DNA from: Candidatus Kuenenia stuttgartensis | Lineage (GTDB): Bacteria; Planctomycetota; Brocadiia; Brocadiales; Brocadiaceae | Direction of reading: 5' to 3' | NCBI RefSeq assembly: GCF_900232105.1 | Contig: NZ_LT934425.1 | Span: 1,290,001-1,322,000 of the forward strand | Length of the DNA: 32,000 nt | Shown: piece after piece, positions 1 through 32,000 of the stretch | Layout: the number at the start of each line of letters is the position of its first letter | Numbering within the stretch: position 1 is the stretch's first letter | Position numbers and translations under genes: made by a program | The notes under the pieces: model-generated | What the model was told of the DNA's origin: nothing | Seen by the model: the letters and a program-made list of their open reading frames with translations, nothing else | The model's database searches: none

Positions 1-6
1 GGTTTT

Positions 7-1344
7 CTACTGAAAAACTACATCCAGTGACATGCGTTCCCACTTTTCCCATTCCTCCTGATGGAGAAATTTCTCCGGCAATTTTAATGTCATCTGCCGG
101 CTTCTCTCCACCAGTTTCCCTGCCACACGGATTAACCACAGTCTCATCGTCTTTACTTCCCACTGTTGTATCACTCCACCACTGAGCAATCCCATCCACT
201 TCAAAAGATTATACGCTAACACCGCACACTGAAATAGCGCAGCATTGGCCAAAAATTCACCCGTACGTATGTGCCCCGCATTCATCTGTCCTTTACTCTC
301 TTCTATCAAAGTCTCGCAGGTAGCCCTCTTTCCATAACAACGATGCGCTTCCATCGGACTTAACCGCTCCGTTGTAACGTAACAAAAATACTCATACACG
401 GACACTTCTACTAATTTCTTTTCTCTTTTGACCAATTGCCGCACTGCCACAAAACGTCTCGCACGATCCCACCCTGCACATCGATACCAAAATTCAGCCT
501 GTTCCCATCCTGGCTCCCCTTTCACCTCATTCCATTTCTGCCCTTCAAGCAATCCTTCCAGATTCTTCAGCTTTACCTTAATCAGATATCCCGCCAATAT
601 TGACTCAAGGTATTCAAGTAATTCTCCGGTAAAAAAACCGCTGTCTCCTCGAAATACCACCCTTACCCCCTTATTCATGTACGCCATACATTCCTTCATG
701 AACTCTACTACTCCGTTACTCGTGTAGGCGCTTCCACAGCGGAACCAACTATGTAATACCTCCTTTGTTTCTGCAATAAATGCCATTAAGGGATGATACG
801 CCTTCTGCCCCTTCTTGTGCGGATTATATCCTACCTCTGCACCCTCCTGTTTCCCATATACACCATCTACGGTAGAATCAACATCTATCCATACTTCGCA
901 AAGAGCACTCCTGAGTTTATGGCCTGATCTCACCGCACGCTTCCATATCTTTCCCCTAAACCGGTGGATCACCCCCGTCAGTTCCACTATATCTCCCTGA
1001 CTCGCCAGCTTCATAATACGTCCTATCGTAGTATCTACAGGTACCTCTTTCCACCCGGACATCTTCTTCAATACCTCATCTGTACACACCTTCATCACCT
1101 CTACCATCGATGTCGCCCCTGCTATCAACCCTATCACTACCATTTGTACCGCATCGACAAACTGATACCGGGCATTTGCTCCACGATCCTTATGGACCGC
1201 TTCATGGACTCTCTCCCGGAACATCAGCTTACCCATAAAATTCAATACCGGTAAAAGCCCTGCATGTACCGTTAAGCCTTTCCCGCTCATCTCTGCCTTG
1301 ATTTTCGGTTGTCTTTTGCTGTATTTTTTTGCTATATTCTTCAT
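7..1344 (-). CDS. DDE transposase, IS4 superfamily (IS1380-like)
   Basis: 445-aa ORF. Candidate catalytic contexts are WIDVDST and VVFRGDSGF. It also has the Y-x2-R-x3-E-x6-K signature (YGKRATCETLIEESK) characteristic of IS4/IS1380-type transposases. A spot count gives about 48% GC, above neighbouring genes. Confidence 0.85.
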   Translation of the reverse strand: MKNIAKKYSKRQPKIKAEMSGKGLTVHAGLLPVLNFMGKLMFRERVHEAVHKDRGANARYQFVDAVQMVVIGLIAGATSMVEVMKVCTDEVLKKMSGWKEVPVDTTIGRIMKLASQGDIVELTGVIHRFRGKIWKRAVRSGHKLRSALCEVWIDVDSTVDGVYGKQEGAEVGYNPHKKGQKAYHPLMAFIAETKEVLHSWFRCGSAYTSNGVVEFMKECMAYMNKGVRVVFRGDSGFFTGELLEYLESILAGYLIKVKLKNLEGLLEGQKWNEVKGEPGWEQAEFWYRCAGWDRARRFVAVRQLVKREKKLVEVSVYEYFCYVTTERLSPMEAHRCYGKRATCETLIEESKGQMNAGHIRTGEFLANAALFQCAVLAYNLLKWMGLLSGGVIQQWEVKTMRLWLIRVAGKLVERSRQMTLKLPEKFLHQEEWEKWERMSLDVVFQ

Positions 1345-1428
1345 CGAAATGGTGAATCTCCTTTCAGGTGTTTTTTGTTATCAATATACCGCCGAATACC
1401 TTGGAAATCCTACCATTTCAATCCTATT

Positions 1429-1458
1429 CCTGCAACAAGGCTTTGCCTTGTTTGCAGG
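1429..1458 (-). other. Hairpin in the transposase upstream region (13-bp stem with one bulge, 3-nt loop)
   Basis: CCTGCAACAAGGC-ttt-GCCTTGTTTGCAGG read directly from the sequence. It lies about 85 nt upstream of the transposase start, where IS elements often carry structures that limit read-through expression. Confidence 0.5.
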
Positions 1459-1527
1459 ATTTAGGTTCAATGTAAAAGAATAGAGGCAAATGAGCAACAA
1501 TTTGAGAATTGAATATTGAACATTTGA

Positions 1528-1585
1528 CCCAGTTTGCGGAACTTGGGAAAGAGCATTCTGCTTTTTCAAAAAACTAAAATATTAC
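1528..1585. repeat. PAL element copy 1 (truncated right half of a dispersed palindromic intergenic repeat)
   Basis: CTTGGGAAAGAGCA..TTTTTCAAAAAACTAAAATATTAC aligns to the right half of the full copy at 22208..22258 (CTTGGGAATGAGCA..TTTTCAAAAAAACTAAAG..GTGTTAC). The left half is missing and replaced by IS-proximal sequence. Confidence 0.6.
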
Positions 1586-1591
1586 GGATTT

Positions 1592-2155
1592 TTAATGTCC
1601 CTTGATTAATGCCATAACTTCTGCACGGGTGGCGGGGTTATCGCGAAATATGCCCCTTACCACGGAGGTCAGCACCTTTGTGCCGGGTTTTTTTATTCCT
1701 CGCATGGTCATGCAGAGATGCTCTGCTTCAATAATGACGAGAACACCCTTGGGTTTTAATGCCTTCATGATAGATTCGGCAATATCTGTCGTAAGCCTTT
1801 CCTGTACCTGTGGCCGCCTTGCTTCAATATTAACCACTCTGGCAAGCTTACTGATGCCTGTTACCCTGTTCCCCTGGGGGATATAGGCAACATGGGAAAC
1901 TCCGCTGAAAGGAAGGAGGTGGTGTTCACACATGGAATAAAAAGGTATGTCTTTTAAAAGAACTATTTCGTCGTATTTTTCAGATTTTAATACCTTAATT
2001 ACAGAGTGAGAATCCTGCCCGATACCTGCAAATATCTCTTCGCACATTTCGGCAACCCTTTCAGGTGTTTCCTGCAATCCTTCACGGTTGGGATCTTCTC
2101 CGATGCCTTCTATAAATAAACGTATAGCAGCCTGAATTTTTTCCTTATCTATCAA
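1592..2155 (-). CDS. folE: GTP cyclohydrolase I (FolE)
   Basis: 187 aa with typical FolE blocks ([26 protein letters not shown]). TTG start is preceded by AGGAG at 7-nt spacing. Confidence 0.93.
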
Positions 2156-2166
2156 AAAAAGCTCCT

Positions 2167-3036
2167 TTATGACAATAATCCATAATCTTCTAATACAGTC
2201 TTTAGTCTTTCCTCATTTTCTTTCGTTATCTCGCACAGTGGCAAACGCATCTCACCGTTTAGCCTCCCTAATAATTTCATAGCCGTCTTGACAGGAATGG
2301 GATTTGTCTCGATAAACATCCCTTTGCATAACGGAAAGAGCTTGTAGTGGTATTCCAACGCCTTTCCGAAATTGCCTTCTAAGCAATGCCTGACGAGAGC
2401 GGCGGTATCGGACGGGGCTATATTGGCGGTTACCGATATTACCCCTTTCCCTCCCACGGACATAATAGGGAGGATAAGGGAATCTTCTCCGGAAAGAACT
2501 GTTATATTGCACAGTTGCGATATTTTAGTTGCCTGATCGATATTTCCGCTAGCATCTTTTATTGCAACAATGTTTTTCATTTCAGCAAGCCTTGCCACGG
2601 TTTCGGGCAAAATAGAAATACCCGTCCTGGAAGGTACATTATATATTACAATGGGAATATCAACCTCTTCTGCTATTGCTTTATAATGCCGGTAAAGCCC
2701 TTCAGGGGTCGGTTTATTATAATAAGGAGTAATGACCAACGCGCCGTCTGCCCCTGTTTTTCTGGCATGTTTTGTCAAATGGATGGCTTCTTTGGTATTG
2801 TTCGAACCCGCTCCCGCGATAACGGGTATTCTGCCGGATACATAATTTACCACCTCGCTTACCACCTGTTCATGTTCTTCAAAAGAAAGCGTTGCGGCCT
2901 CGCCGGTTGTGCCGCAGGGAACGATTCCATTTGTTCCGTTCTCAATATGAAATTCAACAAGCTCTTTTAATTTTTTATAATCAACTTGCCCATTATTAAA
3001 GGGGGTTACCAAGGCCACAAGGGAACCTTTAAACAT
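2167..3036 (-). CDS. dapA: 4-hydroxy-tetrahydrodipicolinate synthase (DapA)
   Basis: N-terminal VALVTPF....[13 protein letters not shown] and ..AIKDASGN.. motifs. I chose the ATG at 3036 (AGGAG 7 nt upstream) over the ORF-track TTG at 3042. Confidence 0.92.
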
Positions 3037-3166
3037 AATCAAGCTCCTTTTTCAGAAATAACAAAAACACAATTATGGTACGCAAGAAATAACGCTTTCT
3101 ACCTTTTGAAATGCAATCGTTTATTTAAGTCAGGCCTTCGGCGAAAATTCCTATATAAATTACAGG

Positions 3167-3916
3167 TTAGTCCAACGAAGTCCCCGGCTTTGCCATACTG
3201 TGCCTGAAAATCAAATCCTTCATTTCCTGCACGGCTTTTTTTATTCCGACAAAAACAGATCGGGAAACGATGCTATGCCCGATATGCAACTCTTCTACAT
3301 CCAGTGATTCCACGATATGTCCAACATTTTGATAAGTTAACCCATGCCCTGCATTTACCCTTAAACCTAAACCATGCGCAATCTTAATGCCTTGTCTGAG
3401 TTTTTCCGTCCATTTCGCCCTTAAGTTCACATCCTTCGCATTTGCGTAATTACCTGTATGCAGTTCTATAAACTGTGACCCAACCTCTTTTGCAGCAATA
3501 ATCTGTTCTTCTTCAGGATCTATAAAAAGACTTATCAATATGCCTGCATCGGCAAGTCGTTTTACCACCCTGCCAATAACACTTTTTTGTGACGCCACAT
3601 CAAGTCCGCCCTCGGTGGTAACCTCTTGCCTTTTTTCAGGTACGAGGGCGACCTGTTCGGGTTTTGTTTTAATTGCTATGTCTACAATTTCATCCGCAAT
3701 GGACATCTCAAGGTTTAGTTTGGTAAAAACCGTTTCCCTGAGTAATAGTATATCCCGGTCTTGTATGTGCCTTCTGTCTTCTCTCAAATGAACGGTAATA
3801 ATATCTGCGCCGCCAAGAATTGCAAAAGAGGCGGCAGTCACAGGATCTGGTTCATACGTCTTTCTTGCCTGACGGAGGGTAGCAACGTGGTCGATGTTTA
3901 CTCCTAACTTTATCAT
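3167..3916 (-). CDS. pdxJ: Pyridoxine 5'-phosphate synthase (PdxJ)
   Basis: LGVNIDHVATLRQAR...HLREDRRHI...NAGHGL pattern. ATGA overlap with the upstream gene stop. Confidence 0.92.
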   Translation of the reverse strand: MIKLGVNIDHVATLRQARKTYEPDPVTAASFAILGGADIITVHLREDRRHIQDRDILLLRETVFTKLNLEMSIADEIVDIAIKTKPEQVALVPEKRQEVTTEGGLDVASQKSVIGRVVKRLADAGILISLFIDPEEEQIIAAKEVGSQFIELHTGNYANAKDVNLRAKWTEKLRQGIKIAHGLGLRVNAGHGLTYQNVGHIVESLDVEELHIGHSIVSRSVFVGIKKAVQEMKDLIFRHSMAKPGTSLD

Positions 3917-4923
3917 TGTTTTCCGCTTTCTGAAGGGTTCTCCCTTTCCCTGATATCAAGGTGGGCATCGGGCAATTTATCAACAATTTCAAGGTTTTTG
4001 CTTAAATGGCATTTAATCGGCTGTTTGTAGGGTCCCGGGGGTTTTAATGAAGTAACATCAACATAGGGCAAGATATCCTCCGGATTCAGCTTTTCCAGCA
4101 AAAGCTTTGAACCTTTTATTTTTATATTGACGTACTCATCTCTCAATTTAATAACATACGGATAATTATCCGGCATCAGTATTTTTATTTTTAACTTTTC
4201 TATAACCCTGGTTTCCTGTTTTTCCACCACTTGCAGCCACATGCGTATATCCTGATCGCAGACAACTGGTACCGTAATGCTTTTATCTCCATGTTTAACG
4301 GTTACTTTTTGATCAATCTCAATTCGCCAGGGAAAGGTGCGGTTTTGTTCAACGGTAATACCTCCAATATCGACTGGTATCGTGTTGATGGAGACAACCT
4401 CTTTTAAAGCATTCAAAGGGCCTTCAACTTCTACCTCGGCGGGAAAAACAAATTCATTCGCAATGGTATATCCGATAGCAGGCTCCCCCTTTTTTTGCAA
4501 ATTAACCTTAAGCCTTTTTTTTTGCAATTTTCCCAGTAAGATGCTTACTTTTTCAGGGTAAACGGATATTAATTTGACGGAATTAGGCAAGCCGAGATGC
4601 TCTCTGCCAATAATTACCGTCTGTTTGATTTGATCCTCAATTCCCTCCGGAGATTCCTGGATAACGTATTTTGCATGAACTTTTTGGTCTTTGATCAGAC
4701 CCTTCGTAGTTTCAATCACATTTTGAGGGCCTCTGAGATGCACCACAATATCTTCCGCACTTTGCTCAAGCACCGTAATTCCTGTTGGGACAGAAACTGA
4801 TAGCCTCACAACCTCTGTCAAATCTTCCGTATGCCTGTTAATTGCATACAGCCAGAGGGCGATTGCCATCACTAATGCCATAAATTTTGTGAGAAGATTG
4901 CCGGTAATTATTTCTTTAATCAC
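3913..4923 (-). CDS. cdaR: YbbR-domain protein (CdaR-like regulator of diadenylate cyclase)
   Basis: N-terminal TM helix followed by repeated beta-rich YbbR-like segments. It lies immediately downstream of cdaA, as in the conserved cdaA-cdaR pair. GTG start. Confidence 0.75.
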   Translation of the reverse strand: MIKEIITGNLLTKFMALVMAIALWLYAINRHTEDLTEVVRLSVSVPTGITVLEQSAEDIVVHLRGPQNVIETTKGLIKDQKVHAKYVIQESPEGIEDQIKQTVIIGREHLGLPNSVKLISVYPEKVSILLGKLQKKRLKVNLQKKGEPAIGYTIANEFVFPAEVEVEGPLNALKEVVSINTIPVDIGGITVEQNRTFPWRIEIDQKVTVKHGDKSITVPVVCDQDIRMWLQVVEKQETRVIEKLKIKILMPDNYPYVIKLRDEYVNIKIKGSKLLLEKLNPEDILPYVDVTSLKPPGPYKQPIKCHLSKNLEIVDKLPDAHLDIRERENPSESGKQ

Positions 4924-4925
4924 GA

Positions 4926-5747
4926 CTATTTAGTCCTGGAAAGGCTAAACTTTTCAGAGGATAGTTCATTCAGAATCTTTTTCAATTCTTTGTCATCAAC
5001 CCCACGGTTCAATGTCCCTTTGTATGTCACAGACACATTGCCCGTCTCCTCAGATACCACAATCACAATTGCGTCCGTTTCCTCTGTAAGCCCGACAGCC
5101 GCCCGGTGACGTGTTCCCAGCTCTTTTGATAATTCTTTATTTCCGGTAAGCGGCAACAAACATCCGGCAGCGCTTATTTTCTGCTCCTGAATAATCACCG
5201 CACCATCGTGCAATGGAGAACCTGGCCAGAAGATAGAGCATAGCAGTTCACTGGTGGCATCAGCATTTAGTTTAATCCCGGTTTCTGCAAAGTTGTTCAG
5301 GCCTGCTTCCCTTTCTATAGCAATAAGAGCGCCTATTCTCTTTTTTGATAAAATGCCGACAGCCTTAAGTATTTCATCAACTACCCGGTAATCAGGTTTT
5401 GCCATTACGCTGAAAACAGGGCTCTGACCAAGCCTAAACAATGCACGCCGGAATTCCGGTTGAAATAAAATAATCATTGGCACAATAAACACCGGCACAA
5501 ATTCCGTTACCAGCCAATTGATTGTATATAATTGCAGTTTCCTTATAAAAAACAATATACCTACGGAGATTAAAACAATAATAAACGCCACACCTCTTAA
5601 AATGCTTGTACCACTAGTACCCTGCATGATTCTGAGAACGGCATAAAGCATTATATAAATAAGAAATATCTCCCCCGCTGACCGTAGAATCATACGCCCG
5701 CTGATATCTCCGAATAATATTGACAGGTTTTCTAACATCTTAAGCAT
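4926..5747 (-). CDS. cdaA: Diadenylate cyclase CdaA (c-di-AMP synthase)
   Basis: Three N-terminal TM helices plus a DAC domain (GALIAIE...HDGAVII...GTRHRAAVGLTEETDAIVIVVSEETG). The start could alternatively be M4 at 5738. Confidence 0.9.
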   Translation of the reverse strand: MLKMLENLSILFGDISGRMILRSAGEIFLIYIMLYAVLRIMQGTSGTSILRGVAFIIVLISVGILFFIRKLQLYTINWLVTEFVPVFIVPMIILFQPEFRRALFRLGQSPVFSVMAKPDYRVVDEILKAVGILSKKRIGALIAIEREAGLNNFAETGIKLNADATSELLCSIFWPGSPLHDGAVIIQEQKISAAGCLLPLTGNKELSKELGTRHRAAVGLTEETDAIVIVVSEETGNVSVTYKGTLNRGVDDKELKKILNELSSEKFSLSRTK

Positions 5748-6579
5748 TCCTTATCGCATCGCATATTGTTGCCACATGGACAGCAGCTTTCACATCATGT
5801 ACCCGTATGATATTTGCGCCATTCATAATTGACACGGCAAGGGTGGCAAGCGTTCCGTATAACCGCTCCTGTGCCGAAACATTCAATAGCGCTCCAATAA
5901 AATTTTTCCGTGATGTGCCTATTAACAAAGGATATCCCATTCCCTTAAACTCGTATAGCTTTTTCAGTATTTCAAGATTTTGCTGCATAGTCTTGCCAAA
6001 ACCTATCCCCGGATCCAAAATTATTTTACTTTTCTCAATTCCTGCTTCCATTGCGGTAGAAATGGATCTCTTCAAACAGGACATTATTTCCGGAAACAGA
6101 TCTTTACATATGGGATTTTTTTGCATTGTCAGGGGAGATCCTTTTTTATGCATTATGACAACAGGCACTCTTGCCCCGGCAATGACCTTTGACATGTTTT
6201 CATCGTCAATCAAACCGCCAATGTCATTTACCATTGACGCACCCTCTTCAATTGCTCTCTTTGCTACAACTGCCTTGTATGTATCGATGGAGATAGGTTT
6301 ATTGATCTCTTTTGATAGTATCTTTATCAGCGGAATCACCCTCTTTAATTCTTCTTCCTCAGATATCGGGCTCGCCCCAGGTCTGGTAGATTCACCGCCA
6401 ACATCAATAATATCCGCTCCTTCTTCTATCATCTTATGCGCATGATCAATCGCCTCTTCGGGAACAAAATGCTTGTTGCCATCATAAAAGGAGTCGGGCG
6501 TTATATTCAAGACACCCATAATGTGCGTTTTCCCGCCCAGGCACAACTTTCCCCGAGGGTAATCAATTTCAAAATACAC
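5740..6579 (-). CDS. folP: Dihydropteroate synthase (FolP)
   Basis: IMGVLNITPDSFYDG, DVGGESTRPGA and DPGIGFGK motifs. I trimmed the start to the GTG at 6579 (GAGGA 8 nt upstream, product about 279 aa, which is typical). The ORF-track extension to 6696 is translation of heptamer tandem repeats. Confidence 0.88.
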   Translation of the reverse strand: MYFEIDYPRGKLCLGGKTHIMGVLNITPDSFYDGNKHFVPEEAIDHAHKMIEEGADIIDVGGESTRPGASPISEEEELKRVIPLIKILSKEINKPISIDTYKAVVAKRAIEEGASMVNDIGGLIDDENMSKVIAGARVPVVIMHKKGSPLTMQKNPICKDLFPEIMSCLKRSISTAMEAGIEKSKIILDPGIGFGKTMQQNLEILKKLYEFKGMGYPLLIGTSRKNFIGALLNVSAQERLYGTLATLAVSIMNGANIIRVHDVKAAVHVATICDAIRNA

Positions 6580-6588
6580 GAAAACAAT

Positions 6589-6623
6589 CCTCAGTCCCCA
6601 GTCCCCAGTCCCCAGTCCCCAAT
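6589..6623. repeat. Heptanucleotide tandem array 1: CCTCAGT, (CCCCAGT)x3, CCCCAAT
   Basis: Read directly. Five contiguous 7-nt units lie 10 nt upstream of the proposed folP start. Confidence 0.95.
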
Positions 6624-6631
6624 CTGCAATT

Positions 6632-6669
6632 TGCCGACTGCCGACTGCCGACTGCCGACTGCCGACTGC
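6632..6669. repeat. Heptanucleotide tandem array 2: (TGCCGAC)x5 plus a partial unit
   Basis: Read directly. It is separated from array 1 by 8 nt (6624..6631). Confidence 0.95.
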
Positions 6670-6757
6670 ATAAGGAACCATTAAATATTTTGCCAAAAGT
6701 GCGAAGAAATTACTGATAAAGTACTATATTATGGTTTTTGGGTGAACCACGGAACAC

Positions 6758-6801
6758 ACGGAATACGCGGAAAGAAGAAAATAAACTTCCGTGTATTCCG
6801 T
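6758..6801. repeat. Subterminal hairpin (15-bp stem with one mismatch, 14-nt loop) at the left end of the candidate element
   Basis: ACGGAATACGCGGAA-N14-TTCCGTGTATTCCGT. No U-run follows on the minus strand, so it is not a canonical intrinsic terminator. Confidence 0.7.
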
Positions 6802-6840
6802 ACTACTATCCATCAATTTCTTGTTTTTTATGCGTGTTTT

Positions 6841-8397
6841 TCATGCCGCCATTTCCGTAAGTGCTTTAATATCAAGGGCTGAAGCGGTCATCAGTGAACA
6901 AGAGAACTTCTGGCCTTTCTCCGTCAAAACATAGCGGTTGGCCCTCGGAACTTTGCGGATTAGACCGTGTGCCCGCAGCATCTTTATCCGTCGGGTCGTT
7001 CGTCCGGAATATTTCTTTTGCTGATCCTTGCCGGATTGTTCGGATTCCCGGTAAAGCCACTTACGCAAATCATGGTTGCGGAATCCATTTATCGCGTTTT
7101 CGCCTTTGGACAGGAACATCAGCATCTGGTAATCATCCTGCTGCCAGGGATTCAAACCTCGATACCTCTTGCCCTCTTTGACAACCTTGTTACAAGCGCT
7201 GCTCACCACTTCTTTCAGTTTCTCCTCTACCTGAGCCGCCGCCAAAGCATCCCCATAACGATCATTGCATTGTTGGCTCACCTCACACCGTCGATGAAGA
7301 TCGCTTACGCCCTTACGCATCTTCTGCCATGACGCCGGTTTGCCTTCATCATCATTGGGACTCCGAAAGACCTTAAAGTCCCGCGTATTATTGATCGTTG
7401 TCTCAATACGCAAGAGACTACCGCTCTTGTTATACATCTTCACTGAATTATAATTCACACTGTGCTTGACCCGTATACCTTCATAGCGTCTTCGATAGTC
7501 GCTGATAACCTCATCAGGGGCAGCGCCTGCAAGGTTACGCCTACCCAAATACTTCATCACCGAAGAACTGTCGCAAACCCGCATCGCATGATGAACAAAC
7601 GATGGAAACAACTCCTCCAATGCCTCAACCGATTTAAACATGATGTCCGTCGCCCACTCCGTCTCATCCGCAGACCAGTAATACTCCGGTTCCAACGGAC
7701 GAAGAATCTGCGACAATGCCGGGCAACTGCCCAACGCAAGCCCGTTCAGCAGCTTCGCCCAGTCAGTCTTAAGCTGCTCATGGAGCAGAACCTGCGCAGC
7801 CGCAATATCCTCTATACGCACAAAACAGTTGCCGTCCTTAACATAATCAATACCTTGCTTCTGAAGTTGCCGCTCCAGCCAATGACGACCATTGAGACAA
7901 ATGAAAATATTAAACGGCGCCCAACTCTGGATACGAACATGACCAAAACCAAACACTGGATCGTTAAAATAATGATACACAAAGACACACTTGCGGGGCG
8001 CCATTACCAACTCGAGCTTCTTGCTGGCCTTGTTGCCCTTGACCATCGGCGCAATACAAGGCTCTACCACACTCAACAGGCAGATGGAACCTTCCGTAAT
8101 CCTCTTATCCGCCGCGATCTGGCGAGCCAACTTCTCCTTATCAACACCGCTGCTCATCAAATACCGCACCTCGATACCCAAATCTTTCGCCCGCGATTCA
8201 CAACTGTCTCGCACCTGTGCCGTAAGCCCATTGACCCAACCGGAAAAATCCTTAAGCAGAATTCTCGCTTGGTTCATGAATGTTCCCATCCCACGCTCAC
8301 TGGCCAACCACCGCAATGTCCCGCGAAAACGAATCCTGTCCAGACCGCTTATTGCACCCACGATCCTGTCTCGATATAATTCCATCAACTTATTCAT
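6841..8397 (-). CDS. Hypothetical 518-aa protein with a C-terminal winged-helix-like segment; family not recognised
   Basis: Long uninterrupted ORF with GGAGGA 8 nt upstream of the ATG. The C-terminus (RRIKMLRAHGLIRKVPRANRYVLTEKG) looks like a wHTH recognition region. I cannot identify a catalytic motif with confidence. Confidence 0.8.
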   Translation of the reverse strand: MNKLMELYRDRIVGAISGLDRIRFRGTLRWLASERGMGTFMNQARILLKDFSGWVNGLTAQVRDSCESRAKDLGIEVRYLMSSGVDKEKLARQIAADKRITEGSICLLSVVEPCIAPMVKGNKASKKLELVMAPRKCVFVYHYFNDPVFGFGHVRIQSWAPFNIFICLNGRHWLERQLQKQGIDYVKDGNCFVRIEDIAAAQVLLHEQLKTDWAKLLNGLALGSCPALSQILRPLEPEYYWSADETEWATDIMFKSVEALEELFPSFVHHAMRVCDSSSVMKYLGRRNLAGAAPDEVISDYRRRYEGIRVKHSVNYNSVKMYNKSGSLLRIETTINNTRDFKVFRSPNDDEGKPASWQKMRKGVSDLHRRCEVSQQCNDRYGDALAAAQVEEKLKEVVSSACNKVVKEGKRYRGLNPWQQDDYQMLMFLSKGENAINGFRNHDLRKWLYRESEQSGKDQQKKYSGRTTRRIKMLRAHGLIRKVPRANRYVLTEKGQKFSCSLMTASALDIKALTEMAA

Positions 8398-8572
8398 AAG
8401 TAGTGTCCTCCAAATTGTCTGATTACTATTTACGAGGATACTACTATACTTTATAATAAACTAAAAATCACCTTTTTGGTTGCGGCCAAAGGCCGCGCTA
8501 GGTGTTCCGTGGTCTAAATCTTTAATTTTGCAATTCTCCAAGTTGCCTGTTTATCAAACCATGTCTTTTGTG

Positions 8573-9118
8573 TCACCACCAATCTTCCTCCATTGATTCC
8601 ACAATACTTTGCGCCAATTTTACAAATGATTCGTTACTGGAAGAAGTGAGTGTTTCATTTCTTAAAACAATAAACTCTGTCGTGCCTTTTATATTCTTCC
8701 GTTCAACGATTGCCCTTCCCGTCCGTGTATCAACCCATCGAATGTCCGCCCTGATAGTTACCCTACTTTCCACAATATTGTCTTTTCTGTCCTCAATTAA
8801 TACATTTTCATTTACACTTGAAATTTTTCCAAACAGAATGGAATCTGCTTCATCTTTGTCAACAATACGCAAATTTGTTCTTAACAACAGTTGGTCGCGT
8901 ACTGCCCTGGTTAAATCGAATTCGTATCCTCTGCGAAAGGTATCATTATCAAAAATGGGGACATAGATGCTTCGAACATTTGAACGAAGCAATGACTTTG
9001 AGCTGTAACCGCATCCCGTTATAAAAAAGAAGATCATAAGAAACACCAGAGCAGAAAGGGTGTAATGCCTTCTTTTAAAAACACAGGGTATTGTCATTTT
9101 ATAAAAACACTTTGGCAT
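8573..9118 (-). CDS. Putative LptE-like outer-membrane lipoprotein
   Basis: Signal peptide with lipobox FITGC. Size and pattern (SIYVPIFDNDT...) resemble LPS-assembly lipoprotein LptE. Adjacent to a BamD-like gene. The start could be M8 at 9097. Confidence 0.5.
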   Translation of the reverse strand: MPKCFYKMTIPCVFKRRHYTLSALVFLMIFFFITGCGYSSKSLLRSNVRSIYVPIFDNDTFRRGYEFDLTRAVRDQLLLRTNLRIVDKDEADSILFGKISSVNENVLIEDRKDNIVESRVTIRADIRWVDTRTGRAIVERKNIKGTTEFIVLRNETLTSSSNESFVKLAQSIVESMEEDWW

Positions 9119-9143
9119 AATGTTTTATCTTTTTCTCATAGGG

Positions 9144-10070
9144 TTATTTTATCGCCTCAATCATCCTGAGAAATTCCAATCTTTCCATAGCCCTTTCCGC
9201 CCAAATAGTATCAGGAAAATCTTTCATAACATATTTAAAATAAATCGCCGCGGAAGACGGGGTTTTTCTCCTCAAATAAAACTCGCCAATTTCAAACTCA
9301 CGCCTTGCTTCAATAACCCTTATTTCTTCTATCATTCTGCTGGCGTCTTCAACATACACCCCATGGGGATTTGTTACGAGATATTCCTCAAAACCTTCCC
9401 TTGCGGATACAAGCAAACCATAGTTGCGCTCCTGCTGTTTTTCGAAGTAAAATTTTGAAAGTGGTATTTGATACTGCACATAGGGAATCCATTCATTTCT
9501 TGGATAGCTTTCCATAAATTTCTTATAGGCATCCACCGCATCTTCATAATATCCCAGCTTGAAATAGCAATCTGCTATTTTAATTTGCGATTCAGGGGCA
9601 ATAGGTCCCATCGGGTGATTTTCAATAATCTTTTCAAATACCCTTATCGCGGCATTCTCATCCATCTCCATTTGCGCAATACCTACCTGAAACACCTTCT
9701 CATGCACCTCTTTTGTCCTCTTTGTTCCCGGATATTCCCTCAAAACCGTATCATATGCCTTTAATGCCCGGTTATAATCTCCATTGAGATAATAGGCCCA
9801 TCCTATGTTTATCTGAGAAAGCTCCGCATACGCTGAGTCCGGATAACCGTCAATAATTAGTTTAAACTCTTTTATGGCGCTAACATATTTTTGTTCCACC
9901 AGCATGAACAGTGCATTTTTATAGCGCTGTTCCGGCGATCCGACGTCGCCAGTCGGCGGCTGCATCCACCCGGTATCTTTGTTCCAGACCCATTTTCCGT
10001 AAGACGCCGTTGATATTAAAAATGTAACAGCAAGCACTATTATTGGGAAAAAACCTGAGCGCAATTTCAT
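9144..10070 (-). CDS. BamD/YfiO-like TPR protein (outer-membrane assembly factor-like)
   Basis: Signal peptide followed by repeated TPR-like units of the BamD type (..YPDSAYAELSQINIGWAYY.., ..YPRNEWIPYVQY..). ATGA overlap with the recO stop. Confidence 0.6.
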   Translation of the reverse strand: MKLRSGFFPIIVLAVTFLISTASYGKWVWNKDTGWMQPPTGDVGSPEQRYKNALFMLVEQKYVSAIKEFKLIIDGYPDSAYAELSQINIGWAYYLNGDYNRALKAYDTVLREYPGTKRTKEVHEKVFQVGIAQMEMDENAAIRVFEKIIENHPMGPIAPESQIKIADCYFKLGYYEDAVDAYKKFMESYPRNEWIPYVQYQIPLSKFYFEKQQERNYGLLVSAREGFEEYLVTNPHGVYVEDASRMIEEIRVIEARREFEIGEFYLRRKTPSSAAIYFKYVMKDFPDTIWAERAMERLEFLRMIEAIK

Positions 10071-10840
10071 ATTTTTATGCCTTCTTGCGGGGAAAAGTTA
10101 ACATATTTCCACGAGTTTAACTCTTTTTTCAACAACGAAACAATATAATATCTCAGCACCTTTTCTATTTCAACACAAATAGATAATTGTACCCGGACAC
10201 GTTCCAACCGATGCAAATTAAGGTTCGCCAACCTACCTGCAATAAACATAGCGCCTGCAGAAATCAGCATTCCGTTTTTCAATTCTCCAGGGCACCCCAC
10301 ACATCTCGCGCCGCCTTCCACTGCATTAAAAGTAACCATCTCATGGTGGGGTATTTTCTTTTTACAATGAATGCAATGCTCCCATTCCGGTAAATATCCC
10401 AAAATGTTTAGCATTTTTAACTCAAAGGCCAATAACCATATTGTGGTGTTTGTGTCAGTGGCAATGTGATTTAGCGTATTAAGAAATAAATCAAAAAGCG
10501 GCTCGTTGGGGTCGTTTTTTTCTGTAAATTCGTTGACAAGTTCTGCCATACAGGAAGCCCTGAAATACTTATCAAGGTCATGCCGGAATGCGGGATAGTT
10601 GTTTTGCAATACCGCATCGGTGAGGGTATGGAGGGTAGAATGTTCCTTTTTAATAAAGAGAATCCGGTAGTGCGTTAAAAGATCGATTGCTTTTGAGTTG
10701 TACTTGCCTGAAGAGCGCTTGAAGCCTTTTGCAATGGTATTTATCTTCCCGTAATCCCTGGTATAGAAAATGATGATTTGGCTTGAATCGCTATAATCTG
10801 TCCTTCCCAAGGTAATTGCATCTGTTTTTAAGATGGACAT
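10067..10840 (-). CDS. recO: DNA repair protein RecO
   Basis: N-terminal OB-fold pattern (KTDAITLGRTDYSDSSQII.F.TRDYGK) and a CxxC...CxxC zinc motif (CIHC...CVGC). Confidence 0.85.
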   Translation of the reverse strand: MSILKTDAITLGRTDYSDSSQIIIFYTRDYGKINTIAKGFKRSSGKYNSKAIDLLTHYRILFIKKEHSTLHTLTDAVLQNNYPAFRHDLDKYFRASCMAELVNEFTEKNDPNEPLFDLFLNTLNHIATDTNTTIWLLAFELKMLNILGYLPEWEHCIHCKKKIPHHEMVTFNAVEGGARCVGCPGELKNGMLISAGAMFIAGRLANLNLHRLERVRVQLSICVEIEKVLRYYIVSLLKKELNSWKYVNFSPQEGIKI

Positions 10841-10855
10841 ATTATGGTATGTTAA

Positions 10856-11290
10856 TTAATCCGGGACAGAAATATTGTACCCAAGCTTTGACAATAATTC
10901 CTTTTCCCTCCGATGCATGACTTTTGCATCACCTTTTTTTTTATCATTATAACCAATTAAATGCAGCAAGCCATGTATGAGATACAGGGCTATTTCTCCT
11001 TCCGCATCATGGCAATGTTCCTTTGCAACTTTATATGCCATCTCTGCGGATACAATGATTTCTCCAGCGACATGATTTTCCGATGCATCATAAATAAAAC
11101 TCAAAACATCCGTTGCATAATCATGCCCCAGAAAAGCTTTGTTTAATCTCCTTATTTCCTTGTTATCAGTGACGACAATGCTAAGGCTGGCGTCTTTGTT
11201 TTCACTTTTTAACACCCTTTTTATCAATTTTACTATGCGTTTTTCATCGATAGCATAGGATTTCTGCCGGTTTACAACTTCCAGCTTCAT
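10856..11290 (-). CDS. ybeY: rRNA maturation endoribonuclease YbeY
   Basis: 144 aa with the H-x3-H-x5-H metal motif (HGLLHLIGYND). Confidence 0.9.
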   Translation of the reverse strand: MKLEVVNRQKSYAIDEKRIVKLIKRVLKSENKDASLSIVVTDNKEIRRLNKAFLGHDYATDVLSFIYDASENHVAGEIIVSAEMAYKVAKEHCHDAEGEIALYLIHGLLHLIGYNDKKKGDAKVMHRREKELLSKLGYNISVPD

Positions 11291-11357
11291 GAGAACCTTT
11301 TTCTTCTATCATAGCGCAGCATAGCCGCAACCAAAAAGATTTTTTACCTTATAAATA

Positions 11358-12350
11358 CTATAATTCATATGCCGCAACAATATCCCGAACCAGCTTATGG
11401 CGGACAATATCGGATTTGGCAAGATATACGAATGCTATATTGTCTACATTCATAAATCTTTCCTGGGCATCAATCAAACCCGATAACTCCCCGCCCGGCA
11501 AATCAACTTGTGTGATATCCCCGGTAACGACAACCTTTGATTTCGTACCAAGCCTTGTTAAAAATGTCTTCATCTGCTTTACCGTACAATTTTGCGCCTC
11601 ATCCAGAATAATAAAGGCGCTGTTTAAGGTTCTCCCGCGCATATATGCAAGCGGCAGGATCTCTATCAGATCGCTGTCCAGATATTTTTTCACCTGCCCG
11701 ACGTCCATCATATCCGCTAAAGCGTCATACAGCGGCCGCAAATAAGGACTTACCTTGTCTTTGATATCTCCCGGCAGATATCCAAGTTTTTCTCCTGCCT
11801 CTACCGCAGGCCTTGCAAGCACAATCCTTTTTACGTCTCCGCTTTTGAGAAAAGAAAGCGCCATCGCCACCGCCAGGTAGGTCTTTCCTGTTCCGGCAGG
11901 TCCAATGCAAAAAACAAGATCATTGTTTCTGATGGCCGCAATATAATTTGCCTGCCCCTCTGTCTTGGGCCTTGTGAACATCTCTTTTTGGAAAAGATTG
12001 ATTGCTTGTGCGGGTGCCCCTTCATCATAATTTTGTACATCCATAATGGTCTGCTCCACGTCCTTCACTCCCAGATTCCCCGTGAATCTAATTATTTCAA
12101 GCAATTTAATTAAGGACGTTCTAGCTGCTTCGACACCCTCTTTTTCGCCCGCCATCTTCAATACCCCGTTACGTGCTACTAATTTTACCCGAAAAGCATC
12201 CCTTATCAGGCGCAAATTTTTATCATGGTTTCCATATAAAAGGGACGCTTCATCATCATTTTCAAGGATTATTGCATCTTTAGCGGGTAAAAATTCCTGT
12301 ATATTTTCCTTTATTGCAACGTATTTTTGTGTTTCAACTCCTTGATTCAT
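11358..12350 (-). CDS. ybeZ: PhoH-family ATPase (YbeZ-like)
   Basis: Walker A GPAGTGKTYLAVA, ILDEAQN and VVTGDITQVDLP blocks. Classic phoH-ybeY adjacency. Confidence 0.9.
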   Translation of the reverse strand: MNQGVETQKYVAIKENIQEFLPAKDAIILENDDEASLLYGNHDKNLRLIRDAFRVKLVARNGVLKMAGEKEGVEAARTSLIKLLEIIRFTGNLGVKDVEQTIMDVQNYDEGAPAQAINLFQKEMFTRPKTEGQANYIAAIRNNDLVFCIGPAGTGKTYLAVAMALSFLKSGDVKRIVLARPAVEAGEKLGYLPGDIKDKVSPYLRPLYDALADMMDVGQVKKYLDSDLIEILPLAYMRGRTLNSAFIILDEAQNCTVKQMKTFLTRLGTKSKVVVTGDITQVDLPGGELSGLIDAQERFMNVDNIAFVYLAKSDIVRHKLVRDIVAAYEL

Positions 12351-12352
12351 GC

Positions 12353-13194
12353 TTAGATTAACTTAAAAAAAAGTAAAAAATAATATGTCACCGGCAGACT
12401 TACCAGCAAACAATCAATAATATCCAATACGCCGCCAAAGGAGGGCACCAGATTCCCCGAGTCCTTAACATTCGCATCTCTTTTTATCAATGACTCTGCC
12501 AGGTCGCCTAAAATAGCGAAAGAACCCACAACAGCTCCAAATAAAACCGACCATGGCAGGCTGATTACCCTGGTTTGCGGAATACTATTAAATATCACTG
12601 CTACTAAAATGCTACTTATAACAGAGAAGCAAGCCCCTTCAACCGTTTTATTGGGGCTTATACTCCTTGCAAGCTTATGCTTTCCATACTTCCTGCCCAA
12701 CAAATACCCGCCAATGTCTCCAAATTTTGAAACCAACAGGGCCATTATCACCACACATGTTCCATTGGGAAAATGGCGTAAAGCAATCGCAAAACCAAGC
12801 AGAAAAGGAACATAAAAAATGCCAAAGACCGTTACGGAAATATTTTTAATCGCATCTTTTGCGCCGCGTGTGACCGCCTGTAGGAGCAATAGCAAAAAAA
12901 TGAGTACGAGAACAATGTCTTTTCTGAAAAATTGGGACTCTGCGCCGGCGTCCCCATGTATGGATACCCAATAGCTTACAAACAGCCATATCCCGATGCC
13001 GATGCCGGCTACGCGAAATGGACGAAATCCGCATTTACCCGCAATAGTGTAAAACTCATACAATCCCATCCCTGCCGCAACCATTGCAATACAGCCGAAC
13101 CCAATGTCTGTGGAAAACATGACGTCAAGGCTCATTACTCCAAAAAACACCGCAAATAAAATTACACCAAGCGTTACCCTTGTTTTAAGCGTGC

Positions 13195-13198
<4 letters not shown>
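12353..13198 (-). CDS. cdsA: Phosphatidate cytidylyltransferase (CdsA)
   Basis: Polytopic membrane protein with the C-terminal CdsA signature region (SxxKRxxxxKDSGxxxPxxGGxLD). GTGA overlap with the uppS stop. Confidence 0.88.
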
Positions 13199-15227
<2,029 letters not shown>

Positions 15228-15340
15228 TCAGAATCCCTTAAATATCAAGCATTTAAAGGATTATAGAAAATGAAATAGTTAATGTCAAGCTAATACACTT
15301 CCGAACAGGGCAAGTCGGGTATAAACGTTAGTAGATTTTA

Positions 15341-15360
15341 TCAAAAAACTAAAGTGTTAC
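15341..15360. repeat. PAL element copy 2 (solo terminus)
   Basis: TCAAAAAACTAAAGTGTTAC matches the right terminus of copies 1, 4 and 5. Confidence 0.55.
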
Positions 15361-15485
15361 GAATTTCCACATATCTGGAGTGCTGGGTTTTGACCGTCCC
15401 TGACATAAATTAGCGTATAGCAAAATTAAATTGTTTGAATCACTTGCAATTACTGATAAAATCTTATGAGATAGAAAGATAATTA

Positions 15486-15612
15486 GTAACTATTCAGCGT
15501 AATTTATTAAACTACCGGAGATCAGAGCGCAACTCGTTACCAAACCTTGTACTGAACATAGTGAAGTATATGTTTGGGAACGAGCCGTGTATCGTTTACG
15601 ATGAATAGTTAC
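15486..15612. repeat. PAL element copy 3 (complete but divergent long palindrome)
   Basis: 17-bp terminal inverted repeat GTAACTATTCAGCGTAA / TTACGATGAATAGTTAC (1 mismatch). Central hairpin CTCGTTACCAAAC-N26-GTTTGGGAACGAG has arms that match the core of copy 4 (CTCGTTACCAAGC / GCTTGGGAATGAG). Confidence 0.65.
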
Positions 15613-15694
15613 GATAATTAAGGCCCTGAAAAAAGAAGGCGAGTGTTTTGGTTTCTGTTTTATTTGCGGAAAAAAATTTACAAAAGAGAAATAC

Positions 15695-16696
15695 ATGTTA
15701 AGAAAATACATTTATTATGCCTTGTTATTTCCGGTAATGCTTTCCTGTTCATACCTGTTTTGCGGAGAAGATGTCCTGAACAAAAACAATCTTGGGTTTA
15801 TTCGGGCGGTCGTTGATGAGGCGATAATAACCCAGGATGAAGTCATTAAACGTTCGGCAGCAGCCATAAGGGAGGCAAGGAGTAAATATAGCGAGGAGGA
15901 ATTCGCAAAAAATATTGAGAAAATTCTGGAATATACCCTTGAAGAATTAATAGACAGGAAACTGTTGGTGAAAGAAGCGCAGAAGGTATTTGGTACGGAT
16001 ATATCAATGATGGATGAGGTTCAGAAAGAACTGGATTATTTTTTGAAAGGCGCCGTCGAAAATGTTGGTTCCTTATCAAAGTTCTATGAAATAGCAGAGT
16101 CTCAGGGAATAAATCCTATAGAAAGGAAAACTGAGCTTAAAGAAGATATTATGATTGATAAAATAATCAAAGAAAACGTTAATAATAAGGTAAAAGTCCC
16201 GCCAAAGCTATTAAGACGCTATTATATGGAAAACATGGATGAATTCTGCCAGAAAAAAGAAATAAAACTGCGGCACATAATGATCAAATTTTCCACACAC
16301 GACAATGACAAAGCAAAGACATATGCCTTTGCTGAAAAAATCATGACGCTTCTTTCCACAGGGGAAGATTTTTCATCAGTAGCACGGTCATATTCAGAAG
16401 GCCCCAACGCTGAAAAAGGAGGCGAATGGAGTTTTGACGAGATACAAGGGTTGAGGAAAGAACTCCGGGATGTTGTTAATAGTCTGAAGGATAATGAGTA
16501 CAGCAAGATAACAGAGTCTCCTGTCGGATATCATATTTTCAAAGTGGAACTCATCAGACCGGAAGTAGTAAAAAAATTTGAAGACGTGCAGGATGAAATA
16601 TATAAGAAGTTGTACCGTGAAGAGATTGGAAGATTAAAGAAAAAATATATTCTCGACTTAAGGGAAGATGCATTTATTAAGGTTATTAAACACTGA
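15695..16696 (+). CDS. SurA/PrsA-like periplasmic chaperone with a parvulin-type peptidyl-prolyl isomerase domain
   Basis: Signal peptide, SurA_N-like helical region, then a PpiC rotamase block (LRHIMIKF...GGEWSF...VGYHIFKV). Confidence 0.8.
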   Translation: MLRKYIYYALLFPVMLSCSYLFCGEDVLNKNNLGFIRAVVDEAIITQDEVIKRSAAAIREARSKYSEEEFAKNIEKILEYTLEELIDRKLLVKEAQKVFGTDISMMDEVQKELDYFLKGAVENVGSLSKFYEIAESQGINPIERKTELKEDIMIDKIIKENVNNKVKVPPKLLRRYYMENMDEFCQKKEIKLRHIMIKFSTHDNDKAKTYAFAEKIMTLLSTGEDFSSVARSYSEGPNAEKGGEWSFDEIQGLRKELRDVVNSLKDNEYSKITESPVGYHIFKVELIRPEVVKKFEDVQDEIYKKLYREEIGRLKKKYILDLREDAFIKVIKH

Positions 16697-16765
16697 GAGG
16701 AACATTTTATACGTGTTTTCTATCGTTTTGACGGTTCTACGTGCATATAACGGGAGACTAAAAAG

Positions 16766-17968
16766 GTGCTGAGGCGTGAGCTGGCGCTACAATTATTTGA
16801 AGCCTTTTCCATGCAGAGATGGAACGATATGATACGTCCTGTAGAGTTAACGGAGATGGATAAACATGCGCATAAAATGATCATCGCTTATTGTCTTGGT
16901 AAGTATGAAGAAGAAAAAGGGCGGCAGGTTAACTGGGATACCATAATAACGGGGGGGATATTTGAACTATTACGGCGCATTGTTATCTCCGATATAAAAT
17001 CTCCGATATACAGGAAAATCAAAAAACTACACCCGGACGTCTTCCGGCAGCTCAACAAATGGGTTTATGAACAACTCAAACCAATGTTTGAAGGACTGCC
17101 AAAAGAAATGAATGCCGAACTAAAGCACTATTTGTTTGATACAAACAAGGGCGATGATTTAACAAAAAAAATATTGGAGGCGTCTCATATTTATTCGAGT
17201 TTCTGGGAATTTCAGATAATTCAGAAGGTACATCCTTCCGGTTATAAAATAGAAGAAATTGAAAGGGTTTTAAAAAACGATCTGGAACCCTTCCTGGATC
17301 TTGCCGGGATGCGAAAGATTATTTGCAAAGGGAAAATATTAAACTTTGTTGATCTCTGCGGACAGTTACGGTTTCAAATACGATGGAGCCAAACGCCCCG
17401 GTTGCCAAAAACATCCGTACTGGGACACATGCTTTTGGTGGCAATATTTTGTTATCTTTTTGCAAGAGAGGTAAATGCCTGTTCTAAAAGATTATATAAT
17501 AATTTTTTCAGCGCGTTGTTTCATGATCTGCCTGAAGCAATGACAAGGGACATATTATCCCCGATTAAAAGGTCTGTGGAAGGTATGCCGGAGGCCATCA
17601 GTAAAATCGAAGAAGAGTTGGCAGAAAAAGAGATCTCTCCATTGTTAGAAGAGGGATGGTTTGAGGAGATAAAATATTTCACCCGGAATGAGTATGAAAG
17701 CAAGATTAAAATAAAGGGAAGAGTGAAGCATGTTACCACCGAAAAGATAAATGAGAAATACAATAGCGATGGTTATGCCCCGATAGATGGAGAATTTATC
17801 AAGATTGCCGATGACCTGTCGGCGTATTTAGAGGCGTATACGGCAAATGATCTTGGGCTGAATTCAAAACATTTGCAGGACGGACGACGAAAAATTGAAG
17901 AAAAATATAAAGACAGCACTATTGCAGGGATATCTATAGAGGCTTTATTTGCAGCCTTTGCGATGTAG
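16766..17968 (+). CDS. HD-superfamily hydrolase with tandem YfbR-like domains (N-terminal copy degenerate)
   Basis: The second half carries H...HD...D (SVLGHMLLVA...FHDLPEAMTRDILSPIK). The first half repeats the scaffold (RWNDMIRPVELTEMDKHAHKM...SDIKSPIYRK) but lacks the HD dyad. GTG start has GGAGA 9 nt upstream. Confidence 0.65.
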   Translation: MLRRELALQLFEAFSMQRWNDMIRPVELTEMDKHAHKMIIAYCLGKYEEEKGRQVNWDTIITGGIFELLRRIVISDIKSPIYRKIKKLHPDVFRQLNKWVYEQLKPMFEGLPKEMNAELKHYLFDTNKGDDLTKKILEASHIYSSFWEFQIIQKVHPSGYKIEEIERVLKNDLEPFLDLAGMRKIICKGKILNFVDLCGQLRFQIRWSQTPRLPKTSVLGHMLLVAIFCYLFAREVNACSKRLYNNFFSALFHDLPEAMTRDILSPIKRSVEGMPEAISKIEEELAEKEISPLLEEGWFEEIKYFTRNEYESKIKIKGRVKHVTTEKINEKYNSDGYAPIDGEFIKIADDLSAYLEAYTANDLGLNSKHLQDGRRKIEEKYKDSTIAGISIEALFAAFAM

Positions 17969-18107
17969 TACCTTGAAAGTTATTTATTTGCACACTTCTA
18001 TTCGTCAGTGCGTGCTTTTTGACAAAATATTTAATGGTGTTATTCTTTTTTCCACCGGTTAAACAGGTATGGATGGTTTGAAACATTTTTCAGGGTAGGA
18101 AATAGCA

Positions 18108-18467
18108 ATGGATGGTAAAAGACATTTCAGCCGCATTAATTTTGTGGCGCATACGCAATTAAAATATCAGGACAAAACATACAGAGGAGAGCTGCTTGAC
18201 ATCTCTCTGAAGGGCGCATTGCTGCAATTTAAAGAAAATATTCCCCTCATAAAAGGTGAGAAATGTGAAATAATAATCCACCTTCCTTCGTCGAATGTTA
18301 ATTTAAATTTTGAAGCAAAACCTGTCCATATTCATTCAGGCCACTTTGGTTTTAAATTTGTAAGCGAAGATATTGACACCATAACACATTTGAGAAAAAT
18401 GATTGAACTCAATATCGGAGACCACGAACAAGTCACAAATGAGTTGGCATACTGGTTGAAAGAATAA
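18108..18467 (+). CDS. PilZ domain protein (putative c-di-GMP receptor)
   Basis: RxxxR (RHFSR) and DxSxxG (DISLKG) motifs at PilZ-typical spacing; 119 aa. Confidence 0.8.
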   Translation: MDGKRHFSRINFVAHTQLKYQDKTYRGELLDISLKGALLQFKENIPLIKGEKCEIIIHLPSSNVNLNFEAKPVHIHSGHFGFKFVSEDIDTITHLRKMIELNIGDHEQVTNELAYWLKE

Positions 18468-18548
18468 ACGCCGGTAACAGGTTCGTTTTTTGAAAAATTG
18501 TGATAATGTATTTATTCTGAATAACATCTTGAGTGAGAGGAGAATGAT

Positions 18549-19121
18549 TTGAAAACAATACTTATTTGTGCTGCCATTGCAATAACCTGCTTCATACAAA
18601 ATGCCCGGGCAAATACGGTTTATCCGAAAGTTTTGCTCGAAACCAATCAGGGAGAAATAGTTCTAGAGCTTTATCCCGAAAAAGCCCCGGAGACGGTAGA
18701 AAATTTTCTCAAATATGTCCGGGATGGTTTTTACAACGGCACAATCTTTCATCGTGTAATAAAGGGATTTATGATACAGGGCGGGGGTATGACCGAAGGT
18801 ATGAGTAAGAAAACCACACTGGATCCCGTTAAAAATGAGGCGTATAACGGACTCAAAAATTTGAGGGGTACCGTAGCAATGGCCCGTACGATGGACCCGC
18901 ACTCTGCCACTGCACAGTTTTTCATTAATACGGTGGATAATGGTTTTCTTGATTTTAAGGGCCAAACTGCAACAGGGTGGGGATATTGTGTCTTTGGAAA
19001 AGTGATAAAAGGCATGGAAGTGGTTGATGCTATTGAACAAATGCCTACCACAAAAAAAGAGGGACATAGCGATGTTCCCCGCTCTACAGTAGTTCTGAAA
19101 AAAGCCATTGAGATAAAATAA
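18549..19121 (+). CDS. ppiA: Cyclophilin-type peptidyl-prolyl cis-trans isomerase, secreted
   Basis: Signal peptide plus [14 protein letters not shown]...GTVAMAR...SATAQFFIN motifs. TTG start is 6 nt after GAGGAG. Confidence 0.9.
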
Positions 19122-19237
19122 ACATAACAGTTAAGCGTTACAGCAGAGAACGCCGAGACTTCGTCGTGAGATCAGTCGAACGATCGCAGAGGTGTTTTGC
19201 TATTTTGCCCTGAACACGATATAAAAAGCCTACGATA

Positions 19238-19495
19238 ATGTCTGAAAAAATGCATGGATACTTCTTTTGTCCAAATTGCGGGTCGCAGACGCCGCGAAAG
19301 GCGCTTGCTTGCCAGGAATGCGGGTCAGATGAAAATACCGGATGGTCAGAGGATACGATGTATGACGGGCTTGACCTTCCCGAAACGGAACCATCCGTTC
19401 TGCGCCCTTCAAGGTCTTTATTCAAAAAGAGATATTTTCTTAGCATCGTGGCCATTATTGTTATCCTGGCCTTTTTGTGGATTTATCTGATCTGA
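19238..19495 (+). CDS. Small zinc-ribbon protein with a C-terminal TM anchor
   Basis: CPNC-x13-CQEC zinc-ribbon pattern, an acidic linker and a hydrophobic C-terminal helix. More protein-like than the overlapping antisense ORF 19138..19455. Weak RBS. Confidence 0.5.
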   Translation: MSEKMHGYFFCPNCGSQTPRKALACQECGSDENTGWSEDTMYDGLDLPETEPSVLRPSRSLFKKRYFLSIVAIIVILAFLWIYLI

Positions 19496-19561
19496 TTTCC
19501 ATAAAATCTTTCATCGTAATCGTTAGAAAATATTTTTGACGGCACTATGTAGGCAAAAATT

Positions 19562-20884
19562 TCAGGGTTGCTTTTTGTACGGACAGGGGTTCTTCCGGAA
19601 AAACCTGCCCCTGAAATAAAACGGCAGTGATACCGCTATTGCCAAAGCCGTTGCGCCGATTATTTTCAGCTCCACATGGCAAAGCAGCCATCCACAAATA
19701 ATCAGCGCCAGGACGGGAATACCGTATCCGCCCGGAATCTTATATCCCCGTTTCCGGTCGGGTCTTTTTCGTCTCAGTGCAATAACTGCCAGGCAGGTGG
19801 GAACGTATTGTAATATGCTTACCAACACACTCGCGGCTATTAAGTAGCGAAAACTCCCTGTCAGCCCAAGTAATAACGTCAGCACCGTGTTTACCGCTAT
19901 TGCCAAATAGGGCGTGTGGTACTTTGGGTGTATTTTGGCAAAGACGGGCGGAAAGAATCCGTCTGCGGACAGTACATAAAGGCTTCGCGGGCTGGTGAGC
20001 GCAATGCCCGCATTCACTCCACCAATAGAGAGCAATGCCCCAATACCAATAATGATCCCCCCTGCAGGTCCCAGAAAATAAAAGGCTGCGTCTGCCAGTG
20101 GCTTGTCTGACCCTGCCAAATCAGGATATGTCCCCATTGCAACATATTGTATGAGAGCATACAGGGCAGTCACCATCATGAATACCACCATAATTACACG
20201 CGGGATATGTTTTTGAGGATTCTTCATTTCTCCCGCCGGCACAACCAGAAACTCAAATCCCGTGTACGCATAGAGCGCCAGCGTAGTTGCCATACTAAAA
20301 CTTCCGCTGCTGTGCAATTGTCCAAAATTTTCTCTTTTTACAAAAAACATTCCGGCCACAATAAAAATGAAGAGCGCCGTGAATTTTCCTATAGAAAAAA
20401 AATTTATACTTCTTGCGCCAGGCTTTACCCCGCAGTAATTTGTTATGCTTAATCCGATCACAAGCGCCGTTATAATAACCTTACTCAGCCATTGCTGATC
20501 TTTTGGCAGAAAATAGTTGCAATAGAGTCCGAAACCACTGGCAACCGACGCCCAGCCAATGATAGAGGCAAGCCACATTATCCAGCCCACCAAAAACCCC
20601 GCAAATGGTCCAAAGACGTCTTTGGTATAAAGATACGCCCCGCCTGTTTTATCATACATACTTCCTATTTCCGCAAAGCACAGTGCAACGGCGAAGCAAA
20701 GCAGACCGCATAGGGGAAAGACCAATAAAGCACCAATACCGACCAAACTATCAAGTTGCCCCGCCAGCAAAAAAATGCCGGCGCCAACAACACAATTAAA
20801 CCCCATGCAAACAACATCAAAGAAGTTTAACTCCCTTGCAAGGCCGCGATGTTCTTTCATAACTGATTTTTCCCGCATGTCCAT
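19562..20884 (-). CDS. APC-superfamily amino acid/polyamine permease
   Basis: 440 aa, about 12 TM segments, with an N-terminal LNFFDVVCMGFNCVVGAGIF motif typical of APC transporters. Confidence 0.85.
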   Translation of the reverse strand: MDMREKSVMKEHRGLARELNFFDVVCMGFNCVVGAGIFLLAGQLDSLVGIGALLVFPLCGLLCFAVALCFAEIGSMYDKTGGAYLYTKDVFGPFAGFLVGWIMWLASIIGWASVASGFGLYCNYFLPKDQQWLSKVIITALVIGLSITNYCGVKPGARSINFFSIGKFTALFIFIVAGMFFVKRENFGQLHSSGSFSMATTLALYAYTGFEFLVVPAGEMKNPQKHIPRVIMVVFMMVTALYALIQYVAMGTYPDLAGSDKPLADAAFYFLGPAGGIIIGIGALLSIGGVNAGIALTSPRSLYVLSADGFFPPVFAKIHPKYHTPYLAIAVNTVLTLLLGLTGSFRYLIAASVLVSILQYVPTCLAVIALRRKRPDRKRGYKIPGGYGIPVLALIICGWLLCHVELKIIGATALAIAVSLPFYFRGRFFRKNPCPYKKQP

Positions 20885-21199
20885 AATTTCGGATTGACGA
20901 ATGTTTGTTACGTTATATAATGAATGACGAAGATATGACTTTTTGAAAATTATCTTTCAGTAAACGACCAATGCTTATTCACAAACTCCTCAGACCGGGC
21001 CAAATGAATTTTGTTGTCTCAAAAATAGGGAACAATCCTCACAAAATACCTGTTTCATTTCCTATCTCTACTTATTACTGTTTTTACATTAAAACGGGGA
21101 ACAATTATCGGGAAGCAGGCAACAGTTGCCTGTTTGACCAGTCTGTACTTCTGAATTATACTTATTAAACAACATCATAACAAAAGAAAAGGACGATTT

Positions 21200-22138
21200 A
21201 TGATACATAGAATCAAACATATTACCTGTCTCATCCTGATGCATGTATTTCTTTTTCACTTTATCGGTTGTGGAAAAGAAGAAAAGGATTTAACGTCAGC
21301 CGTTCAGCAAAAAGAGAGTTCGATGCATGGTGGAAAAGTACAGGGCATGCACGGTACCTCAAGACCGGACAAAGAGATAGAAGCGGCAAAAGCGGCTGTT
21401 GAAGCGAACCCGAACGACCCGGCTGTGTATTACAATTTAGCCGTTCTTTCTGATAAAAAAGGGATGCTTGACGAAGCGGTGGACGCATACAAAAAGGCAA
21501 CGGAACTAAATCCTTCTTCCGAGGAAGCCTTAGTAGGTCTAGGCAAAGTATTAAATAAGAAGGCAAAATCTGACGAAGCAATCACCGCATTTGAAAAGGC
21601 GCTTGCCATAAATATCAACAACGCAGAAGCCTATGAGGGGTTAGGTCTTGTACATGTTCATAAGGGAGGGCCGGATGAGGCGATCAGACTCTTTAACAGA
21701 GCTGTTGCGATAAATCCGGACCTTGTTGAATCCCGGTATAATTTGGGCATTCTCTATGCGAAAAACGGGCAATTTGAGGAGGCGATTGCTGAGTGGTTAA
21801 AGGCCATTAAGATCAATCCTAAGAGAACAGAATTCCATTATAACCTTGGGATTGCCTACACAAAATTAGGAAAGCTGGAAGACGCTATTGCTGTGTGGCA
21901 AAACGCATTGGAAAATACTGAAGAAATATCAAGTTTTCTCTATTTGATCGGACTTGTTTACATAGAAAAAGGGGATGCTAAAAGCGCCGAATCCTTCCTT
22001 AATAAAGCGCTTGAAGTTGATCCCGAATTTTACGATGTACACAAAGTGCTTGAGGAACTCTATCGTTCACAGGGCATGCATAGTGAAGCCGACCGCCATG
22101 CTGAAATATACAAAAGCAATTACAGCGCCCACCACTAA
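21200..22138 (+). CDS. TPR-repeat lipoprotein
   Basis: Lipobox HFIGC followed by at least 7 canonical 34-aa TPR units (..AYYNLAV..A...Y.KA.E.NP..). Confidence 0.8.
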   Translation: MIHRIKHITCLILMHVFLFHFIGCGKEEKDLTSAVQQKESSMHGGKVQGMHGTSRPDKEIEAAKAAVEANPNDPAVYYNLAVLSDKKGMLDEAVDAYKKATELNPSSEEALVGLGKVLNKKAKSDEAITAFEKALAININNAEAYEGLGLVHVHKGGPDEAIRLFNRAVAINPDLVESRYNLGILYAKNGQFEEAIAEWLKAIKINPKRTEFHYNLGIAYTKLGKLEDAIAVWQNALENTEEISSFLYLIGLVYIEKGDAKSAESFLNKALEVDPEFYDVHKVLEELYRSQGMHSEADRHAEIYKSNYSAHH

Positions 22139-22160
22139 TATACTTACAGTTAGAGCATTC

Positions 22161-22258
22161 GTAACACTTTAGTTCTGTGAAAAAAACTGCTCGTTACCAA
22201 GCTGGAGCTTGGGAATGAGCAGTTTTACGTTTTCAAAAAAACTAAAGCGGAGTGTTAC
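22161..22258. repeat. PAL element copy 4 (archetype, 98 bp); probably also a bidirectional terminator between convergent genes
   Basis: Termini GTAACACTTTAGTT / AACTAAAG(cgga)GTGTTAC. Central hairpin CTGCTCGTTACCAAGCT-gg-AGCTTGGGAATGAGCAG (22187..22222), with an A-run on the 5' side and a T-rich run on the 3' side. Confidence 0.7.
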
Positions 22259-22419
22259 CAGTAAAGATGCATCGCCGATACGGTATGCTGATATTTCATG
22301 AGTACCATCCAAAAATTTCACCATCGGGGCGCTGCAGCGCTTGCTGCAAGCAACCGCAGTTAAAACCCTGTTCTCCTTAGAAAGAGAATGTCGTTGGGTG
22401 CCTTCATTGGTTTGATCCC

Positions 22420-23262
22420 CTATTTCCGGCGATTAATTGTGTAGCCGGATAACTTGCCGATAAATGGGATTGCCAGCATACCTGTCAGTATTACACAGTG
22501 TTTTGTATCCCGGAAATTTTCGAGGCCAATGGTCATGCCTTCGTGTCCCATACGAGGCTGATCGCGGTATGTGCCCAGAAATCGATCCCACAACGGCAGG
22601 TTAAAACCGAAATTAGAGTTGGTTTCATCATAGCGTGACGAATGGTGAACCCGATGCATTTCCGGCGTTACAACAATCCAGCGCAATACACGATCTAAAC
22701 GGCTCATTATACGGACGTTGCCGTGATTGAACATGGATGTCGCATTCAGTAGCACCTCGAATAACACTACCGCGAATACAGGCACGCCTATCACCGCAAT
22801 CGCGCCAAACTTAATCAGCATGGATAGAATAATCTCAAAAGGATGAAATCGTATGCCGGTGGTGACGTCAAAATCCAAATCCGCATGGTGCATGCGGTGT
22901 ATCCTCCATAAAACAGGAATGGCATGGAATATTACATGTTGCAGGTAAATAACAAAGTCCATAGCAACCACCGATGCTATAACCGCCAAACCGTATGGCA
23001 CTGGGAAATAATGAAATAGTCCCCAACCATGTTCTCCGGCAAATACCGCCATACCCACAGCAGCCCCTGGAAATATCAGGCGTAACAGGAAGCTGTTAAG
23101 AAACACGACGCCAAGATTATTAATCCAGCGTATTAATTTTGGGATGTCAGCCCTTCGTCTGGGAGCTAAACGTTCCCACAATGCCATGATCAATAAGATC
23201 CCGAAAAAAAATTCTATTCGAATGACCATCTCGTGTTGCAAAACATATTCGCTCAAATTCAT
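22420..23262 (-). CDS. Fatty acid hydroxylase / sterol desaturase family membrane protein
   Basis: Histidine boxes HVIFH, HRMHH and HRVHH in a polytopic protein. I prefer the ATG at 23262 (ATGA overlap with the upstream stop); the ORF-track start is 23274. Confidence 0.8.
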   Translation of the reverse strand: MNLSEYVLQHEMVIRIEFFFGILLIMALWERLAPRRRADIPKLIRWINNLGVVFLNSFLLRLIFPGAAVGMAVFAGEHGWGLFHYFPVPYGLAVIASVVAMDFVIYLQHVIFHAIPVLWRIHRMHHADLDFDVTTGIRFHPFEIILSMLIKFGAIAVIGVPVFAVVLFEVLLNATSMFNHGNVRIMSRLDRVLRWIVVTPEMHRVHHSSRYDETNSNFGFNLPLWDRFLGTYRDQPRMGHEGMTIGLENFRDTKHCVILTGMLAIPFIGKLSGYTINRRK

Positions 23263-24578
23263 TCTTTTCTCCACTGCTGAAAGCGCTTTAGCAAATCTGC
23301 CGGAGACTGCTTAAGCATTAATAACCGAAATACTGTAGACATATTCCTGATAGTTGCAATGAAAGGGCCAAGCGATTTCCAGTGGCGTGGTGACATCTTT
23401 ATCACACCGGGCGCCACTTTTGGGCGGCATATCTTTGATAGGGTGCGTGATAAAACAACATCTTCTAAAAAGGGTGTTTCTGCAAAACCGCCGCACTTAT
23501 GGAATATGTCCTTTCGAACTATAATCCCCTGATCGCCATAAGGGAGTCCTAATATCCGGCCACGCAGCCTGTTTCCCATTTCTATCAGTCGGTACCAGGG
23601 AGAGGGGTCTGTTATCCGTTGTCGGAAAAATCCCCATACAAGTCGCGTGGAAAGTAAATACGATGGTAAATTTGCCATTACTTCCGGGCCAGGCTGGCAA
23701 TCTGCATGGAGAAACCAGCACCAGCGTCCACGGGCATTACTCACGCCAAGATTCATCTGTCCGGCGCGTCCCGGTGTGCTTCTCAGCAGCCTTGCATTAA
23801 AGTCAATTGCAACGTTGTCAGAACCATCAGTTGAACCGCCGTCAACTATTATAATTTCAAACTCCCCCAGAGTATTTATGCAGGATAGCGTCGCGAGGGT
23901 TTTTCCCAGAGGATATTTGTCGTTGAGTACCGGGATAATGATGGATACCGTGGGCATTGCCTTACATGCAACCTTTTTCAAATCGTCCAGGGTATCTACG
24001 TCAATCTCCGGTCTTAACTGCGCTATTGACAGATCATTCTCATGCGCATGCCTCACGGTTTGTTCAAGTACCAGATTCGAACTCCATGCAATATTTTCAA
24101 ACAGGCATGTTTGCATCGAACGGGCGCCAATCAAAACGTATCCGCCGTCCACTGATGGTATTATTACAACGTCCGCGTGCATGAGTTGTTCGATTGCATC
24201 CTGTATCTTCTCGGCCGTCAAGTCAGGGCAGTCCGTACCCACGGCAAGAACTGTCTGGAATCCATTTTCGAATGCCCTGAGAAATGCGTATTTCAATTTC
24301 TTGCCGAGATCGCCCTGCGGTTGCAGCCATACATCGTATGAATCCTTCAGCCAGCGGGAAATCAGCCTCCGGCCTGCACCGTTTCCGTACACAATCACCT
24401 TTGCATTGCCTTGACCCTGCAAGGTGAGTAGTTCATAATGGGTTTTTTGCGCCATATAATCGTAAATACGACATGCCTTTTCGTCCCCCAGCTTTGCGGC
24501 TAATCGCGTTTTAACATGGCCGGGTTGTGGATATTTTGCAAATTCCAGGATTAATGTTGCCTTGCTATTGGTGTACAT
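23259..24578 (-). CDS. Fusion of a DUF2064/TIGR04282-like transferase (N-terminal) and a TIGR04283-like family-2 glycosyltransferase (C-terminal)
   Basis: N-terminal half LILEFAKYPQPGHVKTRL (DUF2064 signature). C-terminal half VSIIIPVLND...IIIVDGGSTDGS...GRAGQMN...FLHAD (GT2 fold). Family names are recalled from memory and not searched. Start is taken at the ATG at 24578 rather than the TTG at 24605. Confidence 0.75.
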   Translation of the reverse strand: MYTNSKATLILEFAKYPQPGHVKTRLAAKLGDEKACRIYDYMAQKTHYELLTLQGQGNAKVIVYGNGAGRRLISRWLKDSYDVWLQPQGDLGKKLKYAFLRAFENGFQTVLAVGTDCPDLTAEKIQDAIEQLMHADVVIIPSVDGGYVLIGARSMQTCLFENIAWSSNLVLEQTVRHAHENDLSIAQLRPEIDVDTLDDLKKVACKAMPTVSIIIPVLNDKYPLGKTLATLSCINTLGEFEIIIVDGGSTDGSDNVAIDFNARLLRSTPGRAGQMNLGVSNARGRWCWFLHADCQPGPEVMANLPSYLLSTRLVWGFFRQRITDPSPWYRLIEMGNRLRGRILGLPYGDQGIIVRKDIFHKCGGFAETPFLEDVVLSRTLSKICRPKVAPGVIKMSPRHWKSLGPFIATIRNMSTVFRLLMLKQSPADLLKRFQQWRKE

Positions 24579-24786
24579 GGACTTGTTGCCTGCTATTAAC
24601 AGCAATTGGTGTAACGGCCTTTTTATGTTCTTGATGTTGATGTGCTATTTTCATTTTCTGAAATTGTTTTAAAAGCATTTCGGGTCGCATGATGTTTTTA
24701 CCTTCGTGTTTTGTGCGTCGTATTTTTTGTCTCGTGCTTGTTTGGTTCTGACTATGCCGGCTTAAGCAGGGATAAAATATAAACAG

Positions 24787-25638
24787 TTATCTGAGCAGTA
24801 ACAAAGGGATATCGCTCGTACGCAGCATAGCGGTTGTATTGCTTCCGGCCAGAAACTGCCTGATACGTGAATGTCCATATGCCCCCATTACCATCAGATC
24901 AATTTGATTTTCTTTCTGATAGGTACCAAGCGCCGCCTCTACCTTGCCTTCGAGCGTCTTTTGTGTCACGTCAAAACCAGCCGAAACCAGCTTGTCAAAT
25001 GCTGATTCCAGTTGCGCTTTCCGTTCATCTGTACCACTGCATACCATAATCAGATGACAGGGCAGGCCTTTCAGCAACGGGCTTCCGGCCACCATATCAA
25101 GCGCTTTTTGGGCGGTCGGGCTGCCATCAAAGGCTATCATGAAGCAGTTTGGAGGGGAGAATTTTGATAGTACAATCAGAATAGGTTTGTGTATCGTGCG
25201 TATCACATTCTCAAGATTACTGCCAATCGGGTGAGCGGCGTTATCGTGTTCCGCACTCCGGCGTCCCATAACCAGAAGTCTCGTCTCGTCCTCAAGCTCC
25301 ATCAGGGTTTCTACAAGACTACCGTGTCGCTGAAGTGTGGAAATATCTTTTGCTCCGTCTTCTCTGACACGGCGCTCAGCGGCTTCCAGCATGTATTTTC
25401 CGTGCTCTCTCGCCAATTTACTATGCTTTTCTTCCAGCACTGTTAGTTCGTCAAGTAAATGCTCCTGGCTGCCTAGTCCGATTTTTCCGGTGAGGTCCCC
25501 CTTGATGGGATATTCTGACTTATCGAGTACATGAAGCAATTTCAAATGTGCGTTTAAGCGCTGGCTGGCCCACGCCCCGGCATCACATACTGCTGCGGAG
25601 ACGTGGAAGCGGCCAATACAGGTTATGATATTTGTCAT
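24787..25638 (-). CDS. Tandem universal stress protein (2x Usp domain)
   Basis: Two Usp-like halves, the second ending in MGAYGHSRIRQFLAGSNT. AGGAG lies 7 nt upstream. Immediately downstream of the SulP gene. Confidence 0.85.
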   Translation of the reverse strand: MTNIITCIGRFHVSAAVCDAGAWASQRLNAHLKLLHVLDKSEYPIKGDLTGKIGLGSQEHLLDELTVLEEKHSKLAREHGKYMLEAAERRVREDGAKDISTLQRHGSLVETLMELEDETRLLVMGRRSAEHDNAAHPIGSNLENVIRTIHKPILIVLSKFSPPNCFMIAFDGSPTAQKALDMVAGSPLLKGLPCHLIMVCSGTDERKAQLESAFDKLVSAGFDVTQKTLEGKVEAALGTYQKENQIDLMVMGAYGHSRIRQFLAGSNTTAMLRTSDIPLLLLR

Positions 25639-25649
25639 CGTTATTCTCC

Positions 25650-27140
25650 TTAGTGACCGGCAAGCAATTTCTCGACTTCTTCGGGTTTATCATGCACTCC
25701 GAATTGATCTACAATCGTGGCGCTTGCTTCATTCATGCCAATAATTTCAACATGTACTCCCTCACGTCTGAATTTAATTACAACTTTGTCCAGTGCGTAA
25801 ACTGATGTGACATCCCAAAAATGCGCTTCAGACAAATCAATGGTAACACGTTCCAGCGCTTCCTTAAAGTCAAATGAGTTGGTAAACCTATCCGCTGAAG
25901 CGTAAAATACCTGACCTATTACTTTATAAATACGCCATGGCAAAGCTTTGTTGATATGACTTTTTACCACAAAAATACGACTGATTTTGTTAGCAAAAAA
26001 CAATGACGACAATAAAACGCCGATGAGCACGCCGATAGCAAGATTATGTGTTGCAACCACCGCCGCAACCGTGGATACCATTACAATACTGGACGACAGC
26101 GGATTTTTTTTCAGGCTTCGGATAGAGCTCCATGAAAATGTCCCGATAGATACCATGATCATTACTGCCACCAGGGCGGCCATTGGGATTTGCTTTACCC
26201 ATGTTCCTGCAAAGACAACCATACTTAACAAAAACACCCCCGCCGCAAAAGCCACGAGACGCCCGCGTCCGCCCGATTTTATAGCGATAATAGACTGTCC
26301 AATCATGGCGCAACCTGCCATTCCTCCCATCAACCCTGCTCCGATATTGGCAATGCCCTGCCCCTTGCACTCCCGGTTTTTATCACTTTTTGAATCGGTT
26401 AAATCATCAACAATAGTGGCCGTCATCATAGATTCCAGCAAACCCACTACCATGAGCGCAAAGGAGTATGGGAAAATAATGGTCAGTGTCTCAAACGTCA
26501 GCGGGACTTCCGGCAATAAGAATATGGGGAGCGTATCAGGAAGCTTACCCATATCTCCAACAGTACGGACATCCAGTCCCATACCGACAGATACTGCCGT
26601 CACCGCTACAATACAAATAAGGGGAGAAGGCAGTATTTTACCCAAAACCGGTATATAAGGGAACAGATAGATAATACACAAACCGCCAGCCGCCAATGAA
26701 TATACATACCAATTAACATGCATAAGTTCAGGCAACTGCGCTATAAAAATCATAATAGCAAGGGCATTGACGAAACCCTTCACTACGGAACTTGACACAA
26801 AACGCATCAGGTTCCCTAATCTGAGAAATCCGGCGATGATTTGGAGGGCGCCCGTCAATAGCGTTGCCGCAAGAAGGTATTCCAGACCATGTTCTTTAAC
26901 CAGAGTGACCATGAGCAGCGCCATTGCACCCGTTGCCGCTGAGATCATACCGGTACGGCCGCCTGCAAAGGAAATGATCACAGAAATACAGAATGAGGCG
27001 TACAAACCCACCTTTGGGTCAACTCCGGCAATAATTGAGAATGCAATTGCCTCTGGGATAAGGGCAAGCGCTACAACAATACCGGCAAGCAGGTCACCCC
27101 GTACGTTTGAAAACCACTCTCTTTTCCAGTTTTTTAGCAT
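25650..27140 (-). CDS. SulP-family anion transporter with a C-terminal STAS domain
   Basis: 496 aa with the N-terminal SulP pattern ([24 protein letters not shown]), a polytopic core and a C-terminal STAS-like segment. Confidence 0.88.
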
Positions 27141-27334
27141 GTAGAACTATTTCTCCCGTAAATGAAACATGTGACAAACCAAACACTGACGTCGCTGGAT
27201 ACGAACAAGCAAAGCGTGGCAATAAAATATTTTTTTATTATTTTGTTATAATCAGGCAGATTTACGTCTTAATCAGGACGCACGCCTCGCAGATGACGTT
27301 CAAAACGCAGTCAACATAGAAAACGGCATGCAAT

Positions 27335-27491
27335 CTTTGAAGGGGAGCATTCCCGATTTTTTGTAAGTGTTCATGGAGTTGGGGCAAAACAACCCTGACA
27401 GGGTTTGAAACCCTGTCAGGGTTAACACTACTGTACGTTTTATTAAAACATGGCGGAAGTCACAAAAAATCGGGAATGCACCCCTTCAAAG
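27335..27491. repeat. MITE-like element: 30-bp terminal inverted repeats (29/30) around a 33-bp double palindrome
   Basis: CTTTGAAGGGGAGCATTCCCGATTTTTTGT (27335..27364) versus ACAAAAAATCGGGAATGCACCCCTTCAAAG (27462..27491). The core is AACCCTGACAGGGTT-tga-AACCCTGTCAGGGTT (27391..27423). Confidence 0.8.
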
Positions 27492-27634
27492 GAAAGAGAC
27501 CAGGCATGAATGATGGCATAGGTTTCACAAGCAAAAGTATATGGTGCTTGGCACAACAAGGGCGTAAAGATAACACAAAATAAAATTAATATCAAACAAA
27601 ATTGGAGGGACACTTCCCATATCACATATACATA

Positions 27635-27666
27635 TTCGAAAGGGGGAGTATTCCAGATTTTTTTGT
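27635..27666. repeat. Third, solo copy (about 85% identity) of the 30-bp terminal repeat of the MITE-like element
   Basis: TTCGAAAGGGGGAGTATTCCAGATTTTTTTGT, in the same orientation as the left TIR. Confidence 0.6.
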
Positions 27667-27737
27667 GCTAAGACCCATAATCAATAAACCTGATATTCTC
27701 ACATTAAATGTCTTTTTTAAAGGCAGGGTAAATTTTG

Positions 27738-27932
27738 GTAACACTTTAGTTCTATGAAACAAAAACGCTAGTTCCCAAGCTCCGGCTTGGGAACTAGCAT
27801 TTTTGTTTTTTGAAAAATTCCAAAAATAGTGGTGTTTGCCGCATAATGTAGGGGGCGAAGCATTTGCTATAAATTGTTATAAATAAGTTCATACCCAAAC
27901 GGGCAAATGCTCCGCCCCTACTAAAGTGTTAC
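27738..27932. repeat. PAL element copy 5, carrying a nested insertion of about 110 bp with its own long hairpin
   Basis: Termini GTAACACTTTAGTT / ACTAAAGTGTTAC. Perfect 14-bp core hairpin GCTAGTTCCCAAGC-tccg-GCTTGGGAACTAGC (27767..27798) followed by ATTTTTGTTTTTT. A second hairpin GTAGGGGGCGAAGCATTTGC (27848..27867) / GCAAATGCTCCGCCCCTAC (27903..27921) lies inside the right half. Confidence 0.7.
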
Positions 27933-28109
27933 AAATAATGTGATATTTTGTACCAAATAAACTTAGACGTAGCATCTTGTAAAAAAATTCAAAGATATGG
28001 TGGATTAAGCGATAGTGAATCCACCATTCAATAGCATCATTATTGTTGGATTTAGCTTCGCAGTTGCAAGGCACGTCTTGCCACTACAATTTACATAAAA
28101 AACCCTGCC

Positions 28110-28364
28110 ATGGTTAAAATAAAAAAGAATGCTTGCGATACAGATTGGCTGGATGAAAGGGAACGGGAGGAGTATAAAGACTTAATGGTAAAAGATGACA
28201 AAGAATTAGACACACTTATCAGGGAGGCGACCTCGACAGGGAGGCCGCTAAGTCAAGGGAAAAAAGCGGGTGTAAATGAAATATGGGAAGTGGTCATTTA
28301 TTTTCCCGTAACATGTTCAGCATCAATTTACCATTGCAGTGAAAAAGCGTGTGGTGCTGTGTAA
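28110..28364 (+). pseudogene. Doubtful ORF; possible C-terminal remnant of an IS200/RAYT-like (COG1943-type) protein
   Basis: Only a short stretch (DDKELDTLIREATSTGRPLSQ) resembles the L..IR.AT..G.PLG tail I recall from that family. No HUH or Tyr motif is found upstream in any frame, and the rest of the ORF is not protein-like. Confidence 0.15.
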
Positions 28365-28376
28365 TTGCCAGCACAT

Positions 28377-28415
28377 AAAAAGGAATCTGTGCGTACTTTG
28401 CACAGATTCCTTTTT
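28377..28415 (-). terminator. Rho-independent terminator of the octahaem gene (structurally bidirectional)
   Basis: Perfect 16-bp stem AAAAAGGAATCTGTGC / GCACAGATTCCTTTTT with a 7-nt loop. U-run on the minus strand. It begins 14 nt after the stop codon. Confidence 0.85.
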
Positions 28416-28428
28416 ATTCATTAACAAA

Positions 28429-30162
28429 TCAATGTTCTCTCACAGACTTTGATTCAGAATCCTGTTTAACATCATGAGTACCAGCTTCCATGCCGAGTTC
28501 CTTGAGTTTTCTCTCAATGTACTCAACCTCTTCAGCAGGTGCATGATGTGTGTCTAACCAGCCTGGATCTGGACAAAGATCGAAGATCGTCTTGCCAGGG
28601 TGATTCTTTACGATATATGGCCCGGTCAACTGATCCAGCCATTCGCCTGTTTTCCAGAACTGCTCAGGCTGCCATGAAATACCAACCTTCTTTTCCAAAG
28701 CAGCAAGCCTTCTTGCACGTGAAGCATTCTGCTTTACGTTGACCAACCAACGATCCATACCGAATGAACCGTCTGAGTAGGTAGCATCATTCCAGGAGCC
28801 GTGCGCCATGCCCTTGTAAATGTATGTCTGGAAGTAACCAACACTTTCAAAACAAAGCCTCTCCACATCAGTAACGTTTGACATTCTAAACTCTCCGGAT
28901 TCGCCAGTCTTACCACCGTAAGCTTCTCCATCATGGTACGCGCCAATCTTCAAACTCCAGATGTGCTGACCTGACCAATCAGGACAAAGATCCTTTGGCA
29001 TGGGGTCTAGTACACCGTCAATAAGAAGATCTTCCGCTACCTTGAATGTTTCACGATACTTCAAACTAGCGTCTTTAACAGACTCGTCCATCGCCTGCAA
29101 ATTCTCGCGGGCGAATCTTGGTGAATGACAGTCGTCACAGATAGATACCCAACGGTCTCTCTTTTCCTTCCAGAGTGGTGCACCACGATCAGCCATCGAC
29201 ATACCCATACTGGTATATACGATACTTGCTCTCTGCACGTTATGATGCCCGCCCCTCATATGACAGTACTGGCAGGTAGGACCAACGTAATCAGCATCAG
29301 AAAGCTTCTTTGAGAAGTCAAACTGTTCCGTATCCCACTTGTTAACCTGATATACCGTACCATGAAGACCTATATCATAAGCTTCCCAATCCCTGTGATC
29401 TTTACCCCAGTGACAGGTCTTGCATTGCTCGGAGCGTCTTGCAACTGCCGGATCAAACTGATGCCTCTGGTGGCAAGTGCTGCACCTTTCTTCAGGGCTG
29501 GTATGGCAGAAAGTACAACCCGCTGTATCTCCGGGTGGCCTTTCAATTGACCATGCACACTCAACCTGAGCGAAACTGGAACAAGATGCGTGGGAACCAA
29601 TTCCTCCCTGCCCTTGCTCATTGTACTGCGTTTCGTGACATTCCGCTGTCCCGCAAGCCTTTGATGAAGGCATAGTTAACTTCTGATGGTTGTTGCCGTG
29701 GCAGGTATCACAACCAGTTGGTGCCGGCTCTGCCTTTGAATGAGCACTCTTATTATAATCCCTTACAATGCCGGGAGTCATAACTGAGTGACAAGCAACA
29801 CACTGCTCCAGCTTAAATGTGCCCTTAATCGGGTTTGAAGGCCTTACCTCATCCCTGTTGTACATATAATCCGGGATGTAATAACGGTACGCAGGCAATG
29901 TCTTCCAAAACTTGCTGTATTTTCCCGGGTATGGTGACCTCTGTGCATCTTTTGGGTAACCCATATATTTTGCTTTCAAACCAGAGAAAAATACCTTACC
30001 ACTATTATCAGGCTCCCCAGGCATACCATAAACTTCGTGTGGTACCCAGTGAGTGATAATTTCTACAGCCTTGGCTTCTTTCACCATAAGGCTTGAAACA
30101 GTACCTATAACGCCACAACCAATCAACGCTGATGCCAATGTAACTTTCAAAAATTTACGCAT
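28429..30162 (-). CDS. Octahaem c-type cytochrome of the hydroxylamine oxidoreductase family (anammox hydrazine dehydrogenase / hydroxylamine oxidase-like)
   Basis: 577 aa with a Sec signal peptide (..KEAKA/VEI). Eight haem-binding sites: CVACH, CDTCH, CGTAECH, CTFCH, CSTCH, CKTCH, CQYCH, CDDCH. Strong AAGGAG RBS. Which paralogue class (HDH versus HOX versus other) it belongs to cannot be decided without alignment. Confidence 0.9.
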   Translation of the reverse strand: MRKFLKVTLASALIGCGVIGTVSSLMVKEAKAVEIITHWVPHEVYGMPGEPDNSGKVFFSGLKAKYMGYPKDAQRSPYPGKYSKFWKTLPAYRYYIPDYMYNRDEVRPSNPIKGTFKLEQCVACHSVMTPGIVRDYNKSAHSKAEPAPTGCDTCHGNNHQKLTMPSSKACGTAECHETQYNEQGQGGIGSHASCSSFAQVECAWSIERPPGDTAGCTFCHTSPEERCSTCHQRHQFDPAVARRSEQCKTCHWGKDHRDWEAYDIGLHGTVYQVNKWDTEQFDFSKKLSDADYVGPTCQYCHMRGGHHNVQRASIVYTSMGMSMADRGAPLWKEKRDRWVSICDDCHSPRFARENLQAMDESVKDASLKYRETFKVAEDLLIDGVLDPMPKDLCPDWSGQHIWSLKIGAYHDGEAYGGKTGESGEFRMSNVTDVERLCFESVGYFQTYIYKGMAHGSWNDATYSDGSFGMDRWLVNVKQNASRARRLAALEKKVGISWQPEQFWKTGEWLDQLTGPYIVKNHPGKTIFDLCPDPGWLDTHHAPAEEVEYIERKLKELGMEAGTHDVKQDSESKSVREH

Positions 30163-30174
30163 GATACTTCTCCT

Positions 30175-30271
30175 TTACAAAAATTCCTGTGTGGAATTAA
30201 TTATCTCAACAAAAATTTTTTACAAAAAACTAATATTATCAGGCATTGCGACAATCACCCCCTTACAAAAA
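30175..30271 (-). promoter_or_regulatory. Three exact TTACAAAAA motifs (minus strand TTTTTGTAA) at 43-45-bp spacing upstream of the octahaem gene; shorter TTACAAA copies at 30339 and 30547
   Basis: Exact 9-mers at 30175, 30220 and 30263. The first abuts the Shine-Dalgarno sequence. Function unknown. Confidence 0.3.
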
Positions 30272-30316
30272 GAACTTACACCTTTTTAAGAAAAGACTTT
30301 CGGTATCGGAAAATAG

Positions 30317-30523
30317 TTAAAAAGTATCCCAGCATTTTTTACAAATTTTAAAAGATAAAAATCTTTCATTCACGAACTTAAGCATTTTATTAAAAAAAAA
30401 CATTGCGCTGGTTACACTGAACGCTATTAATACGTAAATAACAATTGGCGTTAAAAAGAAGCTGGAAATTATCAGGAATAGAAGCTTTAGTGTTCTGCAA
30501 GACGATGTCGTTGTAATCATCAT
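30317..30523 (-). CDS. Possible small hydrophobic protein (68 aa) between the candidate sigma-54 promoter and the octahaem gene
   Basis: ATG at 30523 has GAAAGG 6 nt upstream. One or two predicted TM helices (LKLLFLIISSFFLTPIVIYVLIAFSV) and a C-terminal CKKC. It lies in very AT-rich DNA, where chance ORFs are common. Confidence 0.3.
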   Translation of the reverse strand: MMITTTSSCRTLKLLFLIISSFFLTPIVIYVLIAFSVTSAMFFFNKMLKFVNERFLSFKICKKCWDTF

Positions 30524-30594
30524 ATACACCCTTTCTTAATTGATTTTTACAAATAGAGTTGTCTGAAAAATTACTTAATCTGTATTTTTAAATA

Positions 30595-30609
30595 ACAATC
30601 GTTGTGCCA
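30595..30609 (-). promoter_or_regulatory. Candidate sigma-54 (-24/-12) promoter reading toward the small ORF and the octahaem gene
   Basis: The minus strand reads TGGCAC-AACGA-TTGT. This has exact consensus spacing relative to TGGCACG-N4-TTGC, but T replaces the conserved C at -12. A sigma-54 activator gene is adjacent. The site is about 430 nt upstream of the octahaem start codon. Confidence 0.35.
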
Positions 30610-30862
30610 ATGGCATCAAAAATCCGTATATCCTTTTGTTTAGGCAAATTACGGCTTATACGATTACAAACAACGCCCTTCATGATACGTAGGTGCTTAC
30701 GATAATTCGTTATTATTTACGGGATTTAATAAACATAAATAAATTGACGTTCAAGCAAATCCAAAATATTATAATCCAATTGAAAAACCGGTATGTTTTT
30801 GGAGTATTAACGATAGTGTGGAAAATGCATTGTTTTCGGATAAATAAAGGTTTATTAAAAAT

Positions 30863-32000
30863 ATGAATTTGGAATTCTTCCAATCTATCGCTATTTCCGT
30901 ATCAAACGAACGTTCATTGGATGTGGTTTTTCGTAATATTGTAAATGGGCTTGCTGAAGACTCTAATGTTGTGCTTGCCAGGATTTGGCTCATTGCCCCT
31001 GGTGACATATGTCATACATGTTATTGGCGGAAGGGGTGTCCGGATCAAACTAAATGTTTGCATCTGGTTGCAAGCAATGGAAGATCACTCTATAGTGAAA
31101 AATGGCCAACGTCTATTAAAGGACGTTATAAACGATTTCCCCTTTACACGTATTCCCGGAAAAATGTTAGCGCCTCAGGGAAAATAGGCTATATAGGTGG
31201 AACCGGAAATGCTGTTTTACGCAATGATATCTATGAAAATCCGGATTGGTTATTGGACACTGAATGGGCGCAAAGAGAAAAAATAGCAAGTTTTGATGGG
31301 CAGCCGTTGGTGTTTCGAAATGAAACACTTGGTGTGCTTGCGCTTTTCAGCAGAAAAGAGTTGGATCAGGCATTGTTGATCATGCTCAGGACTTTTGCTT
31401 CGAACGCTGCCGCTGCCATCGCCAATGCAAGAGCATTTGAAGAAATAGAACAATTACATCAACAGTTGGAACTGGAAAATGAGTATCTCAGAGATGAAAT
31501 CAAAGAAGCATATTCATTTGCGGATATTGTTGGCCAAGGTTCATCCTTACAAAAAACACTCCAACAAATAGAACTTGTGGCGCCAACTAACGCAACGGTT
31601 CTCATAAAAGGTGAAACCGGTACCGGAAAAGAACTTATTGCCCTGGCGATTCATCAACGTAGCAAACGAAAAAATAACCCGCTTATTAAAGTTAATTGTG
31701 CTTCAATCCCGAAGGAACTTTTTGAAAGTGAGTTTTTTGGACATATAAAAGGCGCTTTTACCGGGGCAATTAAGGACAGGGTTGGTCGTTTTCAACTTGC
31801 TGACGGAGGAACTATTTTCCTTGATGAAGTGGGAGAAATACCAATAGAGTTACAAGGCAAATTGCTTCGGGTGCTTCAGGAAGGGGAATATGAGATTATC
31901 GGAGAGGGAAAGACTCGTCGTGTTGATGTAAGGGTTATCGCCGCAACCAACAGAAATCTGGAAAAGGAGATGGAATCAAAACAGTTTCGGCAGGATCTTT
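30863..32000 (+). CDS. Sigma-54-dependent transcriptional activator, GAF sensor + AAA+ domain (3' end outside the window)
   Basis: Absent from the ORF track because there is no stop in the window. I translated it by hand: 379 codons open from the ATG at 30863, with an in-frame TAA at 30845. Motifs are Walker A GETGTGKE, GAFTGA (31751..31768), Walker B TIFLDEVGE and RVIAATN. The N-terminal 190 aa are GAF-like. Confidence 0.9.
   Translation, partial: MNLEFFQSIAISVSNERSLDVVFRNIVNGLAEDSNVVLARIWLIAPGDICHTCYWRKGCPDQTKCLHLVASNGRSLYSEKWPTSIKGRYKRFPLYTYSRKNVSASGKIGYIGGTGNAVLRNDIYENPDWLLDTEWAQREKIASFDGQPLVFRNETLGVLALFSRKELDQALLIMLRTFASNAAAAIANARAFEEIEQLHQQLELENEYLRDEIKEAYSFADIVGQGSSLQKTLQQIELVAPTNATVLIKGETGTGKELIALAIHQRSKRKNNPLIKVNCASIPKELFESEFFGHIKGAFTGAIKDRVGRFQLADGGTIFLDEVGEIPIELQGKLLRVLQEGEYEIIGEGKTRRVDVRVIAATNRNLEKEMESKQFRQDL

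Follow-up and report, generated by a model that had tools for sequence, protein, structure and literature searches.

The window analyzed here is a 32,000-nucleotide (32-kb) stretch of DNA from Candidatus Kuenenia stuttgartiensis (contig NZ_LT934425.1, positions 1,290,001 to 1,322,000). Between lptE and the region upstream of folP, it contains a block with a single intact open reading frame (ORF), which encodes a putative transposase of 518 aa and has a good ribosome-binding site (GGAGGA, 8 nt upstream of the ATG). A preliminary description had reported this ORF together with a set of repeats, and we found them as reported. The block is flanked by a perfect 12-bp inverted repeat (ACCACGGAACAC at 6746 to 6757 and its complement at 8502 to 8513); these are the only two matches in the 32-kb window at one mismatch or fewer, against 0.03 expected. 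The 9-mer ACGGAAYAC occurs exactly four times, always at the two ends, against 0.25 expected, and a hairpin with a 15-bp stem spans positions 6749 to 6801. The block is also richer in GC than its surroundings, at 48.5% versus 42.2% for the rest of the window and 37.7 to 43.5% for the neighbor genes, but the contrast is far weaker than the roughly 55% versus 32 to 40% given earlier. The features are collected in Table 1.

Table 1. Features of the element, its gene, and its target DNA (window coordinates)
Feature	Position	Strand	Remarks
Insertion sequence proper	6802..8501	-	1700 bp; identical span in ten CP049055.1 copies, which diverge outside it
Only gene, encoding the 518-aa putative transposase	6841..8397	-	TBP-like domain, ~1-390; C-terminal winged helix, ~440-507; proposed active site D20, D251, Y322, E332
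Shine-Dalgarno GGAGGA and ATG of the putative transposase gene	8395..8413	-	Paired by the anti-Shine-Dalgarno segment
Anti-Shine-Dalgarno segment TAGTAGTATCCTCG	8433..8446	-	In the 5' UTR; pairs with the Shine-Dalgarno and start region
Left-end motif CTA-GC-GCGGCC-TTT-GGCCGC-AACC	8478..8501	-	Stem-loop at 8482-8496, 5 nt from the element tip
Right-end noncoding tail AAAACACGCATAAAAAACAAGAAATTGATGGATAGTAGT	6802..6840	-	Conserved across subfamilies; retained in miniatures
Target DNA, upstream side, CCAC-GGAACA-C	8502..8512	-	First CAY-RRA half-site and the C of the cut C^AC; within the right-hand arm of the 12-bp repeat
Target DNA, downstream side, AC-GGAATA-CAC-GGAAG	6786..6801	-	AC completes the cut CAC; RRA and the following 9-nt units come next
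Uninterrupted palindrome arm ACCACGGAACACACGGAATACGCGGAA	6746..6772	+	Preinsertion appearance of the interrupted arm; holds the left-hand arm of the 12-bp repeat
Whole segment missing from the element-free allele	6712..8568	.	Element, ~67 bp upstream and ~90 bp downstream, including the palindrome

As had been suspected, the block is mobile: it is an autonomous, recently active insertion sequence (IS) of Candidatus Kuenenia stuttgartiensis. At least 11 near-identical copies exist in this species, namely, the window copy and 10 in the complete genome CP049055.1. The latter differ from the window copy by 0 to 1 mismatch over 1700 bp, and their flanks are unrelated. The exact 518-aa protein is encoded at no fewer than 10 further sites in CP049055.1. 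In the metagenome-assembled genome (MAG) STL-AMX1, a relative with 91% identity is present in three copies, which are 100% identical to one another and have the same boundaries. Copy number is 3 to 4 in this MAG and 2 to 3 in several Desulfobacterota MAGs, and relatives are multicopy in several phyla. Most homologues lie on contigs of 1.7 to 2.4 kb, which matches the element in size and is what the collapse of a repeat by an assembler would give. The ORF takes up 1557 of the 1700 bp (92%), and no other gene travels with it.

The ends of the element are not where the preliminary description had placed them. The 12-bp inverted repeat lies outside the sequence common to the other copies, which lack it, and we therefore rejected it as the element ends. 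The element starts CTAGCGCGGCC... and finishes ...GGATAGTAGT; in gene orientation it reads 5'-CTAGCGCGGCCTTTGGCCGCAACC ... GATGGATAGTAGT-3'. These true ends are asymmetric: the 5' end bears a conserved stem-loop, and the 3' end reads ...GGATAGTAGT. Comparison of the 11 Kuenenia copies revealed no terminal inverted repeats there. The left-end motif occurs in every copy, including those with protein identity as low as 40%. Its segment GCCGCAACC (8478 to 8486) is in every copy found, the same string having served as the anchor for locating ends. The loop of the stem-loop varies from 3 to 13 nt among copies, and the window version folds as DNA at -7.6 kcal/mol. There is no hairpin in the right-end tail. 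Fifteen miniature derivatives of 154 to 291 bp encode no protein and retain both the left stem-loop and the right tail. A search of the element against Rfam returned no match, and the element has no noncoding region of bridge-RNA size.

When we removed the element in silico, CCAY-RRA-NNN-C^AY-RRA was restored at all 11 Kuenenia sites. Therefore, insertion takes place within the CAY trinucleotide. Usually, another CAY-RRA precedes C^AY-RRA by one helical turn (9 to 10 nt). In the window, the restored site reads ...GGAACAC|ACGGAATAC... across the junction, and the intact arm equals the interrupted arm exactly once the element is excised. Both the 12-bp repeat and the 9-mer ACGGAAYAC are target DNA. 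They form a palindrome, each arm of which is an array of 9-nt units, one arm being interrupted by the element. The 9-mers had been likened to subterminal binding sites, but the other copies share none of these repeats. The reconstructed palindrome folds as DNA at about -27 kcal/mol. A palindrome is not required, since most target sites are nonpalindromic.

Sequence logos of 160 left and 37 right junctions agree with a C^AY-RRA target. Position -4 is C in 94% of the 160 independent left junctions, and AC-RRA begins 12 to 13 nt before GCGCGG in 47% of these sites, versus about 1% of background. On the right, the first three flank bases are R, R, and A in 100%, 100%, and 89% of the 37 junctions, and the base after GTAGTA varies between C and T with the target. 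Within a copy, the 6 to 8 nt preceding the left end resemble those following the right end more closely (61%) than they do between copies (49 ± 2.4%); none of 2000 permutations reached the observed value.

Three readings of the flanks were tried and discarded. Target-site duplications, which the preliminary description had proposed looking for across copies, are absent at all 11 Kuenenia sites. Apparent duplications of 6 to 9 bp are imperfect even in identical copies and vanish once the AC or AT after GTAGT is assigned to the target. Coupling sequences of the Tn916 type, or a left spacer derived from the right flank of the donor, were rejected because no spacer matched the flank of another copy and the target-array reading is simpler. 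In guide pairing of the IS608 type, the 4 nt beside the hairpin would match the target; here they do not covary with it (mutual information, ≤0.1 bit).

The lptE-folP locus itself exists in both states. Six loci carry the element (L057, L058, L184, and L187 to L189). In five others, which come from other strains (L059, L060, L183, L185, and L186), the predicted empty allele was found, with lptE directly before the folP upstream region; these read GGTGGTAACACAG|CAGTAATTTC. The element-free allele also lacks about 150 bp of flank, for which a rolling-circle model gives no account, and no further copy of these flanks was present in any locus examined. Elsewhere, one locus (L024) has a second copy inserted into the upstream half-site of a resident copy. 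In another (L028), a full copy abuts a miniature copy head to tail, GTAGT|ACAGCGCGG. This is the sole head-to-tail junction among about 190 loci, and we found no free circular contigs or circle junctions among them. Neither a single-strand intermediate nor a circle junction of the form GGATAGTAGT|CTAGCGCGGCC was seen.

The 5' UTR of the gene contains a segment complementary to the Shine-Dalgarno and start region. The duplex has an energy of -15.7 kcal/mol (z = -3.8) in the window copy, and 12 divergent copies form an equivalent duplex from other sequences (-13 to -25 kcal/mol; z = -2.3 to -8.7). We measured it as per-sequence duplex energies, because the position of the anti-Shine-Dalgarno segment differs between subfamilies, which makes RNAalifold unsuited. 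This conserved hairpin probably hides the ribosome-binding site and so damps translation of the putative transposase. On the gene strand, a sigma-70 promoter scan gave no hits.

The family of the 518-aa protein is very large, with 10,314 clusters at 50% identity (E ≤ 1e-3). It is found in anaerobic environmental bacteria and extends across the Planctomycetota, Desulfobacterota, Acidobacteriota, Bacteroidota, and Proteobacteria. The protein has no family match in Pfam, NCBIfam, PHROG, or PADLOC other than winged-helix models. NCBIfam includes the IS-family models used by PGAP. As the preliminary description had anticipated, the protein stands outside any transposase family named in Pfam or NCBIfam. 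It is also not among the rows listed in the transposase tables of the Kuenenia CSTR1 paper. One homologue, on a Paraburkholderia plasmid, is labeled "ArsR family transcriptional regulator" in RefSeq. The C-terminal winged helix suspected earlier is corroborated by a weak Pfam HTH_45 match, a PDB MarR match at residues 461 to 507, and the AlphaFold model.

This model is confident (pLDDT, 93.1; pTM, 0.85) and predicts a sheet resembling that of the TATA-box-binding protein (TBP), in a 5 + 5 strand order, followed by the winged helix. The predicted strands of module 1 are 12-27, 103-122, 127-146, 150-157, and 164-169, and those of module 2 are 240-254, 298-304, 307-314, 317-324, and 328-335. The preliminary description had suggested looking for an RNase-H-like or other nuclease or recombinase fold. 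Foldseek against the PDB found the winged helix only, with no RNase-H-like, recombinase, or HUH structure and no DDE transposase or integrase at E ≤ 1e-3. Against viral models, the best matches were TATA-box-binding proteins (E = 9e-4). In 92 family sequences (27 to 69% identity), Y322, R330, and E332 are invariant, and D20, D251, G307, R309, and K324 each occur in at least 90%. The conserved acidic residues are D20, E112, E247, D251, and E332. In the model, D20 and D251 are on the first strand of each module, Y322-N-K324 is on strand 317-324, and L328-L-R330-I-E332 is on strand 328-335. Roughly 390 residues outside the winged helix are conserved and include an active-site-like constellation.

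Proteins of the Rep_trans superfamily have two five-strand modules that resemble TBP, a catalytic tyrosine on a β-strand, and the motifs D, RxD, T/SxY/ExG, YxKxxE, and W/LxRxE (PMC4797284; PMC5714925). The sheet predicted for the 518-aa protein has this two-module, five-strand form. Likewise, Y322-x-K lies on a predicted β-strand as motif III does, and L-x-R330-x-E332 corresponds to the W/LxRxE of motif IV (PMC5714925). The candidate motif III lacks the trailing E, and the candidate motif I lacks the R of RxD. In a local profile alignment, D251, G307/R309, Y322, and E332 fall opposite D142, G180/R182, Y191, and E214 of pT181 RepC in the same order (P = 0.026, for a region chosen afterwards). 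The best full-length alignments pair D20 with RepC D46 and are nonsignificant: hhalign against full-length RepC gave no significant result with the single sequence or the profile (profile E = 0.28). PF02486 matched neither the window protein at E ≤ 1 nor the 92 family members at E ≤ 0.01. The assignment of the enzyme to Rep_trans-type nickases rests on fold and motifs, the sequence-profile tests being nonsignificant. By a rough GC-skew proxy there was no replication-strand bias, but this proxy is uninformative, because local skew mostly tracks gene orientation.

The resemblance to Rep_trans proteins (PF02486; pT181 RepC and RepD, CTXphi RstA, and the MOB_T relaxases of Tn916 and ICEBs1) extends beyond the predicted pseudosymmetric two-times-five-strand sheet. 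It includes the invariant Tyr on a β-strand in YxK and the LxRxE after it, a separate C-terminal DNA-binding domain, and a conserved stem-loop beside the presumed nick site; two conserved Asp may also be counterparts, their order being preserved. Unlike those proteins, the 518-aa protein has no significant sequence or profile match to the superfamily, exceeds them in length by about 200 residues, has long insertions in its first module, and is encoded by a multicopy element of 1.7 kb in the chromosome. The only known roles of Rep_trans proteins are those of replication initiators in plasmids and phages and of conjugative relaxases; transposition is not among them (PMC5714925; PMC13107129).

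A similar architecture is that of Rep-Arvir (DUF7845, PF25227) of archaeal pleolipoviruses and plasmids, which combines an N-terminal TBP-like catalytic domain with a MarR-like winged helix. The catalytic spacing is similar (E25/D207/Y283/E303 in Rep-Arvir versus D20/D251/Y322/E332 here), and a VK-x-Y motif is shared. The Foldseek pattern of Rep-Arvir, with winged helices only in the PDB and TBPs among viral models, is the one we obtained for the 518-aa protein (PMC13107129). In contrast, PF25227 does not match the window protein (the control, HRPV-3 ORF9, scored E = 5e-115), hhalign against a full-length DUF7845 protein was not significant (E = 0.49), and the present family is bacterial rather than archaeal and borne by an IS rather than by a virus or plasmid replicon.

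As an element, the IS is most readily compared with IS91/ISCR and Helitrons. Like them, it has a single large gene, asymmetric ends with a hairpin near one of them, and insertion beside a short specific target, and it lacks terminal inverted repeats and target duplications. Its proposed tyrosine nickase would, like theirs, be related to plasmid replication initiators, and head-to-tail abutting copies are possible in both. The differences lie in the enzyme, the target, and the position of the hairpin. IS91/ISCR and Helitrons use HUH Y2 enzymes, whereas Pfam and Foldseek detected neither an HUH motif nor the Y2 tyrosine pair (Y2_Tnp) here, and Zn_Tnp_IS91 and helicase domains are lacking as well. 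The predicted fold is of the TBP-like Rep_trans type, not HUH/RRM. The element targets C^AY-RRA, accompanied by a tandem half-site, versus GAAC/CAAG for IS91 and A^T for Helitrons, and the hairpin is at the 5' end. The "peel and paste" elements IS200/IS605, which move as single strands, also lack inverted repeats and duplications, have a subterminal hairpin, and insert 3' of a short specific sequence, and IS200 has a 5'-UTR structure that hides the ribosome-binding site. However, their TnpA is a 150-aa HUH Y1 enzyme and they have hairpins at both ends; here there is one, on the left, and the 518-aa protein does not match Y1_Tnp in Pfam.

Insertion into palindromic or repeated extragenic sequence recalls IS110/IS1111 and the IS3-family elements IS1397 and ISKpn1, which target REP palindromes. 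IS110 also shares the lack of duplications and of typical inverted repeats. Unlike these elements, the present one has no DEDD or DDE domain and no bridge-RNA-sized region, and it does not require a palindrome; Pfam and Rfam searches for DEDD_Tnp_IS110, Transposase_20, and bridge or seek RNA were negative. An alternative that we regard as unlikely is nevertheless that the enzyme is recombinase-like with unknown chemistry and exchanges double strands between a circle and CAY-RRA, as in IS110, IS607, or Tn916. Sequence-specific insertion without duplication or inverted repeats would fit such an enzyme, as would the head-to-tail junction in L028. Two tandem half-sites suggest binding of a dimer, and the likeness of the two flanks within a copy recalls coupling or overlap sequences. 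However, this likeness is also explained by targets that are short tandem arrays, combined with subfamily-specific half-site preference. The model is unlike tyrosine recombinases, serine recombinases, and DEDD enzymes in fold and sequence, no Phage_integrase or Resolvase domain (of the Tn916, IS607, or Tn554 type) was found with Pfam or Foldseek, and the conserved residues fit the Rep_trans motifs.

It is also quite improbable that the ORF encodes a DNA-binding regulator, or the Rep of a tiny integrated rolling-circle replicon, and that a host or trans-acting enzyme moves the element. The winged helix and the ArsR label of the Paraburkholderia plasmid homologue point in this direction, and the smallest rolling-circle plasmids do consist of one Rep-like gene and a hairpin. 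Against this, identical copies in the chromosome (at least 11) that all end at the same precise points and share one target motif are characteristic of an IS, not of a regulator or an integrated plasmid; the gene fills nearly the whole element without a companion, and the miniatures keep the ends only. Conservation reaches far beyond the winged helix, and circular forms were absent from the loci surveyed. A highly divergent DDE (RNase-H-like) transposase that escapes sequence and fold searches is very improbable: DDE enzymes serve most IS families and the protein has conserved acidic residues, but the confident model contains no RNase-H-like domain, the invariant Tyr lies in a YxK motif on a β-strand, and the inverted repeats and duplications that most DDE elements (IS3, IS4, IS5, ISNCY, and others) have are missing. 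DDE, HUH, and serine- or tyrosine-recombinase families are absent from the Pfam, NCBIfam, and Foldseek results, and the preliminary description had likewise placed no such motif.

We conclude that the element is probably an IS91/Helitron-like single-strand rolling-circle transposon, driven by a divergent tyrosine nickase of the Rep_trans/Rep-Arvir type. We infer that the 518-aa protein is the transposase. In this reading, Y322 would be the catalytic residue, D20, D251, and E332 would be metal ligands, and the winged helix would recognize DNA. We propose that the left-end stem-loop is a putative nickase binding site, by analogy with a plasmid double-strand origin. The following strand-transfer steps are suggested by analogy with Rep_trans and Rep-Arvir enzymes, IS91, and Helitrons. 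The nickase would bind the left-end stem-loop, nick one strand at the left junction, and become linked to the 5' end via Y322. The strand would then be displaced up to the right end, GTAGT^AY. Its joining to a target with a nick at C^AY may be direct or proceed via a circle with the junction GTAGT|CTAGCG, and host replication would make the second strand.

Transposons are classed by the chemistry of their transposases as DDE, DEDD, HUH, tyrosine recombinase, serine recombinase, reverse transcriptase, or Cas1. Two rolling-circle endonuclease folds are known, the Rep_trans/TBP fold being the second. To our knowledge, rolling-circle transposition has been seen with HUH enzymes only (IS91 and Helitrons), and we know of no transposon described as using the Rep_trans superfamily. 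We lean toward the view that the present family is an unrecognized catalytic class of prokaryotic transposase, in which a tyrosine nickase of Rep_trans/TBP fold drives a widespread IS and its miniatures that annotation misses. If the nickase is indeed of the Rep_trans type, both rolling-circle endonuclease folds would have been independently recruited for transposition, and the family would be a new transposase class. Short defined ends, duplication-free insertion at C^AY-RRA, and a single protein make the system directly testable and possibly a useful tool. Family members are labeled as hypothetical proteins or as an "ArsR regulator." Therefore, IS counts, analyses of assembly breaks, and studies of genome plasticity miss them, including in Kuenenia, whose rearrangements were attributed to transposases.

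The element at window positions 6802 to 8501 is mobile. Contig OCTL01000074.1 (assembly GCA_900232175.1) is identical to the window. The complete genome CP049055.1, of Candidatus Kuenenia stuttgartiensis strain CSTR1 (PMC7709395), encodes the exact 518-aa protein at at least 10 other places with unrelated flanks, which bears out the mobility suspected in the preliminary description. These copies differ from the window copy by 0 to 1 mismatch from CTAGCGCGGCC... to ...GGATAGTAGT, and outside these limits they are unrelated. The element-free sites that it had proposed to look for were found in other samples. Their junction is GGTGGTAACACAG|CAGTAATTTC, with the same lptE and bamD-like genes and the folP upstream region directly after. 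Several short-read contigs end at the element's edge.

In other Kuenenia strains, the element-free allele (loci L059, L060, L183, L185, and L186) is also missing flanking DNA, about 67 bp on the upstream side and about 90 bp on the downstream side; the missing DNA includes a palindrome. No second copy of these flanks was found among the loci compared, and none of the Kuenenia strains compared has the palindrome without the element. Strains also differ in the lptE-folP intergenic region by the copy number of heptamer repeats and by another indel, of about 130 bp, downstream. Therefore, this region may be no more than a variable spot. The heptamer arrays number just 1 to 2 copies in L183, L185, and L186. 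Because the long folP call passes through these strain-variable arrays, the true folP start is probably an ATG near 6500. The plus-strand GC skew is negative nearly throughout 3000 to 13000, where the minus strand carries all the housekeeping genes; the gene of the element is oriented like its neighbors.

Features of the element and its surroundings, in window positions
Feature	Position	Strand	Description
Element proper	8501 down to 6802	minus	1700 bp, divergence points of identical copies
Putative transposase ORF	6841-8397	minus	518 aa, intact; GGAGGA 8 nt upstream of ATG
Left-end stem-loop	element 5' end		GCGGCC-TTT-GGCCGC, then AACC
Right-end tail	element 3' end		about 40 nt, conserved, last bases GGATAGTAGT
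Perfect 12-bp inverted repeat	6746-6757 and 8502-8513		ACCACGGAACAC and GTGTTCCGTGGT
Intact palindrome arm	6746-6772		reads ACCACGGAACACACGGAATAC...
Flank absent from element-free allele	6712-6801 and 8502-8568		about 150 bp in all, including 27-bp-arm palindrome
Heptamer tandem arrays, adjacent	6585-6675	plus	CAGTCCC about 4x, TGCCGAC about 5x
Long folP ORF call	5740-6696		TTG-started

The 518-aa ORF and its ribosome-binding site were as first described. The perfect 12-bp inverted repeat is also real (the sole two matches in the window, with 0.03 expected), as is the clustering of ACGGAAYAC, which occurs four times against 0.25 expected, always at the two block ends. However, the repeat had been taken for the element boundary, and it sits just outside the true ends and is target DNA. 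Internally 100%-identical copies part exactly at CTAGCG... (5') and past ...GTAGT (3') in gene orientation. The search for further copies succeeded, with these ends as the shared ones and the inverted repeat outside them. There are no terminal inverted repeats in the element itself. The GC contrast exists but is modest, at 48.5% in the block versus 42.2% elsewhere in the window, far from the earlier estimate of 55% inside versus 32 to 40% outside; the neighboring genes have 37.7 to 43.5% GC.

The element occupies one arm of the palindrome, and 9-nt units (ACGGAACAC, ACGGAATAC, and ACGGAAG) are arrayed along both arms. In the interrupted arm, the order is ACCACGGAACAC-element-ACGGAATAC..., and this arm matches the intact one once the element is excised. 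Therefore, the same sequence is restored with nothing duplicated or lost, and the proposed check for a target-site duplication was negative. Removing the element from 11 of 11 Kuenenia sites gave CCAY-RRA-NNN(N)-C^AY-RRA, for example, CCAC AGATTA C^AC AGATTAAAA, CCAC AAAGGG C^AC AAAGAC, and CCAT AAATCTT C^AT AAATGCG. The AC or AT after GTAGT covaries with the target, so these two bases belong to the target and not to the element.

Across 160 independent left junctions, C was found at -4 relative to GCGCGG in 94%, and AC-RRA started 12 to 13 nt upstream in 47%, versus about 1% in the background. At the right junctions (n = 37), the flank begins R-R-A at 100%, 100%, and 89%, and a second AC-RRA lies 9 to 10 nt downstream in 23%. 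The 6 to 8 nt on either side are more alike within a copy (61%) than between copies (49%), and 0 of 2000 permutations gave a value as high. This likeness is better explained by short tandem CAY-RRA arrays with subfamily-specific preferences. Tn916-like coupling sequences or an imperfect target duplication could also make the flanks alike, but the identical Kuenenia copies favor the tandem target arrays over both.

At four CP049055.1 loci (L201, L202, L205, and L196), the copies sit in paralogous short repeats, such as ...GGAACCAC AGATTAC | AC AGATT(R)CAC AGATTAAAAAATT..., that differ by one 9-nt unit. Small CAC-RRA arrays may form a family in the Kuenenia genome, either attracting the element or being shaped by it. 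A second Brocadiaceae copy, in MAG STL-AMX1 (L001, about 2880 to 4680 of the locus), also lies in a palindrome arm of CCAC-RRA-type units, CCCACAAAACA-IS-...GCGTCTTTTCGTGGG.

The left-end 9-mer GCCGCAACC was found in every copy examined, even at 40% protein identity, with a loop of 3 to 13 nt, and it served as the search anchor for left ends. We found 15 miniature derivatives of 154 to 291 bp that retain just the two ends and must have been moved in trans. Locus L028 has a full copy and a 153-bp miniature joined head to tail (GTAGT|ACAGCGCGG). At locus L024, a truncated resident copy has a full copy in its upstream half-site (GTAGT-AC-AGAGTT-C|ACAGCGCGG). Both arrangements are consistent with the tandem CAY-RRA target. 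At locus L013 (about 2850 to 2925), a solo left-end fragment (ACGCAGCAGAGCCGCAACCAACAAAGCTCA) lies directly upstream of a copy with a large internal deletion, which suggests nested or repeated insertion at one spot.

The family extends, at 40 to 96% protein identity, to Planctomycetota, Desulfobacterota, Acidobacteriota, Bacteroidota, and Alpha- and Gammaproteobacteria, as well as two archaeal bins, and a genome bin often holds two to four copies. Thousands of metagenome homologues lie mostly on contigs of 1.7 to 2.4 kb, the size of the element, which is the usual sign of an assembler-collapsed repeat. The archaeal copies (L004 and L005, in Thermoplasmatales and Aenigmatarchaeota bins) have 71 to 73% protein identity and are on short contigs; they could reflect inter-domain transfer or binning error. 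A Desulfobacterota subfamily (L033, L034, and L044; about 41% protein identity) differs in its left end, which is longer (TCCGGAAAACCCCTTTTTGCAAAACGCTGCC-loop-GGCCGCAACC), and its right end lies about 170 nt beyond the stop codon.

The protein falls outside the named transposase families, as first proposed: Pfam, NCBIfam, PHROGs, and PADLOC gave only weak winged-helix matches, at residues 460 to 507, and 92 diverse family members likewise had no family match except the winged helix. RefSeq labels the homologues hypothetical, except for one on a Paraburkholderia plasmid ("ArsR family transcriptional regulator"). When 1.84 billion cluster representatives were searched with a profile, 10,314 relatives scored E ≤ 1e-3, and 1,580 reached E ≤ 1e-30. 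The AlphaFold model, made from the 92-sequence alignment (pLDDT 93.1, pTM 0.85), predicts a core of two modules (residues 12 to 169 and 240 to 335), each of five long β-strands with flanking helices, followed by helical and then winged-helix regions. Foldseek against the PDB, the check proposed for a nuclease or recombinase fold, gave nothing at E ≤ 1e-3 and no RNase-H-like transposase, tyrosine or serine recombinase, or HUH nuclease; the weak matches were to TBP and winged helix only. The best viral models were giant-virus TATA-box-binding proteins (E = 9e-4, probability 0.97).

The same fold-search behavior is described in a 2026 paper for archaeal Rep-Arvir (DUF7845) proteins, rolling-circle replication nickases with the TBP-like fold of bacterial Rep_trans followed by a MarR-like winged helix (PMC13107129). 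Rep_trans active sites have motifs N' (D), I (RxD), II (T/SxY/ExG), III (YxKxxE), and IV (W/LxRxE), with the catalytic Tyr on a β-strand and the metal bound by a D-D-E triad (PMC5714925). Invariant or near-invariant in the element's family are D20 (module 1, strand 1), D251 (module 2, strand 1), G307, R309, Y322-x-K324 (module 2, strand 4), and L328-x-R330-x-E332 (module 2, strand 5). The counterparts in the plasmid record of pT181 RepC are SFD46AMTIVG, RLD142LAF, YFG180VR, RIY191NKK, and LWRVE214. A local profile alignment of module 2, a region picked post hoc (pairwise P 0.026), places D251, G307/R309, Y322, and E332 opposite their counterparts in the same order. D20 pairs with RepC D46 in the best full-length alignments, which are not significant. 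Neither RepC nor a DUF7845 protein gave a significant match when profiles were compared over the full length. We therefore infer a Rep_trans-like tyrosine nickase from the predicted fold, topology, and motif order, not from sequence statistics.

The analysis shows that the element carries one gene, is multicopy, and has asymmetric ends with a stem-loop on the left, that it inserts at C^AY-RRA without duplication, and that it has miniature derivatives. We suggest that the protein would recognize the stem-loop at the left end in much the way that a plasmid Rep recognizes its double-strand origin. It would cut one strand at the left junction, with Y322 keeping it on the 5' end. Release of the strand would occur at GTAGT^AY, and the target, cut at C^AY, would receive it either directly or via a circular form joined as GTAGT|CTAGCG; we saw no excised circle. 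Replication would complete the second strand. Speculatively, the protein might act as a dimer that has two active sites, like RepC/RepD, and the spacing of the tandem half-sites by one helical turn might reflect this. An upstream 5'-UTR segment pairs with the Shine-Dalgarno/start region, and the pairing is kept in 12 divergent copies despite very different sequences. As in IS10 and IS200, it probably limits translation of the element's gene.

This transposition scheme is the accepted one for IS91 and has been proposed for Helitrons, but the element would use the other rolling-circle nuclease fold. IS91/ISCR and Helitrons are nearest to it in behavior, and IS200/IS605 and IS110 have some traits in common with it, but its protein has the defining features of none of them. 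Nearest to the protein are Rep_trans and Rep-Arvir, whose known roles are as replication initiators and relaxases only (PMC5714925, PMC13107129). Among the full texts searched, which cover the literature incompletely, no paper ties Rep_trans or a TBP-like fold to transposases or insertion sequences. We therefore rate the element as a rolling-circle-type insertion sequence with a transposase superfamily not tied to transposition before, and we lean slightly toward its representing a truly new transposase class.

Follow-up and report, generated by a model that had tools for sequence, protein, structure and literature searches.

A 700-bp intergenic region of the Candidatus Kuenenia stuttgartensis genome, lying within the 32,000-nucleotide stretch of DNA that we analyzed (the window), is probably a divergent sigma-54 control region in which an activator bound at a palindromic dyad would drive expression of a small open reading frame (smORF) and of a second gene for hydrazine dehydrogenase (HDH). 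The original prediction for this region, made from the sequence without database searches, was a sigma-54 circuit that responds to nitrogen oxides or redox state and controls an anammox octahaem enzyme. The circuit itself stood up well, with a recognizable activator, a conserved promoter with its dyads, and a recurrent linkage to HDH genes, while the nitrogen-oxide signal found no support. The features on which this reading rests are collected in Table 1.

Table 1. Features of the divergent control region and its flanking genes (positions are those of the window)
Feature	Position	Strand	Identification or remarks
Hydrazine dehydrogenase (HDH), 577-aa kustd1340-type paralogue; putative regulated gene	28429..30162	-	NF052343, 6HIF match, CGTAECH
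Small hydrophobic (membrane) smORF, 68 aa, between promoter and HDH; ribosome-binding site AGAAAGGG	30317..30523	-	ORF list
Sigma-54-type -24/-12 promoter, TGGCACAACGATTGTT	30594..30609	-	TGGCAC-N5-TTGT; GG at -24, GT not GC at -12
Palindromic dyad CGA-N4-TCG, CGATAATTCG; candidate activator binding site (UAS)	30700..30709	.	At -100, counted from the TGG of the -24 element
Sigma-70-like promoter candidate of the activator gene, TTGACG-17-TATTAT	30744..30772	+	About 90 nt before the ATG; weak evidence
Cys4-GAF/sigma-54 AAA+/Fis-HTH enhancer-binding protein, 5' part	30863..32000	+	Translation, Pfam, identical full-length protein P0001
C-x2-C-x5-C-x5-C loop codons (C50, C53, C59, C65), CHTCYWRKGCPDQTKC	31010..31057	+	aa 50-65; candidate metal or Fe-S site

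The octahaem gene of the HAO family on one side of the region encodes HDH. Its product scored 1,251 bits against the NCBIfam model NF052343 (cutoff, 900) and 1,363 bits over aa 1 to 567 against PDB entry 6HIF; the two sequences diverge at the C terminus and at two other residues. Translation revealed the CX4CH motif CGTAECH, and a CX4CH haem-3 motif has been described as diagnostic of HDH (PMC6469936); kustd1340 is likewise listed at 577 aa (PMC3482989). When we compared the gene with a kustc0694-type HDH locus, nucleotide similarity began 7 nt before the ATG and the upstream regions were unrelated. The kustc0694-type locus carries TTGACT-16-TATAAT, a near-consensus sigma-70 promoter, whereas a scan of positions 30100 to 30900 detected no sigma-70-like match on the HDH side of the window's intergenic region. 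The two near-identical HDH genes could therefore behave differently, because only the coding region was duplicated and the promoters belong to different classes. The kustc0694 gene is the highly expressed HDH copy (PMC7709395), while kustd1340 is reportedly expressed only under stress and its regulation has been called "yet unknown" (PMC12053348, which is a second-hand source on expression); one preprint gives high RPKM values for both HDH copies taken together. The circuit proposed here would make the kustd1340-type HDH conditional and leave the kustc0694-type copy constitutive from its sigma-70 promoter.

The gene on the other side is missing from mechanical ORF lists because its frame runs off the end of the window. 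Translation gave 379 uninterrupted codons, corresponding to aa 1 to 379 of a 540-aa protein, with a Walker A motif (GETGTGKE), a GAFTGA motif, and a Walker B motif (TIFLDEVGE). Pfam placed Sigma54_activat (PF00158) at aa 222 to 379 (E = 2.6e-65 in the window fragment and 3.8e-70 in the full-length protein) and returned a weak match to GAF (24.7 bits; cutoff, 22.4), so that the predicted activator N terminus, from GAF to Walker B, is borne out by both analyses. GAFTGA occupies aa 297 to 302; across 27 homologues, G297, F299, T300, G301, and A302 do not vary. A full-length protein, P0001 (540 aa), is 100% identical to the window fragment and also carries AAA_lid_14 and, in the part encoded outside the window, a Fis-type HTH_8 domain at aa 493 to 536 (22.1 bits; cutoff, 22), which is the C-terminal helix-turn-helix anticipated for the rest of the gene. 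The protein is thus a complete GAF/AAA+/HTH sigma-54 activator, with these features of bacterial enhancer-binding proteins: an AAA+ domain with Walker A and B motifs, GAFTGA, a C-terminal HTH, and a cognate -24/-12 promoter with upstream sites. The only sigma-70-type match in positions 30100 to 30900 was the candidate promoter of this gene, which matches at 10 of 12 positions and whose TTGACG is kept in K. hertensis (alignment A3). Kuenenia encodes further sigma-54 activators, among them a 335-aa protein in locus L001 and kuste2857. The window itself contains no rpoN gene. A reference cited within PMC3343278 places rpoN in a planctomycete; our literature search on rpoN in Kuenenia or anammox bacteria found nothing relevant.

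The four-cysteine motif C-x2-C-x5-C-x5-C lies in the GAF domain, exactly where it had been predicted. In an AF2 model (pLDDT, 86) the cysteines form a loop inserted between GAF strands beta1 and beta2, with strands at residues 36 to 46 and 64 to 72 flanking it. All four cysteines are invariant in the 27 homologues of alignment A1 and in the 119 of alignment A2, and the motif is conserved in orthologues and in distant homologues alike; since it is invariant across orthologues, the original prediction cannot be dismissed on the ground that the motif is not conserved. A phmmer search retrieved 880 cluster representatives of the Cys-loop GAF domain at E ≤ 1e-10, and the exact spacing was present in 103 of the best 150 representatives (clustered at 50% identity). 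The domain occurs on sigma-54 activators, on histidine kinases, and on a Ser/Thr kinase, and a CP frequently follows the third cysteine. Judged by this distribution, the Cys-loop GAF is a widespread, modular, and portable sensor and is not specific to anammox bacteria. Searching PDB sequences for matches to the GAF domain returned noise only, Foldseek with the GAF model retrieved generic GAF domains (best, 3ci6; E = 3.3e-9) and no relative with the Cys loop, and literature searches for a C-x2-C-x5-C GAF motif found no description of one.

The loop may hold a metal centre. The likeliest forms would be a Zn-thiolate site or an Fe-S cluster that is labile to redox change, O2, or NO, and modification of that putative centre could be the signal. 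FNR and WhiB-like [4Fe-4S] sensors, which sense O2 or NO by cluster chemistry, have three ligands with C-x2-C-x5-C spacing. Their folds and output mechanisms are entirely different from those of the Cys4-GAF proteins, and we take the resemblance in spacing as a lead. An extended proposal, which we advance tentatively and regard as rather doubtful in its full form, is that the Cys4-GAF domain is an unrecognized class of Fe-S (FNR/Wbl-like) or thiolate-metal sensor in sigma-54 activators, histidine kinases, and Ser/Thr kinases across phyla. The stress sensed by anammox bacteria in this way would be one of redox state or of nitrogen intermediates (O2, NO, hydroxylamine, or hydrazine imbalance), and the response would be to switch on a back-up module for hydrazine oxidation made up of a secreted OB-fold-like protein, the membrane smORF, and the second HDH.

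It is quite possible, if short of probable, that the four cysteines instead form a structural zinc knuckle that stabilizes the GAF domain, while the real signal comes from a partner protein or from a small molecule bound in the canonical pocket of the domain; the cis-regulatory model would be unaltered. Strict invariance of the cysteines is equally compatible with a structural and a sensory role, a single CxxC pair is typical of such knuckles, and the remainder of the GAF fold is ordinary by Foldseek. Against a purely structural role, C-x2-C-x5-C together with the frequent CP after the third cysteine resembles cluster-binding motifs, and the module recurs at the N terminus of many signaling proteins, as sensors do. 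The GAF activator PexR, which binds Zn/Fe (PMC12754779), can be read both ways. It provides a metal-binding precedent in another activator of this kind, but its ligands are in the 100-to-140 region, where alignments A1 and A2 show G109, W129, and W135 as the conserved residues and no conserved His, Cys, or Asp.

On the other side of the intergenic region, the candidate promoter is followed by the smORF and then by HDH, with a gap of 154 nt between the two genes and a long leader, of about 420 nt, from promoter to HDH; within the window, no terminator-like site was found between smORF and HDH. The smORF product is 41% identical over 46 aa (E = 8e-9) to the product of a 57-aa ORF directly upstream of a Brocadia HDH gene (locus L010), and homologues occupy the same position in loci L044, L045, L084, and L090. 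The HDH-proximal upstream DNA of the window and of Brocadia has no similarity, and the smORF protein alone is conserved. In Brocadia the gene order is S149-smORF-HDH, whereas in the window it is smORF-HDH. S149, a small secreted protein found only in anammox bacteria, is encoded downstream of the promoter site in K. hertensis, in Jettenia, in loci L014 and L033, and in Scalindua-type loci, and gene order suggests that the module of anammox bacteria usually acts on S149 and not on HDH. The activator gene adjoins HDH in Kuenenia, Brocadia, loci L013 and L015, and Scalindua-type loci, and several anammox genomes (at L007 and L008) encode activator paralogues with neither HDH nor S149 nearby.

S149 has the mature N terminus ANGNKGDWGF. 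Its sequence had no match in the PDB; an AF2 model (pLDDT, 71) has an OB-like barrel, for which all Foldseek matches (RPA, cold-shock domains, CcmE) had E > 1e-3 and were too weak for use. We considered whether S149 is the HDH assembly factor Kustc1130 and ruled this out, as Kustc1130 matures to YDVKPAKL and is about 10 kDa (PMC6469936).

This gene order raises the question of whether the sigma-54 promoter serves HDH at all. It might serve only the leader and the smORF as the remnant of an ancestral S149 operon, in which case HDH would be read from an unrecognized nearer promoter and its adjacency would have little regulatory meaning. We regard this as unlikely. S149 is indeed the common target, and Jettenia and K. 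hertensis have no HDH gene at that place. The smORF and HDH of the window are separated by 154 nt, and in Brocadia S149 and HDH are about 500 nt apart with two weak sigma-70-like matches between them. The Brocadia sigma-70 matches are, however, within chance (3 found versus 4.0 expected), and between the window promoter and HDH there is neither a sigma-70-like nor a terminator-like site. Moreover, Brocadia-type loci keep the smORF-HDH pair behind the same promoter, and the activator gene stays beside HDH in the Brocadia, L013, L015, and Scalindua-type loci.

Several known GAF activators resemble the one described here, and the original prediction drew its analogy from one of them, NorR. NorR of Escherichia coli and Ralstonia carries a mononuclear non-haem iron in its GAF pocket. 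It shares with the present system the GAF/AAA+/HTH order, divergent orientation from the target, and multiple tandem upstream dyads; it differs in operator sequence and targets, and the ligand candidates here are four cysteines in a beta1-beta2 insertion. The GAF domain of NorR gates its ATPase (PMC2941729). That the window encodes a NorR-like NO sensor which uses a GAF-bound metal to adjust an HAO-family enzyme to the level of nitrogen oxides is nevertheless very unlikely. NorR was the top NCBIfam match, and the regulated enzyme does belong to nitrogen-intermediate metabolism, but the match (NF003451) reached 277.6 bits against a cutoff of 476 with the 379-aa fragment as the query and aligned over aa 141 to 379 only, leaving the Cys loop outside. 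The predicted targets are S149, the smORF, and HDH, and not the NorR-type targets norVW or hmp. Non-anammox homologues with the same Cys loop and operators adjoin genes for PNPOx-like, alpha/beta-hydrolase, NmrA-like, and hydrogenase proteins, and not NO-detoxification genes. With the model below its cutoff and the conserved cysteines placed elsewhere than the NorR/PexR-type metal pocket, the analogy does not carry over, and nothing points to either NO or hydroxylamine as the signal.

PexR of Myxococcus xanthus is an H2O2-sensing sigma-54 activator that is autoinhibited by its metal-binding GAF domain; like the present system, it has a divergent layout and a sigma-54 promoter preceded by three repeated dyads, and it also binds a sigma-A-type promoter (PMC12754779). 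Its ligands, H102, H120, C122, and D140, are not conserved here, judged by position numbers in A1 and A2; no C-x2-C-x5-C-x5-C loop is described for it, and its targets are ahpC and katB (PMC12754779). FhlA- and NifA-type GAF activators have the same architecture, and some sources name homologues of our activator "fhlA" or "hydrogenase-4 transcriptional activator." The equivalog scores were nevertheless far below the cutoffs (246 versus 830 for FhlA and 274 versus 529 for NifA), and the activator has one GAF domain, not two, and no evident link to formate or 2-oxoglutarate. One activator homologue sits among hyp and NiFe-hydrogenase genes. VnfA and AnfA of Azotobacter are GAF sigma-54 activators with an N-terminal Cys-rich motif reported to bind an Fe-S cluster. 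That motif, C-x-C-x4-C, is short and sits right at the N terminus, in contrast to the 16-residue loop at residues 50 to 65 described here, and the VnfA/AnfA targets are nitrogenase genes; the family is discussed in PMC9542535.

The promoter was located where it had been placed, with exact sigma-54 spacing and T in place of C at -12: TGGCACAACGATTGT, read on the same strand as the octahaem gene, occupies 30595 to 30609, and 254 bp separate it from the ATG of the activator gene (about 250 bp had been predicted). Transcription would start near 30583 to 30585. In the window, matches to the consensus with one mismatch were not above chance (2 versus 2.35 expected), and the exact string TGGCAC-N5-TTGT is expected only 0.06 times, although that test is post hoc; the site is credible because of comparative data and not because of in-window statistics. 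Across seven anammox loci, TGG and TTG are invariant and the spacer sequence is variable (alignment A3). About 20 loci (those of anammox genera and Bryobacterales together with L019, L034, and L035) share one geometry of promoter and dyads, and the canonical GC at -12 stands at the same position in L019, L034, L035, L025, and L028, where the window has GT. Measured from the TGG of the -24 element, dyads in 20 homologous loci lie at -121, -100, and -81, each within 2 nt; non-anammox loci have three perfect dyads, whereas the window retains one, at -100. Only three CGA-N4-TCG dyads occur in the whole window. A combined scan of 920 kb returned 40 sites that combine dyad and promoter (some loci being present in more than one copy) versus about 5.4 expected by chance, and nearly all of them adjoin activator or S149 genes. 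In loci with rearranged genes, the same dyad abuts the sigma-70-like -35 element of the activator gene. The comparative data, in which dyads and -24/-12 element keep their geometry across phyla, thus support TGGCAC-N5-TTGT as a promoter-like element that is itself conserved and correctly placed with respect to the conserved operators. The notion that it is a chance match in AT-rich intergenic DNA, which could appeal to the unremarkable frequency of one-mismatch matches and to the missing C at -12, appears effectively refuted by a GG and TG that are invariant around a variable spacer across genera and by the constant spacing between site and dyads in 20 loci, which comprise anammox and Bryobacterales loci and three further homologue loci. 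A second TGG-N9-TGT (position 30819, plus strand) shares the dyad, which lies at -119 from it; K. hertensis does not conserve this second site, and we took it as chance. Rfam had no matches in the intergenic region or in the whole window.

Under the sigma-54 model, the activator would probably be made from its own sigma-70-like promoter and would bind the CGA-N4-TCG dyad through its Fis-type HTH. Switching of the N-terminal GAF domain would then allow the activator to assemble into an ATPase ring, which could open sigma-54 RNA polymerase 100 bp away at TGGCAC-N5-TTGT, and the resulting transcript would carry the 68-aa membrane smORF and the second, kustd1340-type HDH gene. Judged by the unrelated upstream regions of the two HDH genes, the sigma-54 module appears to control only the second HDH paralogue in this organism.

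We found no description of the transcriptional control of core anammox catabolic enzymes in the literature searched, and to our knowledge anammox bacteria have no routine genetic system. The locus provides a concrete and portable hypothesis for the control of kustd1340, with a named activator, a CGA-N4-TCG operator at fixed phasing, and a -24/-12 promoter, all of which are amenable to a heterologous sigma-54 host. Beyond this organism, the cofactor and signal of the four-cysteine GAF loop, once identified, would annotate many regulators and kinases together.

The activator N terminus that the original prediction had placed at 30863 was borne out by an uninterrupted 379-codon frame, whose translation contains GETGTGKE, GAFTGA, and TIFLDEVGE; the gene had been missing from the ORF lists because the frame runs off the window. 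Pfam assigned residues 222 to 379 of this fragment to the Sigma-54 interaction domain (E = 2.6e-65) and, with a weak match, residues 104 to 186 to GAF. An identical full-length database protein of 540 residues (P0001) adds an AAA lid and the C-terminal helix-turn-helix motif that had been sought, of the Fis type (HTH_8, 22.1 bits; cutoff, 22). The closest homologues are annotated as Candidatus Kuenenia, Brocadia, Jettenia, and Scalindua. After a conserved RFPL, anammox orthologues have about 9 additional residues that non-anammox homologues lack.

The C-x2-C-x5-C-x5-C motif predicted in the GAF domain was found, and it proved to be conserved: C50, C53, C59, and C65 were invariant in alignments of 27 and then 119 homologues, down to about 50% identity and with non-anammox proteins included, in which the flanking G47, D48, L66, H67, L68, A70, and S71 were also invariant or nearly so. 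An AlphaFold2 model of residues 1 to 216 (pLDDT 86, pTM 0.83) shows a GAF domain and, C-terminal to it, a long helix, with the Cys loop inserted between strands 36-46 and 64-72. Foldseek with the sensor model retrieved ordinary GAF domains only, and the sensor domain had no sequence relative in the PDB. Using phmmer with residues 1 to 196 against 1.84 billion cluster representatives, we obtained 5217 matches at E ≤ 1e-3 and 880 at E ≤ 1e-10; the exact Cys spacing was present in 103 of the 150 best matches (consensus C..C.MR.ECPDQT.C). The Cys-loop GAF domain occurs on sigma-54 activators with additional GAF or PAS domains, on histidine kinases (HisKA or HisKA_3 with HATPase_c), and on one Ser/Thr kinase, and therefore behaves as an autonomous sensor module, for which the literature searches found no description. 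The loop appears to be a general, uncharacterized sensor feature and not an anammox speciality. Its C-x2-C-x5-C spacing is reminiscent of FNR and WhiB-like cluster ligands, a likeness that serves as a lead only, and we infer that the loop binds metal. The sites of known metal-binding GAF activators differ from it. NorR-type sensing, as originally proposed, was not supported: the activator scored 277.6 against the NorR model (cutoff, 476), and the alignment began at residue 141. In PexR, the metal ligands are H102, H120, C122, and D140 (PMC12754779), whereas positions 100 to 140 of the activator have no conserved His, Cys, or Asp.

Within the window, the -24/-12 site is not above chance, with two one-mismatch matches to TGGCAC-N5-TTGC against 2.35 expected. 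TGG(C/T)A(C/T)-N5-TTGT nevertheless recurs beside activator orthologues in the loci compared; when seven loci were aligned, TGG and TTG were invariant and the five spacer bases variable. Upstream lies a palindromic dyad, CGA-N4-TCG. Across 20 loci, dyads are located at -121, -100, and -81 (each ±2 nt) from the T of TGG; in the window, which has only three such dyads over its 32 kb, the -100 dyad is perfect. In the non-anammox comparison set (seven Bryobacterales loci plus L019, L034, and L035), three dyads, spaced by about 20 bp, precede a -24/-12 element directed away from the activator gene. Three non-anammox elements have the canonical GC at -12 (TGGAACGCCTGTTGC, TGGCACGGAAGATGC, and TGGTATGGCTTTTGC), and the Bryobacterales -12 element is GT or GC; GT at -12 appears to be a tolerated variant in this promoter family. 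A combined scan of 920 kb yielded 40 promoter-plus-dyad sites, repeat copies of some loci included, among 1879 TGG-N9-TG sites, against about 5.4 expected by chance, and nearly all matches adjoin activator or S149 genes. In convergently arranged loci, the dyad directly abuts a sigma-70-like -35 that precedes the activator gene, and this location at the activator's own promoter marks it as the activator's operator. Because of the cross-locus conservation, the dyad geometry, the scan excess, and the dyad at the activator promoter, we regard the window site and its dyad as real on comparative grounds. A further site, which lies 44 nt before the activator ATG and shares the palindromic dyad at -119, could serve as a sigma-54 promoter for autoregulation but is not conserved in K. 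hertensis.

The usual target of the activator module is S149, a small secreted protein of 149 to 151 aa with a signal peptide, two conserved Cys, and the mature N terminus ANGNKGDWGF. Its gene lies downstream of the promoter in the K. hertensis, Jettenia, L014, L033, and Scalindua-type loci and nearly always adjoins the activator, behind the activator's promoter. S149 has no Pfam or PDB match, and its model is an OB-like barrel of modest confidence. Only 74 homologues were found among 90%-identity cluster representatives, and all source-named ones are annotated as anammox. Comparison with the hydrazine dehydrogenase (HDH) assembly factor Kustc1130 (PMC6469936) led us to reject that identity. 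S149 is absent from the window and was not seen in K. stuttgartiensis, which may have lost the gene. The leader of about 120 nt between promoter and S149 is conserved at the nucleotide level (e.g., ttgcaagattgtcag...gtgacagtatgtaccgtt), its short uORF frame is not, and it could be a structured 5' UTR; an Rfam scan of the window, outside which this leader lies, gave no match. In a Kuenenia-related MAG (L031), the activator gene is called at 434 aa versus about 540 aa elsewhere in the family, and only 69% of the 379-aa query is matched by the corresponding database cluster (P0049), an indication that the N terminus is missing. The -24 TGGCAC is also gone there, the -12 region, leader, and S149 are retained, and the locus looks like a natural deletion of sensor and promoter. 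Another Brocadiaceae genome (L007) has an activator paralogue followed not by S149 or HDH but by two small ORFs that carry CxxCH haem motifs and may be a split cytochrome.

In Brocadia, the promoter is followed by S149, a hydrophobic smORF of 57 aa, and HDH (86% identical to the window HDH), with the activator convergent downstream, and metagenome loci L044 and L045 share this order. L084 and L090 have the promoter, S149, smORF, and HDH; the activator is not visible because the contigs end inside HDH. In the window, AGAAAGGG and a 68-aa smORF, 41% identical to that of Brocadia (E = 8e-9), follow about 70 nt after the promoter, and the 154-nt gap between smORF and HDH has no terminator-like or sigma-70-like site. 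Kuenenia appears to have the Brocadia arrangement without S149. The Brocadia locus L010 also has a tandem array of about 11 repeat copies between S149 and smORF.

Coordinates of the activator module and neighboring features
Feature	Locus	Position (strand)	Sequence
DDE transposase	window start	7-1344 (-)	
SulP/STAS and stress-protein genes	window	24787-27140 (-)	
HDH-SulP gap	window	27141-28428	
HDH	window	28429-30162 (-)	
smORF	window	30317-30523	
-24/-12 site	window	30594-30609 (-), sequence at 30595-30609	TGGCACAACGATTGT
-100 dyad	window	30700-30709	
Site upstream of activator	window	30819-30834 (+)	TGGAAAATGCATTGTT
Activator	window	30863-32000 (+)	
Cys motif, aa 50-65	window	31010-31057	CHTCYWRKGCPDQTKC
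Insertion after RFPL, aa 94-104	window	about 31142-31174	YTYSRKNVSAS
-24/-12 site	K. hertensis		TGGCACAAGGATTGTT
-24/-12 site	Brocadia		TGGCACATGATTTGTT
-24/-12 site	Jettenia		TGGCATATGGTTTGTT
-24/-12 site	L014		TGGTACGTCATTTGTT
-24/-12 site	L032		TGGTACACAGTTTGTT
-24/-12 site	L033		TGGCATTAGATTTGTT
-24/-12 site	Scalindua-type		TGGCACAAGATTTGAG
S149	L009	67-516 (-)	
S149	L005	10228-10677 (-)	
S149	L010	11980-12426 (-)	
S149	L033	8001-8456 (+)	
S149 leader	L010	about 12520-12430	
S149 leader	L084	about 320-410	
S149 leader	L044	about 2990-3080	
Tandem array	L010	about 11850-11940	AGCCACAA
Activator	L031 (JALDQZ010000001.1)	6478-8001	
Activator paralogue, CxxCH ORFs	L007	10129-11068 (-)	
KaiC-like and KaiB-like genes	L001	2963-5930	
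KaiC-like and KaiB-like genes	L002	3124-5693	

The octahaem gene divergent from the activator encodes HDH (NF052343, 1251 bits; cutoff, 900), with 1363 bits to PDB 6HIF. Two internal residues and the C-terminal tail distinguish it from the crystallized kustc0694 protein, kustd1340 is listed at 577 aa, equal to the window HDH (PMC3482989), and the window gene is the second HDH copy. L036, which carries a 582-aa kustc0694-type HDH, is 94.5% similar to the window in nucleotide sequence from 7 nt before the ATG to near codon 563. The L036 upstream region, unrelated to that of the window, has TTGACT-16-TATAAT, matching at 11 of 12 positions. The similarity is confined to the coding span, and therefore the paralogues share coding sequence, not control regions. 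Another HAO-like gene lies about 2.7 kb upstream, without activator or S149, in 18 of 58 metagenome HDH loci, and S149, smORF, or activator is present in six. The kustc0694 protein is reported to be the abundant one (PMC7709395); the passage of PMC12053348 that cites Hu 2013 describes kustd1340 as expressed only in stressed cells, its regulation not being known. One preprint pools both copies.

Downstream of HDH on the same strand, the window has a SulP/STAS transporter and a tandem universal-stress-protein gene, separated from HDH by 1.3 kb of AT-rich DNA without a convincing ORF. In two K. stuttgartiensis assemblies (L001 and L002), the DNA past the window end, downstream of the activator, encodes a 582-aa KaiC-like ATPase, KaiB-like proteins, and another sigma-54 activator (335 aa), this one lacking a sensor; next comes a TGGCAG-N5-TTGCC site in front of an ABM-domain gene.

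The core of the original proposal, a sigma-54 circuit linked to an anammox octahaem enzyme, has strong comparative support, which its NorR/NO framing lacks. The best reading of the window locus is a standard enhancer-dependent circuit, in which the activator would bind the dyad or dyads, its GAF domain would gate assembly of the ATPase ring, and sigma-54 polymerase at the -24/-12 site would be opened to transcribe smORF and HDH. Non-anammox activator homologues adjoin genes for PNPOx-like flavoproteins, alpha/beta hydrolases, NmrA-like reductases, and DUF1348, and one adjoins hydrogenase maturation genes; these neighbors weakly favor a link to redox or oxidant stress over one to nitrogen oxides.
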